Positions 1-42,550 of a stretch of 42,550 nucleotides of DNA are shown one piece after another (the first letter of the stretch is position 1; every line of letters begins with the position of its first letter). The notes under the pieces are model-generated. The model saw nothing but the letters and a program-made list of their open reading frames with translations. It was not told the DNA's origin and made no database searches. This DNA is from a virus (Duplodnaviria > Caudoviricetes), in the IMG/VR virus record IMGVR_UViG_3300033509_000070, positions 1 through 42,550 of that record, one strand, 5' to 3'. A program made the position numbers and the translations under genes.

Positions 1-6
1 AAGGCA

Positions 7-15
7 TGATAATAT
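7..15 (+). promoter_or_regulatory. Extended -10 (TGaTAATAT) of an early promoter; -35 lies outside the window
   Basis: Same TGnTAATAT as the promoter at 3023-3031. It precedes the AAAGAAAGAGG RBS at 55-65. Confidence 0.45.
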
Positions 16-71
16 GAGTATATAAATTAATTAAATTTATGTATTACATTAAAAAAAGAAAGAGGTTTAAA

Positions 72-953
72 ATGAATAACTCGCAAGTAGTTCACGCATT
101 TTTTTATCAAGAAAAAACTGGAAAAACAAACGGAAAAGCTCCATCATGTCATTTTGAAAATGAGAAATTTTTCTCGTATGGCACAATTATAGGGCAAATA
201 GTAAAGGGTAAAAATAATAAAAACATTTTAATCACTTCATATAATAGCCATTCAAACACTACGGCAAAACATTTAAGTGCTTTAAGATATGCATGCCCAT
301 ATGATATAGTAGAATTAAATACTATTAGGGGGCAATCAAGCTTTTATATAGAAGAGCAAGTAAAAAAATCACTTGAATATTTAAGCGAATATGATGAAAA
401 TTTATTTTCAAAAAAAGATAATAGGGATGAATTTACAAATAAATATGAATCACTTGAAAAAATAAACAATTTATTATACAATGTTAAATTTACAAAGAAA
501 ATAAAAAATAAATATGAATCTATTCATGATGAAAGTAAAATAAAAGAATTAAAAAGTAAAATAAAAGAAAAACAAAAAAAAGAGCATGAAAAACTAGAAA
601 AAGAATTAAAATCATATATTAAAAATAACAATTTTTCTCAATTATGCGGTCTTGTTTATAGTCGTTTTTCTACTATTGATAATAAGTTAAAAGCAAAATT
701 AAAAAAATATATACAACCTGATAATGATGTGAGCATTATATATTTTAATGGTGATTACCTCAAAACATCTCAAAACATTAAAGTTGATAAAGTAGAGGCA
801 TGTGTTTTAATTAGATTATGGAAAAATAATAAATTAAAGCATGGCATGACTATTTTAGGATATACAGTTTTAGAAGTAAACAAAGATTTTATAAAAGTAG
901 GATGTCATAAAATTACAACCGATAATCTAAACAAATTATATAATGAGATGTAA
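72..953 (+). CDS. Phage early hypothetical protein (SYxT...SxTTxKH type N-terminal domain)
   Basis: The ORF track gives 39..953, but ATG 72 follows the AAGAGG RBS and is the more likely start. Motifs FSYGTIIG and SNTTAKH recur in phage early proteins. Confidence 0.8.
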   Translation: MNNSQVVHAFFYQEKTGKTNGKAPSCHFENEKFFSYGTIIGQIVKGKNNKNILITSYNSHSNTTAKHLSALRYACPYDIVELNTIRGQSSFYIEEQVKKSLEYLSEYDENLFSKKDNRDEFTNKYESLEKINNLLYNVKFTKKIKNKYESIHDESKIKELKSKIKEKQKKEHEKLEKELKSYIKNNNFSQLCGLVYSRFSTIDNKLKAKLKKYIQPDNDVSIIYFNGDYLKTSQNIKVDKVEACVLIRLWKNNKLKHGMTILGYTVLEVNKDFIKVGCHKITTDNLNKLYNEM

Positions 954-996
954 AAAATAATTTATATAGTTGTTAGTTCATAAGAGGGGTAAAATC

Positions 997-1158
997 ATGG
1001 CTTTAGATATAAAATTTAAAGATAACATAAAATCAGATATTAATGCAATAGAGGCATTAAATGTTATAAAGGATTATACAAACTTAAATAACTATAAGGA
1101 TGTTATAAAACTTTTAATATTTGAAAAACAAAAGAAAATAAAAAGAAAGGTAGGTTAA
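997..1158 (+). CDS. Small hypothetical protein
   Basis: In-frame ATG 997 after GAGGGG within ORF 970..1158. Confidence 0.65.
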   Translation: MALDIKFKDNIKSDINAIEALNVIKDYTNLNNYKDVIKLLIFEKQKKIKRKVG

Positions 1159-1159
1159 T

Positions 1160-1378
1160 ATGGTTATTTGTTTAGAATGTGGTACAGACTTTGTAAAGGT
1201 TGATACAATAGAATTATGTCATGGATGTTATATAAAAAAATATACAAAACCTGATTTAATTTGTAAAGACTGCGAAAATAAACTTTCATCCAATGATATT
1301 ATTTTAGAGGCTGGAAAAGAGTCATGCCCAAGTTGTGGTAATACTGGCAATATATGGGATGCGATAACCTTTGTGTAA
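1160..1378 (+). CDS. Double zinc-ribbon protein
   Basis: Four CxxC pairs (CLEC, CHGC, CKDC, CPSC); AGGTAGG RBS. Confidence 0.75.
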   Translation: MVICLECGTDFVKVDTIELCHGCYIKKYTKPDLICKDCENKLSSNDIILEAGKESCPSCGNTGNIWDAITFV

Positions 1379-1394
1379 TAAATAGGTTACATTA

Positions 1395-1457
1395 TATGTA
1401 AATAAATGTAACAAATATGATACAATGTATTGAATAAGTAAAGTTATATAGTATAAT
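1395..1457 (+). promoter_or_regulatory. Early promoter with upstream direct-repeat box
   Basis: Box TATGTAAAtaAATGTAAC 1395-1412, TTGAAT 1430-35, 16-nt spacer, TATAAT 1452-57. Confidence 0.75.
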
Positions 1458-1485
1458 ATAGATATAAAAGAAAGAGGTAAAAACA

Positions 1486-1716
1486 ATGGCTAAATTAATC
1501 AATTTTTCAATTAGTGAAACATCGGGACGTACATTTGAGTTAAGCCTTGAGGATTTACAAAAAGCCTATATCGAATTAGGTGAAGAGCTTAATGACGATG
1601 TAACAATAGAAGACATGATAACTGAAGTTTTAGGTGATGACCTTACAAATTTAGATGAATTTGAAAAGAATAACGATTATTTTGAATGGAATTTAGAAGA
1701 GGTGAATAATGTCTAA
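1486..1716 (+). CDS. Small acidic hypothetical protein
   Basis: 76 aa, very D/E-rich, strong RBS, own promoter. Confidence 0.8.
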   Translation: MAKLINFSISETSGRTFELSLEDLQKAYIELGEELNDDVTIEDMITEVLGDDLTNLDEFEKNNDYFEWNLEEVNNV

Positions 1717-1733
1717 TAATAACTATATAAATA

Positions 1734-1796
1734 ATTGTAAATAATTGTAACATATATGACGCAATGTGTTAAATAAGTAAAATTATATAGTATAAT
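1734..1796 (+). promoter_or_regulatory. Early promoter with upstream direct-repeat box
   Basis: Box ATTGTAAAtaATTGTAAC 1734-51, TTAAAT 1769-74, TATAAT 1791-96. Confidence 0.7.
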
Positions 1797-1823
1797 ATAG
1801 ATATAAAAGAAAGAGGCAAAAAC

Positions 1824-2564
1824 ATGATAACAACAAAACAAACACTAACAGAATTAAAAAATAAATTATGTATTACACATACTTATTGCCCATGTTTTGA
1901 GGGATTTTATGAAACTTCATTAAGTAGTATAATGGATATAAGTGAGTGGGATTTATTTGACAATGCTAACGCAGTTAATGAAGACTTGCAACGTTTTATA
2001 GTAACTGAGGCTGATTGTGCATATTTTGACCATAGAAGATGCGAAATAGATATTTCAAAAAATATAATTGATTATTTTAATGATTATTTTAAAGAAAATG
2101 ATTTAATGGTTAAATTTAAGTTTGAAAGTTTATATTCTCCAAAAGAATACAATTTTTCTACAAATAGTATAAATATTAAAGTAGTATATACAACCGATTT
2201 TATAAGATTTTTAAATGATTATACGCATAAATATATTAATGAGTTTAAAGAGTTTATTAAAAATCGTTATACATCACGTAGTGGTTTTATATCCTATTAC
2301 TCTAATAATTATATTGACTGGTTTGAATTTTTAAATAAAGATACTTTAATAGATAACGAAAACATGCATATATTAGGATGTTTTTTAGACTTCTATTTTA
2401 ATAATGAAAACGATGATATAAATGAATATATATATGATTATGTATATGAAAAAATGCGGTCTAACAGTTGCATAACAGAGTATCTAAATTATGACGCTCT
2501 TATTGATGCAGTTAATAAAAAGTTTAATTTAAATATAGGGTATTTAGAAGAGTTAGAAAAGTAA
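1824..2564 (+). CDS. Acidic phage early hypothetical protein
   Basis: 246 aa. Motifs PCFEGFYET, SPKEYNFSTN and TSRSGFISYY are typical of a widespread phage early family. Confidence 0.85.
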   Translation: MITTKQTLTELKNKLCITHTYCPCFEGFYETSLSSIMDISEWDLFDNANAVNEDLQRFIVTEADCAYFDHRRCEIDISKNIIDYFNDYFKENDLMVKFKFESLYSPKEYNFSTNSINIKVVYTTDFIRFLNDYTHKYINEFKEFIKNRYTSRSGFISYYSNNYIDWFEFLNKDTLIDNENMHILGCFLDFYFNNENDDINEYIYDYVYEKMRSNSCITEYLNYDALIDAVNKKFNLNIGYLEELEK

Positions 2565-2566
2565 TT

Positions 2567-2630
2567 AATATAAACAATTGTAACATCATATAAATAAAGT
2601 ATTGTAAAATATATAAAAGTATAGTAATAT
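2567..2630 (+). promoter_or_regulatory. Early promoter with upstream direct-repeat box
   Basis: Box AATATAAAcaATTGTAAC 2567-84, TTGTAA 2602-07, 17-nt spacer, TAATAT 2625-30. Confidence 0.7.
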
Positions 2631-2651
2631 AAATAAAGAAAGTAGGCAAGC

Positions 2652-2789
2652 ATGGATAATCAAATTTTAACAATTATTTTAATTGTAGTATCAATTTATT
2701 TAATGGGATTTTTACACGCTAAACATTTATATAAACCTACATTTTATAGTGATTTATTTAACAGATTAAGAAAACGCTCAAACGTTTAG
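2652..2789 (+). CDS. 45-aa single-TM microprotein (not in ORF track)
   Basis: MDNQILTIILIVVSIYLMGFLHAKH...; follows a promoter and AGTAGG. Confidence 0.65.
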   Translation: MDNQILTIILIVVSIYLMGFLHAKHLYKPTFYSDLFNRLRKRSNV

Positions 2790-2805
2790 AAAGGTAAAAA
2801 GTAAA

Positions 2806-2979
2806 ATGAAAAATCAAGTATTATTTTTAATAGTGGGGTTATCAATCGGCATGCTAATAATGATTAATCAAGTATGTAGACAAAAAGATAGTACAATAAG
2901 GCTATTAATGAAAAATAGCAACAATGTAGAATCTATTCAATCATGCCCAAAAAATCTACCTATATTAAATATTAAGTAA
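2806..2979 (+). CDS. 57-aa single-TM microprotein (not in ORF track)
   Basis: MKNQVLFLIVGLSIGMLIMINQVCRQ...; GAAAGGT RBS. Confidence 0.65.
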   Translation: MKNQVLFLIVGLSIGMLIMINQVCRQKDSTIRLLMKNSNNVESIQSCPKNLPILNIK

Positions 2980-3031
2980 TGTAAATTAATACAAATAATA
3001 TATTGTAATTAAATTAAAAGTATGATAATAT
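2968..3031 (+). promoter_or_regulatory. Early promoter
   Basis: Half-site AATGTAAA 2978-85, TTGTAA 3003-08, 17-nt spacer, TGaTAATAT to 3031. Confidence 0.7.
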
Positions 3032-3057
3032 ATAAATATAAAAGAAAGAGGTAAATC

Positions 3058-3243
3058 ATGGAAACAATTTTACAAAGTTTAACAAGAATTGAAAACATTA
3101 TTTATTCTGTAGCTTATGACGATTTAACGCCATATTTACAAGGCGTTAGGGATGTTATTAACATTGTTAATGGTGAAGAGCCTAGCAATGATGTTGCAGA
3201 TACTATAATGCGTAATTTAAAAGACCTACAGTTAGGAGAATAA
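3058..3243 (+). CDS. Small hypothetical protein
   Basis: 61 aa; AAAGAAAGAGG RBS. Confidence 0.8.
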   Translation: METILQSLTRIENIIYSVAYDDLTPYLQGVRDVINIVNGEEPSNDVADTIMRNLKDLQLGE

Positions 3244-3245
3244 AC

Positions 3246-3815
3246 ATGACATTAACAAAAGTAAAAAAGACTAGAAAAATAAAAGAACATGGAATATTTA
3301 AAACACTTGGATTTTATAATCTAAAAGAATTAGAGGATTTTAAAAAAGATGTCCAAGAAAACCACAAAGAAAATTGTTTATTTAATGATGAAGAGTTTGA
3401 AGAGTTAAGCGACAATGAAGTGTTTGAAAAAATGCATGATGACATATCAATGTTTTATGACGATGAAAAAGAGCTATTAAATAAAACACTAGATAATAAT
3501 ATTATATGTATAGGCTCATTGGGTTTATGGAATGGTAGAAAATCAGGTTATAAAATTTTAGGTAATAATTTAAATGAAGTTTTAACTTCTTTTGATTGTG
3601 ACGATGTAAAGATTTTTGCCGATAGATTTAATATAAAATCAATTGCAAGTCATCATGATGGTACTAATTATTATACTTTTAGATTAATAAAATCTATGGA
3701 TAATATTGATAATCTATGTAATAAAATCTATGTAGGGGACAATATAAGTAACTCAATGTTAAATTATTATACATCACCTTTAGGGCATGAAATACAAAAA
3801 ATATACGGCTATTAA
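3246..3815 (+). CDS. Phage early hypothetical protein
   Basis: 189 aa; motifs LGLWNGRKSGYK and SHHDGTNYY; AGGAG RBS. Confidence 0.85.
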   Translation: MTLTKVKKTRKIKEHGIFKTLGFYNLKELEDFKKDVQENHKENCLFNDEEFEELSDNEVFEKMHDDISMFYDDEKELLNKTLDNNIICIGSLGLWNGRKSGYKILGNNLNEVLTSFDCDDVKIFADRFNIKSIASHHDGTNYYTFRLIKSMDNIDNLCNKIYVGDNISNSMLNYYTSPLGHEIQKIYGY

Positions 3816-3830
3816 TCTAATTAATAGACT

Positions 3831-3850
3831 TATATATATATATATATATA
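3831..3850. repeat. (TA)10 microsatellite
   Basis: Read directly from the sequence. Confidence 0.9.
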
Positions 3851-3863
3851 AATACCTCTTTCT

Positions 3864-3894
3864 ATGGGCTTTTAACGTACTTAAGCCCATTTTT
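3864..3894 (+). terminator. Probable intrinsic terminator
   Basis: ATGGGCTT...AAGCCCAT followed by a T run, downstream of ORF 3246..3815. Confidence 0.55.
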
Positions 3895-3927
3895 ATTATA
3901 TTATTTAAACGGCACGTTGCTGTTTGT

Positions 3928-3992
3928 TTTGTAACAAATTGTAAATATAGTACATATAGACTATTGTATTTTAAATAAAATAGTGTTATTAT
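3928..3992 (+). promoter_or_regulatory. Early promoter with upstream direct-repeat box
   Basis: Box TTTGTAACaaATTGTAAA 3928-45, TTGTAT 3964-69, 17-nt spacer, TGtTATTAT to 3992. Confidence 0.75.
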
Positions 3993-4041
3993 AAATATAT
4001 AAAGAGGTAAGACAAACAAAACAAATTGAAAGAGGTAAAAC

Positions 4042-5331
4042 ATGAATGCATTACAAAACAAAAACACTTTAAGTGTTGACAATTTAATCATAGGATATTC
4101 AAAAGAATATAAATCTAAAATTAAAATTGATATTGAATTAAAAATAAAAAATAATGTTAAAAGTTGGGAAGACTTAAGCACATTAAACAATGTTATTGAA
4201 TTGAGCATGTCGGCTAGTGTAGGTAATAGCATGGGCGGTCAATGTTTAGACAGTATCAAAGAATTAGCATTAAAAAATGATATTGAATATAAAAACAATA
4301 TGACTAAAAATAAATTAATTGAATTGATTGATATATGGCAAAAATACCACTTAAACGACTTGCAAGCAATGAGCAAAAGACAGTTTGAGTTATTCAAAAA
4401 GCATGGTAATGATGAATTATTTTTGAATATGTGTAAAGTAGAAGAGGCAAGGAAGAAAGCAACTTGCAGTTATTCAAGTTTTGATTACCATGATAAAATA
4501 AATCTATTTTTTAGTATTTATGATATGCAAAATATGGAAAAAAGAAAAGAACTTGAGGCACGAAAAAAAGAACTAAAAACAATAATTGATTTATACCCAC
4601 ATGAAGCTACAAAAGGATACCAAGAGGAACATACAACAGATTGTAAGATTGATTTAACATTCTTAAATATTGAATTTAAACCTATTGTAATTAATAATTA
4701 CGGTCATAGGGCAATGTCAACAACTAGATACTACAATCACAAGCAATTTGGATGCAAAAGAAAATACATATATAAATATGAGCGTCAAAACATAACAAAA
4801 GAGATTAGGAGCATAGACAATAAATTAAATAATGATGTTAATTTATATAAATATGGTACTAGCTGGCTTTTCAAAATTATTCCCAATGAAATAATAAACG
4901 AATTGCATGCCATTGTTGAGACTTTGAGCAATGATGTAAATTTAATTAATGAAGTCATAAATGATGATTTTACAAGTAAGTTAAAACATGATATTGTTAA
5001 TAAAGGCTTAACAAAAAATAAATTATGGGGCAATCAAAGTTGTATTGAATATGAAATAACATTAAAATATAAAGAAAATCAATATACTTTTAGCTTTTAT
5101 ACTGGTATAGCTCATGCACATCCAACAATAAATGATATTTTAGAATGTTTACAATCTGATTGTAGTATGTTATATAATTATGATAATTTAGATGATTATG
5201 CAAGCGACATGGGTATAGAAAAACCATCTGAAGCAGTAACTTCATGGGATGCAATTAATAACCAATATAATGAGCTTAAAAATCTTTTCAATGATGATTT
5301 TGATATGTTTTTAAATAGTGATATTAGTTAG
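4042..5331 (+). CDS. Multi-domain phage early hypothetical protein
   Basis: 429 aa. Motifs GGQCLD, WQKYHLNDLQA, YKYGTSWL and a C-terminal FYTG...PTINDILECLQSD domain. AAGAGG RBS. Confidence 0.85.
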   Translation: MNALQNKNTLSVDNLIIGYSKEYKSKIKIDIELKIKNNVKSWEDLSTLNNVIELSMSASVGNSMGGQCLDSIKELALKNDIEYKNNMTKNKLIELIDIWQKYHLNDLQAMSKRQFELFKKHGNDELFLNMCKVEEARKKATCSYSSFDYHDKINLFFSIYDMQNMEKRKELEARKKELKTIIDLYPHEATKGYQEEHTTDCKIDLTFLNIEFKPIVINNYGHRAMSTTRYYNHKQFGCKRKYIYKYERQNITKEIRSIDNKLNNDVNLYKYGTSWLFKIIPNEIINELHAIVETLSNDVNLINEVINDDFTSKLKHDIVNKGLTKNKLWGNQSCIEYEITLKYKENQYTFSFYTGIAHAHPTINDILECLQSDCSMLYNYDNLDDYASDMGIEKPSEAVTSWDAINNQYNELKNLFNDDFDMFLNSDIS

Positions 5332-5349
5332 TAAAGAAAGGGTAATAAA

Positions 5350-5697
5350 ATGTGTAATGTGCTTTTTAAAACATCTAAAAATATAAAAAAGATATTTATA
5401 CAAATTTGTAAAGAATATTCATGGATGCATCCTGATTTTTATTATCTAATAACATATAATGAAACATTGCAAAAGTTTATTAATATAAAAGTTATTGAAG
5501 AATTTTTTAATAATGATACCAATGTAGAATTATATTATAATGAAATAAAGTGGAAAACAAGCGGAATCAGTAACAATAAATATTTAGATGATTATAAAAA
5601 TATTATACATGACACATTGTCTCAAAAATATAATGTTGAATATGTAACTAATTTACATAGGTTTGACTGTGATATTGTAAAGCTAGTAGAAAGGTAA
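5350..5697 (+). CDS. Hypothetical protein
   Basis: 115 aa; GAAAGGG RBS. Confidence 0.75.
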   Translation: MCNVLFKTSKNIKKIFIQICKEYSWMHPDFYYLITYNETLQKFINIKVIEEFFNNDTNVELYYNEIKWKTSGISNNKYLDDYKNIIHDTLSQKYNVEYVTNLHRFDCDIVKLVER

Positions 5698-5757
5698 AAA
5701 ATATAACTATTAGCTAAAACGTTGAGACGTTTTTATAAACACATTTAAATATAAATT

Positions 5758-5785
5758 ATAGGTTATGTATAATAACCTATTTTTT
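5758..5785 (+). terminator. Intrinsic terminator
   Basis: ATAGGTTAT-gtata-ATAACCTAT followed by TTTTT. Confidence 0.6.
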
Positions 5786-6163
5786 AATATATAAGTATAA
5801 AAATATTAAATATGTTTTTAGATGCTTAATTGATTTTTTAAAGTGTTTTAAAAGTAAGTATTTTCTATACTCTTTTAAATATACACATATTATTTATATG
5901 AGCATAACTTATATTGAATCTAATTTATATTATATAACTTATATATAGCATGGCATTATTAAAGCGTAATAGTTATGAGTAAACAAATACCGCAGTATTT
6001 GAGCGAATAACTATGAAGCGTTTATATAAAGTAAGTAAATATTGAATTTTACATAAAATAATAAAAATATCTGAGTAAATAATATAAAAATAATAAATAT
6101 ATTAAGTACCAGAATATGTTACATAAATATATATAACTTTACAATAACCTACACCAATACAAC

Positions 6164-6238
6164 TTTATTAACAATTGTAACAATATCTTAACATACTCCA
6201 TTTAATGTATTGCATTATTATTTACATTATAGTAATAT
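6164..6238 (+). promoter_or_regulatory. Early promoter
   Basis: Half-site ATTGTAAC 6174-81, TTGCAT 6210-15, 17-nt spacer, TAATAT 6233-38. Confidence 0.65.
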
Positions 6239-6269
6239 AATTGGGTAGAAAGAATTTAGGAGTTAAACC

Positions 6270-6446
6270 ATGATTAAATCATTATTAAGAACATTACTAT
6301 TATTTACATTACTTATTATTATATGTGCATTCGTAGATACTGCACAAAGAGCTTTTAATACATATCCAACATATACATTTTTTATGGTTATTATTGGATT
6401 TATAGCTACATTATGGCACTGTTTAATCAAGAGCATTATAAATTAA
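6270..6446 (+). CDS. 58-aa two-TM microprotein (not in ORF track)
   Basis: MIKSLLRTLLLFTLLIIICAFVD...TFFMVIIGFIATLWHCLIK; AGGAG RBS. Confidence 0.7.
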   Translation: MIKSLLRTLLLFTLLIIICAFVDTAQRAFNTYPTYTFFMVIIGFIATLWHCLIKSIIN

Positions 6447-6519
6447 TAGTTGCTTGTGTTAGTACCTAAAATTAATTTAAGGCACGTTAAAAGCTCTTAT
6501 ATATACAGGTAATTTATAT

Positions 6520-6583
6520 AATGTAAATAATTGTAACATCATCTATATAAAGTATTGTAATTAATATAGATTAGTTGTATTAT
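6520..6583 (+). promoter_or_regulatory. Early promoter with upstream direct-repeat box
   Basis: Box AATGTAAAtaATTGTAAC 6520-37, TTGTAA 6555-60, 17-nt spacer, TATTAT 6578-83. Confidence 0.75.
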
Positions 6584-6613
6584 ATAAGTGTAGACAAACA
6601 AAGAGGTATAAAA

Positions 6614-6730
6614 GTGAATTTAATTAAAAAAATAACTAACAATAGTGAAATAATCATTGGTTTAACAATTATATTAGCAATAGTTATTTATTGTATTAAT
6701 AATTGTGGGGTAAACTATTATGCAGGATAA
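6614..6730 (+). CDS. 38-aa single-TM microprotein (not in ORF track)
   Basis: GTG start after AAGAGG; IIIGLTIILAIVIYCI. Confidence 0.65.
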   Translation: MNLIKKITNNSEIIIGLTIILAIVIYCINNCGVNYYAG

Positions 6731-6860
6731 AATAAAAATTGTAAATTTAATAAACATTAAAAATGATGACATTATGTTGAATTTTGAAGAGACTATAAAA
6801 TTTGGATACAATCCAAGTATATTATTTCAAAACAACCAAAGATTAATAATTGTAAAGTAA
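6720..6860 (+). CDS. 46-aa hypothetical protein (not in ORF track)
   Basis: MQDKIKIVNLINIKNDDIML...; GGGGT RBS; overlaps the upstream stop. Confidence 0.5.
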   Translation: MQDKIKIVNLINIKNDDIMLNFEETIKFGYNPSILFQNNQRLIIVK

Positions 6861-6894
6861 TATTACAAAATATAATAAATATAAAATAAAACGC

Positions 6895-6924
6895 TTGACA
6901 AAGTGTTATTAGTCATGTTATAAT
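6895..6924 (+). promoter_or_regulatory. Consensus sigma70 promoter
   Basis: TTGACA 6895-6900, 18-nt spacer, TGtTATAAT to 6924. Confidence 0.85.
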
Positions 6925-6955
6925 AAGGGAGTAAACAAAAAAGAAAGAGGTCATC

Positions 6956-7159
6956 ATGTTAAAATCATTACTACTATTTACAATTAAATCATTTATTGCA
7001 ACGGCAATTCTATTTACATTTATCAGCTTATTTGTATACAATTTAGATATACAAGAGTCTCACTGGAAAGGTAATAAACAAATAATTACTAATCAATATT
7101 CTATTGTACAAGCATTAGAACCATTAGAGCTATTAGATAGCTATTTTAATGAAAAGTAA
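6956..7159 (+). CDS. 67-aa single-TM protein
   Basis: Hydrophobic N-terminus; AAAGAAAGAGG RBS. Confidence 0.8.
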   Translation: MLKSLLLFTIKSFIATAILFTFISLFVYNLDIQESHWKGNKQIITNQYSIVQALEPLELLDSYFNEK

Positions 7160-7194
7160 ATAACTCCATAAACTATCCCTAATTCCAAGTTATT

Positions 7195-7223
7195 AGCCTA
7201 CTATTTAATATAGTAGGCTTTTT
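7195..7223 (+). terminator. Intrinsic terminator ending the early arm
   Basis: AGCCTACTAT-ttaat-ATAGTAGGCT followed by TTTT. Confidence 0.85.
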
Positions 7224-7465
7224 ATTATATATTCTATATTAGAGCATATAAGACGATTTAAACGCTACTAAATTATTTATGGTATATTTGTACCTAAACA
7301 ATATTTAACAAGCATTAGATGTCATTGTAGGCTTGCATGCTATTACATTAATGAATCGTTTATATAATCTATCTTATATAATATAATAAATATATAGTAT
7401 GTAGTGGGATGTTCTATTGGCATGCTTTATTAAACGGTTACGTTTATGGTGATTATGTGTATAGT

Positions 7466-7540
7466 TATGTTAAGATATATTAATTTATATATTGTTAAGT
7501 AATGTAAAGTTATGTTACGTATTGTTAAGTTATATTAATA
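7466..7540. repeat. Degenerate 10-bp tandem array (consensus wwTGTTAAGT)
   Basis: attgttaagt/aatgtaaagt/tatgttacgt/attgttaagt/tatattaata at 7491-7540, plus two units at 7466-85. Confidence 0.7.
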
Positions 7541-7818
7541 ACAATTCTTAATACGCCCCCTCTTCTTTATATTGCTTAATGATTGAGAGTGGTACCGAGG
7601 GGCTTAGATAATATATAAATTGAGTAAAATAAATGAATTATACATAATATATAAAATCACGAGAATAAATAGGCTATACATAAGTTACGAACATATAACT
7701 TACGCCCTATAAAAAGTATACCTATACCCCCCAATAAAGGTTTAACATATATTATAGCATACATTAAGTTAGTTAATTGTTACTATAACAAACTGCGCGT
7801 TGCCGTTTGAATTAACTA

Positions 7819-8013
7819 TTAACCCTTTACTAATCTACAAAATGCAGTTACAAATTTAATAGATATAATTTCTTTTTTATAGAATCCTATGCCCATGTAT
7901 TTATCTAACACTTCATTTAAATTTTCTGGCTTGTCTATTAATGTTACATATTCTGTATCACTACAAGTTATAATTTCGTATAGATATGTATTTTTATATT
8001 CTGTTTTATTCAT
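7819..8013 (-). CDS. Hypothetical protein
   Basis: 64 aa; GAAAGGA RBS. Confidence 0.7.
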   Translation of the reverse strand: MNKTEYKNTYLYEIITCSDTEYVTLIDKPENLNEVLDKYMGIGFYKKEIISIKFVTAFCRLVKG

Positions 8014-8057
8014 AATTCTATTCCTTTCTCTTTCAATAAAATCTTAGCTGTTTCATA

Positions 8058-8438
8058 CTAATACTCCCATTCTGTTTGTTGTGCTTGTTGTTGTATGTTT
8101 TTATGCCATTTCATAATTTGAGGAGGTGCTAAATATCTAAATTCGTTAGTCAATTCTTCAATAAAAGCATCTATAAAATTAAGTGGTTGATATTCAAAAA
8201 TATATTTATATTTGCAAGCTAAAGAATTTACGTCAGCAGGATAGGGGTTTAATATTAACAACTTCACAAAATTACTTGGCTTTGTTAGGTCTGGATATAA
8301 TAATCCAGACTTAGAGCAATGATTTATACACATAGCTCTACCCTCTTTATCAACTACCTTTGAACCTACACATTGTAGCTTACAGGTTATTTTTGGCTTT
8401 ATCCCTAATAACTTACAAAGTTCTTCTGATTTATTCAC
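8058..8438 (-). CDS. Hypothetical protein (Cys-containing)
   Basis: 126 aa; GTG start after GAAAGGA. Confidence 0.75.
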   Translation of the reverse strand: MNKSEELCKLLGIKPKITCKLQCVGSKVVDKEGRAMCINHCSKSGLLYPDLTKPSNFVKLLILNPYPADVNSLACKYKYIFEYQPLNFIDAFIEELTNEFRYLAPPQIMKWHKNIQQQAQQTEWEY

Positions 8439-8440
8439 TG

Positions 8441-8581
8441 TTACAATCCTTTCAATTGGTTTATATAATTTCTAACTTGAGTTATAAAACTACCTTTTAT
8501 ATTTTTTATAGCAGGAAGTTTGGATAATTTCTCTTTATTTTCTTCTGAAAAATCTATTACTTTTATATCTTTTATTTCCAT
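8441..8581 (-). CDS. 46-aa hypothetical protein (not in ORF track)
   Basis: MEIKDIKVIDFSEENKEKLSKLPA...; GAGGAG RBS. Confidence 0.6.
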   Translation of the reverse strand: MEIKDIKVIDFSEENKEKLSKLPAIKNIKGSFITQVRNYINQLKGL

Positions 8582-8744
8582 CTCTCCTCGCTTTCTTTAT
8601 AAGTTAATGCAAATCTAAGGTAGTTATCATCTTCTGACATAGCCGTATCAACTATTATTATGTTTCTATTGTGTTCTAAAAAAAGTTTACATCTTGCTCT
8701 AATGTATCTGAGCTAAATTGTGTAAATAACTTTACTTTATTCAT
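8572..8744 (-). pseudogene. About 57-aa gene interrupted at a T7 run (frameshifted or recoded)
   Basis: ATG overlaps the upstream TGA, with an AAGGAG RBS. It reads MNKVKLFTQFSSDTLEQDVNFF-TAG, and the -1 frame continues LEHNRNIIIVD...ERWK to 8572. Confidence 0.55.
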
Positions 8745-9046
8745 AAACTATAATCTCCTTCATAACTTGGTCTCAATATCTTTTTATAGCCCCTTGCTAA
8801 CATCATTCTTTTATAAGTTTCTGGCGAGCTATATCTAACTATATCACAACTAAACCTATCTACTTGATATAATTTTAATAATTGTTCTGCGCTAATAAAA
8901 TGCCTATCTCTATCATTTTTAGATATAACATAATCTTCAACTATTAAATATCTTCTACTATAAAAAGATTCTATTGAATCTGTATTGTATGTTGGTCGAA
9001 ACTTATCGTACAGTTTGATTAATAAATTTTTAATAAATTTAATCAT
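8741..9046 (-). CDS. Hypothetical protein
   Basis: Within ORF 8741..9070. Motif VISKNDRDRHFISAEQLLKLYQV. ATG 9046 overlaps the upstream gene end. Confidence 0.7.
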   Translation of the reverse strand: MIKFIKNLLIKLYDKFRPTYNTDSIESFYSRRYLIVEDYVISKNDRDRHFISAEQLLKLYQVDRFSCDIVRYSSPETYKRMMLARGYKKILRPSYEGDYSL

Positions 9047-9248
9047 TTTCTCGTAAATCCTCAACACCATGCATAGATACGTTAGTTAAATAATTAACAA
9101 TCTTATTAAATATTTCCAAGCATTCTTCTTTAGTATCAAATACTATTGGTTGCATATTTACTATTAAATTTAAACCATCTTCTGTAATGCCTAATGTAGT
9201 TATGTTTGGCATATTAATGTAAACATTTGTTTTAGTTATTAAAATCAT
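9039..9248 (-). CDS. Hypothetical protein
   Basis: 69 aa; AAGGA RBS. Confidence 0.75.
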   Translation of the reverse strand: MILITKTNVYINMPNITTLGITEDGLNLIVNMQPIVFDTKEECLEIFNKIVNYLTNVSMHGVEDLREND

Positions 9249-9250
9249 TT

Positions 9251-9445
9251 TTAATCCTTATCTTTATCTAGTACTGTCGGTAGCCATATAATAGCTATGA
9301 GTAAAAGAAATATGATATATGTAGCTCTATTGAAGTAAGTCATATTCTCTTTATTTATGTACGAATAATATGTAGCATATATTAATCCAATAAACATATA
9401 TATTATTACTATTATACTAAATATTACTTTGATTTCTTCTATCAT
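9251..9445 (-). CDS. Two-TM membrane protein
   Basis: 64 aa, two hydrophobic stretches; AAAGGA RBS. Confidence 0.75.
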   Translation of the reverse strand: MIEEIKVIFSIIVIIYMFIGLIYATYYSYINKENMTYFNRATYIIFLLLIAIIWLPTVLDKDKD

Positions 9446-9483
9446 ATTTAAGTCCTTTATTAAACTGTTAAGTTTATACTATA

Positions 9484-9511
9484 ATTATACATATTTATAA
9501 TTATTTGTCAA
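9484..9511 (-). promoter_or_regulatory. sigma70 promoter
   Basis: TTGACA (9511-9506), 16-nt spacer, TATAAT (9489-9484). Confidence 0.7.
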
Positions 9512-9513
9512 TA

Positions 9514-9672
9514 CTAACATTCATATACTTTAATGGTACCTAAAAATGGCGCTATGGGAAAACTAGGTACTGTTTTATATAAATCGTTAATTACTTTATC
9601 TTTTGCATTACTTTTATCTACAGCCTTTACATGCTGTGAATAACCCATAAAACTTACTCTAAATACTTTCAT
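9514..9672 (-). CDS. 52-aa hypothetical protein (not in ORF track)
   Basis: MKVFRVSFMGYSQHVKAVDKSNAK...; fills the gap and overlaps the upstream gene end. Confidence 0.6.
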   Translation of the reverse strand: MKVFRVSFMGYSQHVKAVDKSNAKDKVINDLYKTVPSFPIAPFLGTIKVYEC

Positions 9673-9880
9673 TTTTCTCTAAAATTCCTTTATTTTCTTT
9701 AATAATGTACTTAAATATCTCATTTATAGCCTTTTCTTGGCTTAAATACCTACTTTTTCTCCAATTTTCGAATAATTCATAGGTTTCTGGGTCCAATCTA
9801 AGTTTTTGAGCTATTAATCTATCTTTTTTACGATTTCTACCAAACTTCTTCCAATCTTTATTTAAATTGTTCTTTTTCAA
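9659..9880 (-). CDS. Small basic protein, possibly ribbon-helix-helix DNA binder
   Basis: QKLRLDPETYELFENWRKSRYLSQEKAINEIF fits a beta-alpha-alpha pattern. TTG start after AGGAG. Confidence 0.55.
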   Translation of the reverse strand: MKKNNLNKDWKKFGRNRKKDRLIAQKLRLDPETYELFENWRKSRYLSQEKAINEIFKYIIKENKGILEKNESI

Positions 9881-9920
9881 TATTATATCTCCTATTTAAA
9901 ATTATTATATCATATATAAT

Positions 9921-9947
9921 AAAAAAAGCAAGTCTTTCAACTTGCTT
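9921..9947 (-). terminator. Intrinsic terminator overlapping the -35 (TTGCTT) of the next promoter
   Basis: Minus strand AAGCAAGT-tgaaag-ACTTGCTT followed by a T run; TATAAT at 9909-9904. Confidence 0.7.
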
Positions 9948-9997
9948 AAATACTTTATAATGTGTTTTATCTAACTTTATATCCACTATAATGGGTT

Positions 9998-10486
9998 TTA
10001 ATCCCACCAAGAGCGAGAATATTTATTTATCATAAACCAAATTCTATCCCAATGGTATTGTTCTAGTTCATAGTTATCTTTAATAAACTTTCTATATAGT
10101 TTTTCTTTCGGATGATTATTATCCCTATTTCTAAAGTCTAATAACCAATCTTCATATCCTTCTGGTTCGCTTCTAAACGAATCTAAATCTCTATATCGAT
10201 AGATATGACCTAAAGTTATATCAATACGCCTTAAATCACGTTTGTAAAATACGTGGTTTTGATATTTCAGTATTACTGACCTAACTAATTTTAGTTTAGC
10301 CTCTAAATATTCTAAAGAGCCAACTTCAAAATCATAATCCATATCATTAAAAATAATTGGAAGTAATACTTTACATCTTTTTATTTTGTATGGTAGATTT
10401 TTAAAAAAATAATATATGTTTACTATTTTCCAATTTGGATTAACTATATCATATAGCCAATCAGATATTTTTTCTTTTATTTTCAT
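9998..10486 (-). CDS. Conserved phage hypothetical protein (C-terminal WWD)
   Basis: 162 aa; DMDYDF motif and terminal SWWD. Confidence 0.8.
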   Translation of the reverse strand: MKIKEKISDWLYDIVNPNWKIVNIYYFFKNLPYKIKRCKVLLPIIFNDMDYDFEVGSLEYLEAKLKLVRSVILKYQNHVFYKRDLRRIDITLGHIYRYRDLDSFRSEPEGYEDWLLDFRNRDNNHPKEKLYRKFIKDNYELEQYHWDRIWFMINKYSRSWWD

Positions 10487-10916
10487 TTTTATTTTTCCTA
10501 ACTTTATTTAGCCAACTACTTATAGGAACAGTAGCTACTGGTATAGCATATCTAGTTACTAATGTAGTTATAATTAGCGGTGTCATTATTCTAGTTCCCT
10601 TAATTATATTATCTATATTAGGCAGTTTTCTAGTTTTTAATTCATTACATAAATTTTCTTTATGTCTATTAATTAAGTTGTCTAAATATTTACTAATGGA
10701 TATCCCAGCTATAGTGCCTATTATTGTTTGAAACATTAAGCTAGGTTTTCTTTCTTTAGGTATATTATTTTGTAAATATATAGCTCCACAATATACTGTT
10801 CCAGCAAATAGAGATTCTATAAGTGGAAGATTTCTATCTATCTTTAAAGAGAATGCTTTATTTTCTGTTTTTTTTACAAATCTTTGGACAGATTTATTCA
10901 ATGCTATTATCTTCAC
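10461..10916 (-). CDS. Membrane protein, host-like (C-terminal half of a pair)
   Basis: Hydrophobic helices; motifs IPKERKPSL and TRYAIPVATVPISSWL; GTGA overlap with the upstream gene. Confidence 0.75.
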   Translation of the reverse strand: MKIIALNKSVQRFVKKTENKAFSLKIDRNLPLIESLFAGTVYCGAIYLQNNIPKERKPSLMFQTIIGTIAGISISKYLDNLINRHKENLCNELKTRKLPNIDNIIKGTRIMTPLIITTLVTRYAIPVATVPISSWLNKVRKNKNENKRKNI

Positions 10917-11389
10917 TTATCTTTCCTCGATTTAATTCTATCAGCTATTGGCTTTACTGCTACAAACTTTAAAAATGCAAATAATGGGAGTAAAGATATT
11001 TTTATAAACCTATTCGATAAAGATTTATAAGAATCGCAAATTTTATTATTTTGATAATAAATACTATTTTTACTATCCTTTAATTTATTTGAAACTTTAT
11101 CTAAATATTTATTTAAAGGTATAAATATTGCAAATGCAGATACCAAATCTACTAATCCAGTAGCTATAGAATGAGAGCAAGCATATACTTTATCTTTTTT
11201 ACTTTCGCTATCTTTAGATGGAGTTAGTAGTATTGTAGATGGTCTTATAGCTATGGCTATTCCAGCTACGAATAAGCTATTAAATAATGCAGGATTAGAG
11301 TCTGCACTTTTAATTATTGATTGTATATTTTTTGATTTTTCTATTTTGTTTGCTATCTTAGTATAGATATTTATTTGTTTAATATTCAA
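10913..11389 (-). CDS. Membrane protein, host-like (N-terminal half of a pair)
   Basis: Motifs NPALF and IRPSTILLTP...KKDKVYACSHSIATG. TTG 11389 follows GGAG (the track starts at 11401). Confidence 0.75.
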   Translation of the reverse strand: MNIKQINIYTKIANKIEKSKNIQSIIKSADSNPALFNSLFVAGIAIAIRPSTILLTPSKDSESKKDKVYACSHSIATGLVDLVSAFAIFIPLNKYLDKVSNKLKDSKNSIYYQNNKICDSYKSLSNRFIKISLLPLFAFLKFVAVKPIADRIKSRKDK

Positions 11390-11757
11390 TCTACACTCCA
11401 AAATTTCGGGTCTTGTCTATAAATATTTATAGCCATATTTAGTCTAGCATAATCTTCGTTAAAGATAATTTCTTCATAAATTGTTTGTTCTTTTAAGTAC
11501 TCTTCTAGTTCATTAAATTCTTTTTTATTTAATGTTAAATAAATTGGAGAAAGATAATCTAATGAGCGCAAATATTTTTCACTATTTAGATAGTTTTCTA
11601 ATTTAGAATTTATAGATTCTATAGATGCTATTTCATATAAATAAATTTTTCTACTACTTAAAAAAGATGGGTAATCGATAGATATAGACATCACTGTTAG
11701 CTCAGTAGTTTGAGAATTTAATTCTTCATATTCGATTTGAATTTTTCTTATCGTCAT
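11386..11757 (-). CDS. Hypothetical protein
   Basis: 123 aa; GGAG RBS. Confidence 0.7.
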   Translation of the reverse strand: MTIRKIQIEYEELNSQTTELTVMSISIDYPSFLSSRKIYLYEIASIESINSKLENYLNSEKYLRSLDYLSPIYLTLNKKEFNELEEYLKEQTIYEEIIFNEDYARLNMAINIYRQDPKFWSVD

Positions 11758-12055
11758 TTATTTTTCTCCATCTAAACTCTCTAATTTTTTGCAATATTAT
11801 TTGTTTATTTTCATTATCTATATTTGAAAAATATTTATCTCTTACTTCTTTACTTATCTTTATTTCATAGACTTTTATGTCTCTATTATTTTGAAAATAT
11901 TTTTTACATTGCTCACAAAGTATTACTAAATTGTTTTCTGAATTTCCCTTTTTTGGATTTATTCTATGTCCATGCTTTTCTTTTATATTTTTAAATTTTT
12001 TACCACAGATAAAGCAAAAATTAATATTATTTTTTATTCGATTCTTTCTTTTCAT
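11726..12055 (-). CDS. HNH endonuclease-like protein
   Basis: CFICG...HGHRINP...NSENNLVILCEQC. Confidence 0.7.
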   Translation of the reverse strand: MKRKNRIKNNINFCFICGKKFKNIKEKHGHRINPKKGNSENNLVILCEQCKKYFQNNRDIKVYEIKISKEVRDKYFSNIDNENKQIILQKIREFRWRKINDDKKNSNRI

Positions 12056-12365
12056 TCAAATAGTCTTTCGTTTCCTTAAAAAATACTGCCTTAAATCTTA
12101 AATGTGCTGGCATATGAAACATCTTACTTTCTATGCCTAGAACCTTACAGGGTCTTGACCTAACCATTCTATCTTTAGCTGTTCTAAATCCAAAACTCAT
12201 AAAATTTTCAAATACTATTTGTTTTTTTGTTAATAAGATTTCTTTAAATACTTTTGGTAAAGCCTTAAGTACTCTTAATAAATTCTTTTTAGATATATTT
12301 TTATTATACTGTATAGTATCTACTAAATCTATTATTTTTATTTCTTTATATTCTTTATTCTCCAC
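12027..12365 (-). CDS. HU/IHF family DNA-binding protein
   Basis: IVFENFMSFGFRTAKDRMVR...MPAHLRFKAVFFKETKDYLN matches the HU beta-arm pattern. Confidence 0.75.
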   Translation of the reverse strand: MENKEYKEIKIIDLVDTIQYNKNISKKNLLRVLKALPKVFKEILLTKKQIVFENFMSFGFRTAKDRMVRSRPCKVLGIESKMFHMPAHLRFKAVFFKETKDYLNEKKESNKK

Positions 12366-13071
12366 TATTTGACCTTTTAATTTTAAGTAATATCAATAAT
12401 CTTTCTGTTTTTGCTTTATAATAATTGATTATGGCTTCATTATCTTCATTTATTCTGTTAAATAATTTATTATCAAAAGACTTACATAGCTTTACTTTTG
12501 GCTTTAATCTATTTAGATATATTTTATTCTCAATTTTAGGTAAATTAGATACAAAATCCATTTTGTCGCACCATATTCTAAATAATGTTCCAAATTTTAT
12601 TCTATATCCTTGCTTTATATTATCGATTATACTGTATAATATCAATAAAGTCAAGTATCTCAACTCTTCTTTTTTTATTATATCTTTGCTATCTACATTT
12701 AAATTAACTTCTTTAGATAAGATATCCAAAAACTCTTCTGAAATATGTATTGGTAATTTTTGATATTTTTTTAAAGCTTTATAATGTAAAACTTTTTTAG
12801 ATAATTCTCTTTCTGCATTTACTGCTTTATCAAATTTACCACTATTTAATACATTATTTATTCTATTAGTTATTTCATCTTCTATAATTGGTAAATATGA
12901 ATTATAAATATCTTTTCTCAATTTAATTAAATCATTGGAGCAATTTTCTTTATCAAGATATATTTTTTTCTCTAATGCTTGATTATTTGCTATTTTTTTA
13001 TACTTTTTAACAACAGAAGATTTAATCATCTTTAAATATTTTTGATATATTTTATTTTCAAACTTATCCAT
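12355..13071 (-). CDS. Basic protein with possible C-terminal HU/IHF-like domain
   Basis: IIDNIKQGYRIKFGTLFRIW...RLKPKVKLCKSFDNKL; AAGGA RBS. Confidence 0.55.
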   Translation of the reverse strand: MDKFENKIYQKYLKMIKSSVVKKYKKIANNQALEKKIYLDKENCSNDLIKLRKDIYNSYLPIIEDEITNRINNVLNSGKFDKAVNAERELSKKVLHYKALKKYQKLPIHISEEFLDILSKEVNLNVDSKDIIKKEELRYLTLLILYSIIDNIKQGYRIKFGTLFRIWCDKMDFVSNLPKIENKIYLNRLKPKVKLCKSFDNKLFNRINEDNEAIINYYKAKTERLLILLKIKRSNSGE

Positions 13072-13099
13072 ATTTTCCTTAAAGATATTTTTAGTTTAC

Positions 13100-13134
13100 A
13101 AAATAATTATAGTATAATTTAAAAAAATTAACAA
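13100..13134 (-). promoter_or_regulatory. Leftward promoter (ACTATAATTATT class)
   Basis: TTGTTA, 17-nt spacer, TATAAT followed by TATTTT. Confidence 0.65.
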
Positions 13135-13180
13135 CTATTGTAAAATTTTAGTATCTCGTGTATTATAAAAAAGAGATACT

Positions 13181-13384
13181 TAAGTTATATACATATAAGT
13201 TATATTAATATAAGTTATTATATTACTTAATAATATTATTTATTATTTTATTTATTATATCTTACTTATTGTATAAATAAGTTATATTATAGTAACTTAT
13301 TTATATTACTTATTTATTCTTTTATATCTTACTTATTGTATAAATAAGTTATATTAAAGTAAGTTATATTATAATAAGTTATAT
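13181..13384. repeat. Iteron-like TAAGTTATAT array with a 35-bp exact direct repeat
   Basis: TAAGTTATAT at 13181, 13196, 13278, 13345, 13360, 13375 (variant at 13211); 13255-13289 equals 13322-13356. Confidence 0.85.
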
Positions 13385-13423
13385 AGTCTCAGAGTTTTTT
13401 GTAAAATATGTTTTTTATAAGTG

Positions 13424-13460
13424 TTGTAAATTTTTTATTATATTACTATAATTATTTTAG
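13424..13460 (+). promoter_or_regulatory. Rightward (late) promoter for the terL operon
   Basis: TTGTAA 13424-29, 17-nt spacer, TATAAT within ACTATAATTATTTTAG. Confidence 0.7.
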
Positions 13461-13490
13461 AAGGATAAATAGATATTTTTATCAAACAAT

Positions 13491-13589
13491 AATCATCCTT
13501 AAAGTGTGTTTTTTGTACCGAGAATAAGTTTTTAATAAGTTTTCGGTACTTTTATTTTATTTAAGATGATTTCAAGATACACTTTAGGA
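13491..13589 (+). promoter_or_regulatory. Structured 5' leader of terL able to occlude its RBS
   Basis: Three complementary segment pairs; see findings. Confidence 0.55.
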
Positions 13590-13593
13590 CTAT

Positions 13594-15327
13594 ATGGCAG
13601 ATTTAAGCAATAAAAAACTTATAGAATTAGCTTCAAAAAAAGATTATTGGAAAACTCATCCAGAAGATTTTATGAATGAGATGTTAGATTTTCAATTAGC
13701 TATTCACCAAAAAAAAATACTAAGAGATATCATTAAATACAATAGAGTATCCATAGTATCTGCAAATGGTATTGGTAAAAGTAAATTATTAGCAGCAGTT
13801 ATAGTCTGGTTCTTCTTTTGTTATTTAGAAAATGACCAAAAGAAAAATACTATTGTACTATTTACAGCTCCAAACTTTGACCAAGTTATGAAAAGTATCT
13901 ATGGTCCAGTAAAAGAATTTATATTAACAGCAGATAATAAATTAAAAAAAGATTTTAATGATGATTCATTATCTCTTTTTGGAAAAATATCTGAAGATAA
14001 AAATAGAGCAGAGGTTGCTTATGGTAATGTTAGCTATATAGCTGGTGTTACTGCATCTGGAGAAAATAAGGTAGTAGGTAAGCATGGAACTTATGTTTTG
14101 GTTATCTATGATGAAGCTCAAGGTATAGATGATTCTATATTCTCAGATTTTAAAGGGATAACAAAGTCTGGAAAAGTAGTAAAGCAGATAATGATTGGCA
14201 ACTCTACTATACCAGAAAAACAAGGTAATTTTGGTAAATTTTATAATAGTTTCCAAGATAACTCAATATTTAAAACTAATAAAATATCCTGTTTCGATAC
14301 TCAAACTTTTTTAGAGTTAGGAATAAAACTAAATGATTATCTAGTAGATGAAAATAATGAAAGTTATTGGAGAAATAAACTAGATAGATATGCTACAAAA
14401 TTTCATAATAGAAAAATAAATTATTTTGAATATAAAAAAACCGATGACCTAGCTAAATGGGAAGAAGATGTAAAAGATTCTTTGGAACCTTGGAGCCAAT
14501 GGTTAATTAATCCAATAGCTGTATATGATGAATTAGTTGATTGTGGATTTAATCCAAAATCATATGAATTTTTAACTAGATGTTTAGCTGAGTTTCCAGA
14601 AAATGTTGCTCGCTCTCTAATACCTATGAATTGGGTTAATAACTCTATGAATAACTATAATAATGATGACCTTTGGTTAAAAGGTGAGATTGTTATGGGA
14701 GTTGACGTAGGTGGCGGTTCTGGGGCTGATGATTCAGCTATTGCAATAAGAAATGGTAATAAATTAATTTATTGCGAAAAGTTTAATTTAGAAATATTTG
14801 AATTAATTGATAAAATATCTGAATTATTTAGTGAATATAATGTAGATAGAATACAAATAGAATGTGATGGTATCGGTAAAGATAAATACATTTTATTAGA
14901 AAAAACTGGTCTTCCAGTTGTAGGAATACAATCTGGTGGAAGTGCTGGGTCTCAAGATGCTGAGTTATTATTTGACAAAAAAGCAAATGATGAAATAAAA
15001 GCTGAATTTAATAGAAAAAGAGATGAGGTATGGTGGAATTTAAGAAATTGCTTAAATCCATTAAGAACACAAATATCTGGTCAACCTCCAATACTTATTC
15101 CAAATGATAGAGATTTATTAAAAGAATTACCAGCTATAACATATGATGATTCAAATAAAAAGAAAAAAATAATATCTAAGGATGAACTAAGGAAAATATT
15201 AAAGGGTTCCCCAAACAAAGCAGATTCAGTTGTTTTTGCATTTGCAGATTGCGGAGAAACATTTATATCTAAATATAGCTTTGGTGCATTTAATATAGCA
15301 TCTAATATTGATAGGAATATGTATTAA
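13594..15327 (+). CDS. terL: Terminase large subunit
   Basis: Walker A SANGIGKS, Walker B VIYDEAQG, motif III IGNS, nuclease GVDVG and SPNKADS. Confidence 0.95.
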   Translation: MADLSNKKLIELASKKDYWKTHPEDFMNEMLDFQLAIHQKKILRDIIKYNRVSIVSANGIGKSKLLAAVIVWFFFCYLENDQKKNTIVLFTAPNFDQVMKSIYGPVKEFILTADNKLKKDFNDDSLSLFGKISEDKNRAEVAYGNVSYIAGVTASGENKVVGKHGTYVLVIYDEAQGIDDSIFSDFKGITKSGKVVKQIMIGNSTIPEKQGNFGKFYNSFQDNSIFKTNKISCFDTQTFLELGIKLNDYLVDENNESYWRNKLDRYATKFHNRKINYFEYKKTDDLAKWEEDVKDSLEPWSQWLINPIAVYDELVDCGFNPKSYEFLTRCLAEFPENVARSLIPMNWVNNSMNNYNNDDLWLKGEIVMGVDVGGGSGADDSAIAIRNGNKLIYCEKFNLEIFELIDKISELFSEYNVDRIQIECDGIGKDKYILLEKTGLPVVGIQSGGSAGSQDAELLFDKKANDEIKAEFNRKRDEVWWNLRNCLNPLRTQISGQPPILIPNDRDLLKELPAITYDDSNKKKKIISKDELRKILKGSPNKADSVVFAFADCGETFISKYSFGAFNIASNIDRNMY

Positions 15328-15331
15328 TTAA

Positions 15332-16759
15332 ATGACAAATAAGAGAAATAGAACATCAAAAGTAAATAATGTTTCAGAAGTAATAGAATACACTAAGGCT
15401 GACGGAACTACTGCAAAAGAATTAGGAGTACCTGGTCTTTCTATAAGTTTAGGAAAAGTAAAAGAAGATACTCTTGCTATATTGCGTGGTCCTAAGAAGA
15501 TAAAATTACTTGAAGAAATGTTTAGATATGACCCAATGATTGGCGCATTTAATACTATGCTTCAATCTCAAGTTCTATCAGTAGAATGGTCAGTACAAGC
15601 ATCTGATGAAAAAAATACAGAATCAGTAGATATAAAAGATTTTATAAATCAAGTATTATTTAAAGATTTATCCGAAGGAACATTTGATGATTTAGTACTA
15701 AATGCTATGACTAAATCTGGATATGGTTTTGCTATATTGGAACCAGTATATAAAAAAAGAGATGGATTTAAAAGAGATAGAAACAAATCATCCATTTATA
15801 AAGATGGAAAAATTGGAATATCTAAATTTGCTCCAAGATATCAGGGTTCTATAACTAAATTTAATTATGACCCAGAATTTAGAAATATACTTACTATAAC
15901 TCAAAGAAATCCAAATACGTATGGAGATATAGAAATTCCATATGATAAAGTTTTACATTTTAAACATAATAGTGTAAATAATAATCCAGAAGGAACTAGT
16001 TTATATATAAACTGTGTAGTTCCTTATAATAGAAAGAAAAATACATCATTAAGTGAAGACCAAAGATATGATAAAGGTTTTGCTGGTATTTTAAGATTAA
16101 CATTACCTAGTGCAGTATTGGACCCAAATACAACTAATGCTATGTTTAAAGAAACAGTAGCTTGGGCTAAAGAAACTGGTCAAAATATAAGCGCAGGAAG
16201 AAGTCAATCTATTATTGCCCCAGAATATGTTAAGACAGAAATTTTAACATCTGGAAATGATAACTCTGATGCAGATAAAATAATTGAAAGATGCAATAGA
16301 GAAATAGCAGTAGCTTTACTCTCTGACTTCTTTTTAATTACTCAAAAATCTGGTAATTCTGGAGCATTGGGTCAATCTAAAATAAAAGTATTTAAAACTT
16401 TAATTAACTCAATGTTAGATGAAGTAGCTAATGAATTAAATATGAAACTTATACCATCTTTGATGGATAAAAATAGTTTGAATAGAGAATTAGCCCCAAT
16501 AGTTAAGCATACAGAAATAGAAGATTTAGATTTAACTAATTTAATGTTATTTATTCAAAGCGCAGATAAGAGCGGACTTATTGCGCCAGACGTAGAAACA
16601 TCTAACTTTATTAAAAGGAAAGTAATGGGTAAAGATGTTCCTATGACAGATAAAGAAACTTTTGACAAGTATCAAAATAGAAGAGAAACGATTACAAACG
16701 ACTCTTTAGATAAACCTAACGCATCAACACTTAAAGAATTAGACGAAAGTGATAAGTAG
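15332..16759 (+). CDS. Portal protein (DUF935/Mu gp29-like)
   Basis: Follows TerL; 475 aa; GYGFAILEPVY, NPEGTSL, GNSGALG. Confidence 0.9.
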   Translation: MTNKRNRTSKVNNVSEVIEYTKADGTTAKELGVPGLSISLGKVKEDTLAILRGPKKIKLLEEMFRYDPMIGAFNTMLQSQVLSVEWSVQASDEKNTESVDIKDFINQVLFKDLSEGTFDDLVLNAMTKSGYGFAILEPVYKKRDGFKRDRNKSSIYKDGKIGISKFAPRYQGSITKFNYDPEFRNILTITQRNPNTYGDIEIPYDKVLHFKHNSVNNNPEGTSLYINCVVPYNRKKNTSLSEDQRYDKGFAGILRLTLPSAVLDPNTTNAMFKETVAWAKETGQNISAGRSQSIIAPEYVKTEILTSGNDNSDADKIIERCNREIAVALLSDFFLITQKSGNSGALGQSKIKVFKTLINSMLDEVANELNMKLIPSLMDKNSLNRELAPIVKHTEIEDLDLTNLMLFIQSADKSGLIAPDVETSNFIKRKVMGKDVPMTDKETFDKYQNRRETITNDSLDKPNASTLKELDESDK

Positions 16760-16768
16760 GAATAAAAG

Positions 16769-17407
16769 TTGAAAAAAAATATCTCTAATATTCAAATATT
16801 AAAATCAAAAAATAATAATGAAGATAACTTTGTATATGCAACTATATATGAACAGAATTTATGGACTCATAAAACTACTGGAGAAAAATTTACTATATGT
16901 AAGGGTTGCAATTCTAAACATATAATAAAAAATCTACAAGATGGATACTGTCCAGTTTGCGAAACTCCATTAGGAGATTTTCATGGAGACCTAATGTCAG
17001 CAGAAGCTGTTGAAAAAGGTTGCTGGTCATATCTTAAAAACATAAGCGATAAAGCTATATTGGCTACAAAAACATTATCTATAATTCAAGATATTATTGA
17101 TGGTGAATCTGATGTAGATATAACATCAATAGTTAGTGAATTAGCAAAAAATAAATATCATGTTGGATTTTCGCACTCTATATTCAATGAAGACATAGGA
17201 TATCCAGCAGAAATGCACAATGTTCGTGAAGAATTTGAAGCATTTGGAGATATTTATGAAAAAGTTACTTGGAAGGGTGGCTTTGTAGTTTGTGATAGTA
17301 TCTTTCAAAAATGTAAAGAAGGAGAGATAGTCGGATTTAGTTTCGGTGGAAATGGTACCTTTTCTCCTCTATTAATGAATAATAATGAGGTAGAAGATGA
17401 AGAATAG
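16769..17407 (+). CDS. XkdF-like prohead serine protease with zinc-ribbon insertion
   Basis: DFHGDLMSAEAVEK and GEIVGFSFGGNG; CKGC/CPVC insert. Confidence 0.8.
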   Translation: MKKNISNIQILKSKNNNEDNFVYATIYEQNLWTHKTTGEKFTICKGCNSKHIIKNLQDGYCPVCETPLGDFHGDLMSAEAVEKGCWSYLKNISDKAILATKTLSIIQDIIDGESDVDITSIVSELAKNKYHVGFSHSIFNEDIGYPAEMHNVREEFEAFGDIYEKVTWKGGFVVCDSIFQKCKEGEIVGFSFGGNGTFSPLLMNNNEVEDEE

Positions 17408-18668
17408 ACCACTAAATGAGATTAAAAGACTTAATAAGGTTACTGAGGTAAGTTTATGTACCCAATATAACCCACCAGCTAACGGTTTTAGGACTTTTGA
17501 TATTATTAAAAATTCAATAAATAAAGATATGTATTCTGATTTATTTGAAGAAATGAAGATGCCAGAATATGGAGAGTTTTCTTCATATCTTGAACAATGG
17601 TTAGAGGAAGATGTAAATAGAGTAGCTTATGGAGCTTTTCTAGATGCACTATTTAATAGTTTACAAGACGTAGTTTATGATTCTACATTGGATAAGCAAG
17701 GTAAATTAGATAAATTTAAAGAAAACTTTGATAGTTTTATTACAGAATATCAAAACTCTGTAATTACTAAATCTGAGAATGGTGATATTAAGTTAGACTT
17801 AAATAAAAAGAGTACAATTAAACAGGAGAAAAAAGTGGATATCTTAGAAGAATTGAAAAAACTTATCGCTAAAGCTTCTACAAAACAAGAAATTGTTACA
17901 GAAGTTGTTGACGAAAAAGTAAAGAAGACTGAGGAAGTCGAAGAAGTTGTTGAAGAAATAATTGAAAACCAGGAGACTGTTGAACAAGAAACTCCAGAAG
18001 TTGAGGCACAAGAGCCTGTAGCTGAAACAGAAGAAGTTGTTGAAGAGTCAGAAGAACCTACACAAGAAGTTGAAGAACCAATTGTTGAAAGTGAAGAAGT
18101 TATTGAAGAAACAGAAGTTGAAACAGTAGAAGAAGATGCAGAAGTTCTAGAGCCAGAAGTTCAAGCAGAAACAGAAGTTGTTGAAGAACTTGAAAAGAGT
18201 GAAGATAAAATCGAAGAGATTGTTAAAGCTAAAGAAGACAAAATTGTTGAGCTAGAAAAACAACTTGAAGATTTTAAAAAGACTCAAGCTGACCAAACAG
18301 TTAAATTGGAAAAAGCTGAATTGAGTAAAGAAATTGAAAAATCATACTTAGGTCTTCCAAAGACTAGAGATGAAATAGTAGATACTATTTATGAAATCAA
18401 TAAAGCTAGTATTTCAGAGGATAGCAAATCATTTATTTTAGAATCTCTAAAATCTTTATCGTCTTTAAATAAAAAAGATTGTCAAGAAGTTGGACATTCA
18501 GAAGAAGTAGATGTTAATAAATCATCTGAAGAAATTCTTTCTGATAAAATCAAGAAGACTATGCAAGACCATGACATCTTAGAAGAACAAGCATTATTGG
18601 TTGTAACTGAGGGTAGAAGTATTGCAAAGGCTAAAGAAGTTACAGAAATGGTTAGAAAGAGAAAATAG
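17397..18668 (+). CDS. Capsid scaffolding protein
   Basis: N-terminal EVSLC..PPAN motif, long E/V-rich tract and coiled coil; position before decoration and MCP genes. Confidence 0.8.
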   Translation: MKNRPLNEIKRLNKVTEVSLCTQYNPPANGFRTFDIIKNSINKDMYSDLFEEMKMPEYGEFSSYLEQWLEEDVNRVAYGAFLDALFNSLQDVVYDSTLDKQGKLDKFKENFDSFITEYQNSVITKSENGDIKLDLNKKSTIKQEKKVDILEELKKLIAKASTKQEIVTEVVDEKVKKTEEVEEVVEEIIENQETVEQETPEVEAQEPVAETEEVVEESEEPTQEVEEPIVESEEVIEETEVETVEEDAEVLEPEVQAETEVVEELEKSEDKIEEIVKAKEDKIVELEKQLEDFKKTQADQTVKLEKAELSKEIEKSYLGLPKTRDEIVDTIYEINKASISEDSKSFILESLKSLSSLNKKDCQEVGHSEEVDVNKSSEEILSDKIKKTMQDHDILEEQALLVVTEGRSIAKAKEVTEMVRKRK

Positions 18669-18702
18669 GTAATATAAATATAATTTATAAGGAGTTATAC
18701 AA

Positions 18703-19053
18703 ATGGCATACACTTATGTTGCTGGCGCAGACTTTACTGGAAAGCAAGGTTTCGCTGTTAAAGCAGATTCAGACAATAGAGAAGTAGCATTGGCTACAGC
18801 TAACTCAGTAAACGTAGGTATCTTAGTTGATACTAACACAGAAGGAAAAGCTGTTGTTGTTGCTGAAGAAGGCGAAAGAGTATTAGCAAAACTAGGCGGA
18901 GCAGTTACTTTTGGAGATAAATTGAAATCAGACTCAGCAGGAAAACTAGTTGTTGCTGGTGGAACTGGTGATGACAATGTTATCGCAGAAGCAAAAGAAG
19001 ACGGTTCAACAAATGACCTAATCTATGTAGTAGTAGGTAAGTTCGTTAAATAG
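18703..19053 (+). CDS. Head decoration/cement protein (DUF2190-like)
   Basis: GGAVTFGDKLKSDSAGK; located before MCP; TAAGGAG RBS. Confidence 0.8.
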   Translation: MAYTYVAGADFTGKQGFAVKADSDNREVALATANSVNVGILVDTNTEGKAVVVAEEGERVLAKLGGAVTFGDKLKSDSAGKLVVAGGTGDDNVIAEAKEDGSTNDLIYVVVGKFVK

Positions 19054-19098
19054 TTTTAAGTAATTATTAAAGTAATAAAATATTAAGGAGATACAAAT

Positions 19099-20052
19099 AT
19101 GGCATTAGACCACTTAGAAGCGACTTTTAATGAAGTGCTTACAAAACGTGCAATTGGATTATTGCAAGATAGAGCTGATTTCGCTGTTATTAATGGCGCA
19201 GTTCCAATGATTCCTACTGACAAAATCAGTGGAACATTCAAAGCTTGGAAAGCTGAAGATTTCAGACGTAGAAATTCTGAACTTAGAGGCGATACAGCTA
19301 AATTCAAAAGAGTTAATACTCATTTGAAAGATATTTCTTATACCTGTGAAGAAATGGGTTATGAAGAAATGATTGGTGATAGAAATAGAGTTGAAGGACA
19401 AGTAGAAGACCTTTCTGCTAAAATGGCTGAAGATGCATATGCAACATTCGATATTAAATTGGTTGATTTGCTTGTAACTGGCGCATTTGGTGCAGAATAT
19501 ACTGGACACGCTACAACTCCTGATGCAACTCACTTTATTCAATGGTCTGAAGCGACTAGTACACCTATCGCTGATATCAAAAAATATAAAGCAGTTGTTA
19601 AGGCAAAAATTGGTGTTAATCCTGATTCATTGTTGCTTTCAGAAGATGTATTTATTGCATTGACTGAGAATGCTCAAATCTTGGCTCGTCTAAGAAATGA
19701 TGCTGACAAAGAAGTTACAGCTCAAACATTGGCTAAATTCTTCGGATTGAAAAATATCTATGTAATGGCTGGTGCAGAAACTACTTCTAATCAAGGTCAA
19801 GCAACTCAAACAATCGCTAATATCGCAAGCGATATCGCATTGTTGTATTACAAAGGTAATACAGTAGGTCCTGTAACACCATCAACTTTGAAATGTTACT
19901 ATAATACAAAAGAATCTGGTCCAAACGGTGTTTCGATTCTTGATTATAGAGACCCATCAATCAAAGCTGACATTCTTCAATTGGTTCAAGATTTCACAAT
20001 CGTTATCCAAATGAAAGAGGGCGGAGTTCTTTTACTAGACGTTTTAAAATAG
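19099..20052 (+). CDS. Major capsid protein (HK97 fold)
   Basis: 317 aa; WSEATSTPIADI and GVNPDSLLLS; strong RBS; high-expression codons. Confidence 0.9.
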   Translation: MALDHLEATFNEVLTKRAIGLLQDRADFAVINGAVPMIPTDKISGTFKAWKAEDFRRRNSELRGDTAKFKRVNTHLKDISYTCEEMGYEEMIGDRNRVEGQVEDLSAKMAEDAYATFDIKLVDLLVTGAFGAEYTGHATTPDATHFIQWSEATSTPIADIKKYKAVVKAKIGVNPDSLLLSEDVFIALTENAQILARLRNDADKEVTAQTLAKFFGLKNIYVMAGAETTSNQGQATQTIANIASDIALLYYKGNTVGPVTPSTLKCYYNTKESGPNGVSILDYRDPSIKADILQLVQDFTIVIQMKEGGVLLLDVLK

Positions 20053-20068
20053 TCTAGTCTTTATATCT

Positions 20069-20113
20069 AATTTATTGAGTAGATTAATTTCTACTCAATA
20101 AATTTTATTTTTT
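20069..20113 (+). terminator. Intrinsic terminator after MCP
   Basis: 15-bp stem AATTTATTGAGTAGA/TCTACTCAATAAATT with a T-rich tail. Confidence 0.85.
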
Positions 20114-20134
20114 ATACACTTTAAGGAGAATATT

Positions 20135-20662
20135 ATGGAAGAGATTTTAATTCCTATGGAAGTAAAATATCATATTGAAAGTATCGAATTTTCTGGAGTA
20201 AAAGAATATCAAATTGGAGATATTTATTACTATAATCCAGATAGATATATAGATATGGAATTAAGTGATAGTGGATTTTTTAATCCAATAAATAGTTCAA
20301 AATGTAATTTTTATTGTAATACTACTGAATTAGATTTTAATGGTAATACATATGAATATGGAGAACTATTAGATATTGAAAATGTAGCAGAAGATGCTTT
20401 AGACAACTTATGCTTTATTGGATATATAAAAAAGAAATTAAAAGAAAATAATAAAGAAGTTAAAAAAGAAATAAAAAAGACTTCTATTAAAAATAAAAAA
20501 AGAAAAGCAAAAACATTTAAATATTCTGATGTTGCAAAACAATTAGGTATTGCTTTTAAAGATTTAAAAAATAAAGCATCTAGTCTTGGTCTTGAAATAG
20601 ATAAAGCTAATGATAAAATATCAAAAACAAAAATGAATAAGATTTTAGAGGCGTGTAAATAG
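20135..20662 (+). CDS. Hypothetical protein with C-terminal HTH (IF2-N-like)
   Basis: KYSDVAKQLGIAFKDL follows a Lys-rich linker. Confidence 0.6.
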   Translation: MEEILIPMEVKYHIESIEFSGVKEYQIGDIYYYNPDRYIDMELSDSGFFNPINSSKCNFYCNTTELDFNGNTYEYGELLDIENVAEDALDNLCFIGYIKKKLKENNKEVKKEIKKTSIKNKKRKAKTFKYSDVAKQLGIAFKDLKNKASSLGLEIDKANDKISKTKMNKILEACK

Positions 20663-21117
20663 TGGCTATTGATTATACTTCAGATATAGGGATGATAAGA
20701 TTAACCATCGGTGATTTAGATGAGGATAATCTTCATTTTTCAAACGAACAATTAAGAGCTTATATGACCATGACAGGAAATATAGTTTTAGCATCCATAT
20801 ACGCTTGTAGAGCTTGGGCTTCTGAGTTATCATCAACATCTGGAGATATATATAGAGTAGATACTATTGAATATCAAGAAGGTAAATCTAAAGTTGGACA
20901 ATTAATGAGTATATTAAAGTCATTAGAAGATTCAATTGCTAATGGCACCAATCCGATGTTAATAGGTGTTCCATATACTACTGGTATAAAAGTATCAGAT
21001 AGAGATGAAAACTTAAATAGAATCGATTCTGGAGAGATAGTAGGACCACAATCTAAGGATGACTCTTATGAGTATATTGATTTAGATAATCAAAACGGTC
21101 CATATTACGAAGGATAA
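20662..21117 (+). CDS. Head-tail adaptor
   Basis: IRLTIGDLD...FSNEQL motif; synteny. Confidence 0.7.
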   Translation: MAIDYTSDIGMIRLTIGDLDEDNLHFSNEQLRAYMTMTGNIVLASIYACRAWASELSSTSGDIYRVDTIEYQEGKSKVGQLMSILKSLEDSIANGTNPMLIGVPYTTGIKVSDRDENLNRIDSGEIVGPQSKDDSYEYIDLDNQNGPYYEG

Positions 21118-21121
21118 CTAA

Positions 21122-21796
21122 ATGGCTCAAATAACTATAATACATAAGAAGCAAGGAATGAAGTCTCTAATTAAAAAATTAGTTGAACTTCAACATTTTA
21201 ATGTAACAGTAGGTATTCATAGTGGATTTGGGCGCAAATTAGTATTCGGAGCAGATGGAAAAAAGAAAAAAATAAATATAGCTACTTTAGCAAAAGCTTT
21301 AGAAACATATGCTTCTTGGGAGCAATCTAAAACAGTAAGAATACCAAATAAAGATGGTGAAACTTGGTCTATATTAAAAGCTGGAAAAAGATATGTTAGA
21401 TATGGTCGTGCATTTATAACTATTTTAACAGAAAACTCTACAATATTAAATAATTTTAGAGCATTTTTAGAAAAGCAAACTAGAACTTTTATAGGTACAA
21501 AATCATATAGTCCTAGATTTTATATGGATTTAATAGGTTCAGTAGCAGAAGATACTCAAAGATTTGCACTACAAAATGGTAGAGCAGTTGGTAACGCAGA
21601 TAATAGTCCTTTTACTATAAGAGTAAAGGGTAAAAATACACCACTACAAGATACATCTAGCGTTTTATCTCCAGCAATATCTCATAAATTAAATAATGAT
21701 AGAAATAAATTATCTAAATTTCATAAAGACGTTTTAACTATAAAGGATTCTATGATAGTAGATAAACTTATAGCAGATGTAAATAGAAAAAAATAG
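21122..21796 (+). CDS. Neck/tail completion protein
   Basis: VTVGIH and NSPFTIRVKGKNTPLQDT motifs. Confidence 0.7.
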   Translation: MAQITIIHKKQGMKSLIKKLVELQHFNVTVGIHSGFGRKLVFGADGKKKKINIATLAKALETYASWEQSKTVRIPNKDGETWSILKAGKRYVRYGRAFITILTENSTILNNFRAFLEKQTRTFIGTKSYSPRFYMDLIGSVAEDTQRFALQNGRAVGNADNSPFTIRVKGKNTPLQDTSSVLSPAISHKLNNDRNKLSKFHKDVLTIKDSMIVDKLIADVNRKK

Positions 21797-21805
21797 ATTA
21801 TTCTA

Positions 21806-21842
21806 TTGTAACAATTGACAAAAAATACTATAATTATTTTAG
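21806..21842 (+). promoter_or_regulatory. Internal late promoter
   Basis: TTGTAA 21806-11, 17-nt spacer, ACTATAATTATTTTAG. Confidence 0.7.
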
Positions 21843-21855
21843 GATGATAATATAA

Positions 21856-22239
21856 ATGCCAAATTGGAAAAAATTTCAAAAAGTAGTAAAACAAATGATT
21901 GAAACTGATTTGGGTGGAGAGAGTTGTACAATAACTATACCAGCTACCATATCATACGATTATGATGATGGAGAAATTATATCTGGAGAAACAGAAACAA
22001 GTTTTAAATCAGCTTTGATAAAAACAAATAAAGATGATTTACAGGATATGCCAGAAGGTATTAAAGAAAAAGTACACAAAAAGATTTTTACGGTTAATCC
22101 TATAATAAAAGTAAATAAAATAAAATCAGATTTTGATGGAGTTGAATATAAGGTTATAGTACCTAGCGCAGCATATCAAGCTGGTGGATTAGTTCATGCA
22201 TATGTAACTTATCTTAGTAAAATAGAGGTTCAATCATGA
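21856..22239 (+). CDS. Head closure protein
   Basis: 127 aa; DLQDMPEG motif; synteny. Confidence 0.65.
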   Translation: MPNWKKFQKVVKQMIETDLGGESCTITIPATISYDYDDGEIISGETETSFKSALIKTNKDDLQDMPEGIKEKVHKKIFTVNPIIKVNKIKSDFDGVEYKVIVPSAAYQAGGLVHAYVTYLSKIEVQS

Positions 22240-22895
22240 ACATAAATTTAGTTAAAAAAGCTATATCTTCATATGTTTATGATTTATTAGTAACTAAATA
22301 TCCACAATATTTTGGGCTTCAAACATTTATTAATGAAGAAGGAACAACTATAAACTATCCAAATGTATATTGGGCTGGAACAGTTGTTTATAGACCAATA
22401 GATGCAACTGAATGTTTTTTAGATATAACTAAGGCTGAGTCATTAGTTTTTGGTATAGATGGAAAATTTTATAAAGGTACTGACGATAAATATTATATCG
22501 AAGAAGAAGAACCGATACTAATAACAGTCAATATAGCTGTTACATCAATGAAAAATACAAAACTAAACTTAAACGATTTTAAGGCTCAAAATCTTGTAAG
22601 CGAAGTTTCTGCATATATAAGAAATAGACTAAAGTCTGGCTCGGCATTAGAATATTTTGGGTATGATAATACTATTTATACCCCAATACAAGTTCTATCA
22701 TCTGTTGGTGATATGACTGAAGTAGAGGATGTAAGTTATTTTGAGGAAACTCAAAATAGATTTACTGGACAATTTAGTTGTAAGTTTAGATACTCTGAAA
22801 AAGGCTCTAGAGAAGCTAAAGTAGCAACTAATGTGAATGTTAATTTAACCGAATTAACATCAAATACAGTCATCGACTTTAATGTTGATGAATAA
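22236..22895 (+). CDS. Tail terminator/neck protein
   Basis: Immediately precedes the sheath gene; ATGA overlap. Confidence 0.6.
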   Translation: MNINLVKKAISSYVYDLLVTKYPQYFGLQTFINEEGTTINYPNVYWAGTVVYRPIDATECFLDITKAESLVFGIDGKFYKGTDDKYYIEEEEPILITVNIAVTSMKNTKLNLNDFKAQNLVSEVSAYIRNRLKSGSALEYFGYDNTIYTPIQVLSSVGDMTEVEDVSYFEETQNRFTGQFSCKFRYSEKGSREAKVATNVNVNLTELTSNTVIDFNVDE

Positions 22896-22930
22896 AAATT
22901 AAATTAGATAACAAATAGGAGGTAGCTTAG

Positions 22931-24049
22931 ATGAGCACCGATATAGATAATATTATTATAGTTAATGAAACTGAAATAATTACAACAAGTATTGATGGTT
23001 ATTTCAAAAATATTGCTATTATATCAGAATTTGAAAATGCTGCTTTATTAGACAGTCATGTATTTTCAACTGATGGATATGAAGAGTTTACTACTTTAGC
23101 TGGAATAGCTGAAGTATTCCCTACAACTCACGAAGTTTATAAAATAGCAAAGAAATTATTCGCTCAAAAAACTAATACTGGTGTAAATAAATCAGCTATG
23201 CAAAAATTAGCTGTTTTACAAATAAAATCAACAGATTCCAGCATAGAAGCTGGTTTAACAAGAATAGCATATGGAGATGCTTATCAATTTATTTTGGCTT
23301 CTGAGGATAAAGAAGATATATTAAGTGCTTCTGAATATTTCTTAGATAAAAGAAAAATATTGCATTGTCAAACTTCTGATGCAGATGTATTGACTGATAC
23401 TGCTGGTAATATAGCAGAAACATTGCATGATGGCTCATATAAAAGAACAGCATTATGGTTCCATGAAGCAGATGAATATAGTTTAGCTGGCGCTGTATCC
23501 GCAGTATTAGCTTGCGTAACGCCTGGTAAAAATAACGGTAAATACAATAAAGTATCTGGTATTACTATCGATACATTTGCTGATTCTCAAAAAGCAAAAT
23601 TAGATGGTAACTTTGTAAATTATTATACATATTTTATTGGACAAGCTGGCTCATATATGACTAGAAGCTTAATTGCTTCATCATTCTTGGCTGATGGTAC
23701 AAAAATACAGAAACAAATTATTCTAGATAGAATTATATTAAACCTACAATCTGCTGGTATGGATGCATTACAAATGCAAATAGGCTATGATGATAGAGGT
23801 GGAGCTATATTAGAAGGTAAATTATGTGCAGTTTTAAGACAACTTCAAAATGAAGAACTTATTAAAGCAGATAGTTTAGATGATGAAGGTAATAAATTGA
23901 CAGGACAAAAACTAAATGTTTTAACTGTAGCTCAAACAAAGAAAGACTATGCTTCATTATATGCAACACAAATATTTGTTGCTTCTGCTTTTGTTTATTT
24001 AGACTTAAATGCAGATGCTGTACAAATAAATCTAGGTTACGAAGTTTAA
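22931..24049 (+). CDS. Tail sheath protein (DUF3383-like)
   Basis: YKRTALWFH, KVSGITID, NYYT, IGYDDRG motifs. Confidence 0.85.
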   Translation: MSTDIDNIIIVNETEIITTSIDGYFKNIAIISEFENAALLDSHVFSTDGYEEFTTLAGIAEVFPTTHEVYKIAKKLFAQKTNTGVNKSAMQKLAVLQIKSTDSSIEAGLTRIAYGDAYQFILASEDKEDILSASEYFLDKRKILHCQTSDADVLTDTAGNIAETLHDGSYKRTALWFHEADEYSLAGAVSAVLACVTPGKNNGKYNKVSGITIDTFADSQKAKLDGNFVNYYTYFIGQAGSYMTRSLIASSFLADGTKIQKQIILDRIILNLQSAGMDALQMQIGYDDRGGAILEGKLCAVLRQLQNEELIKADSLDDEGNKLTGQKLNVLTVAQTKKDYASLYATQIFVASAFVYLDLNADAVQINLGYEV

Positions 24050-24076
24050 TAGTTAAATAAAATAAAGAGGTACAAT

Positions 24077-24475
24077 ATGTCTACAATCGACCCAAAATAT
24101 ATAGCAATATCTTACGATGGATATTCTATTGCACCAAAAGAATTTGGTGAAGCTGATATTGAGGTTAATACTGGTGGAGAAACTTCTGAGGTTAAAAAAG
24201 GAATATGTGGTGGTTCAATTACTGAAATCAAATATGATAAAGTAGATACACTTACATTTACTCTATTGCCAGATGCAGAAAATTCATTCAGATTAGAAGA
24301 ATATCATTCTATCGCAAAACAAGTAGAATGGATTATTAAAGATACTAATCCATCTAAACAAAGAAGTTGGACATCAAACGCAGGACAAGTTAAATCTTAT
24401 GATGCAGTACAATTGACTAAAGGTCAAGGTTATGCATTTACTGTAGAGTTTGAAGAAAATTTAAAAATCGGATAA
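24077..24475 (+). CDS. Tail tube protein (DUF3277-like)
   Basis: 132 aa after the sheath; MSTIDPK N-terminus. Confidence 0.8.
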   Translation: MSTIDPKYIAISYDGYSIAPKEFGEADIEVNTGGETSEVKKGICGGSITEIKYDKVDTLTFTLLPDAENSFRLEEYHSIAKQVEWIIKDTNPSKQRSWTSNAGQVKSYDAVQLTKGQGYAFTVEFEENLKIG

Positions 24476-24573
24476 TAAAAATATAATAATAGATTACTAA
24501 TTTAGAGGTGGGGTTATATGCGCTACCTCTAATATGTAATTGACACACAACACTTTAAAGGAGATAAATAATT

Positions 24574-25086
24574 ATGGGAATGCCAAAAACAGAGGTAAAA
24601 ATAGGTTCTGACAAATATAGTTTTTACTTAGTTCCAGCCAGAGAAGCATATTTAAAGATAGCTAAATATGGTGGAAACTTTTCAAAAATGGTTACATCTT
24701 TACTTCAGCATGATACCGATTCTTTTAATGAAATATTAGATAAATTATTAAATGAAGATGAAATAGTTGATTTATTTGAAACATTTATTGGAAAAAGAGA
24801 TTTATTTTGTAATGGTAATCTAATTAATAATTTAGATGAACACTTTGCAGGGCATGCCTCAGATATGTATAAATTATTGTTTAAGGCTATTGAGGCGAAT
24901 GACAAAGATTTTTTTACTTCCTTGCCTACGTTGATAGAGAATCTAGTAGGGAAGATAACAGAAAAACTACAAGCCAACTCATTGCCGAATCAAGACGAGA
25001 TAAGCAACGAACAGAACAAAGAGACGATAGAAGCTCTGAACAATCTGGCGAAGAAAGCAAAAGAGGGTCTTGGCTCGATAGTTTAG
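24574..25086 (+). CDS. Tail assembly chaperone (G-like)
   Basis: Between tube and TMP; LDEHFAG motif; slippery T7 at 24909-15. Confidence 0.8.
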   Translation: MGMPKTEVKIGSDKYSFYLVPAREAYLKIAKYGGNFSKMVTSLLQHDTDSFNEILDKLLNEDEIVDLFETFIGKRDLFCNGNLINNLDEHFAGHASDMYKLLFKAIEANDKDFFTSLPTLIENLVGKITEKLQANSLPNQDEISNEQNKETIEALNNLAKKAKEGLGSIV

Positions 25087-25283
25087 ATTATTTATCTAAT
25101 GAAGAGAAATTTTTTAAAGGTATTGTTACATTAATATCAAGACAATACCATAAGCAACCTTACGTAATAGAAGGTTGGACATTACCAGATATAACATTAA
25201 TTATGGCATCATTTTTTGAAGAATCTAAAGAAAATGAAAAAATGCAAAAAGAGTTTGAAGCAAGTATGGCTCATAACGAATAA
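24574..25283 (+). CDS. Tail assembly chaperone -1 frameshift product (GT-like, about 236 aa)
   Basis: GAT TTT TTT ACT. The -1 frame is open 24915-25283 (YFLAYVDRE...GWTLPDITLIMA...HNE) and ends just before the TMP. Confidence 0.8.
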
Positions 25284-25304
25284 TATTAGAGAGAGTTTTT
25301 ATAA

Positions 25305-26930
25305 ATGGCAAACATAATAGATAGTTTTTTAATATTATTCAATACTCAAGTTCGTGGTAATGGAATACAACAAGTAAATAAACAAATAGCAAGTACGACT
25401 AAGAACATGATGGGCGCAAATAATATGCTTAAAATGTTCTTTGGATATGATTTATATCGTTTTGTTCGTCAGCTAGTTCCAGACCTCATAGCAACCTCTC
25501 AACAGTTAGGTGCAATGGAGTCTCGTTTTAATGCAGTTTCTACATCGGCAAGAGCTGGTGCAGAAGAGTTAAAATGGGTTGGAGACCAAAGTAAAAGATT
25601 AGGTTTAAACTTTTTAAGAACAGCAGATGACTATTCTATATTCTATGCTACTGTATCAAAGAATATGGGGCAAGGAACTACTAGAAAGGTATTTGAACAA
25701 TGGGCGGAGGCTTTTCGTGTACTACACATAGACCCAGAAAGACAAAGTAGAGTTCTATATGCCTTACGAGAAATGTCTTCTAAGGGCAAAATTTATATGC
25801 AAGATTTGGCATTACAGTTAGGTAGTGCTGTTCCAGATGCTATGAATTTAGCAGCAACATCTATGGGCTATGTAGGTCCTAAAGCTGTTGAAAGATTTAG
25901 AAAAGCTATTAAAGATGGAGCTATAGATGTAAAGAAATTTATACCTATGTTCTCTGAGGCTGTAAATAAACAGTATGTATCTTCTCAAGCATTATCGTAT
26001 GCTATGAGTAAGCCAGATGCACAAATACAACTTTTAACTACTCATTGGCAAATGTTCCAAATGGCTATATCTAAAGGTGGATTTGAAAAAGATTTAGTTA
26101 AAACTTTAAAATCTGTAAACTTTCTACTTGGTGGATTAGAGAAACATGGCGCAACTATATATAAGAGCTTAAAGCTTATAGCTGGTATTCTAGCTGTATC
26201 TGGTGGACTTAAATTAATCGGATGGTTAGGTCAAGCACTATCTATTGTTACTCGTATGAGTGCTATAATTGGTGCTGGTAAAATCATGAGATTAATACCA
26301 ATTTTAATGAAAGCACTACCTATATTGGCACCACTTATTGGATTACTTACTACTCCAGTTGGATTAGGAATAGCTATTGTTGCAGGATTAATTTTTGCAG
26401 GAAAATGGGTATTAGATAAGTTCTTTCCAAATGTATCTAAAGCATTAGGAAATATTTGGGATGGATTAGTATTAAGAATAGAAGCTTGGTGGATTGGATT
26501 CTCAAATGAATTAAGAAATAGTCCTATCGGAAAATGGTTTGATGAGCAAAATAAAAAGAATGCTCCAAAAAATAAAACAAATCAAATTGGTGGCGGATTA
26601 TATAATAATGTAAATGGACATCCTATGATGTTTGGTGTAGAATTAGTTGGACTTAGACAAATGATGGGTCATGAGAAATTAACTCGTGGAAATCCTACTA
26701 AACCAATAAATTTTAATACAACAAACACTATTAAGCCAAATATAAATATAACTGTTCAAACAACAGGAGATACTCCACAAGAAATGATACAGGCTATTCA
26801 GGACGGTACTTTAAAAGCTACTAACGCAGTAACTAAAAAAATATGGGAAGCTATTAATCATAGTAATATAAATAGCAGACCTTCAAAATCAAACTATAGT
26901 AATATATTACCTTTAGCTACTAAATTTTAG
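25305..26930 (+). CDS. Tape measure protein
   Basis: ALREMSSKGKIYMQDLALQLGSAVP tape-measure motif and a hydrophobic central region. Confidence 0.9.
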   Translation: MANIIDSFLILFNTQVRGNGIQQVNKQIASTTKNMMGANNMLKMFFGYDLYRFVRQLVPDLIATSQQLGAMESRFNAVSTSARAGAEELKWVGDQSKRLGLNFLRTADDYSIFYATVSKNMGQGTTRKVFEQWAEAFRVLHIDPERQSRVLYALREMSSKGKIYMQDLALQLGSAVPDAMNLAATSMGYVGPKAVERFRKAIKDGAIDVKKFIPMFSEAVNKQYVSSQALSYAMSKPDAQIQLLTTHWQMFQMAISKGGFEKDLVKTLKSVNFLLGGLEKHGATIYKSLKLIAGILAVSGGLKLIGWLGQALSIVTRMSAIIGAGKIMRLIPILMKALPILAPLIGLLTTPVGLGIAIVAGLIFAGKWVLDKFFPNVSKALGNIWDGLVLRIEAWWIGFSNELRNSPIGKWFDEQNKKNAPKNKTNQIGGGLYNNVNGHPMMFGVELVGLRQMMGHEKLTRGNPTKPINFNTTNTIKPNINITVQTTGDTPQEMIQAIQDGTLKATNAVTKKIWEAINHSNINSRPSKSNYSNILPLATKF

Positions 26931-26944
26931 GATAAATTAATTAA

Positions 26945-28096
26945 ATGGAAGATATAAATATAGATAATAATTCATATCTAATGATAGTATGGGGAGATAC
27001 CTCTAATCTAAAGGTTGCTGATTATAGTGAAGTAATTAAAACAAATACTACTAACTTTTTAGATAATACTATTAATATAAATGGAATAGGTAAGGCTTTG
27101 TTGGCTGGATATAATAGTCCACTAGCACAATCTTTAGCATCTAAAGCATTGCCAAAATCTACTTTAGGAAGAATAAACTCGTCTCTCTATGATATAGTTG
27201 CTGATGGAAAAATAAGTAATAGAGAAGTTGCTACTGATTTTATATCATCATGTAATGGTGAGTTAGATAATGTAGCTATTCAATTAGGATTACCTAGTGC
27301 ATCATCTTTATATTCTGCAATAATGCCAGATGGAAGTGGGGTAATAGCTACTGATTTCTTAAATGGATTTGCTAAATCAGCAGTTAAAATATCTGACGAT
27401 ACATTAGCTCAAGAAAATGAGAATAAAGTAGCTACAAGAGTATTAAAACTAAAATTAGTTATTGGTGGAAATGAGTCTTATTCTTCAGAACTACCTAAAA
27501 GAAGAACCGAAAAAGGTTTTAACTATGTAGATTACGTTAATAATAACGAGCCATCTTTTGACTTTACTACTATAATTGGTGGTGTGGGTCATAATATGTA
27601 TGATATGAAAGATGCTCTAATAGAAATTAGAAATTCTAAACTTCCATTTGATGTATATATAAATGATTCTGTTAATAAAAAACAATATCATTATAAAAAT
27701 TGTTTATTTGAAAATTTAGATTTTGATACAGATAATGTATCTGTAAATTCAAAACAGTGTACTATGGCATTTGAACAAATACCAGAGAATACCATAAAAA
27801 CTACTAAACTTACAGGAACATCTACTACATCTAAACGCAAACAAAGTGGAAGTAAAAAAAGGATTAGTTCTAATACTAAAAATAAAACTAGGGTTCAAGG
27901 TAGTGTAAAAAAAACATTTACTGTATCTGAAAAGTTTAAAATAAATGGAATTAAGGATGTTATATCATCTAAACTTAAAAATAATCCATCTTATAATCCA
28001 TTAAAAGACCCAAGTATGAATAAAAGAGCTAGTCAATTAGGTACAACTTTATCTTCTCTTGGTGTAACACCTAATAGCGCAGGAAGTGATTATTAA
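26945..28096 (+). CDS. Baseplate/tube initiator (Dit-like) protein
   Basis: ESYSSELPKRRTEKGFNYVDYV motif; follows the TMP. Confidence 0.6.
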   Translation: MEDINIDNNSYLMIVWGDTSNLKVADYSEVIKTNTTNFLDNTININGIGKALLAGYNSPLAQSLASKALPKSTLGRINSSLYDIVADGKISNREVATDFISSCNGELDNVAIQLGLPSASSLYSAIMPDGSGVIATDFLNGFAKSAVKISDDTLAQENENKVATRVLKLKLVIGGNESYSSELPKRRTEKGFNYVDYVNNNEPSFDFTTIIGGVGHNMYDMKDALIEIRNSKLPFDVYINDSVNKKQYHYKNCLFENLDFDTDNVSVNSKQCTMAFEQIPENTIKTTKLTGTSTTSKRKQSGSKKRISSNTKNKTRVQGSVKKTFTVSEKFKINGIKDVISSKLKNNPSYNPLKDPSMNKRASQLGTTLSSLGVTPNSAGSDY

Positions 28097-28443
28097 TGAG
28101 TTTATTAAAAATAGAAATACCAAATATATTTGAAAATCCATACGTAATATTGCTTCAAGAAATAGGTGAAGAAACTTATTATTTTGAATATTATTGGAAT
28201 ATTAGACATGATAAGTTGTATTTATCTATATATTTATTAGATAATGATACTAAGATTTATTTAGTTAAAAGTGTTTTACTTTTAAATGATGTAGAAGTAT
28301 CTAGATATATAATTAATGATAGATGGTCTGGTGGATTGTTTTTTACATCTGATATTAGTGTTGGAACTGAATATAATATAAAATCAGTATCTAGCGATTT
28401 TTATCTTTTATATAATAGTGAATTTTTAAGCAAACATGAATAA
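28096..28443 (+). CDS. Baseplate plug-like protein
   Basis: YYFEYYWNIRHDKLYLSI; synteny. Confidence 0.6.
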   Translation: MSLLKIEIPNIFENPYVILLQEIGEETYYFEYYWNIRHDKLYLSIYLLDNDTKIYLVKSVLLLNDVEVSRYIINDRWSGGLFFTSDISVGTEYNIKSVSSDFYLLYNSEFLSKHE

Positions 28444-29347
28444 ATTAGAAACTAAAATTAAATTAGAAATAATCGGTGCAGACATAGTTGTAGAAGATTT
28501 AGATATATCTGTAGAGCTTAAGAAAACAAATGAAGCTACTCCAAACTATTGTACCGTAACTATATATAATTTATCTGATAATACTAATAATAGAATTAAA
28601 GACTATGCTACTGGAGCTAGAGTTTATATCTCTCAAAGTGGTTCTGATAGTTATGAATTAGTATTTGAAGGAAATCTTAGAGATTCTAAAAAGTTTAAGA
28701 AACCAGCTAAAGCTAAATCTAAATATACTAAAACTGGTAAGTTAAGAAAAATAAAAAAATCTACCGTAGCCCCTAAATATAATTCTCCATCTGTTACTAC
28801 AGAATTTGATGATACAGACGTAAGAACTATAATGGAACTTCAAGATGGTAGAAAAATAGCTCTATTAGATACATATTTTAGTAAATCTTATTCTGGTAAG
28901 ATTACTAATAGACAAGTTATAAATGATATATTAAATAATTTTAGAGCCAATAGTATTCCAATAGGAAAAATAGATACTCCAATAGAGATAGAGTATAAAA
29001 ATGGTAAAGTATTTCATGGTTCTGCTGTAAGTATATTAAGAAGTTTATGTTCTACCGCACACGCTAGTTTTTATATTAAAAATGGTGTAATATCAATAAC
29101 TAATGGTACGTCTGTACCTCAAGCATATGTAGTATTATTAGACGGTACTAATTGTGCTAGACCAGAAGAAGATACTAATAAAGAAATTAAAATAGATGGT
29201 CCACTTCTACCTACATTGAATCCTAACGATTGGATAATGTTAGATTTTAAAAATGTTAAAGGCGCTCATAAGATATATAAAATAGAGAGTAAATTTGATA
29301 ATTTTGGAGAAGCTAGTGGGTCCGACTTAGTAGTTAAGGTAAATTAA
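28436..29347 (+). CDS. Baseplate hub protein
   Basis: PNYCTVTIYNLS, VFEGNL, LLPTLNP motifs. Confidence 0.8.
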   Translation: MNKLETKIKLEIIGADIVVEDLDISVELKKTNEATPNYCTVTIYNLSDNTNNRIKDYATGARVYISQSGSDSYELVFEGNLRDSKKFKKPAKAKSKYTKTGKLRKIKKSTVAPKYNSPSVTTEFDDTDVRTIMELQDGRKIALLDTYFSKSYSGKITNRQVINDILNNFRANSIPIGKIDTPIEIEYKNGKVFHGSAVSILRSLCSTAHASFYIKNGVISITNGTSVPQAYVVLLDGTNCARPEEDTNKEIKIDGPLLPTLNPNDWIMLDFKNVKGAHKIYKIESKFDNFGEASGSDLVVKVN

Positions 29348-29348
29348 T

Positions 29349-30068
29349 ATGGCAGAATTTCAAATAGGATTAACACATCAAGAAAAATATGAAGAGCCAC
29401 AAGATTTAGCTACTGTACTATGGTCTAGATTTAATGATTTAAAACATGATATACATGTTCAAAAAGCTTGTAAAGTAGTAGAAGTTAATAGTGGTGGAAA
29501 TCAAGTATCATTACAGATATTAGATAAAGATTCTGATGGTATGGGTAATATAATAGAATACCCTATTATACCAAATGTACCTATTAGACAACCAATGGAG
29601 TCTGGTTCAGCTTTTATAAGGCTTCCTGTCCAATTGGGGGATGTAGGAACGATTGAATTTTTTGATTCTTCTGTTGATGATACGATAGTAGATAGTGTAT
29701 ATTCTTATTCTTATGAAGAAGATTGGCATAGCTTATCTGATGGATTATTCACAAATGGATTCTTACCTAATAATAAATTAATAGAAATAGACCACAATAA
29801 TCCAATTACTATTGGAACCAAAACTGGAACATTTACATTTACAGTTAATTCATCTGGACAATTAACAATAACATCCCCAATAGTAAATATAGTTTCTAGT
29901 AGTGCTATAAATATAACAGCACCAACAACAACTATAACTGGCGATTTAAATGTAACAAAAACTATTACAGCAACTACCGATGTTGTAGGTGGTGGTAAAT
30001 CGTTAAAATCACATACTCATCCATATACAGATGATGGTTCTCCTATGAATACTGGAGCGCCAAATTAG
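29349..30068 (+). CDS. Baseplate central spike (Gp138-like)
   Basis: LPVQLGDVG, HSLSDG and a C-terminal SLKSHTH metal-binding tip. Confidence 0.9.
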   Translation: MAEFQIGLTHQEKYEEPQDLATVLWSRFNDLKHDIHVQKACKVVEVNSGGNQVSLQILDKDSDGMGNIIEYPIIPNVPIRQPMESGSAFIRLPVQLGDVGTIEFFDSSVDDTIVDSVYSYSYEEDWHSLSDGLFTNGFLPNNKLIEIDHNNPITIGTKTGTFTFTVNSSGQLTITSPIVNIVSSSAINITAPTTTITGDLNVTKTITATTDVVGGGKSLKSHTHPYTDDGSPMNTGAPN

Positions 30069-30080
30069 ATAATTTTACTA

Positions 30081-30117
30081 TTGTAAAAATATATAAAAAT
30101 AACTATAATTATTATAG
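30081..30117 (+). promoter_or_regulatory. Internal late promoter
   Basis: TTGTAA 30081-86, 17-nt spacer, ACTATAATTATTATAG. Confidence 0.7.
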
Positions 30118-30131
30118 CAAGGAATAAGAAC

Positions 30132-30470
30132 TTGAAAACTTTAAAATTAGATTTTATAAATAAAGATGTAATAAACGAATATATAAACAATAAAGAAAGA
30201 GTATTACAGCAAATAAAACTAGCTGTACAAGTATGGAAAGGTGATTGGATGCTAGATGAAGAATTTGGTATTGATTATGATTCTTCTTGGGGTAATACAC
30301 TAACTATGTCTACCTATATTCAATCTCAAATTAAACAAGTATCTGGAGTTTCTAGCATAATAAGTTTTTCTATTGAAAAAAATACAATTGAAGAATCTAA
30401 TATAGAATACTTTGTTGATGCACAAATAAGTTTTGAAAATGAAATATTAATTATTTCTGAAGGAATATAG
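30132..30470 (+). CDS. Baseplate wedge/sheath initiator (gp25-like)
   Basis: WKGDWMLDEEFGIDY motif. Confidence 0.8.
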   Translation: MKTLKLDFINKDVINEYINNKERVLQQIKLAVQVWKGDWMLDEEFGIDYDSSWGNTLTMSTYIQSQIKQVSGVSSIISFSIEKNTIEESNIEYFVDAQISFENEILIISEGI

Positions 30471-30474
30471 TAGT

Positions 30475-31662
30475 ATGCCTATACAATATGATGAAAATGG
30501 AATAGCTATACAAACTCTTTCTGAAATACTTGACGAAAGAGAAGTTGCTTTACAATCTTTTTTAGGTTCTGATTTTATAGTAAGTGGAGATGACCCTATT
30601 GGAAATTTGCAATTAGCAGATGCAGATAGAGAGTTATCAATCCAAGAATTAATTTTATATCTAGTAGTACAAATGAATCCAGATACCGCAGAAGGTATTT
30701 GGCTAGATTTTATTTGTGCTTTAAATAATATATATAGAAATGCGCCAACATATACAGAAATACCGATAACTGTTACTGGATTAGAAAATACTGTTATAGA
30801 TGCGGGATTATTAACTATTGTTGATGAAACAACTAATAGATATTATATAAATAAAGAATACTTTGTAATAGGTTCTGTTGGTACTGTAGATACTACATAT
30901 GATGCTATATTTAGATGTACAGATTATGGTGAAGTTCAAGCTTCTTCATCTTCTACTTACACTATTAAAACACCTATAAGTGGAATTACATCTGTAGAAT
31001 ATACTTCTGGTGGAACTACAGAAATTGGTACAGAAACAGAAACAGATTCTTCTTTAAGAGCAAGAAGAGAAGAAGAAATAGAATTAAGGGCTAGTTCTAC
31101 ATTAGCCTCAATTAAAGCAGTAGTATATGAGGTTCCAGGTGTTGATTTCGTACAATGTTATGAAAATGATACTAATGGAACAGTCGATAGTATTCCAGCG
31201 AAAGCATTTGAAGTAGTAGTTAAAGGTGGTATAGATTCTGACATAGCACAGGCTATATTAAGTAAGAAACCATCTGGCATACAGGCTTATGGAACAACAA
31301 CAATAGCTGTTTCTGATTCAGATGGAAATAGTTTTAATATTGGACTTACAAGAGCTACAGACATTCCTATTGAAATAGAAATAACAGCTCTAGTATCTAG
31401 TGTTCAAACAGCAGAATGGGAAACTCAAGTTAAAAATGCTATCGTAAGTAAATTTACAAGCACATATGATGTGGGAGACGATATTTATGTTTATCCATTA
31501 TATAGTGCTTTAAATAGTTATTCTGAAATATTAAATATCACAGTATTCCAAATGCAAAAAGTATCAGATAGTGGATTATGGGATGATACAGTAGTAATAG
31601 CAAAAAGAGAAGTTGGAACATTATCTATAGATAACATATCGATAACACAAATAACATCTTAA
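30475..31662 (+). CDS. Baseplate J-like wedge protein
   Basis: PDTAEGIWLD, ETDSSLRARR, KKPSGIQAYG. Confidence 0.92.
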   Translation: MPIQYDENGIAIQTLSEILDEREVALQSFLGSDFIVSGDDPIGNLQLADADRELSIQELILYLVVQMNPDTAEGIWLDFICALNNIYRNAPTYTEIPITVTGLENTVIDAGLLTIVDETTNRYYINKEYFVIGSVGTVDTTYDAIFRCTDYGEVQASSSSTYTIKTPISGITSVEYTSGGTTEIGTETETDSSLRARREEEIELRASSTLASIKAVVYEVPGVDFVQCYENDTNGTVDSIPAKAFEVVVKGGIDSDIAQAILSKKPSGIQAYGTTTIAVSDSDGNSFNIGLTRATDIPIEIEITALVSSVQTAEWETQVKNAIVSKFTSTYDVGDDIYVYPLYSALNSYSEILNITVFQMQKVSDSGLWDDTVVIAKREVGTLSIDNISITQITS

Positions 31663-31674
31663 TAGGATATAATA

Positions 31675-32856
31675 ATGTATCAAATTGATAATCATGAAGA
31701 CTTAGCGCAACAAGCAGTTGTACCATATTTATTATCTTTTAATAAAATACAAAATTTAGCTAAACATTCTGGAACTAGAAATCAATATATAGAAGATGTA
31801 ATTTGGGAATTAGCTCATTCTACAAATATAGAAACAGCAAATGGAATATGGTTAGATTACTTAGGTAAAAAGGTTGGAAAAACTAGAAGTTATTTCCCAG
31901 CTCCTACAGATGGATTTACATTTAAAGGAACTACTGACCAAGGATTTGGTGCTGGTAAATTTTTATCACCATATGGTATTGGGGCTACAAAACTTTTAAG
32001 AAGTAATGCTGATTATAGAAATGCTATAAAAGCTAAAATAATACAAAATAATACTAACTGTAATTTAGCAGATTTAATATATGCATGTAAATTATTATTT
32101 AATGCATCATTAGTTCTTATAACAGAACAATATCCAGCAGGAATAGATACTATAAATCTTTATGGTTCTGCATTATTGGAATCAACAGATGCATATAATT
32201 TATGCAAATTAATGATGCCAGCAGGAGTTAGTCTAGGTAGTATAAACTTTATATATTTAAATAATTTATTTAAAAATAATGCATTTATAGTATATGATGA
32301 AAGTGGAGATATAATACCTTCCACTGATGACTTTACTTTAAGTTTTACATTTACTCCAGATACACTAACATCTAGCGATATACCTTTATTAAGTCAAACT
32401 ACAAGTTTAGTAACTGCACATAATTCGGTAATGCTAACATATAATAATGTAGATGGAATAGTATTTAGCGCATCGCCTGGCTATTATAGTGATGACTTAG
32501 GTAATTATTATACGGATGATTCTGGAGATTTTTATACAGATAGTTTAGGTGCAATAGTATTGTCTGGCGGAAGTATAAATATAAATGAACCAAACAAGGT
32601 AAGAGTAACTAGAGTTGGAGATGATTTTACACTATATGTAAATGATTTGGAAGTAGCAAGTAATACAGTTACAGATGTAGTTATAGAGAATAATGAAATA
32701 TCAAAATTATTCTTAGGATGCTCATTGAACTCATTTTATAATTCTGGTTCAATATATAATTTATTATTATCAAATGATAGTACAAGTACAGTTTTAATAA
32801 ATGATAGTTTAAAAAATAAAACTATTGGTACAAATAATGGGGTTAGGTTTATATAA
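31675..32856 (+). CDS. DUF2612-like baseplate wedge protein fused to a LamG-like domain
   Basis: ANGIWLDYLGKKVG, DYRNAIKAKIIQN, PAGV; C-terminal DFTLSFTF...FTLYVN. Confidence 0.8.
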   Translation: MYQIDNHEDLAQQAVVPYLLSFNKIQNLAKHSGTRNQYIEDVIWELAHSTNIETANGIWLDYLGKKVGKTRSYFPAPTDGFTFKGTTDQGFGAGKFLSPYGIGATKLLRSNADYRNAIKAKIIQNNTNCNLADLIYACKLLFNASLVLITEQYPAGIDTINLYGSALLESTDAYNLCKLMMPAGVSLGSINFIYLNNLFKNNAFIVYDESGDIIPSTDDFTLSFTFTPDTLTSSDIPLLSQTTSLVTAHNSVMLTYNNVDGIVFSASPGYYSDDLGNYYTDDSGDFYTDSLGAIVLSGGSININEPNKVRVTRVGDDFTLYVNDLEVASNTVTDVVIENNEISKLFLGCSLNSFYNSGSIYNLLLSNDSTSTVLINDSLKNKTIGTNNGVRFI

Positions 32857-34211
32857 TGGTTAGATTCGATTCTAAAACAGCAATATCAACAATTAATGGA
32901 ACTGAAATAATTCCAATTACAGACGATGATAGTGTTGATAAAAAAATAACACTAAATCAAATAAAAACATTTACTAATACTGGAATAGATTTAAGTGGTA
33001 AACAAAATTTAATAACATCACCAACAAACAACCATGTAGTATTAACTAATGGTTCTGGTCAAACAATAGATAGTGGAATAGCTTCTACTGCTTTAACTAC
33101 TCAAGGAAATACATTTAATGGTGTTTCTCAATTGGTACAAACAGATTCTTCTGGTAAATTACCAGCTATTGATGGTTCATTATTAACTGGTGTTGGTGGA
33201 AGTTTAAAATTAGATGCTAGAGGCATTATAAGTTCTGGAACTACACTATTAACTAATTATGTAACTACAGCTCATATATCTGCAACATTAGCAATAACAT
33301 TACCAACAACTTTGAGTGCTGGTGTAGAGAATATCGTAGTATTAGATTTTACTACATCTTCTGCATCTCAACCAACTATAGTATCTACAAATCCTTTAAA
33401 ATGGTCAAAGAATAATGGAGGAGTACCTCCATCTGCTTATTCAAATCTTACTTCTGGTGCAAAAACTATTACTGGAGCAACTAATGCTAATCCAATAGAA
33501 ATTACATCTGCTAGTCATGGATATGTAACTGGAGATGTTGTAACTGTTGCAAGTGTTGGTGGAAATACTAATGCTAACGGAACTTGGATAGTAACTAAAA
33601 CTGGAACAAATACATATACATTAAATGGCTCAAATGGTAACGCAACATATACTTCTGGCGGAACATCAACTCATTATCCAGTTAAAAATTTATTAATTTT
33701 TAAAACTCATGATGGTGGAATAAATTGGGAAGCTGAATACACATATTATGGCGGAATAGAAGTAGCATTTACAAGACCAAATATTAGTTCAGATGGAACT
33801 ATGGGTGGAACAACATTTGCTGTAAGACATAATAAAGTAGCTACTAATGCTCTATATCTAGCATTTGATGGAAGCGCAGGAACCTGGTGTTATTTAGCTG
33901 CTGCACCAGTATCATCTGGTAATATAGATATGTATTATCCAGAACCATTTAAAGTAACTACATTTTATTCTGACTCATATTCTGGAGATGTTCAAATAGC
34001 AGCAGGAACACTATATGCTAGTAATGACGACAGTACGTACGTATCATTGGGTGCATTTACTATGACAATAATTGATGCTGGTCATGGATATTTTAACGTA
34101 GGTTCTCCAAATTTTTATAAATATTATAGAATTAGTTATACTGCAATGACAGGTGGGTATGGTCCTCAATTACCTGAAATTAGATGGACCGCTACTAAGA
34201 TGTCTGTATAG
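32856..34211 (+). CDS. Tail fibre/receptor-binding protein with discoidin-like C-terminus
   Basis: LPAIDGSLLTG, ITGATNANPIEITSASHG module, AFDGS...YKYYRI. Confidence 0.75.
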   Translation: MVRFDSKTAISTINGTEIIPITDDDSVDKKITLNQIKTFTNTGIDLSGKQNLITSPTNNHVVLTNGSGQTIDSGIASTALTTQGNTFNGVSQLVQTDSSGKLPAIDGSLLTGVGGSLKLDARGIISSGTTLLTNYVTTAHISATLAITLPTTLSAGVENIVVLDFTTSSASQPTIVSTNPLKWSKNNGGVPPSAYSNLTSGAKTITGATNANPIEITSASHGYVTGDVVTVASVGGNTNANGTWIVTKTGTNTYTLNGSNGNATYTSGGTSTHYPVKNLLIFKTHDGGINWEAEYTYYGGIEVAFTRPNISSDGTMGGTTFAVRHNKVATNALYLAFDGSAGTWCYLAAAPVSSGNIDMYYPEPFKVTTFYSDSYSGDVQIAAGTLYASNDDSTYVSLGAFTMTIIDAGHGYFNVGSPNFYKYYRISYTAMTGGYGPQLPEIRWTATKMSV

Positions 34212-34220
34212 GAGATAATA

Positions 34221-34628
34221 ATGGGTGTTTACGCAAAAATAGAATATAATAATAATTTACAAAAATATGAACTAATTCCAGCCTATAATGGATATAATGG
34301 AATAGTTAGTTTAGCTGAAAGTCCAGAGCTTTGTTTAGCTAATGGATTTACAGAATATACTACCGATGAAATATCTGGATATAACTCTGGTTCTCATATT
34401 ATAAATGCTGAATTACAATTAGAAGATATATCTAGTAATGTAGATTATATTACAGCTCAAAAAAATCTTAGAAAATCTCAACTCGCAAAAGAGTATGCAA
34501 GTAAGTTTTCTGAATTTGATACTATGTGGTCAAGAAATGTTAATTTAGGTAAAAAAACTACTGCTCAATATACAACTGCAAGAAGTGCAATGCAAGCAGA
34601 ATTACTAACTAAACTTTCGGAGGTTTAA
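34221..34628 (+). CDS. Putative fibre assembly chaperone
   Basis: Follows a fibre gene; helical C-terminus; AGGAG RBS. Confidence 0.5.
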   Translation: MGVYAKIEYNNNLQKYELIPAYNGYNGIVSLAESPELCLANGFTEYTTDEISGYNSGSHIINAELQLEDISSNVDYITAQKNLRKSQLAKEYASKFSEFDTMWSRNVNLGKKTTAQYTTARSAMQAELLTKLSEV

Positions 34629-34630
34629 AC

Positions 34631-34777
34631 ATGGAAATCGGAGACAACATCCCACAAAAGGTTGTGGACCAAGCTACAAGTGGAATCTACTGGTGTTACT
34701 TATGTGATACAGAATTAGATTCAAATCATTGTTGCACAAACGAGGAATGTCCTTTATATGGCATACCACAAGGTTAA
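34631..34777 (+). CDS. 48-aa Cys-rich protein (not in ORF track)
   Basis: CYLC...HCCTNEECP; GGAGG RBS. Confidence 0.7.
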   Translation: MEIGDNIPQKVVDQATSGIYWCYLCDTELDSNHCCTNEECPLYGIPQG

Positions 34778-34795
34778 TTAGGTTATAGGAACATT

Positions 34796-34975
34796 ATGAA
34801 TACTTATATAATATTAATATTTTTATTTATAATGTTTTTAATTGTATTACAAGTTATAAATTTTGCAATACAAATATTTATTATATTATTACTTAAAGAC
34901 TTCATGAAAAGTAGAGATGTTAAAAGTGATAAAACTTTAGATAAAACTAAAAAAGAGGTTGGTTTTGGCAAATAA
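34796..34975 (+). CDS. 59-aa membrane protein (not in ORF track)
   Basis: About 30 hydrophobic residues then a basic tail; AGGA RBS. Confidence 0.65.
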   Translation: MNTYIILIFLFIMFLIVLQVINFAIQIFIILLLKDFMKSRDVKSDKTLDKTKKEVGFGK

Positions 34976-35192
34976 GAAAAAATATATTATAAAACAAAAA
35001 AATTATGCAACCACATTAAATGGCACTAATTCAAACCAACAAAACTCTATTATATTAGACGAAAAGTCTCTAAATAATGTTGGCGGTATATATCAAGAAA
35101 ACTATATTAAACAATATTCTTTTAATCCATTTCAACCATTTGAAACAAAGATAAATACACAATATGGCGTTATAAAAATAAAGAAAAAATAG
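34965..35192 (+). CDS. Hypothetical protein
   Basis: TTG start after GAGG within ORF 34959..35192. Confidence 0.55.
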   Translation: MANKKKYIIKQKNYATTLNGTNSNQQNSIILDEKSLNNVGGIYQENYIKQYSFNPFQPFETKINTQYGVIKIKKK

Positions 35193-35200
35193 GTATATAA

Positions 35201-35461
35201 ATGTCTAATTTAAATCAACAAAATCAACATACGATTACTGGAATAACAATATCTCCAGAAAAAATACCTTATGGTCAGAATAATATTAGTTCTATCGACC
35301 CAACGCCTGGCATTATAATAGCAATATTATTTATATCTTTGTTAGGTTTTATTATATATAAATGTGATTATTGGACTAAAAAATTTTATGAACATAAAGT
35401 TGAAATGGATAAATTATCTTTAAATAATAAAGATATGCAAAATTTTACAAATATAATATAG
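35201..35461 (+). CDS. Single-TM protein
   Basis: GIIIAILFISLLGFIIY. Confidence 0.65.
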   Translation: MSNLNQQNQHTITGITISPEKIPYGQNNISSIDPTPGIIIAILFISLLGFIIYKCDYWTKKFYEHKVEMDKLSLNNKDMQNFTNII

Positions 35462-35471
35462 GAATAATTTA

Positions 35472-35732
35472 ATGTCAAACATGAGACCAGAATCATTTTA
35501 TATATCTCAGGGAGTAGTCAATGGACAAAGTTATCTTGGATATAAAACTAAATATGTAAAAGATGGAGGTACCGAATATTTTGGTTATGCTCCATGTGGA
35601 ACTTTAACTAGTGAATCTATTTGGACTATTAAAAAAGTAGTATCTACATCTACAACTACAGATGTTACTTGGGCTAATCTAGGTGAAAATAATGCAATTT
35701 GGGATAACTATTTAACACTAACTTATTCATAG
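35472..35732 (+). CDS. Small fibre-module protein
   Basis: YFGYAPCGTLTSESIWTIKK...WDNYLTLTYS; precedes a fibre gene. Confidence 0.65.
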   Translation: MSNMRPESFYISQGVVNGQSYLGYKTKYVKDGGTEYFGYAPCGTLTSESIWTIKKVVSTSTTTDVTWANLGENNAIWDNYLTLTYS

Positions 35733-35744
35733 GTAAAATAAATA

Positions 35745-37142
35745 ATGTCAAAATTTAAAATAAATCCAGTAACTGGCAATCCTTTTGATATGATTGGAAT
35801 AGATATTGAAGAAATAGATATGGGAAGTATTCCAGTTAGAACTGCTGATGGTTGGGGCAGTTTAGTTCCATCTGAATCTGGCTCTGATGCAGACATGTTT
35901 AAAGCAACATATGATACTAATAATAATGGTATAGTAGATAATTCTGAAAAACTTGGAAATAATTTACCAGCATATTATGCAATAGAAAGTCAGGTAGTGC
36001 ATAATACTGGAAACGAAAGTATAAATGGTATAAAAACATTTAATAATAATATAAATGTTAATGCTATTCAATACGATACTACTCCAACAGTAACTACCGC
36101 AGTTGAGGGTTTAAGTTATTGGGATGGAGAGTCTGGCACTCGAAAAACTGTAATGAAAAATACAGAAGTAATACTAAATGATGGTCAAGAGCTTTATGTT
36201 CCATATGCAAAAAATGGAGAAAGTGTTACAATAACTAATGGTACATTAGTTTATGTTTTCGGAGCTACTGGAAATAATCCAGTTATGAAAATAGCTTCTA
36301 ATGACAATATAGATACCGCATGCTGTACTCTAGCAGTGGCTACACATAATATATCTCCAAATGAGCATGGTTACTATACTATTCATGGATTAGTAAATGA
36401 CGTAAATACAGATAGTTTTACTGCTGGAGATAAATTATACTTAGGATTAAATGGTCAACCAACAAATATAATTCCATCAAATAATGTTAAAGTAGATATT
36501 GGATATTGTATAAGAAAAAATACTAATAATGGAAGTATTTTTGTATCAATTGCTAATGATTTTCATGAGAACATATATGTACCTCAAGATTTATTAATAA
36601 AGTGTCCAGTAAATAAAACATTATTATTAGAACATAAGGTATGGGATGATTTAAATTTTGACCCAAATGTATCTGGAGGAAATCCTTCTACATTGCCAGA
36701 TAATGTAACAATAGATAATTGTTTTTATAAAGAGTTTACAAGTTCTAATAATCAAACTTGTGGTTCTGCAAATGAATTACCACATACGACATATATTGGT
36801 GGTGATTTAAATATATATCCACATTTACATATATTTTTAAAAAATGGAGAGAGTGCAGGAACTACTGGAGTTCAATTTACTGTTTATTGGGCTATGAGAG
36901 AAAATGGAACAAAAATAACTGGTTCTACTATATTATCTGCAACATCTGCTGAATTAACTACAAGCCCAAATAGTTTAGGATTATATAATTTAGCTGGATT
37001 TGCTGGTCCAACACACATTGGTGCACAACTAGCATTAAGAATAGCTAGAACTGGCGGTAATGCAGGAGATGTAGTAGTTATGACTTATGGTATACACTAT
37101 CCTATCGACACTATTGGTTCAAGACAATTAGGAGCAAAATAA
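35745..37142 (+). CDS. Fibre/structural protein
   Basis: DMFKATYDTNNNGIVD, VVHNTGNESINGIKTF, cement-like middle and a jelly-roll-like C-terminus. Confidence 0.7.
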   Translation: MSKFKINPVTGNPFDMIGIDIEEIDMGSIPVRTADGWGSLVPSESGSDADMFKATYDTNNNGIVDNSEKLGNNLPAYYAIESQVVHNTGNESINGIKTFNNNINVNAIQYDTTPTVTTAVEGLSYWDGESGTRKTVMKNTEVILNDGQELYVPYAKNGESVTITNGTLVYVFGATGNNPVMKIASNDNIDTACCTLAVATHNISPNEHGYYTIHGLVNDVNTDSFTAGDKLYLGLNGQPTNIIPSNNVKVDIGYCIRKNTNNGSIFVSIANDFHENIYVPQDLLIKCPVNKTLLLEHKVWDDLNFDPNVSGGNPSTLPDNVTIDNCFYKEFTSSNNQTCGSANELPHTTYIGGDLNIYPHLHIFLKNGESAGTTGVQFTVYWAMRENGTKITGSTILSATSAELTTSPNSLGLYNLAGFAGPTHIGAQLALRIARTGGNAGDVVVMTYGIHYPIDTIGSRQLGAK

Positions 37143-37279
37143 TGATAGTAAATAAAATAACTGGATTAATTCATAATAATAATTTATTTAAAAAAAATGA
37201 TAATAAAAATGTTATTGCCGATAAAGTAAATAGCAATAAAAGATTATTAAATGATGAATTTATAAAACAAAATAAATAA
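37142..37279 (+). CDS. 45-aa hypothetical protein (not in ORF track)
   Basis: TAATG coupling, AGGAG RBS; MIVNKITGLIH...DEFIKQNK. Confidence 0.45.
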   Translation: MIVNKITGLIHNNNLFKKNDNKNVIADKVNSNKRLLNDEFIKQNK

Positions 37280-37305
37280 AATTACACAAATAAGGAGATT
37301 AAATT

Positions 37306-37611
37306 ATGGGATTATTTACAAAAATTAAAAGCTTATTTATTAAGGCTAAGAAAAAAATTACCGAAGTTTCGCAGACCCTAGAAGGTTTTGTGGGAGACCA
37401 TAAAGAGCAAATAGTAAAAGCTATGCAATTAGCAGATTTAGCTTATGATGCATTCGAAGGGCGTTCTAAAATGGTTGCTGTTATATCATTTTTTATTACA
37501 GGAATTAACGCAAGATGTGGACAAAATTTTAATGCAGAACAATTAGGCACTGAAGCTACAAAAGAACTTGAGGAAAAATTTCAAGAAGTATATAACAAAT
37601 TAAAAGCGTAA
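37306..37611 (+). CDS. Hypothetical helical protein
   Basis: 101 aa; TAAGGAG RBS. Confidence 0.75.
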   Translation: MGLFTKIKSLFIKAKKKITEVSQTLEGFVGDHKEQIVKAMQLADLAYDAFEGRSKMVAVISFFITGINARCGQNFNAEQLGTEATKELEEKFQEVYNKLKA

Positions 37612-37631
37612 TTATAATAGGAATATAAAAT

Positions 37632-38486
37632 ATGTACCCAACAAAACCAACTGGCGATAATGTAGTATCTGAAAATTATATTTTTGCTTTAAATAATATA
37701 TTAAAATCTCCTATGAGTTCTGATGAACTATTAGAAGGATATAATAATAAAGGTGAGTCAGAAACAGAATTAACATCTATTCCTGATGCATCTAAATTTA
37801 ACTCATTTCTATATCAAATGCACAATACATTAGTTTGGGTAATTGGATATATTACGGAGCTTTATAATGCTAAAGTAGAGAAATCTGGTAGCACTATGAC
37901 AGGAACATTAGCTATGGGTAGTAATAAAGTTACGACTACTTATGTTCCAGTAAACAATGAAGATGCAACAAACAAGCTATATGTAGATACTGCAATAGCT
38001 GGAAATATATGGCTAGGTGAAATTAAAACTCTTTCATATCCATCTATTCCAACACTACCAGCAGGAATGGAAATAATTCCATGTGATGGTAGAGAATTGT
38101 CTAGAAGCACTTACTCTGCTTATTTTTCTTTAGTTGGAACTACATATGGCGTAGGTAACAATAGCACTACATTTAATGCCCCAGATTTAAGAGGTTTAAC
38201 TGTTCGTGGATGGGATAATGGTAGAGGCTTAGACCCTACAAGAGTATTCGGTACTTATCAAGAAGATACATTAAAGTCTCATAGACATTTAAATGGCGTA
38301 TCTAATGATGCTACTTATGGTCCATTTCCATATGGTGGTACAACTACTGATATGCCAGGTCAAGCTACTACTCAATTTGGAGATGCTGCTGGTGCAATGA
38401 ATGCTCAAGGTTATACAGCATATACTGGAGATACAGAGACTAGAATGAAGAATATAGCTATGTATCATGTAGTAAGAGTAAAATAA
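37632..38486 (+). CDS. Tail fibre protein with tail-collar domain
   Basis: CDGRELSRSTY, TTFNAPDLRG, GWDNGRGLD, SHRH, ETRMKNIA. Confidence 0.9.
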   Translation: MYPTKPTGDNVVSENYIFALNNILKSPMSSDELLEGYNNKGESETELTSIPDASKFNSFLYQMHNTLVWVIGYITELYNAKVEKSGSTMTGTLAMGSNKVTTTYVPVNNEDATNKLYVDTAIAGNIWLGEIKTLSYPSIPTLPAGMEIIPCDGRELSRSTYSAYFSLVGTTYGVGNNSTTFNAPDLRGLTVRGWDNGRGLDPTRVFGTYQEDTLKSHRHLNGVSNDATYGPFPYGGTTTDMPGQATTQFGDAAGAMNAQGYTAYTGDTETRMKNIAMYHVVRVK

Positions 38487-38620
38487 TGTATATCGAACAA
38501 AAGATAAAAGATATTCCAGATTTACAAATAGGTGATGGTAAAGAAGCTAAACAGTTTGAACTTAAATATAAATTTAAATCTTTAAAAGATTGGTTTATAG
38601 GTTTTATTATAAGATTTTAA
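38486..38620 (+). CDS. 44-aa hypothetical protein (not in ORF track)
   Basis: TAATG coupling; MYIEQKIKDIPDLQIGDG...WFIGFIIRF. Confidence 0.55.
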   Translation: MYIEQKIKDIPDLQIGDGKEAKQFELKYKFKSLKDWFIGFIIRF

Positions 38621-38633
38621 TCAGGTATTAAAT

Positions 38634-39152
38634 ATGACGGAAGTAATATATAATAGAGAATATTTGAAAAATGCAAGTAAGAATTATATATCTAAACATT
38701 TTACTGTAAAAGATGTTTGTTATAGCGATACTGCTTTAGCTAAAAAATTAGATAATATTCCATCTATATCAATAATAAATAATGCAAAATTACTTGCTGA
38801 TAATATTTTAGAATCAATAGTAGTTTATTATAGTAAAATGTTAAATGTACACTGTATGTATCGCTCGTTAAGGGTCAATGAATCTGTTGGAGGTGTAAAT
38901 ACATCTCAGCATTGTTTTGGTCAAGCTTGCGACTTTACAATAGATAGTATAAATAGTAAAAAAATATTTAATGATATAATATCTGGAAGAATAAAGCATA
39001 ATGGAGTTCCAATAAAAAATATATTGGACCAATGTATATTTGAAAATAATGGAGCATGGATACATGTTTCATTTGATAAAAATAAAAGTAGAAAACAATT
39101 TATGACCGCTTTAAATGGTACATATAAAAATGTTTATAAAGAGATAGTTTAG
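38634..39152 (+). CDS. Endolysin, peptidase M15A family
   Basis: ISKHFT, YRS..VN..VGG...SQH..GQACD, WIHVSF. Confidence 0.9.
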   Translation: MTEVIYNREYLKNASKNYISKHFTVKDVCYSDTALAKKLDNIPSISIINNAKLLADNILESIVVYYSKMLNVHCMYRSLRVNESVGGVNTSQHCFGQACDFTIDSINSKKIFNDIISGRIKHNGVPIKNILDQCIFENNGAWIHVSFDKNKSRKQFMTALNGTYKNVYKEIV

Positions 39153-39166
39153 AGAGGTATGAATTT

Positions 39167-39634
39167 GTGGATTTGGAATATTTAGTAAATAATGCTCCAT
39201 CGATAATATTGATGGTTGTTGTATTAGGATTTGTAGGAAAATATTTATATGCATCTAAATCAGATGTAGCGAAACATGAAGTAGATATGAATAACATGTC
39301 ATCTAAAATAGACGGTGGATTTCATTCCTTAGATATGAAAATAGTTACTGCAAATAACTCTAGTATACAAAGTTTTGCAGAAAGAATTAGTTTACAATCT
39401 AAAGAAATAATGGATACTGTTTACCAAAAGTTTCTTACAAAAGAAATGTCGGAAAAGAATGAGCAAATGCATAAAGAAGCTGAGTGTCGTAGAGACCAAA
39501 AGATAGAAAAATTAGAAACTGGTTTAGAATATATTCGCCAAAAAGTCGATAAAAATGAAACAGATAATCAAGTTAATGCTGAAAAAATAGATAATATTTT
39601 AGAAATAGTAAAAACTCTAAGCAAAGAAAAATAA
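39167..39634 (+). CDS. N-terminal TM plus coiled-coil protein, holin or lysis-accessory candidate
   Basis: IILMVVVLGFVG then a coiled coil; adjacent to the endolysin. Confidence 0.5.
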   Translation: MDLEYLVNNAPSIILMVVVLGFVGKYLYASKSDVAKHEVDMNNMSSKIDGGFHSLDMKIVTANNSSIQSFAERISLQSKEIMDTVYQKFLTKEMSEKNEQMHKEAECRRDQKIEKLETGLEYIRQKVDKNETDNQVNAEKIDNILEIVKTLSKEK

Positions 39635-39652
39635 TAAAAGAAGACACACTTT

Positions 39653-40231
39653 ATGAATAAAAATGATACTTGCATAATATTTGGCACATCACCATTTATT
39701 AGTAAAATATGTAAAGAAGACATGGATAGATTATTAAATAACTATACAACTGTCGGTATAAACTTTTTTCCAGTATTATTTAATAATGTAGACTATTGGA
39801 TTTGGGCTGATTATAATGCATACAAAACATGTTATCAATACCATATTAAAGATAGTCATAAAATAATAACTTCTGAAGAAGTTTATAATAGAGAATTAAA
39901 AGATAAAAATTTAAATATAGAATATGTTTTTGATGGTCATATTGATGTGGCGCATGACATAACTAAAAATAAACTTTTAATGTTTAAAACAAGTGTTCAT
40001 CCAGCAATAAATTATATGTATTTAAAAGGATTTAAAAATATATTATTATGCGGAATAGATTTAACTGAAAACTGGAATCACTTTTATGGTCTTGGAGATA
40101 TAGTTAGAACTCCAGTAAGAATTAGACAGATAAGAGATAGATTGTATGAATTTAAAAAATATGTAAATTTATATAATATAAATTGTGAATCTGATTTAGA
40201 GATACAACCTATATATATTAAGGAATTATAA
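39653..40231 (+). CDS. DUF115/MAF-flag10/sialyltransferase-like Rossmann protein
   Basis: CIIFGTSP, TVGIN, TSVHPAINYMYLKGFKNILLCGIDL, HFY. Confidence 0.7.
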   Translation: MNKNDTCIIFGTSPFISKICKEDMDRLLNNYTTVGINFFPVLFNNVDYWIWADYNAYKTCYQYHIKDSHKIITSEEVYNRELKDKNLNIEYVFDGHIDVAHDITKNKLLMFKTSVHPAINYMYLKGFKNILLCGIDLTENWNHFYGLGDIVRTPVRIRQIRDRLYEFKKYVNLYNINCESDLEIQPIYIKEL

Positions 40232-40578
40232 TGGCTTTTACAATAGATAGTAATCAAAATATAACAGTATTTAAAGGTGATACAATAAGTTTTACAGTAA
40301 GATTAAAAAATGATGCAGTATTTACTACTGGAGACTATTTAATATTTACAGTTAAAAAAGAGGGTTCAAGCACTCCATTATTTACTCCTATTGAGCAATA
40401 TACTTTTTCTGCTGATTTCAAAGAAGCAATAATAAATATAACCCATGATGATACAAATAAAGATGCTGGAGTTTATGTTTATACACTAATTTATAATACT
40501 TTAAATAATCAAACGCATCATTTAGTTCCAAATATTTGTGATGGAACAGCACCTACTTTTAAAATTTGCGAGGTTTAA
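40231..40578 (+). CDS. BppU-N-like Ig-fold fibre adaptor
   Basis: ITVFKGDT, FTVKK, ITHDDT...GVYVY. Confidence 0.7.
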   Translation: MAFTIDSNQNITVFKGDTISFTVRLKNDAVFTTGDYLIFTVKKEGSSTPLFTPIEQYTFSADFKEAIINITHDDTNKDAGVYVYTLIYNTLNNQTHHLVPNICDGTAPTFKICEV

Positions 40579-40579
40579 A

Positions 40580-42550
40580 TTGGCAGATATAGAATTTGAC
40601 ATAGTAAATAATAAAAATTTAGATGTTGAATTGACTACTAGTGCTGATTTTAATATAGATTTATTAGGATATATTAGTGGTGGAGTTGTAAACTTTTTAG
40701 GTTTAACTGATACTCCAAATTCATATGTATCTAAAACTGGAAATATAGTTATAGTAAATGAGAATGCAAACGGTCTTAAATTTGCAAATACTATACCGAT
40801 GTCTCAAGTATCTGGATTAAATGAATTTTTAACAGATGTAGTTCATGATTCTGAATATGTCCATACTGATAATAACTATACAGATGCAGAAAAATTAAAA
40901 TTATCTAATATAGAATCTAATGCACAAGTAAACGTAGTAACGGCTGTTAATTCTAAAATAGGTAATGTTGTCCTAAAAACTTCAGACATTGCCGAGGAAT
41001 CCAATCTGTACTATACAGATTTAAGGTCCAGACAATCTATATCAGAAAATATAGAGGGCATAAATTATAATAGTTCAACTGGTGTATTTTCATTAACTAA
41101 TGGATATATTATACCTACATTATCTAACTTTAATAACAAGGTAGATAAAGAATTAAATAAAGGTTTATCTGAAAATGATTTTACAGATACATTAAAATCT
41201 AAATTAGATGGAATAGAATCTGGCGCAGAAGTAAATGATGTTAATTCTGTAAATAATAAAACTGGAAATGTTTCATTAAGTACTTTTGATATTCCAGAAA
41301 ATACTAATTTATATTATACTGACGGTAGAGTTGATTCAAGAATATCTGGTCAAAAAGGAGCTATAAACGGAATAGCTTCATTAGATGCTACTGGAAAAGT
41401 TCCTAGCTCTCAACTTCCATCTACTGGTGGAGGAATTACTTATAAGGGTACTTGGGATGCTTCAACTGGAAATTATCCAACATTAACACCTAATGATGGT
41501 GAATTTTGGGTTATTAGTGTAGCTGGAACTATAAATTCCGTATCATACTCTGTTGGTGATTGGATTATATATAATGTTGGCTCTGGTTGGTCTAAAGTTC
41601 CATCTGGAAGCGCTGTAACATCTGTAAATTCAAAAACTGGTACCGTAGTCTTAACTACTACTGATATAACAGAAGGAATTAATCAATATTATACAGATAC
41701 TAAAGTAAATAATAATACTGAGGTACAAAAAGGTGTAACAGCAAATAGTTGGGGTAATCACTCTAATGCTGGATATGCTCAAGATGATGAAGTAGTTCAT
41801 TTACAAAATGATGAAACTATTTATGGAAACAAAACATTTGATGATACATTATATATTAATGATAAATTAAATGTTGGCTCAGATACTTTTGATTTAACTA
41901 ATCCTGAATTTTTAAAAGTTGATGGCGGAACATCTGCATCTGTTAATATTATATCTGCATATTCTAATTATGATGACTATGTACAATTAAATATTAAAAA
42001 TAGTAATAGTGGAGAATACGCATCATCTGACTTTGTTGCAACAGCAGATATAGGTGAAGAGGGTGCAAACTACATAGATATGGGTATAAATAACTCAAAC
42101 TATGCAAGCCCAGAATTTAATGTAGTAGAAGCCTTAGATGGATATTTATTTATTGATGGTGGTCATTTAGCTGTTGGTACAGCTACTCCAGATAAGCATT
42201 TATACTTATTTACTGGTGGCACTTTACAAGAAAATATAAGAGCTACATTAACTGATACAGATTTAACTTTAACAGTAGATATATCTGCAAATAATTTATC
42301 TGGTACTAATACTGGAGACGAAACTAACGCCACCATTAAAACAAAATTAGGTGCTGATTTAAGCAATAAATTAGATTATAATGGTAATGGTTCTAGTTTA
42401 ACTGGAATAACTTCTAGTCAGATTGGAGCAGAGCCTGCAAATGCCAATATCCAATCACACATAGGTTCGGCATCGAACCCTCACGGTGTTACTAAATCAC
42501 AAGTTGGTCTTGGTAATGTGCCAAATTTAGATACTTCTAATCCAACAAAT
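40580..42550 (+). CDS. Long tail fibre, truncated at the window end (not in ORF track)
   Basis: TTG after GAGG; open to the end. FLGLTDTP, three VNxKxGxVxLxTxDIxExxNxYYTD repeats, YKGTWDAS, NPHGVTKSQVGLGNV. Confidence 0.85.
   Translation, partial: MADIEFDIVNNKNLDVELTTSADFNIDLLGYISGGVVNFLGLTDTPNSYVSKTGNIVIVNENANGLKFANTIPMSQVSGLNEFLTDVVHDSEYVHTDNNYTDAEKLKLSNIESNAQVNVVTAVNSKIGNVVLKTSDIAEESNLYYTDLRSRQSISENIEGINYNSSTGVFSLTNGYIIPTLSNFNNKVDKELNKGLSENDFTDTLKSKLDGIESGAEVNDVNSVNNKTGNVSLSTFDIPENTNLYYTDGRVDSRISGQKGAINGIASLDATGKVPSSQLPSTGGGITYKGTWDASTGNYPTLTPNDGEFWVISVAGTINSVSYSVGDWIIYNVGSGWSKVPSGSAVTSVNSKTGTVVLTTTDITEGINQYYTDTKVNNNTEVQKGVTANSWGNHSNAGYAQDDEVVHLQNDETIYGNKTFDDTLYINDKLNVGSDTFDLTNPEFLKVDGGTSASVNIISAYSNYDDYVQLNIKNSNSGEYASSDFVATADIGEEGANYIDMGINNSNYASPEFNVVEALDGYLFIDGGHLAVGTATPDKHLYLFTGGTLQENIRATLTDTDLTLTVDISANNLSGTNTGDETNATIKTKLGADLSNKLDYNGNGSSLTGITSSQIGAEPANANIQSHIGSASNPHGVTKSQVGLGNVPNLDTSNPTN

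Follow-up and report, generated by a model that had tools for sequence, protein, structure and literature searches.

The window, which is the whole 42,550-nt stretch of DNA that we analysed, derives from a myovirus and covers about 39% of its complete genome. Short pieces of it recur at 95–100% identity in one DNA run labelled microbial mat, from a single study that may be its source; no RNA run was listed among the sequencing runs that match it. A block of small genes occupies its left end and is served by promoters that carry an 18-nt tandem repeat, here called the box (Table 1). We presume the block to be early from its small genes of unknown function and its sigma-70-type promoter cores. 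It is followed by a non-coding zone, where two gene blocks converge, and by a pair of genes on the opposite strand that bear on the identity of the host. Boxes also occur in the non-coding zones of two complete relatives, G208 and G209.

Table 1 Features of the window. Offset is the number of nucleotides between the end of the box and the -35 hexamer; box scores are matches out of 16.
Position	Strand	Feature	Remarks
39..7159	+	Small-gene block served by boxed promoters	Presumed early; unknown-function or marginal PHROG matches; no Pfam match among ORFs scanned
970-1158	+	Small ORF with weak similarity to the G208/G209 RHH-like proteins	Pairwise E 0.01; best phage-encoded candidate for a rival binder
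1395..1412	+	Box 16/16, offset 17; -35 TTGAAT (1430), -10 TATAAT (1452)	Precedes ORF 1486-1716
1724..1751	+	Box 16/16 (1734-1751), third half-site at 1724; -35 TTAAAT (1769)	Precedes ORF 1824-2564
2567..2584	+	Box 15/16; -35 TTGTAA (2602), -10 TAATAT (2625)	Precedes ORF 2652-2789
2968..2985	+	Box 14/16, proximal half perfect; -35 TTGTAA (3003), -10 TAATAT (3026)	Precedes ORF 3058-3243
3928..3945	+	Box 16/16, offset 18; -35 TTGTAT (3964), -10 TATTAT (3987)	Precedes ORF 4042-5331
6164..6191	+	Three half-sites, box 14/16 at 6174-6191; -35 TTGCAT (6210), -10 TAATAT (6233)	Precedes ORF 6270-6446
6520..6537	+	Box 16/16; -35 TTGTAA (6555), -10 TATTAT (6578)	
6849..6924	+	Consensus promoter TTGACA (6895)-18-TATAAT (6919)	Degenerate 14/16 box, displaced upstream by one helical turn
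7491..7528	+	Four tandem degenerate half-sites, 10-bp period	Non-coding zone, two gene blocks converging; no obvious promoter
10461..10916	-	Gene adjoining the host marker, weakly like Gastranaerophilales chromosomal genes	Kept in G208 and G209
10913..11401	-	Host-marker gene, membrane-protein family of Gastranaerophilales chromosomes	Kept in G208 and G209

Box copies and their position

An earlier note on this DNA had described the motif WWTGTAAM-NN-WWTGTAAM at a fixed activator position. Its four perfect copies, at 1395, 1734, 3928 and 6520, all lie on the + strand, and no other copy in the window is perfect. The + strand boxes at 2567 and 2968 carry one and two mismatches, respectively, and the second retains a perfect proximal half. 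In 1000 local dinucleotide shuffles of positions 1-8000, perfect copies occur with a mean of 0.008 and a maximum of one, against the four observed. With at most two mismatches allowed, 36 boxes are observed and 13.1 ± 3.9 expected.

The fixed position was borne out as well. At seven promoters (-35 hexamers at 1430, 1769, 2602, 3003, 3964, 6210 and 6555) a box ends 17 or 18 nt before the -35, with scores of 16, 16, 15, 14, 16, 14 and 16, a total of 107/112. None of 5000 half-site-permuted motifs, each taken at its own best offset, reaches 107 (mean 78.6, maximum 106). With the transcription start site (TSS) predicted 12 nt from the -10 start, the boxes span -69..-52 to -71..-54 and are centred at about -61. 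Two details of the earlier description can be refined. The half-site reported at 6174 is present, and it forms part of a 14/16 box at offset 18, with an extra half-site at 6164. The TTGACA promoter at 6895 does lack a box at offset 17/18 (12/16 there), but a 14/16 box lies at 6849-6866, at offset 28.

A generic sigma-70 scan of positions 1-8000 gives 88 hits against 82 ± 9 expected, which is chance, so the promoters are distinguished by the box and their position before a ribosome-binding site (RBS), not by the hexamers alone. The seven boxes are not all independent copies: the promoters at 1430 and 1769, behind the 1395 and 1734 boxes, are recent duplicates (spacers identical at 13/17 and 16/17 positions), and those at 2602 and 6555 share 15/17 spacer positions. 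A terminator-like hairpin (3906-3926) lies directly 5' of the 3928 box. Extra half-sites extend toward the -35 (offset 7).

The box in related phages

The terminases of G208 and G209 are 53–56% identical to that of the window. The window ORFs in 39-7159 have no tblastn match in either phage, and the box geometry is kept despite the different early genes. Promoters called blind to the box in the three phages number 81 unique sequences, 17 of which have a box of at least 14/16 at offset 17/18; other offsets account for eight rows altogether, five of them at offset 7. The association of the box with weak -35 hexamers, proposed from the window, extends to this set: TTGACA is found in 0/17 boxed and 31/64 unboxed promoters (Fisher p = 1.2e-4, with promoters that are not independent). 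Across 21 promoters the proximal TGTAAM is nearly invariant, and the upstream flanks hold less than 0.2 bit.

The same offset occurs in a second phage family, to which prophages in Gastranaerophilales are 66–73% identical. In a wider viral scan, 24 clusters have the box at offset 17-18 and 10 at offset 21-22, a modest contrast. As 61% of the genome lies outside the window, the earlier statement that it encodes no OmpR-type regulator was weak until complete relatives were examined. G208 and G209, both complete, agree with it, as the Trans_reg_C domain, and with it any OmpR-type protein, is absent from both.

Candidate host, its RpaB and its boxes

Gene content indicates that the host is likely a member of the Gastranaerophilales (Vampirovibrionia), non-photosynthetic relatives of cyanobacteria. 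The family of ORF 10913-11401 is present in 21/21 sampled Gastranaerophilales genomes versus 0/40 other Cyanobacteriota. It is labelled Melainabacteria in Atlas through the homologue P0005, and among the best 78 loci of 181 genome matches the named records are mostly Gastranaerophilales or Melainabacteria. A direct homologue search with this ORF returned only itself, and P0005 searched against genome contigs returned nothing. The adjoining ORF 10461-10916 is 25–29% identical to Gastranaerophilales chromosomal genes (best E 5e-8) and was negative in a profile comparison with alignment A2. As a weak hint, the terminases of L069 and G373 resemble those of a host chromosomal cluster at 42–44% and 34–35% amino acid identity, respectively.

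Other routes to the host gave little. The capsid protein search found one distant viral locus, and the terminase matches cultured phages at 22–29%, with no host indicated. CRISPR comparison of 20 kb of G208 with 301 genomes and of 19.8 kb of the window with 201 gave short or low-identity matches (best two candidates per genome), and none of the 12 short-match regions fetched lies within a CRISPR array. No prophage of the window's clade was found in the 201–301 genomes searched. G019:C22, which has the closest chromosomal homologue, was rejected as such a prophage, as other window proteins have no match there.

An RpaB/OmpR orthologue, which the earlier note had suggested seeking in the host, is present in Gastranaerophilales. 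Five of five genomes encode only 3–4 OmpR-type proteins. One of these passes the NCBIfam RpaB model NF045944 (362 and 365 bits; cut-off 330), as does a protein in each of the 21 genomes scanned. The recognition helix of this RpaB, DTRVVDVHISRLR, does not vary across the 20 oxygenic-type and 15 Gastranaerophilales rows compared, and neither does the wing, ELILTARG. Its DNA-binding domain is 78% identical, as compared with 33% for two further OmpR-type proteins, which are conserved in each host genome. Our searches found no solved RpaB structure. Homologues of RpaB, RpaA and NblS were reported in Melainabacteria by Di Rienzi et al. 2013 (PMC3787301), and the kinase NblS/Hik33 in these bacteria is described in sections of that paper and of bioRxiv 2025.01.21.633742.

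The box is itself enriched in the candidate host, as the earlier note had proposed to check. Across 61 Gastranaerophilales genomes there are 872 matches versus 159 to reversed-pattern controls, with the box higher in 60/61. All 30 of the boxes inspected are intergenic, and most face as in the phage: an RBS and ATG follow in the phage's orientation at 36/70 sites, versus 10/70 in the opposite one. Off-phase spacing gave counts of 3 vs 19 and 1 vs 10. A -35-like element mostly stands 14-15 nt past the host box (16 matches among 70 sites, orthologues included, with five at 16-17 and a pattern picked after inspection), a spacing about 3 nt shorter than the phage's. A strict sigma-28 pattern was confirmed at only 2/70 sites; the other sigma-28 cases were assigned by eye. 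Repeated elements contribute part of the box count, in G015. An 11-bp-spaced class at the host loci was discarded, being mostly one orthologous promoter counted across many genomes; the 10-bp count at those loci is also redundant and was left out as evidence.

Proposed regulation by RpaB and its alternatives

RpaB, a master regulator of the cyanobacterial response to light stress, binds the HLR1 element, in which two 8-nt direct repeats (G/T)TTACA(T/A)(T/A) have 2 nt between them (Riediger et al. 2019, PMC6525291). The box is the reverse complement of this consensus, with four perfect copies and three at 14-15/16. HLR1 activates from centres at -66 to -45 relative to the TSS (PMC6525291), a range that includes the predicted phage centre. 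Activating sites on the same strand listed in Table S3 of that paper begin at -67 (psaL), -68 (lexA), -69 (psaE) and -70 (psaC) in Synechocystis; activation of lexA was validated there.

The host RpaB and the enrichment of the box in host genomes support the earlier proposal of a host OmpR-family regulator of the HLR1/RpaB type. We consider it probable that the boxes are HLR1 sites, predicted to be bound by the RpaB of a likely Gastranaerophilales host, which would activate a block of weak-core phage promoters. Box sequence, strand, the 17-18 nt offset, conservation in relatives, the RpaB of the host order and the host enrichment are the observations behind this reading; the mechanism is modelled on cyanobacteria. 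Phosphorylated RpaB would sit head to tail on both direct repeats, roughly from -70 to -53, and bring in RNA polymerase by way of its alpha C-terminal domain, as in class I activation, offsetting a defective -35 or -10 hexamer. Once NblS/Hik33 switched to phosphatase, RpaB would leave the DNA and the block would fall silent, with consensus phage promoters elsewhere remaining on. Small accessory or takeover genes of the phage would in this way be gated on a host signal. That signal could not be photosystem II in this host, and we would guess at redox or energy state.

It is unlikely that the box is instead a factor-independent upstream element, one that bends the DNA or offers alpha-CTD AT-rich sites in phase and that has spread through promoter duplication. 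Some window copies are indeed recent duplicates, and the same repeat, phased at about 10 bp, precedes strong, near-consensus promoters of many unrelated phages at offsets 5-7, 14-17 and 25-28 (94 clusters in a partial scan). These include T5-like and jumbo phages, with nearest cultured relatives that infect Proteobacteria, so the motif is not specific to RpaB. Both boxed promoters called in G373 are perfect TTGACA/TATAAT and should need no activator. UP elements are A/T tracts at -38 to -60 and occur in any AT-rich genome. In contrast, the box lies at -70..-53 and conserves a G and the terminal C/A but not the flanks, its offset is sharply 17/18 in the window's clade, and oxygenic-type cyanobacterial genomes contain identical 18-mers. 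Enrichment is absent from five non-cyanobacterial records, all from a plasmid collection (0 in 0.96 Mb, 0 in 0.31, 3 in 5.5, 0 in 0.88 and 0 in 2.7).

Binding by a phage protein, either a small RHH-like one or an as yet unrecognised activator from the 61% of the genome beyond the window, would make the promoters middle or autoregulated. G208 and G209 encode RHH-like proteins of 46 aa near the block (RHH_1 E 0.04, below the cut-off) that weakly resemble window ORF 970-1158, for which a Pfam search gave no match; perfect consensus promoters elsewhere could make such a factor first, and most phage proteins scanned lack a Pfam family. Against this, host chromosomes are themselves enriched for the site, and the same offset appears in other phage families, where the RHH-like proteins have no match in the fetched stretches. 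Among 87 proteins scanned there is no sigma, helix-turn-helix or winged-helix family, only an HU/IHF-like protein, and we regard a phage binder as quite unlikely.

Binding to similar 10-bp repeats is shared by several members of the OmpR family, and one of the two further conserved OmpR-type proteins of the host, or a nucleoid protein, might occupy the box. This is improbable, given that their recognition helices differ from that of RpaB (33% domain identity) and that the box is the published RpaB consensus. Least probable, to our judgement, is that RpaB binds without simple activation, damping the promoters or being titrated off host genes, as the 3-nt departure from the main host geometry, the half-sites at offset 7 and the box arrays in non-coding zones without clear promoters might suggest, since position and strand agree with activating Synechocystis sites and the boxed promoters are the weak-core ones.

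A broader version of the RpaB reading is tentative, and we do not lean towards it as a whole: NblS-RpaB-HLR1 may predate photosynthesis and be a live master regulon of Gastranaerophilales, including sigma-28-type promoters; several unrelated phage families may each, independently, have placed their first accessory genes under its control with one fixed geometry, and phages of other phyla may have done likewise with their own OmpR-type regulators. If true, TGTAAM tandem boxes would mark a common but overlooked class of phage promoters that sense the state of the host. The role of RpaB and NblS in the non-photosynthetic sister group has been a question since 2013, as posed in part of PMC3787301. 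Together, the boxes of the phage and those enriched in host genomes outline a predicted regulon and can serve as probes. As the recognition helix does not differ, Synechocystis or S. elongatus can stand in for the uncultured host in tests of the phage promoters. A positive result would place the HLR1 circuit earlier than oxygenic photosynthesis and make the window's phage a further example of a lytic-type virus that gates an entire block of genes on a two-component signal of its host. A box at 17-18 nt is a possible, though not specific, host marker for Gastranaerophilales phages.

In the literature that we searched, neither HLR1 sites nor an HLR1 regulon had been described for Gastranaerophilales-type bacteria or their phages. 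HLR1 motifs of cyanophages reportedly lie at photosynthesis-type auxiliary genes (hli). Their occurrence in cyanophage genomes is mentioned in a passage of PMC6525291 that cites Riediger 2018, and they resemble the present boxes as RpaB-type sites on phage DNA. The window's phage and its relatives differ in having 7-8 such promoters per genome, at one activating offset that is kept across differing downstream genes. Di Rienzi et al. 2013 had already reported that bacteria of the candidate host's kind have the regulator, and left its function open (PMC3787301). With the RpaB regulon of Synechocystis 6803 and S. elongatus the boxes share the 8+2+8 repeat, the strand, a start at -67 to -70 and an identical regulator helix; unlike that regulon, the predicted sites here belong to a phage of a likely non-photosynthetic host, serve a block of unknown small genes and would answer to a different input signal. 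Phage use of host regulators is described, in the sections of PMC9437464 on these systems, for CtrA in LPEG phages, Spo0A in phi29 and LexA in GIL01, systems in which phage promoters likewise carry numerous sites for a master regulator of the host. CtrA, which activates phiCbK promoters, is of the OmpR family, as is RpaB. Compared with these systems, the window's phage would use another regulator in another phylum, and its sites lie in one contiguous block.

Box-bearing promoters in the window and its relatives

The association of promoters and box in the window is real. The box, a direct repeat (WWTGTAAM-NN-WWTGTAAM, scored out of 16), is the reverse complement of HLR1, the site of the cyanobacterial OmpR-type response regulator RpaB. 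Its four perfect and further degenerate copies lie where an earlier note had placed them, and they are enriched over background: positions 1-8000 contain four perfect boxes, whereas 1000 local shuffles average 0.008 and never exceed 1. The proposed fixed distance of 17 or 18 nt between the box end and the -35 is borne out, as the seven boxed promoters total 107/112, a score reached by 0 of 5000 permuted motifs. Relative to the predicted TSSs, the boxes span -69..-52 to -71..-54, the upstream activator position that had been suggested. Two pairs of promoters are plainly duplicates of each other, so the seven do not represent seven independent events. The TTGACA promoter at 6895, described earlier as lacking the box at the usual offset, has a weaker one one turn farther upstream.

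The window's linear virus record is an estimated 39% complete; from 13.6 kb onward it holds myovirus genes for the head, tail sheath, baseplate and lysis. Two complete relatives, G208 and G209 (105-109 kb), were reached through P0005, a homologue of the window ORF 10913-11401. All three phages have the structural module and host-family genes in common, while the window ORFs of 39-7159 have no counterpart in G208 or G209. Promoter calling blind to the box in these genomes gave 82 rows (81 unique), and the caller missed 3 of the 7 window promoters. The box is conserved: 17 unique promoters have a box of 14/16 or better that ends 17 or 18 nt before the -35, all of them in one contiguous block in each genome. 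TTGACA occurs in 0/17 boxed versus 31/64 unboxed promoters. Among 21 promoters compared, the proximal TGTAAM is nearly invariant, and the upstream flank contains no information. The same offset is present in other phage families, namely L035/L076, which have 66-73% identical prophages in Gastranaerophilales (Vampirovibrionia/Melainabacteria), and in L020/L021/L069 and G373, for which the host link is weaker.

Further features were noted in the phages and in host chromosomes. The box arrays in the non-coding zones of the three phages possibly mark an origin or a genome terminus, recognised by whichever factor binds the promoter boxes. The chromosomal P22-like cluster, which adjoins a secA-like gene in 2/4 inspected cases (labelled by eye), is a candidate domesticated prophage or gene-transfer-agent-like element; phage locus L069 hits 150/251 genomes, with terminase DNA matches in most of those 150.

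Features in the phages and host chromosomes (G, genomes; L, loci)
Feature	Location	Strand	Remarks
Boxed block	window 39-7159	+	small genes, no assigned function; AT-rich promoter-like gaps between them
Two half-sites	window 6118-6145	-	20 nt apart; inside 570-bp gap 5697-6270; no obvious promoter
Tandem/opposed boxes	window 7491-7528; G208 104592-104651; G209 51720-51869		long non-coding zones flanking boxed block, 3/3 phages
Two adjoining host-like genes	window 10461-11401	-	probable membrane proteins; kept in G208 and G209; similar adjacent pair in G019 (L257)
HU/IHF-like DNA-binding protein	window 12027-12365	-	clade-conserved
Seemingly coding region	window 40580-42550	+	extends past contig end; absent from closed-ORF scan
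P22-like head-gene cluster	L435:2521-9248; L436:10993-18032; L437:9513-18028; L438:4994-11004		major capsid, small and large terminase, portal; syntenic in Gastranaerophilales chromosomes; genomes G274, G058, G100, G053
Box before sigma-28-like promoters (TAAAG ... GCCGA)	L197, L214, L223, L230, L235, L249		17-18 or 27-28 nt upstream, by eye
Recurrent host promoter type	L217, L220, L245, L124, L139 and others		downstream of the box; GCAA or TTGAAA, then TACTTT or TTTTTA, then ATATATATAAG
2-4 tandem TGTAAA half-sites	G364 (L571:4815-8070), G365, G366, G367, G369, L025		immediately before consensus promoters, offsets mostly 5-6 or 14-17; T5-like, jumbo, podovirus-like phages

Box and RpaB in the predicted host

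Cluster representatives include 252 relatives of the ORF 10913-11401, whose family is labelled Melainabacteria in the Atlas through P0005. A genome query with an alignment of 13 longer relatives matched 181 genome stretches, of which 78 loci were kept; their named records are mostly Gastranaerophilales or Melainabacteria, and some bear the titles Clostridium, Muribaculaceae or 'uncultured bacterium'. When genomes were drawn from across the phylum, 21/21 Gastranaerophilales versus 0/40 others had the family. By this gene distribution, Gastranaerophilales is the likely host, though not proven, because no CRISPR or prophage link for the window's phage clade was found in the genomes searched.

Both the box and an RpaB orthologue, which the earlier note had proposed to seek in the predicted host, are present in Gastranaerophilales. 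There are 872 exact matches versus 159 to the reversed pattern in 61 Gastranaerophilales genomes, some counts being inflated by repeated elements and orthologues. Off-phase spacings gave 3 versus 19 and 1 versus 10 in two host genomes, and a small control set of five non-cyanobacterial records gave 0, 0, 3, 0 and 0. All 30 host sites inspected are intergenic. A gene start lies downstream in the phage's orientation at 36/70 sites, against 10/70 in the opposite one. The distance to a -35-like element is usually 14-15 nt, 3 nt less than in the phage, a pattern picked post hoc.

Five genomes behind the matched loci encode 3-4 OmpR-type proteins each, one of which qualifies as RpaB, scoring 362 and 365 bits against the NCBIfam equivalog cut-off of 330. 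The cut-off is passed by 54/61 phylum genomes, including all 21 Gastranaerophilales. The recognition helix and wing of Gastranaerophilales RpaB are identical to those of oxygenic-type RpaBs, while two other host regulators differ. The accessible parts of PMC3787301 and bioRxiv 2025.01.21.633742 describe homologues of RpaB, RpaA and the kinase NblS in Melainabacteria, with no established role.

A strict sigma-28 pattern was confirmed at 2/70 host sites; RpaB may drive motility genes in Gastranaerophilales. An alternative sigma factor may recognise the recurrent GCAA/TTGAAA promoters.

Specificity of the box

In a scan of 23 of the 64 parts of a viral contig set (118 loci, 94 clusters), the repeat preceded sigma-70 cores by 6-7, 14-17 and 25-28 nt. 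Several of the phages carrying it are T5-like or jumbo; their closest cultured relatives infect Proteobacteria, and their offsets are 5-6 or 15-16. The motif by itself thus does not prove RpaB; that assignment rests on the host. The repeats in these phages would fit either sites of other OmpR-type regulators or a factor-independent element. The boxed promoters of G373 have perfect consensus, which weakens a universal activator reading. The best phage-encoded rival is a small RHH-like protein near the boxed block that would bind the box. Neither G208 nor G209 encodes a Trans_reg_C domain, and 87 scanned phage proteins (66 G208 entries in a list shared with G209, 2 further G208 and 19 window proteins) include no sigma or helix-turn-helix family, only the HU/IHF-like protein.

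Proposed mechanism and known RpaB sites

The analysis establishes the sequence, position and conservation of the box, its enrichment in Gastranaerophilales genomes and the RpaB orthologue encoded there. We consider class I activation of the weak-core promoter block by host RpaB~P the probable explanation. RpaB~P would bind the boxes, contact the alpha-CTD of the polymerase, as suggested for RpaB in the accessible part of PMC6525291, and raise transcription of the block, through which a host signal could act. The block is presumably expressed early. Since perfect consensus promoters are present elsewhere in the three phage genomes, it may be conditional rather than first transcribed.

Co-option of host regulators by phages is established for CtrA, Spo0A and LexA (PMC9437464, in the part available), and available sections of PMC6525291 and its preprint mention HLR1 motifs for cyanophage genomes. 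The literature searched, with subscription papers largely outside it, contained no mention of HLR1 sites for Vampirovibrionia or for phages infecting them. According to the same sections of PMC6525291, activating HLR1 centres lie at -66 to -45. Strand is given there relative to the promoter, as is evident from one site scored for two divergent promoters, '+' for cas10 and '-' for cas6-2a. Activating minus-strand sites are listed for psaL (-67), lexA (-68), psaE (-69), psaC (-70), psaA (-59) and cpcB (-54), and plus-strand activating sites exist too. Activation from -70..-53 on the opposite strand is described in the accessible part of bioRxiv 2023.12.07.570523. With activating sites at -67 to -70, both the host spacing (~-67) and the phage spacing (~-70) therefore have counterparts in cyanobacteria.
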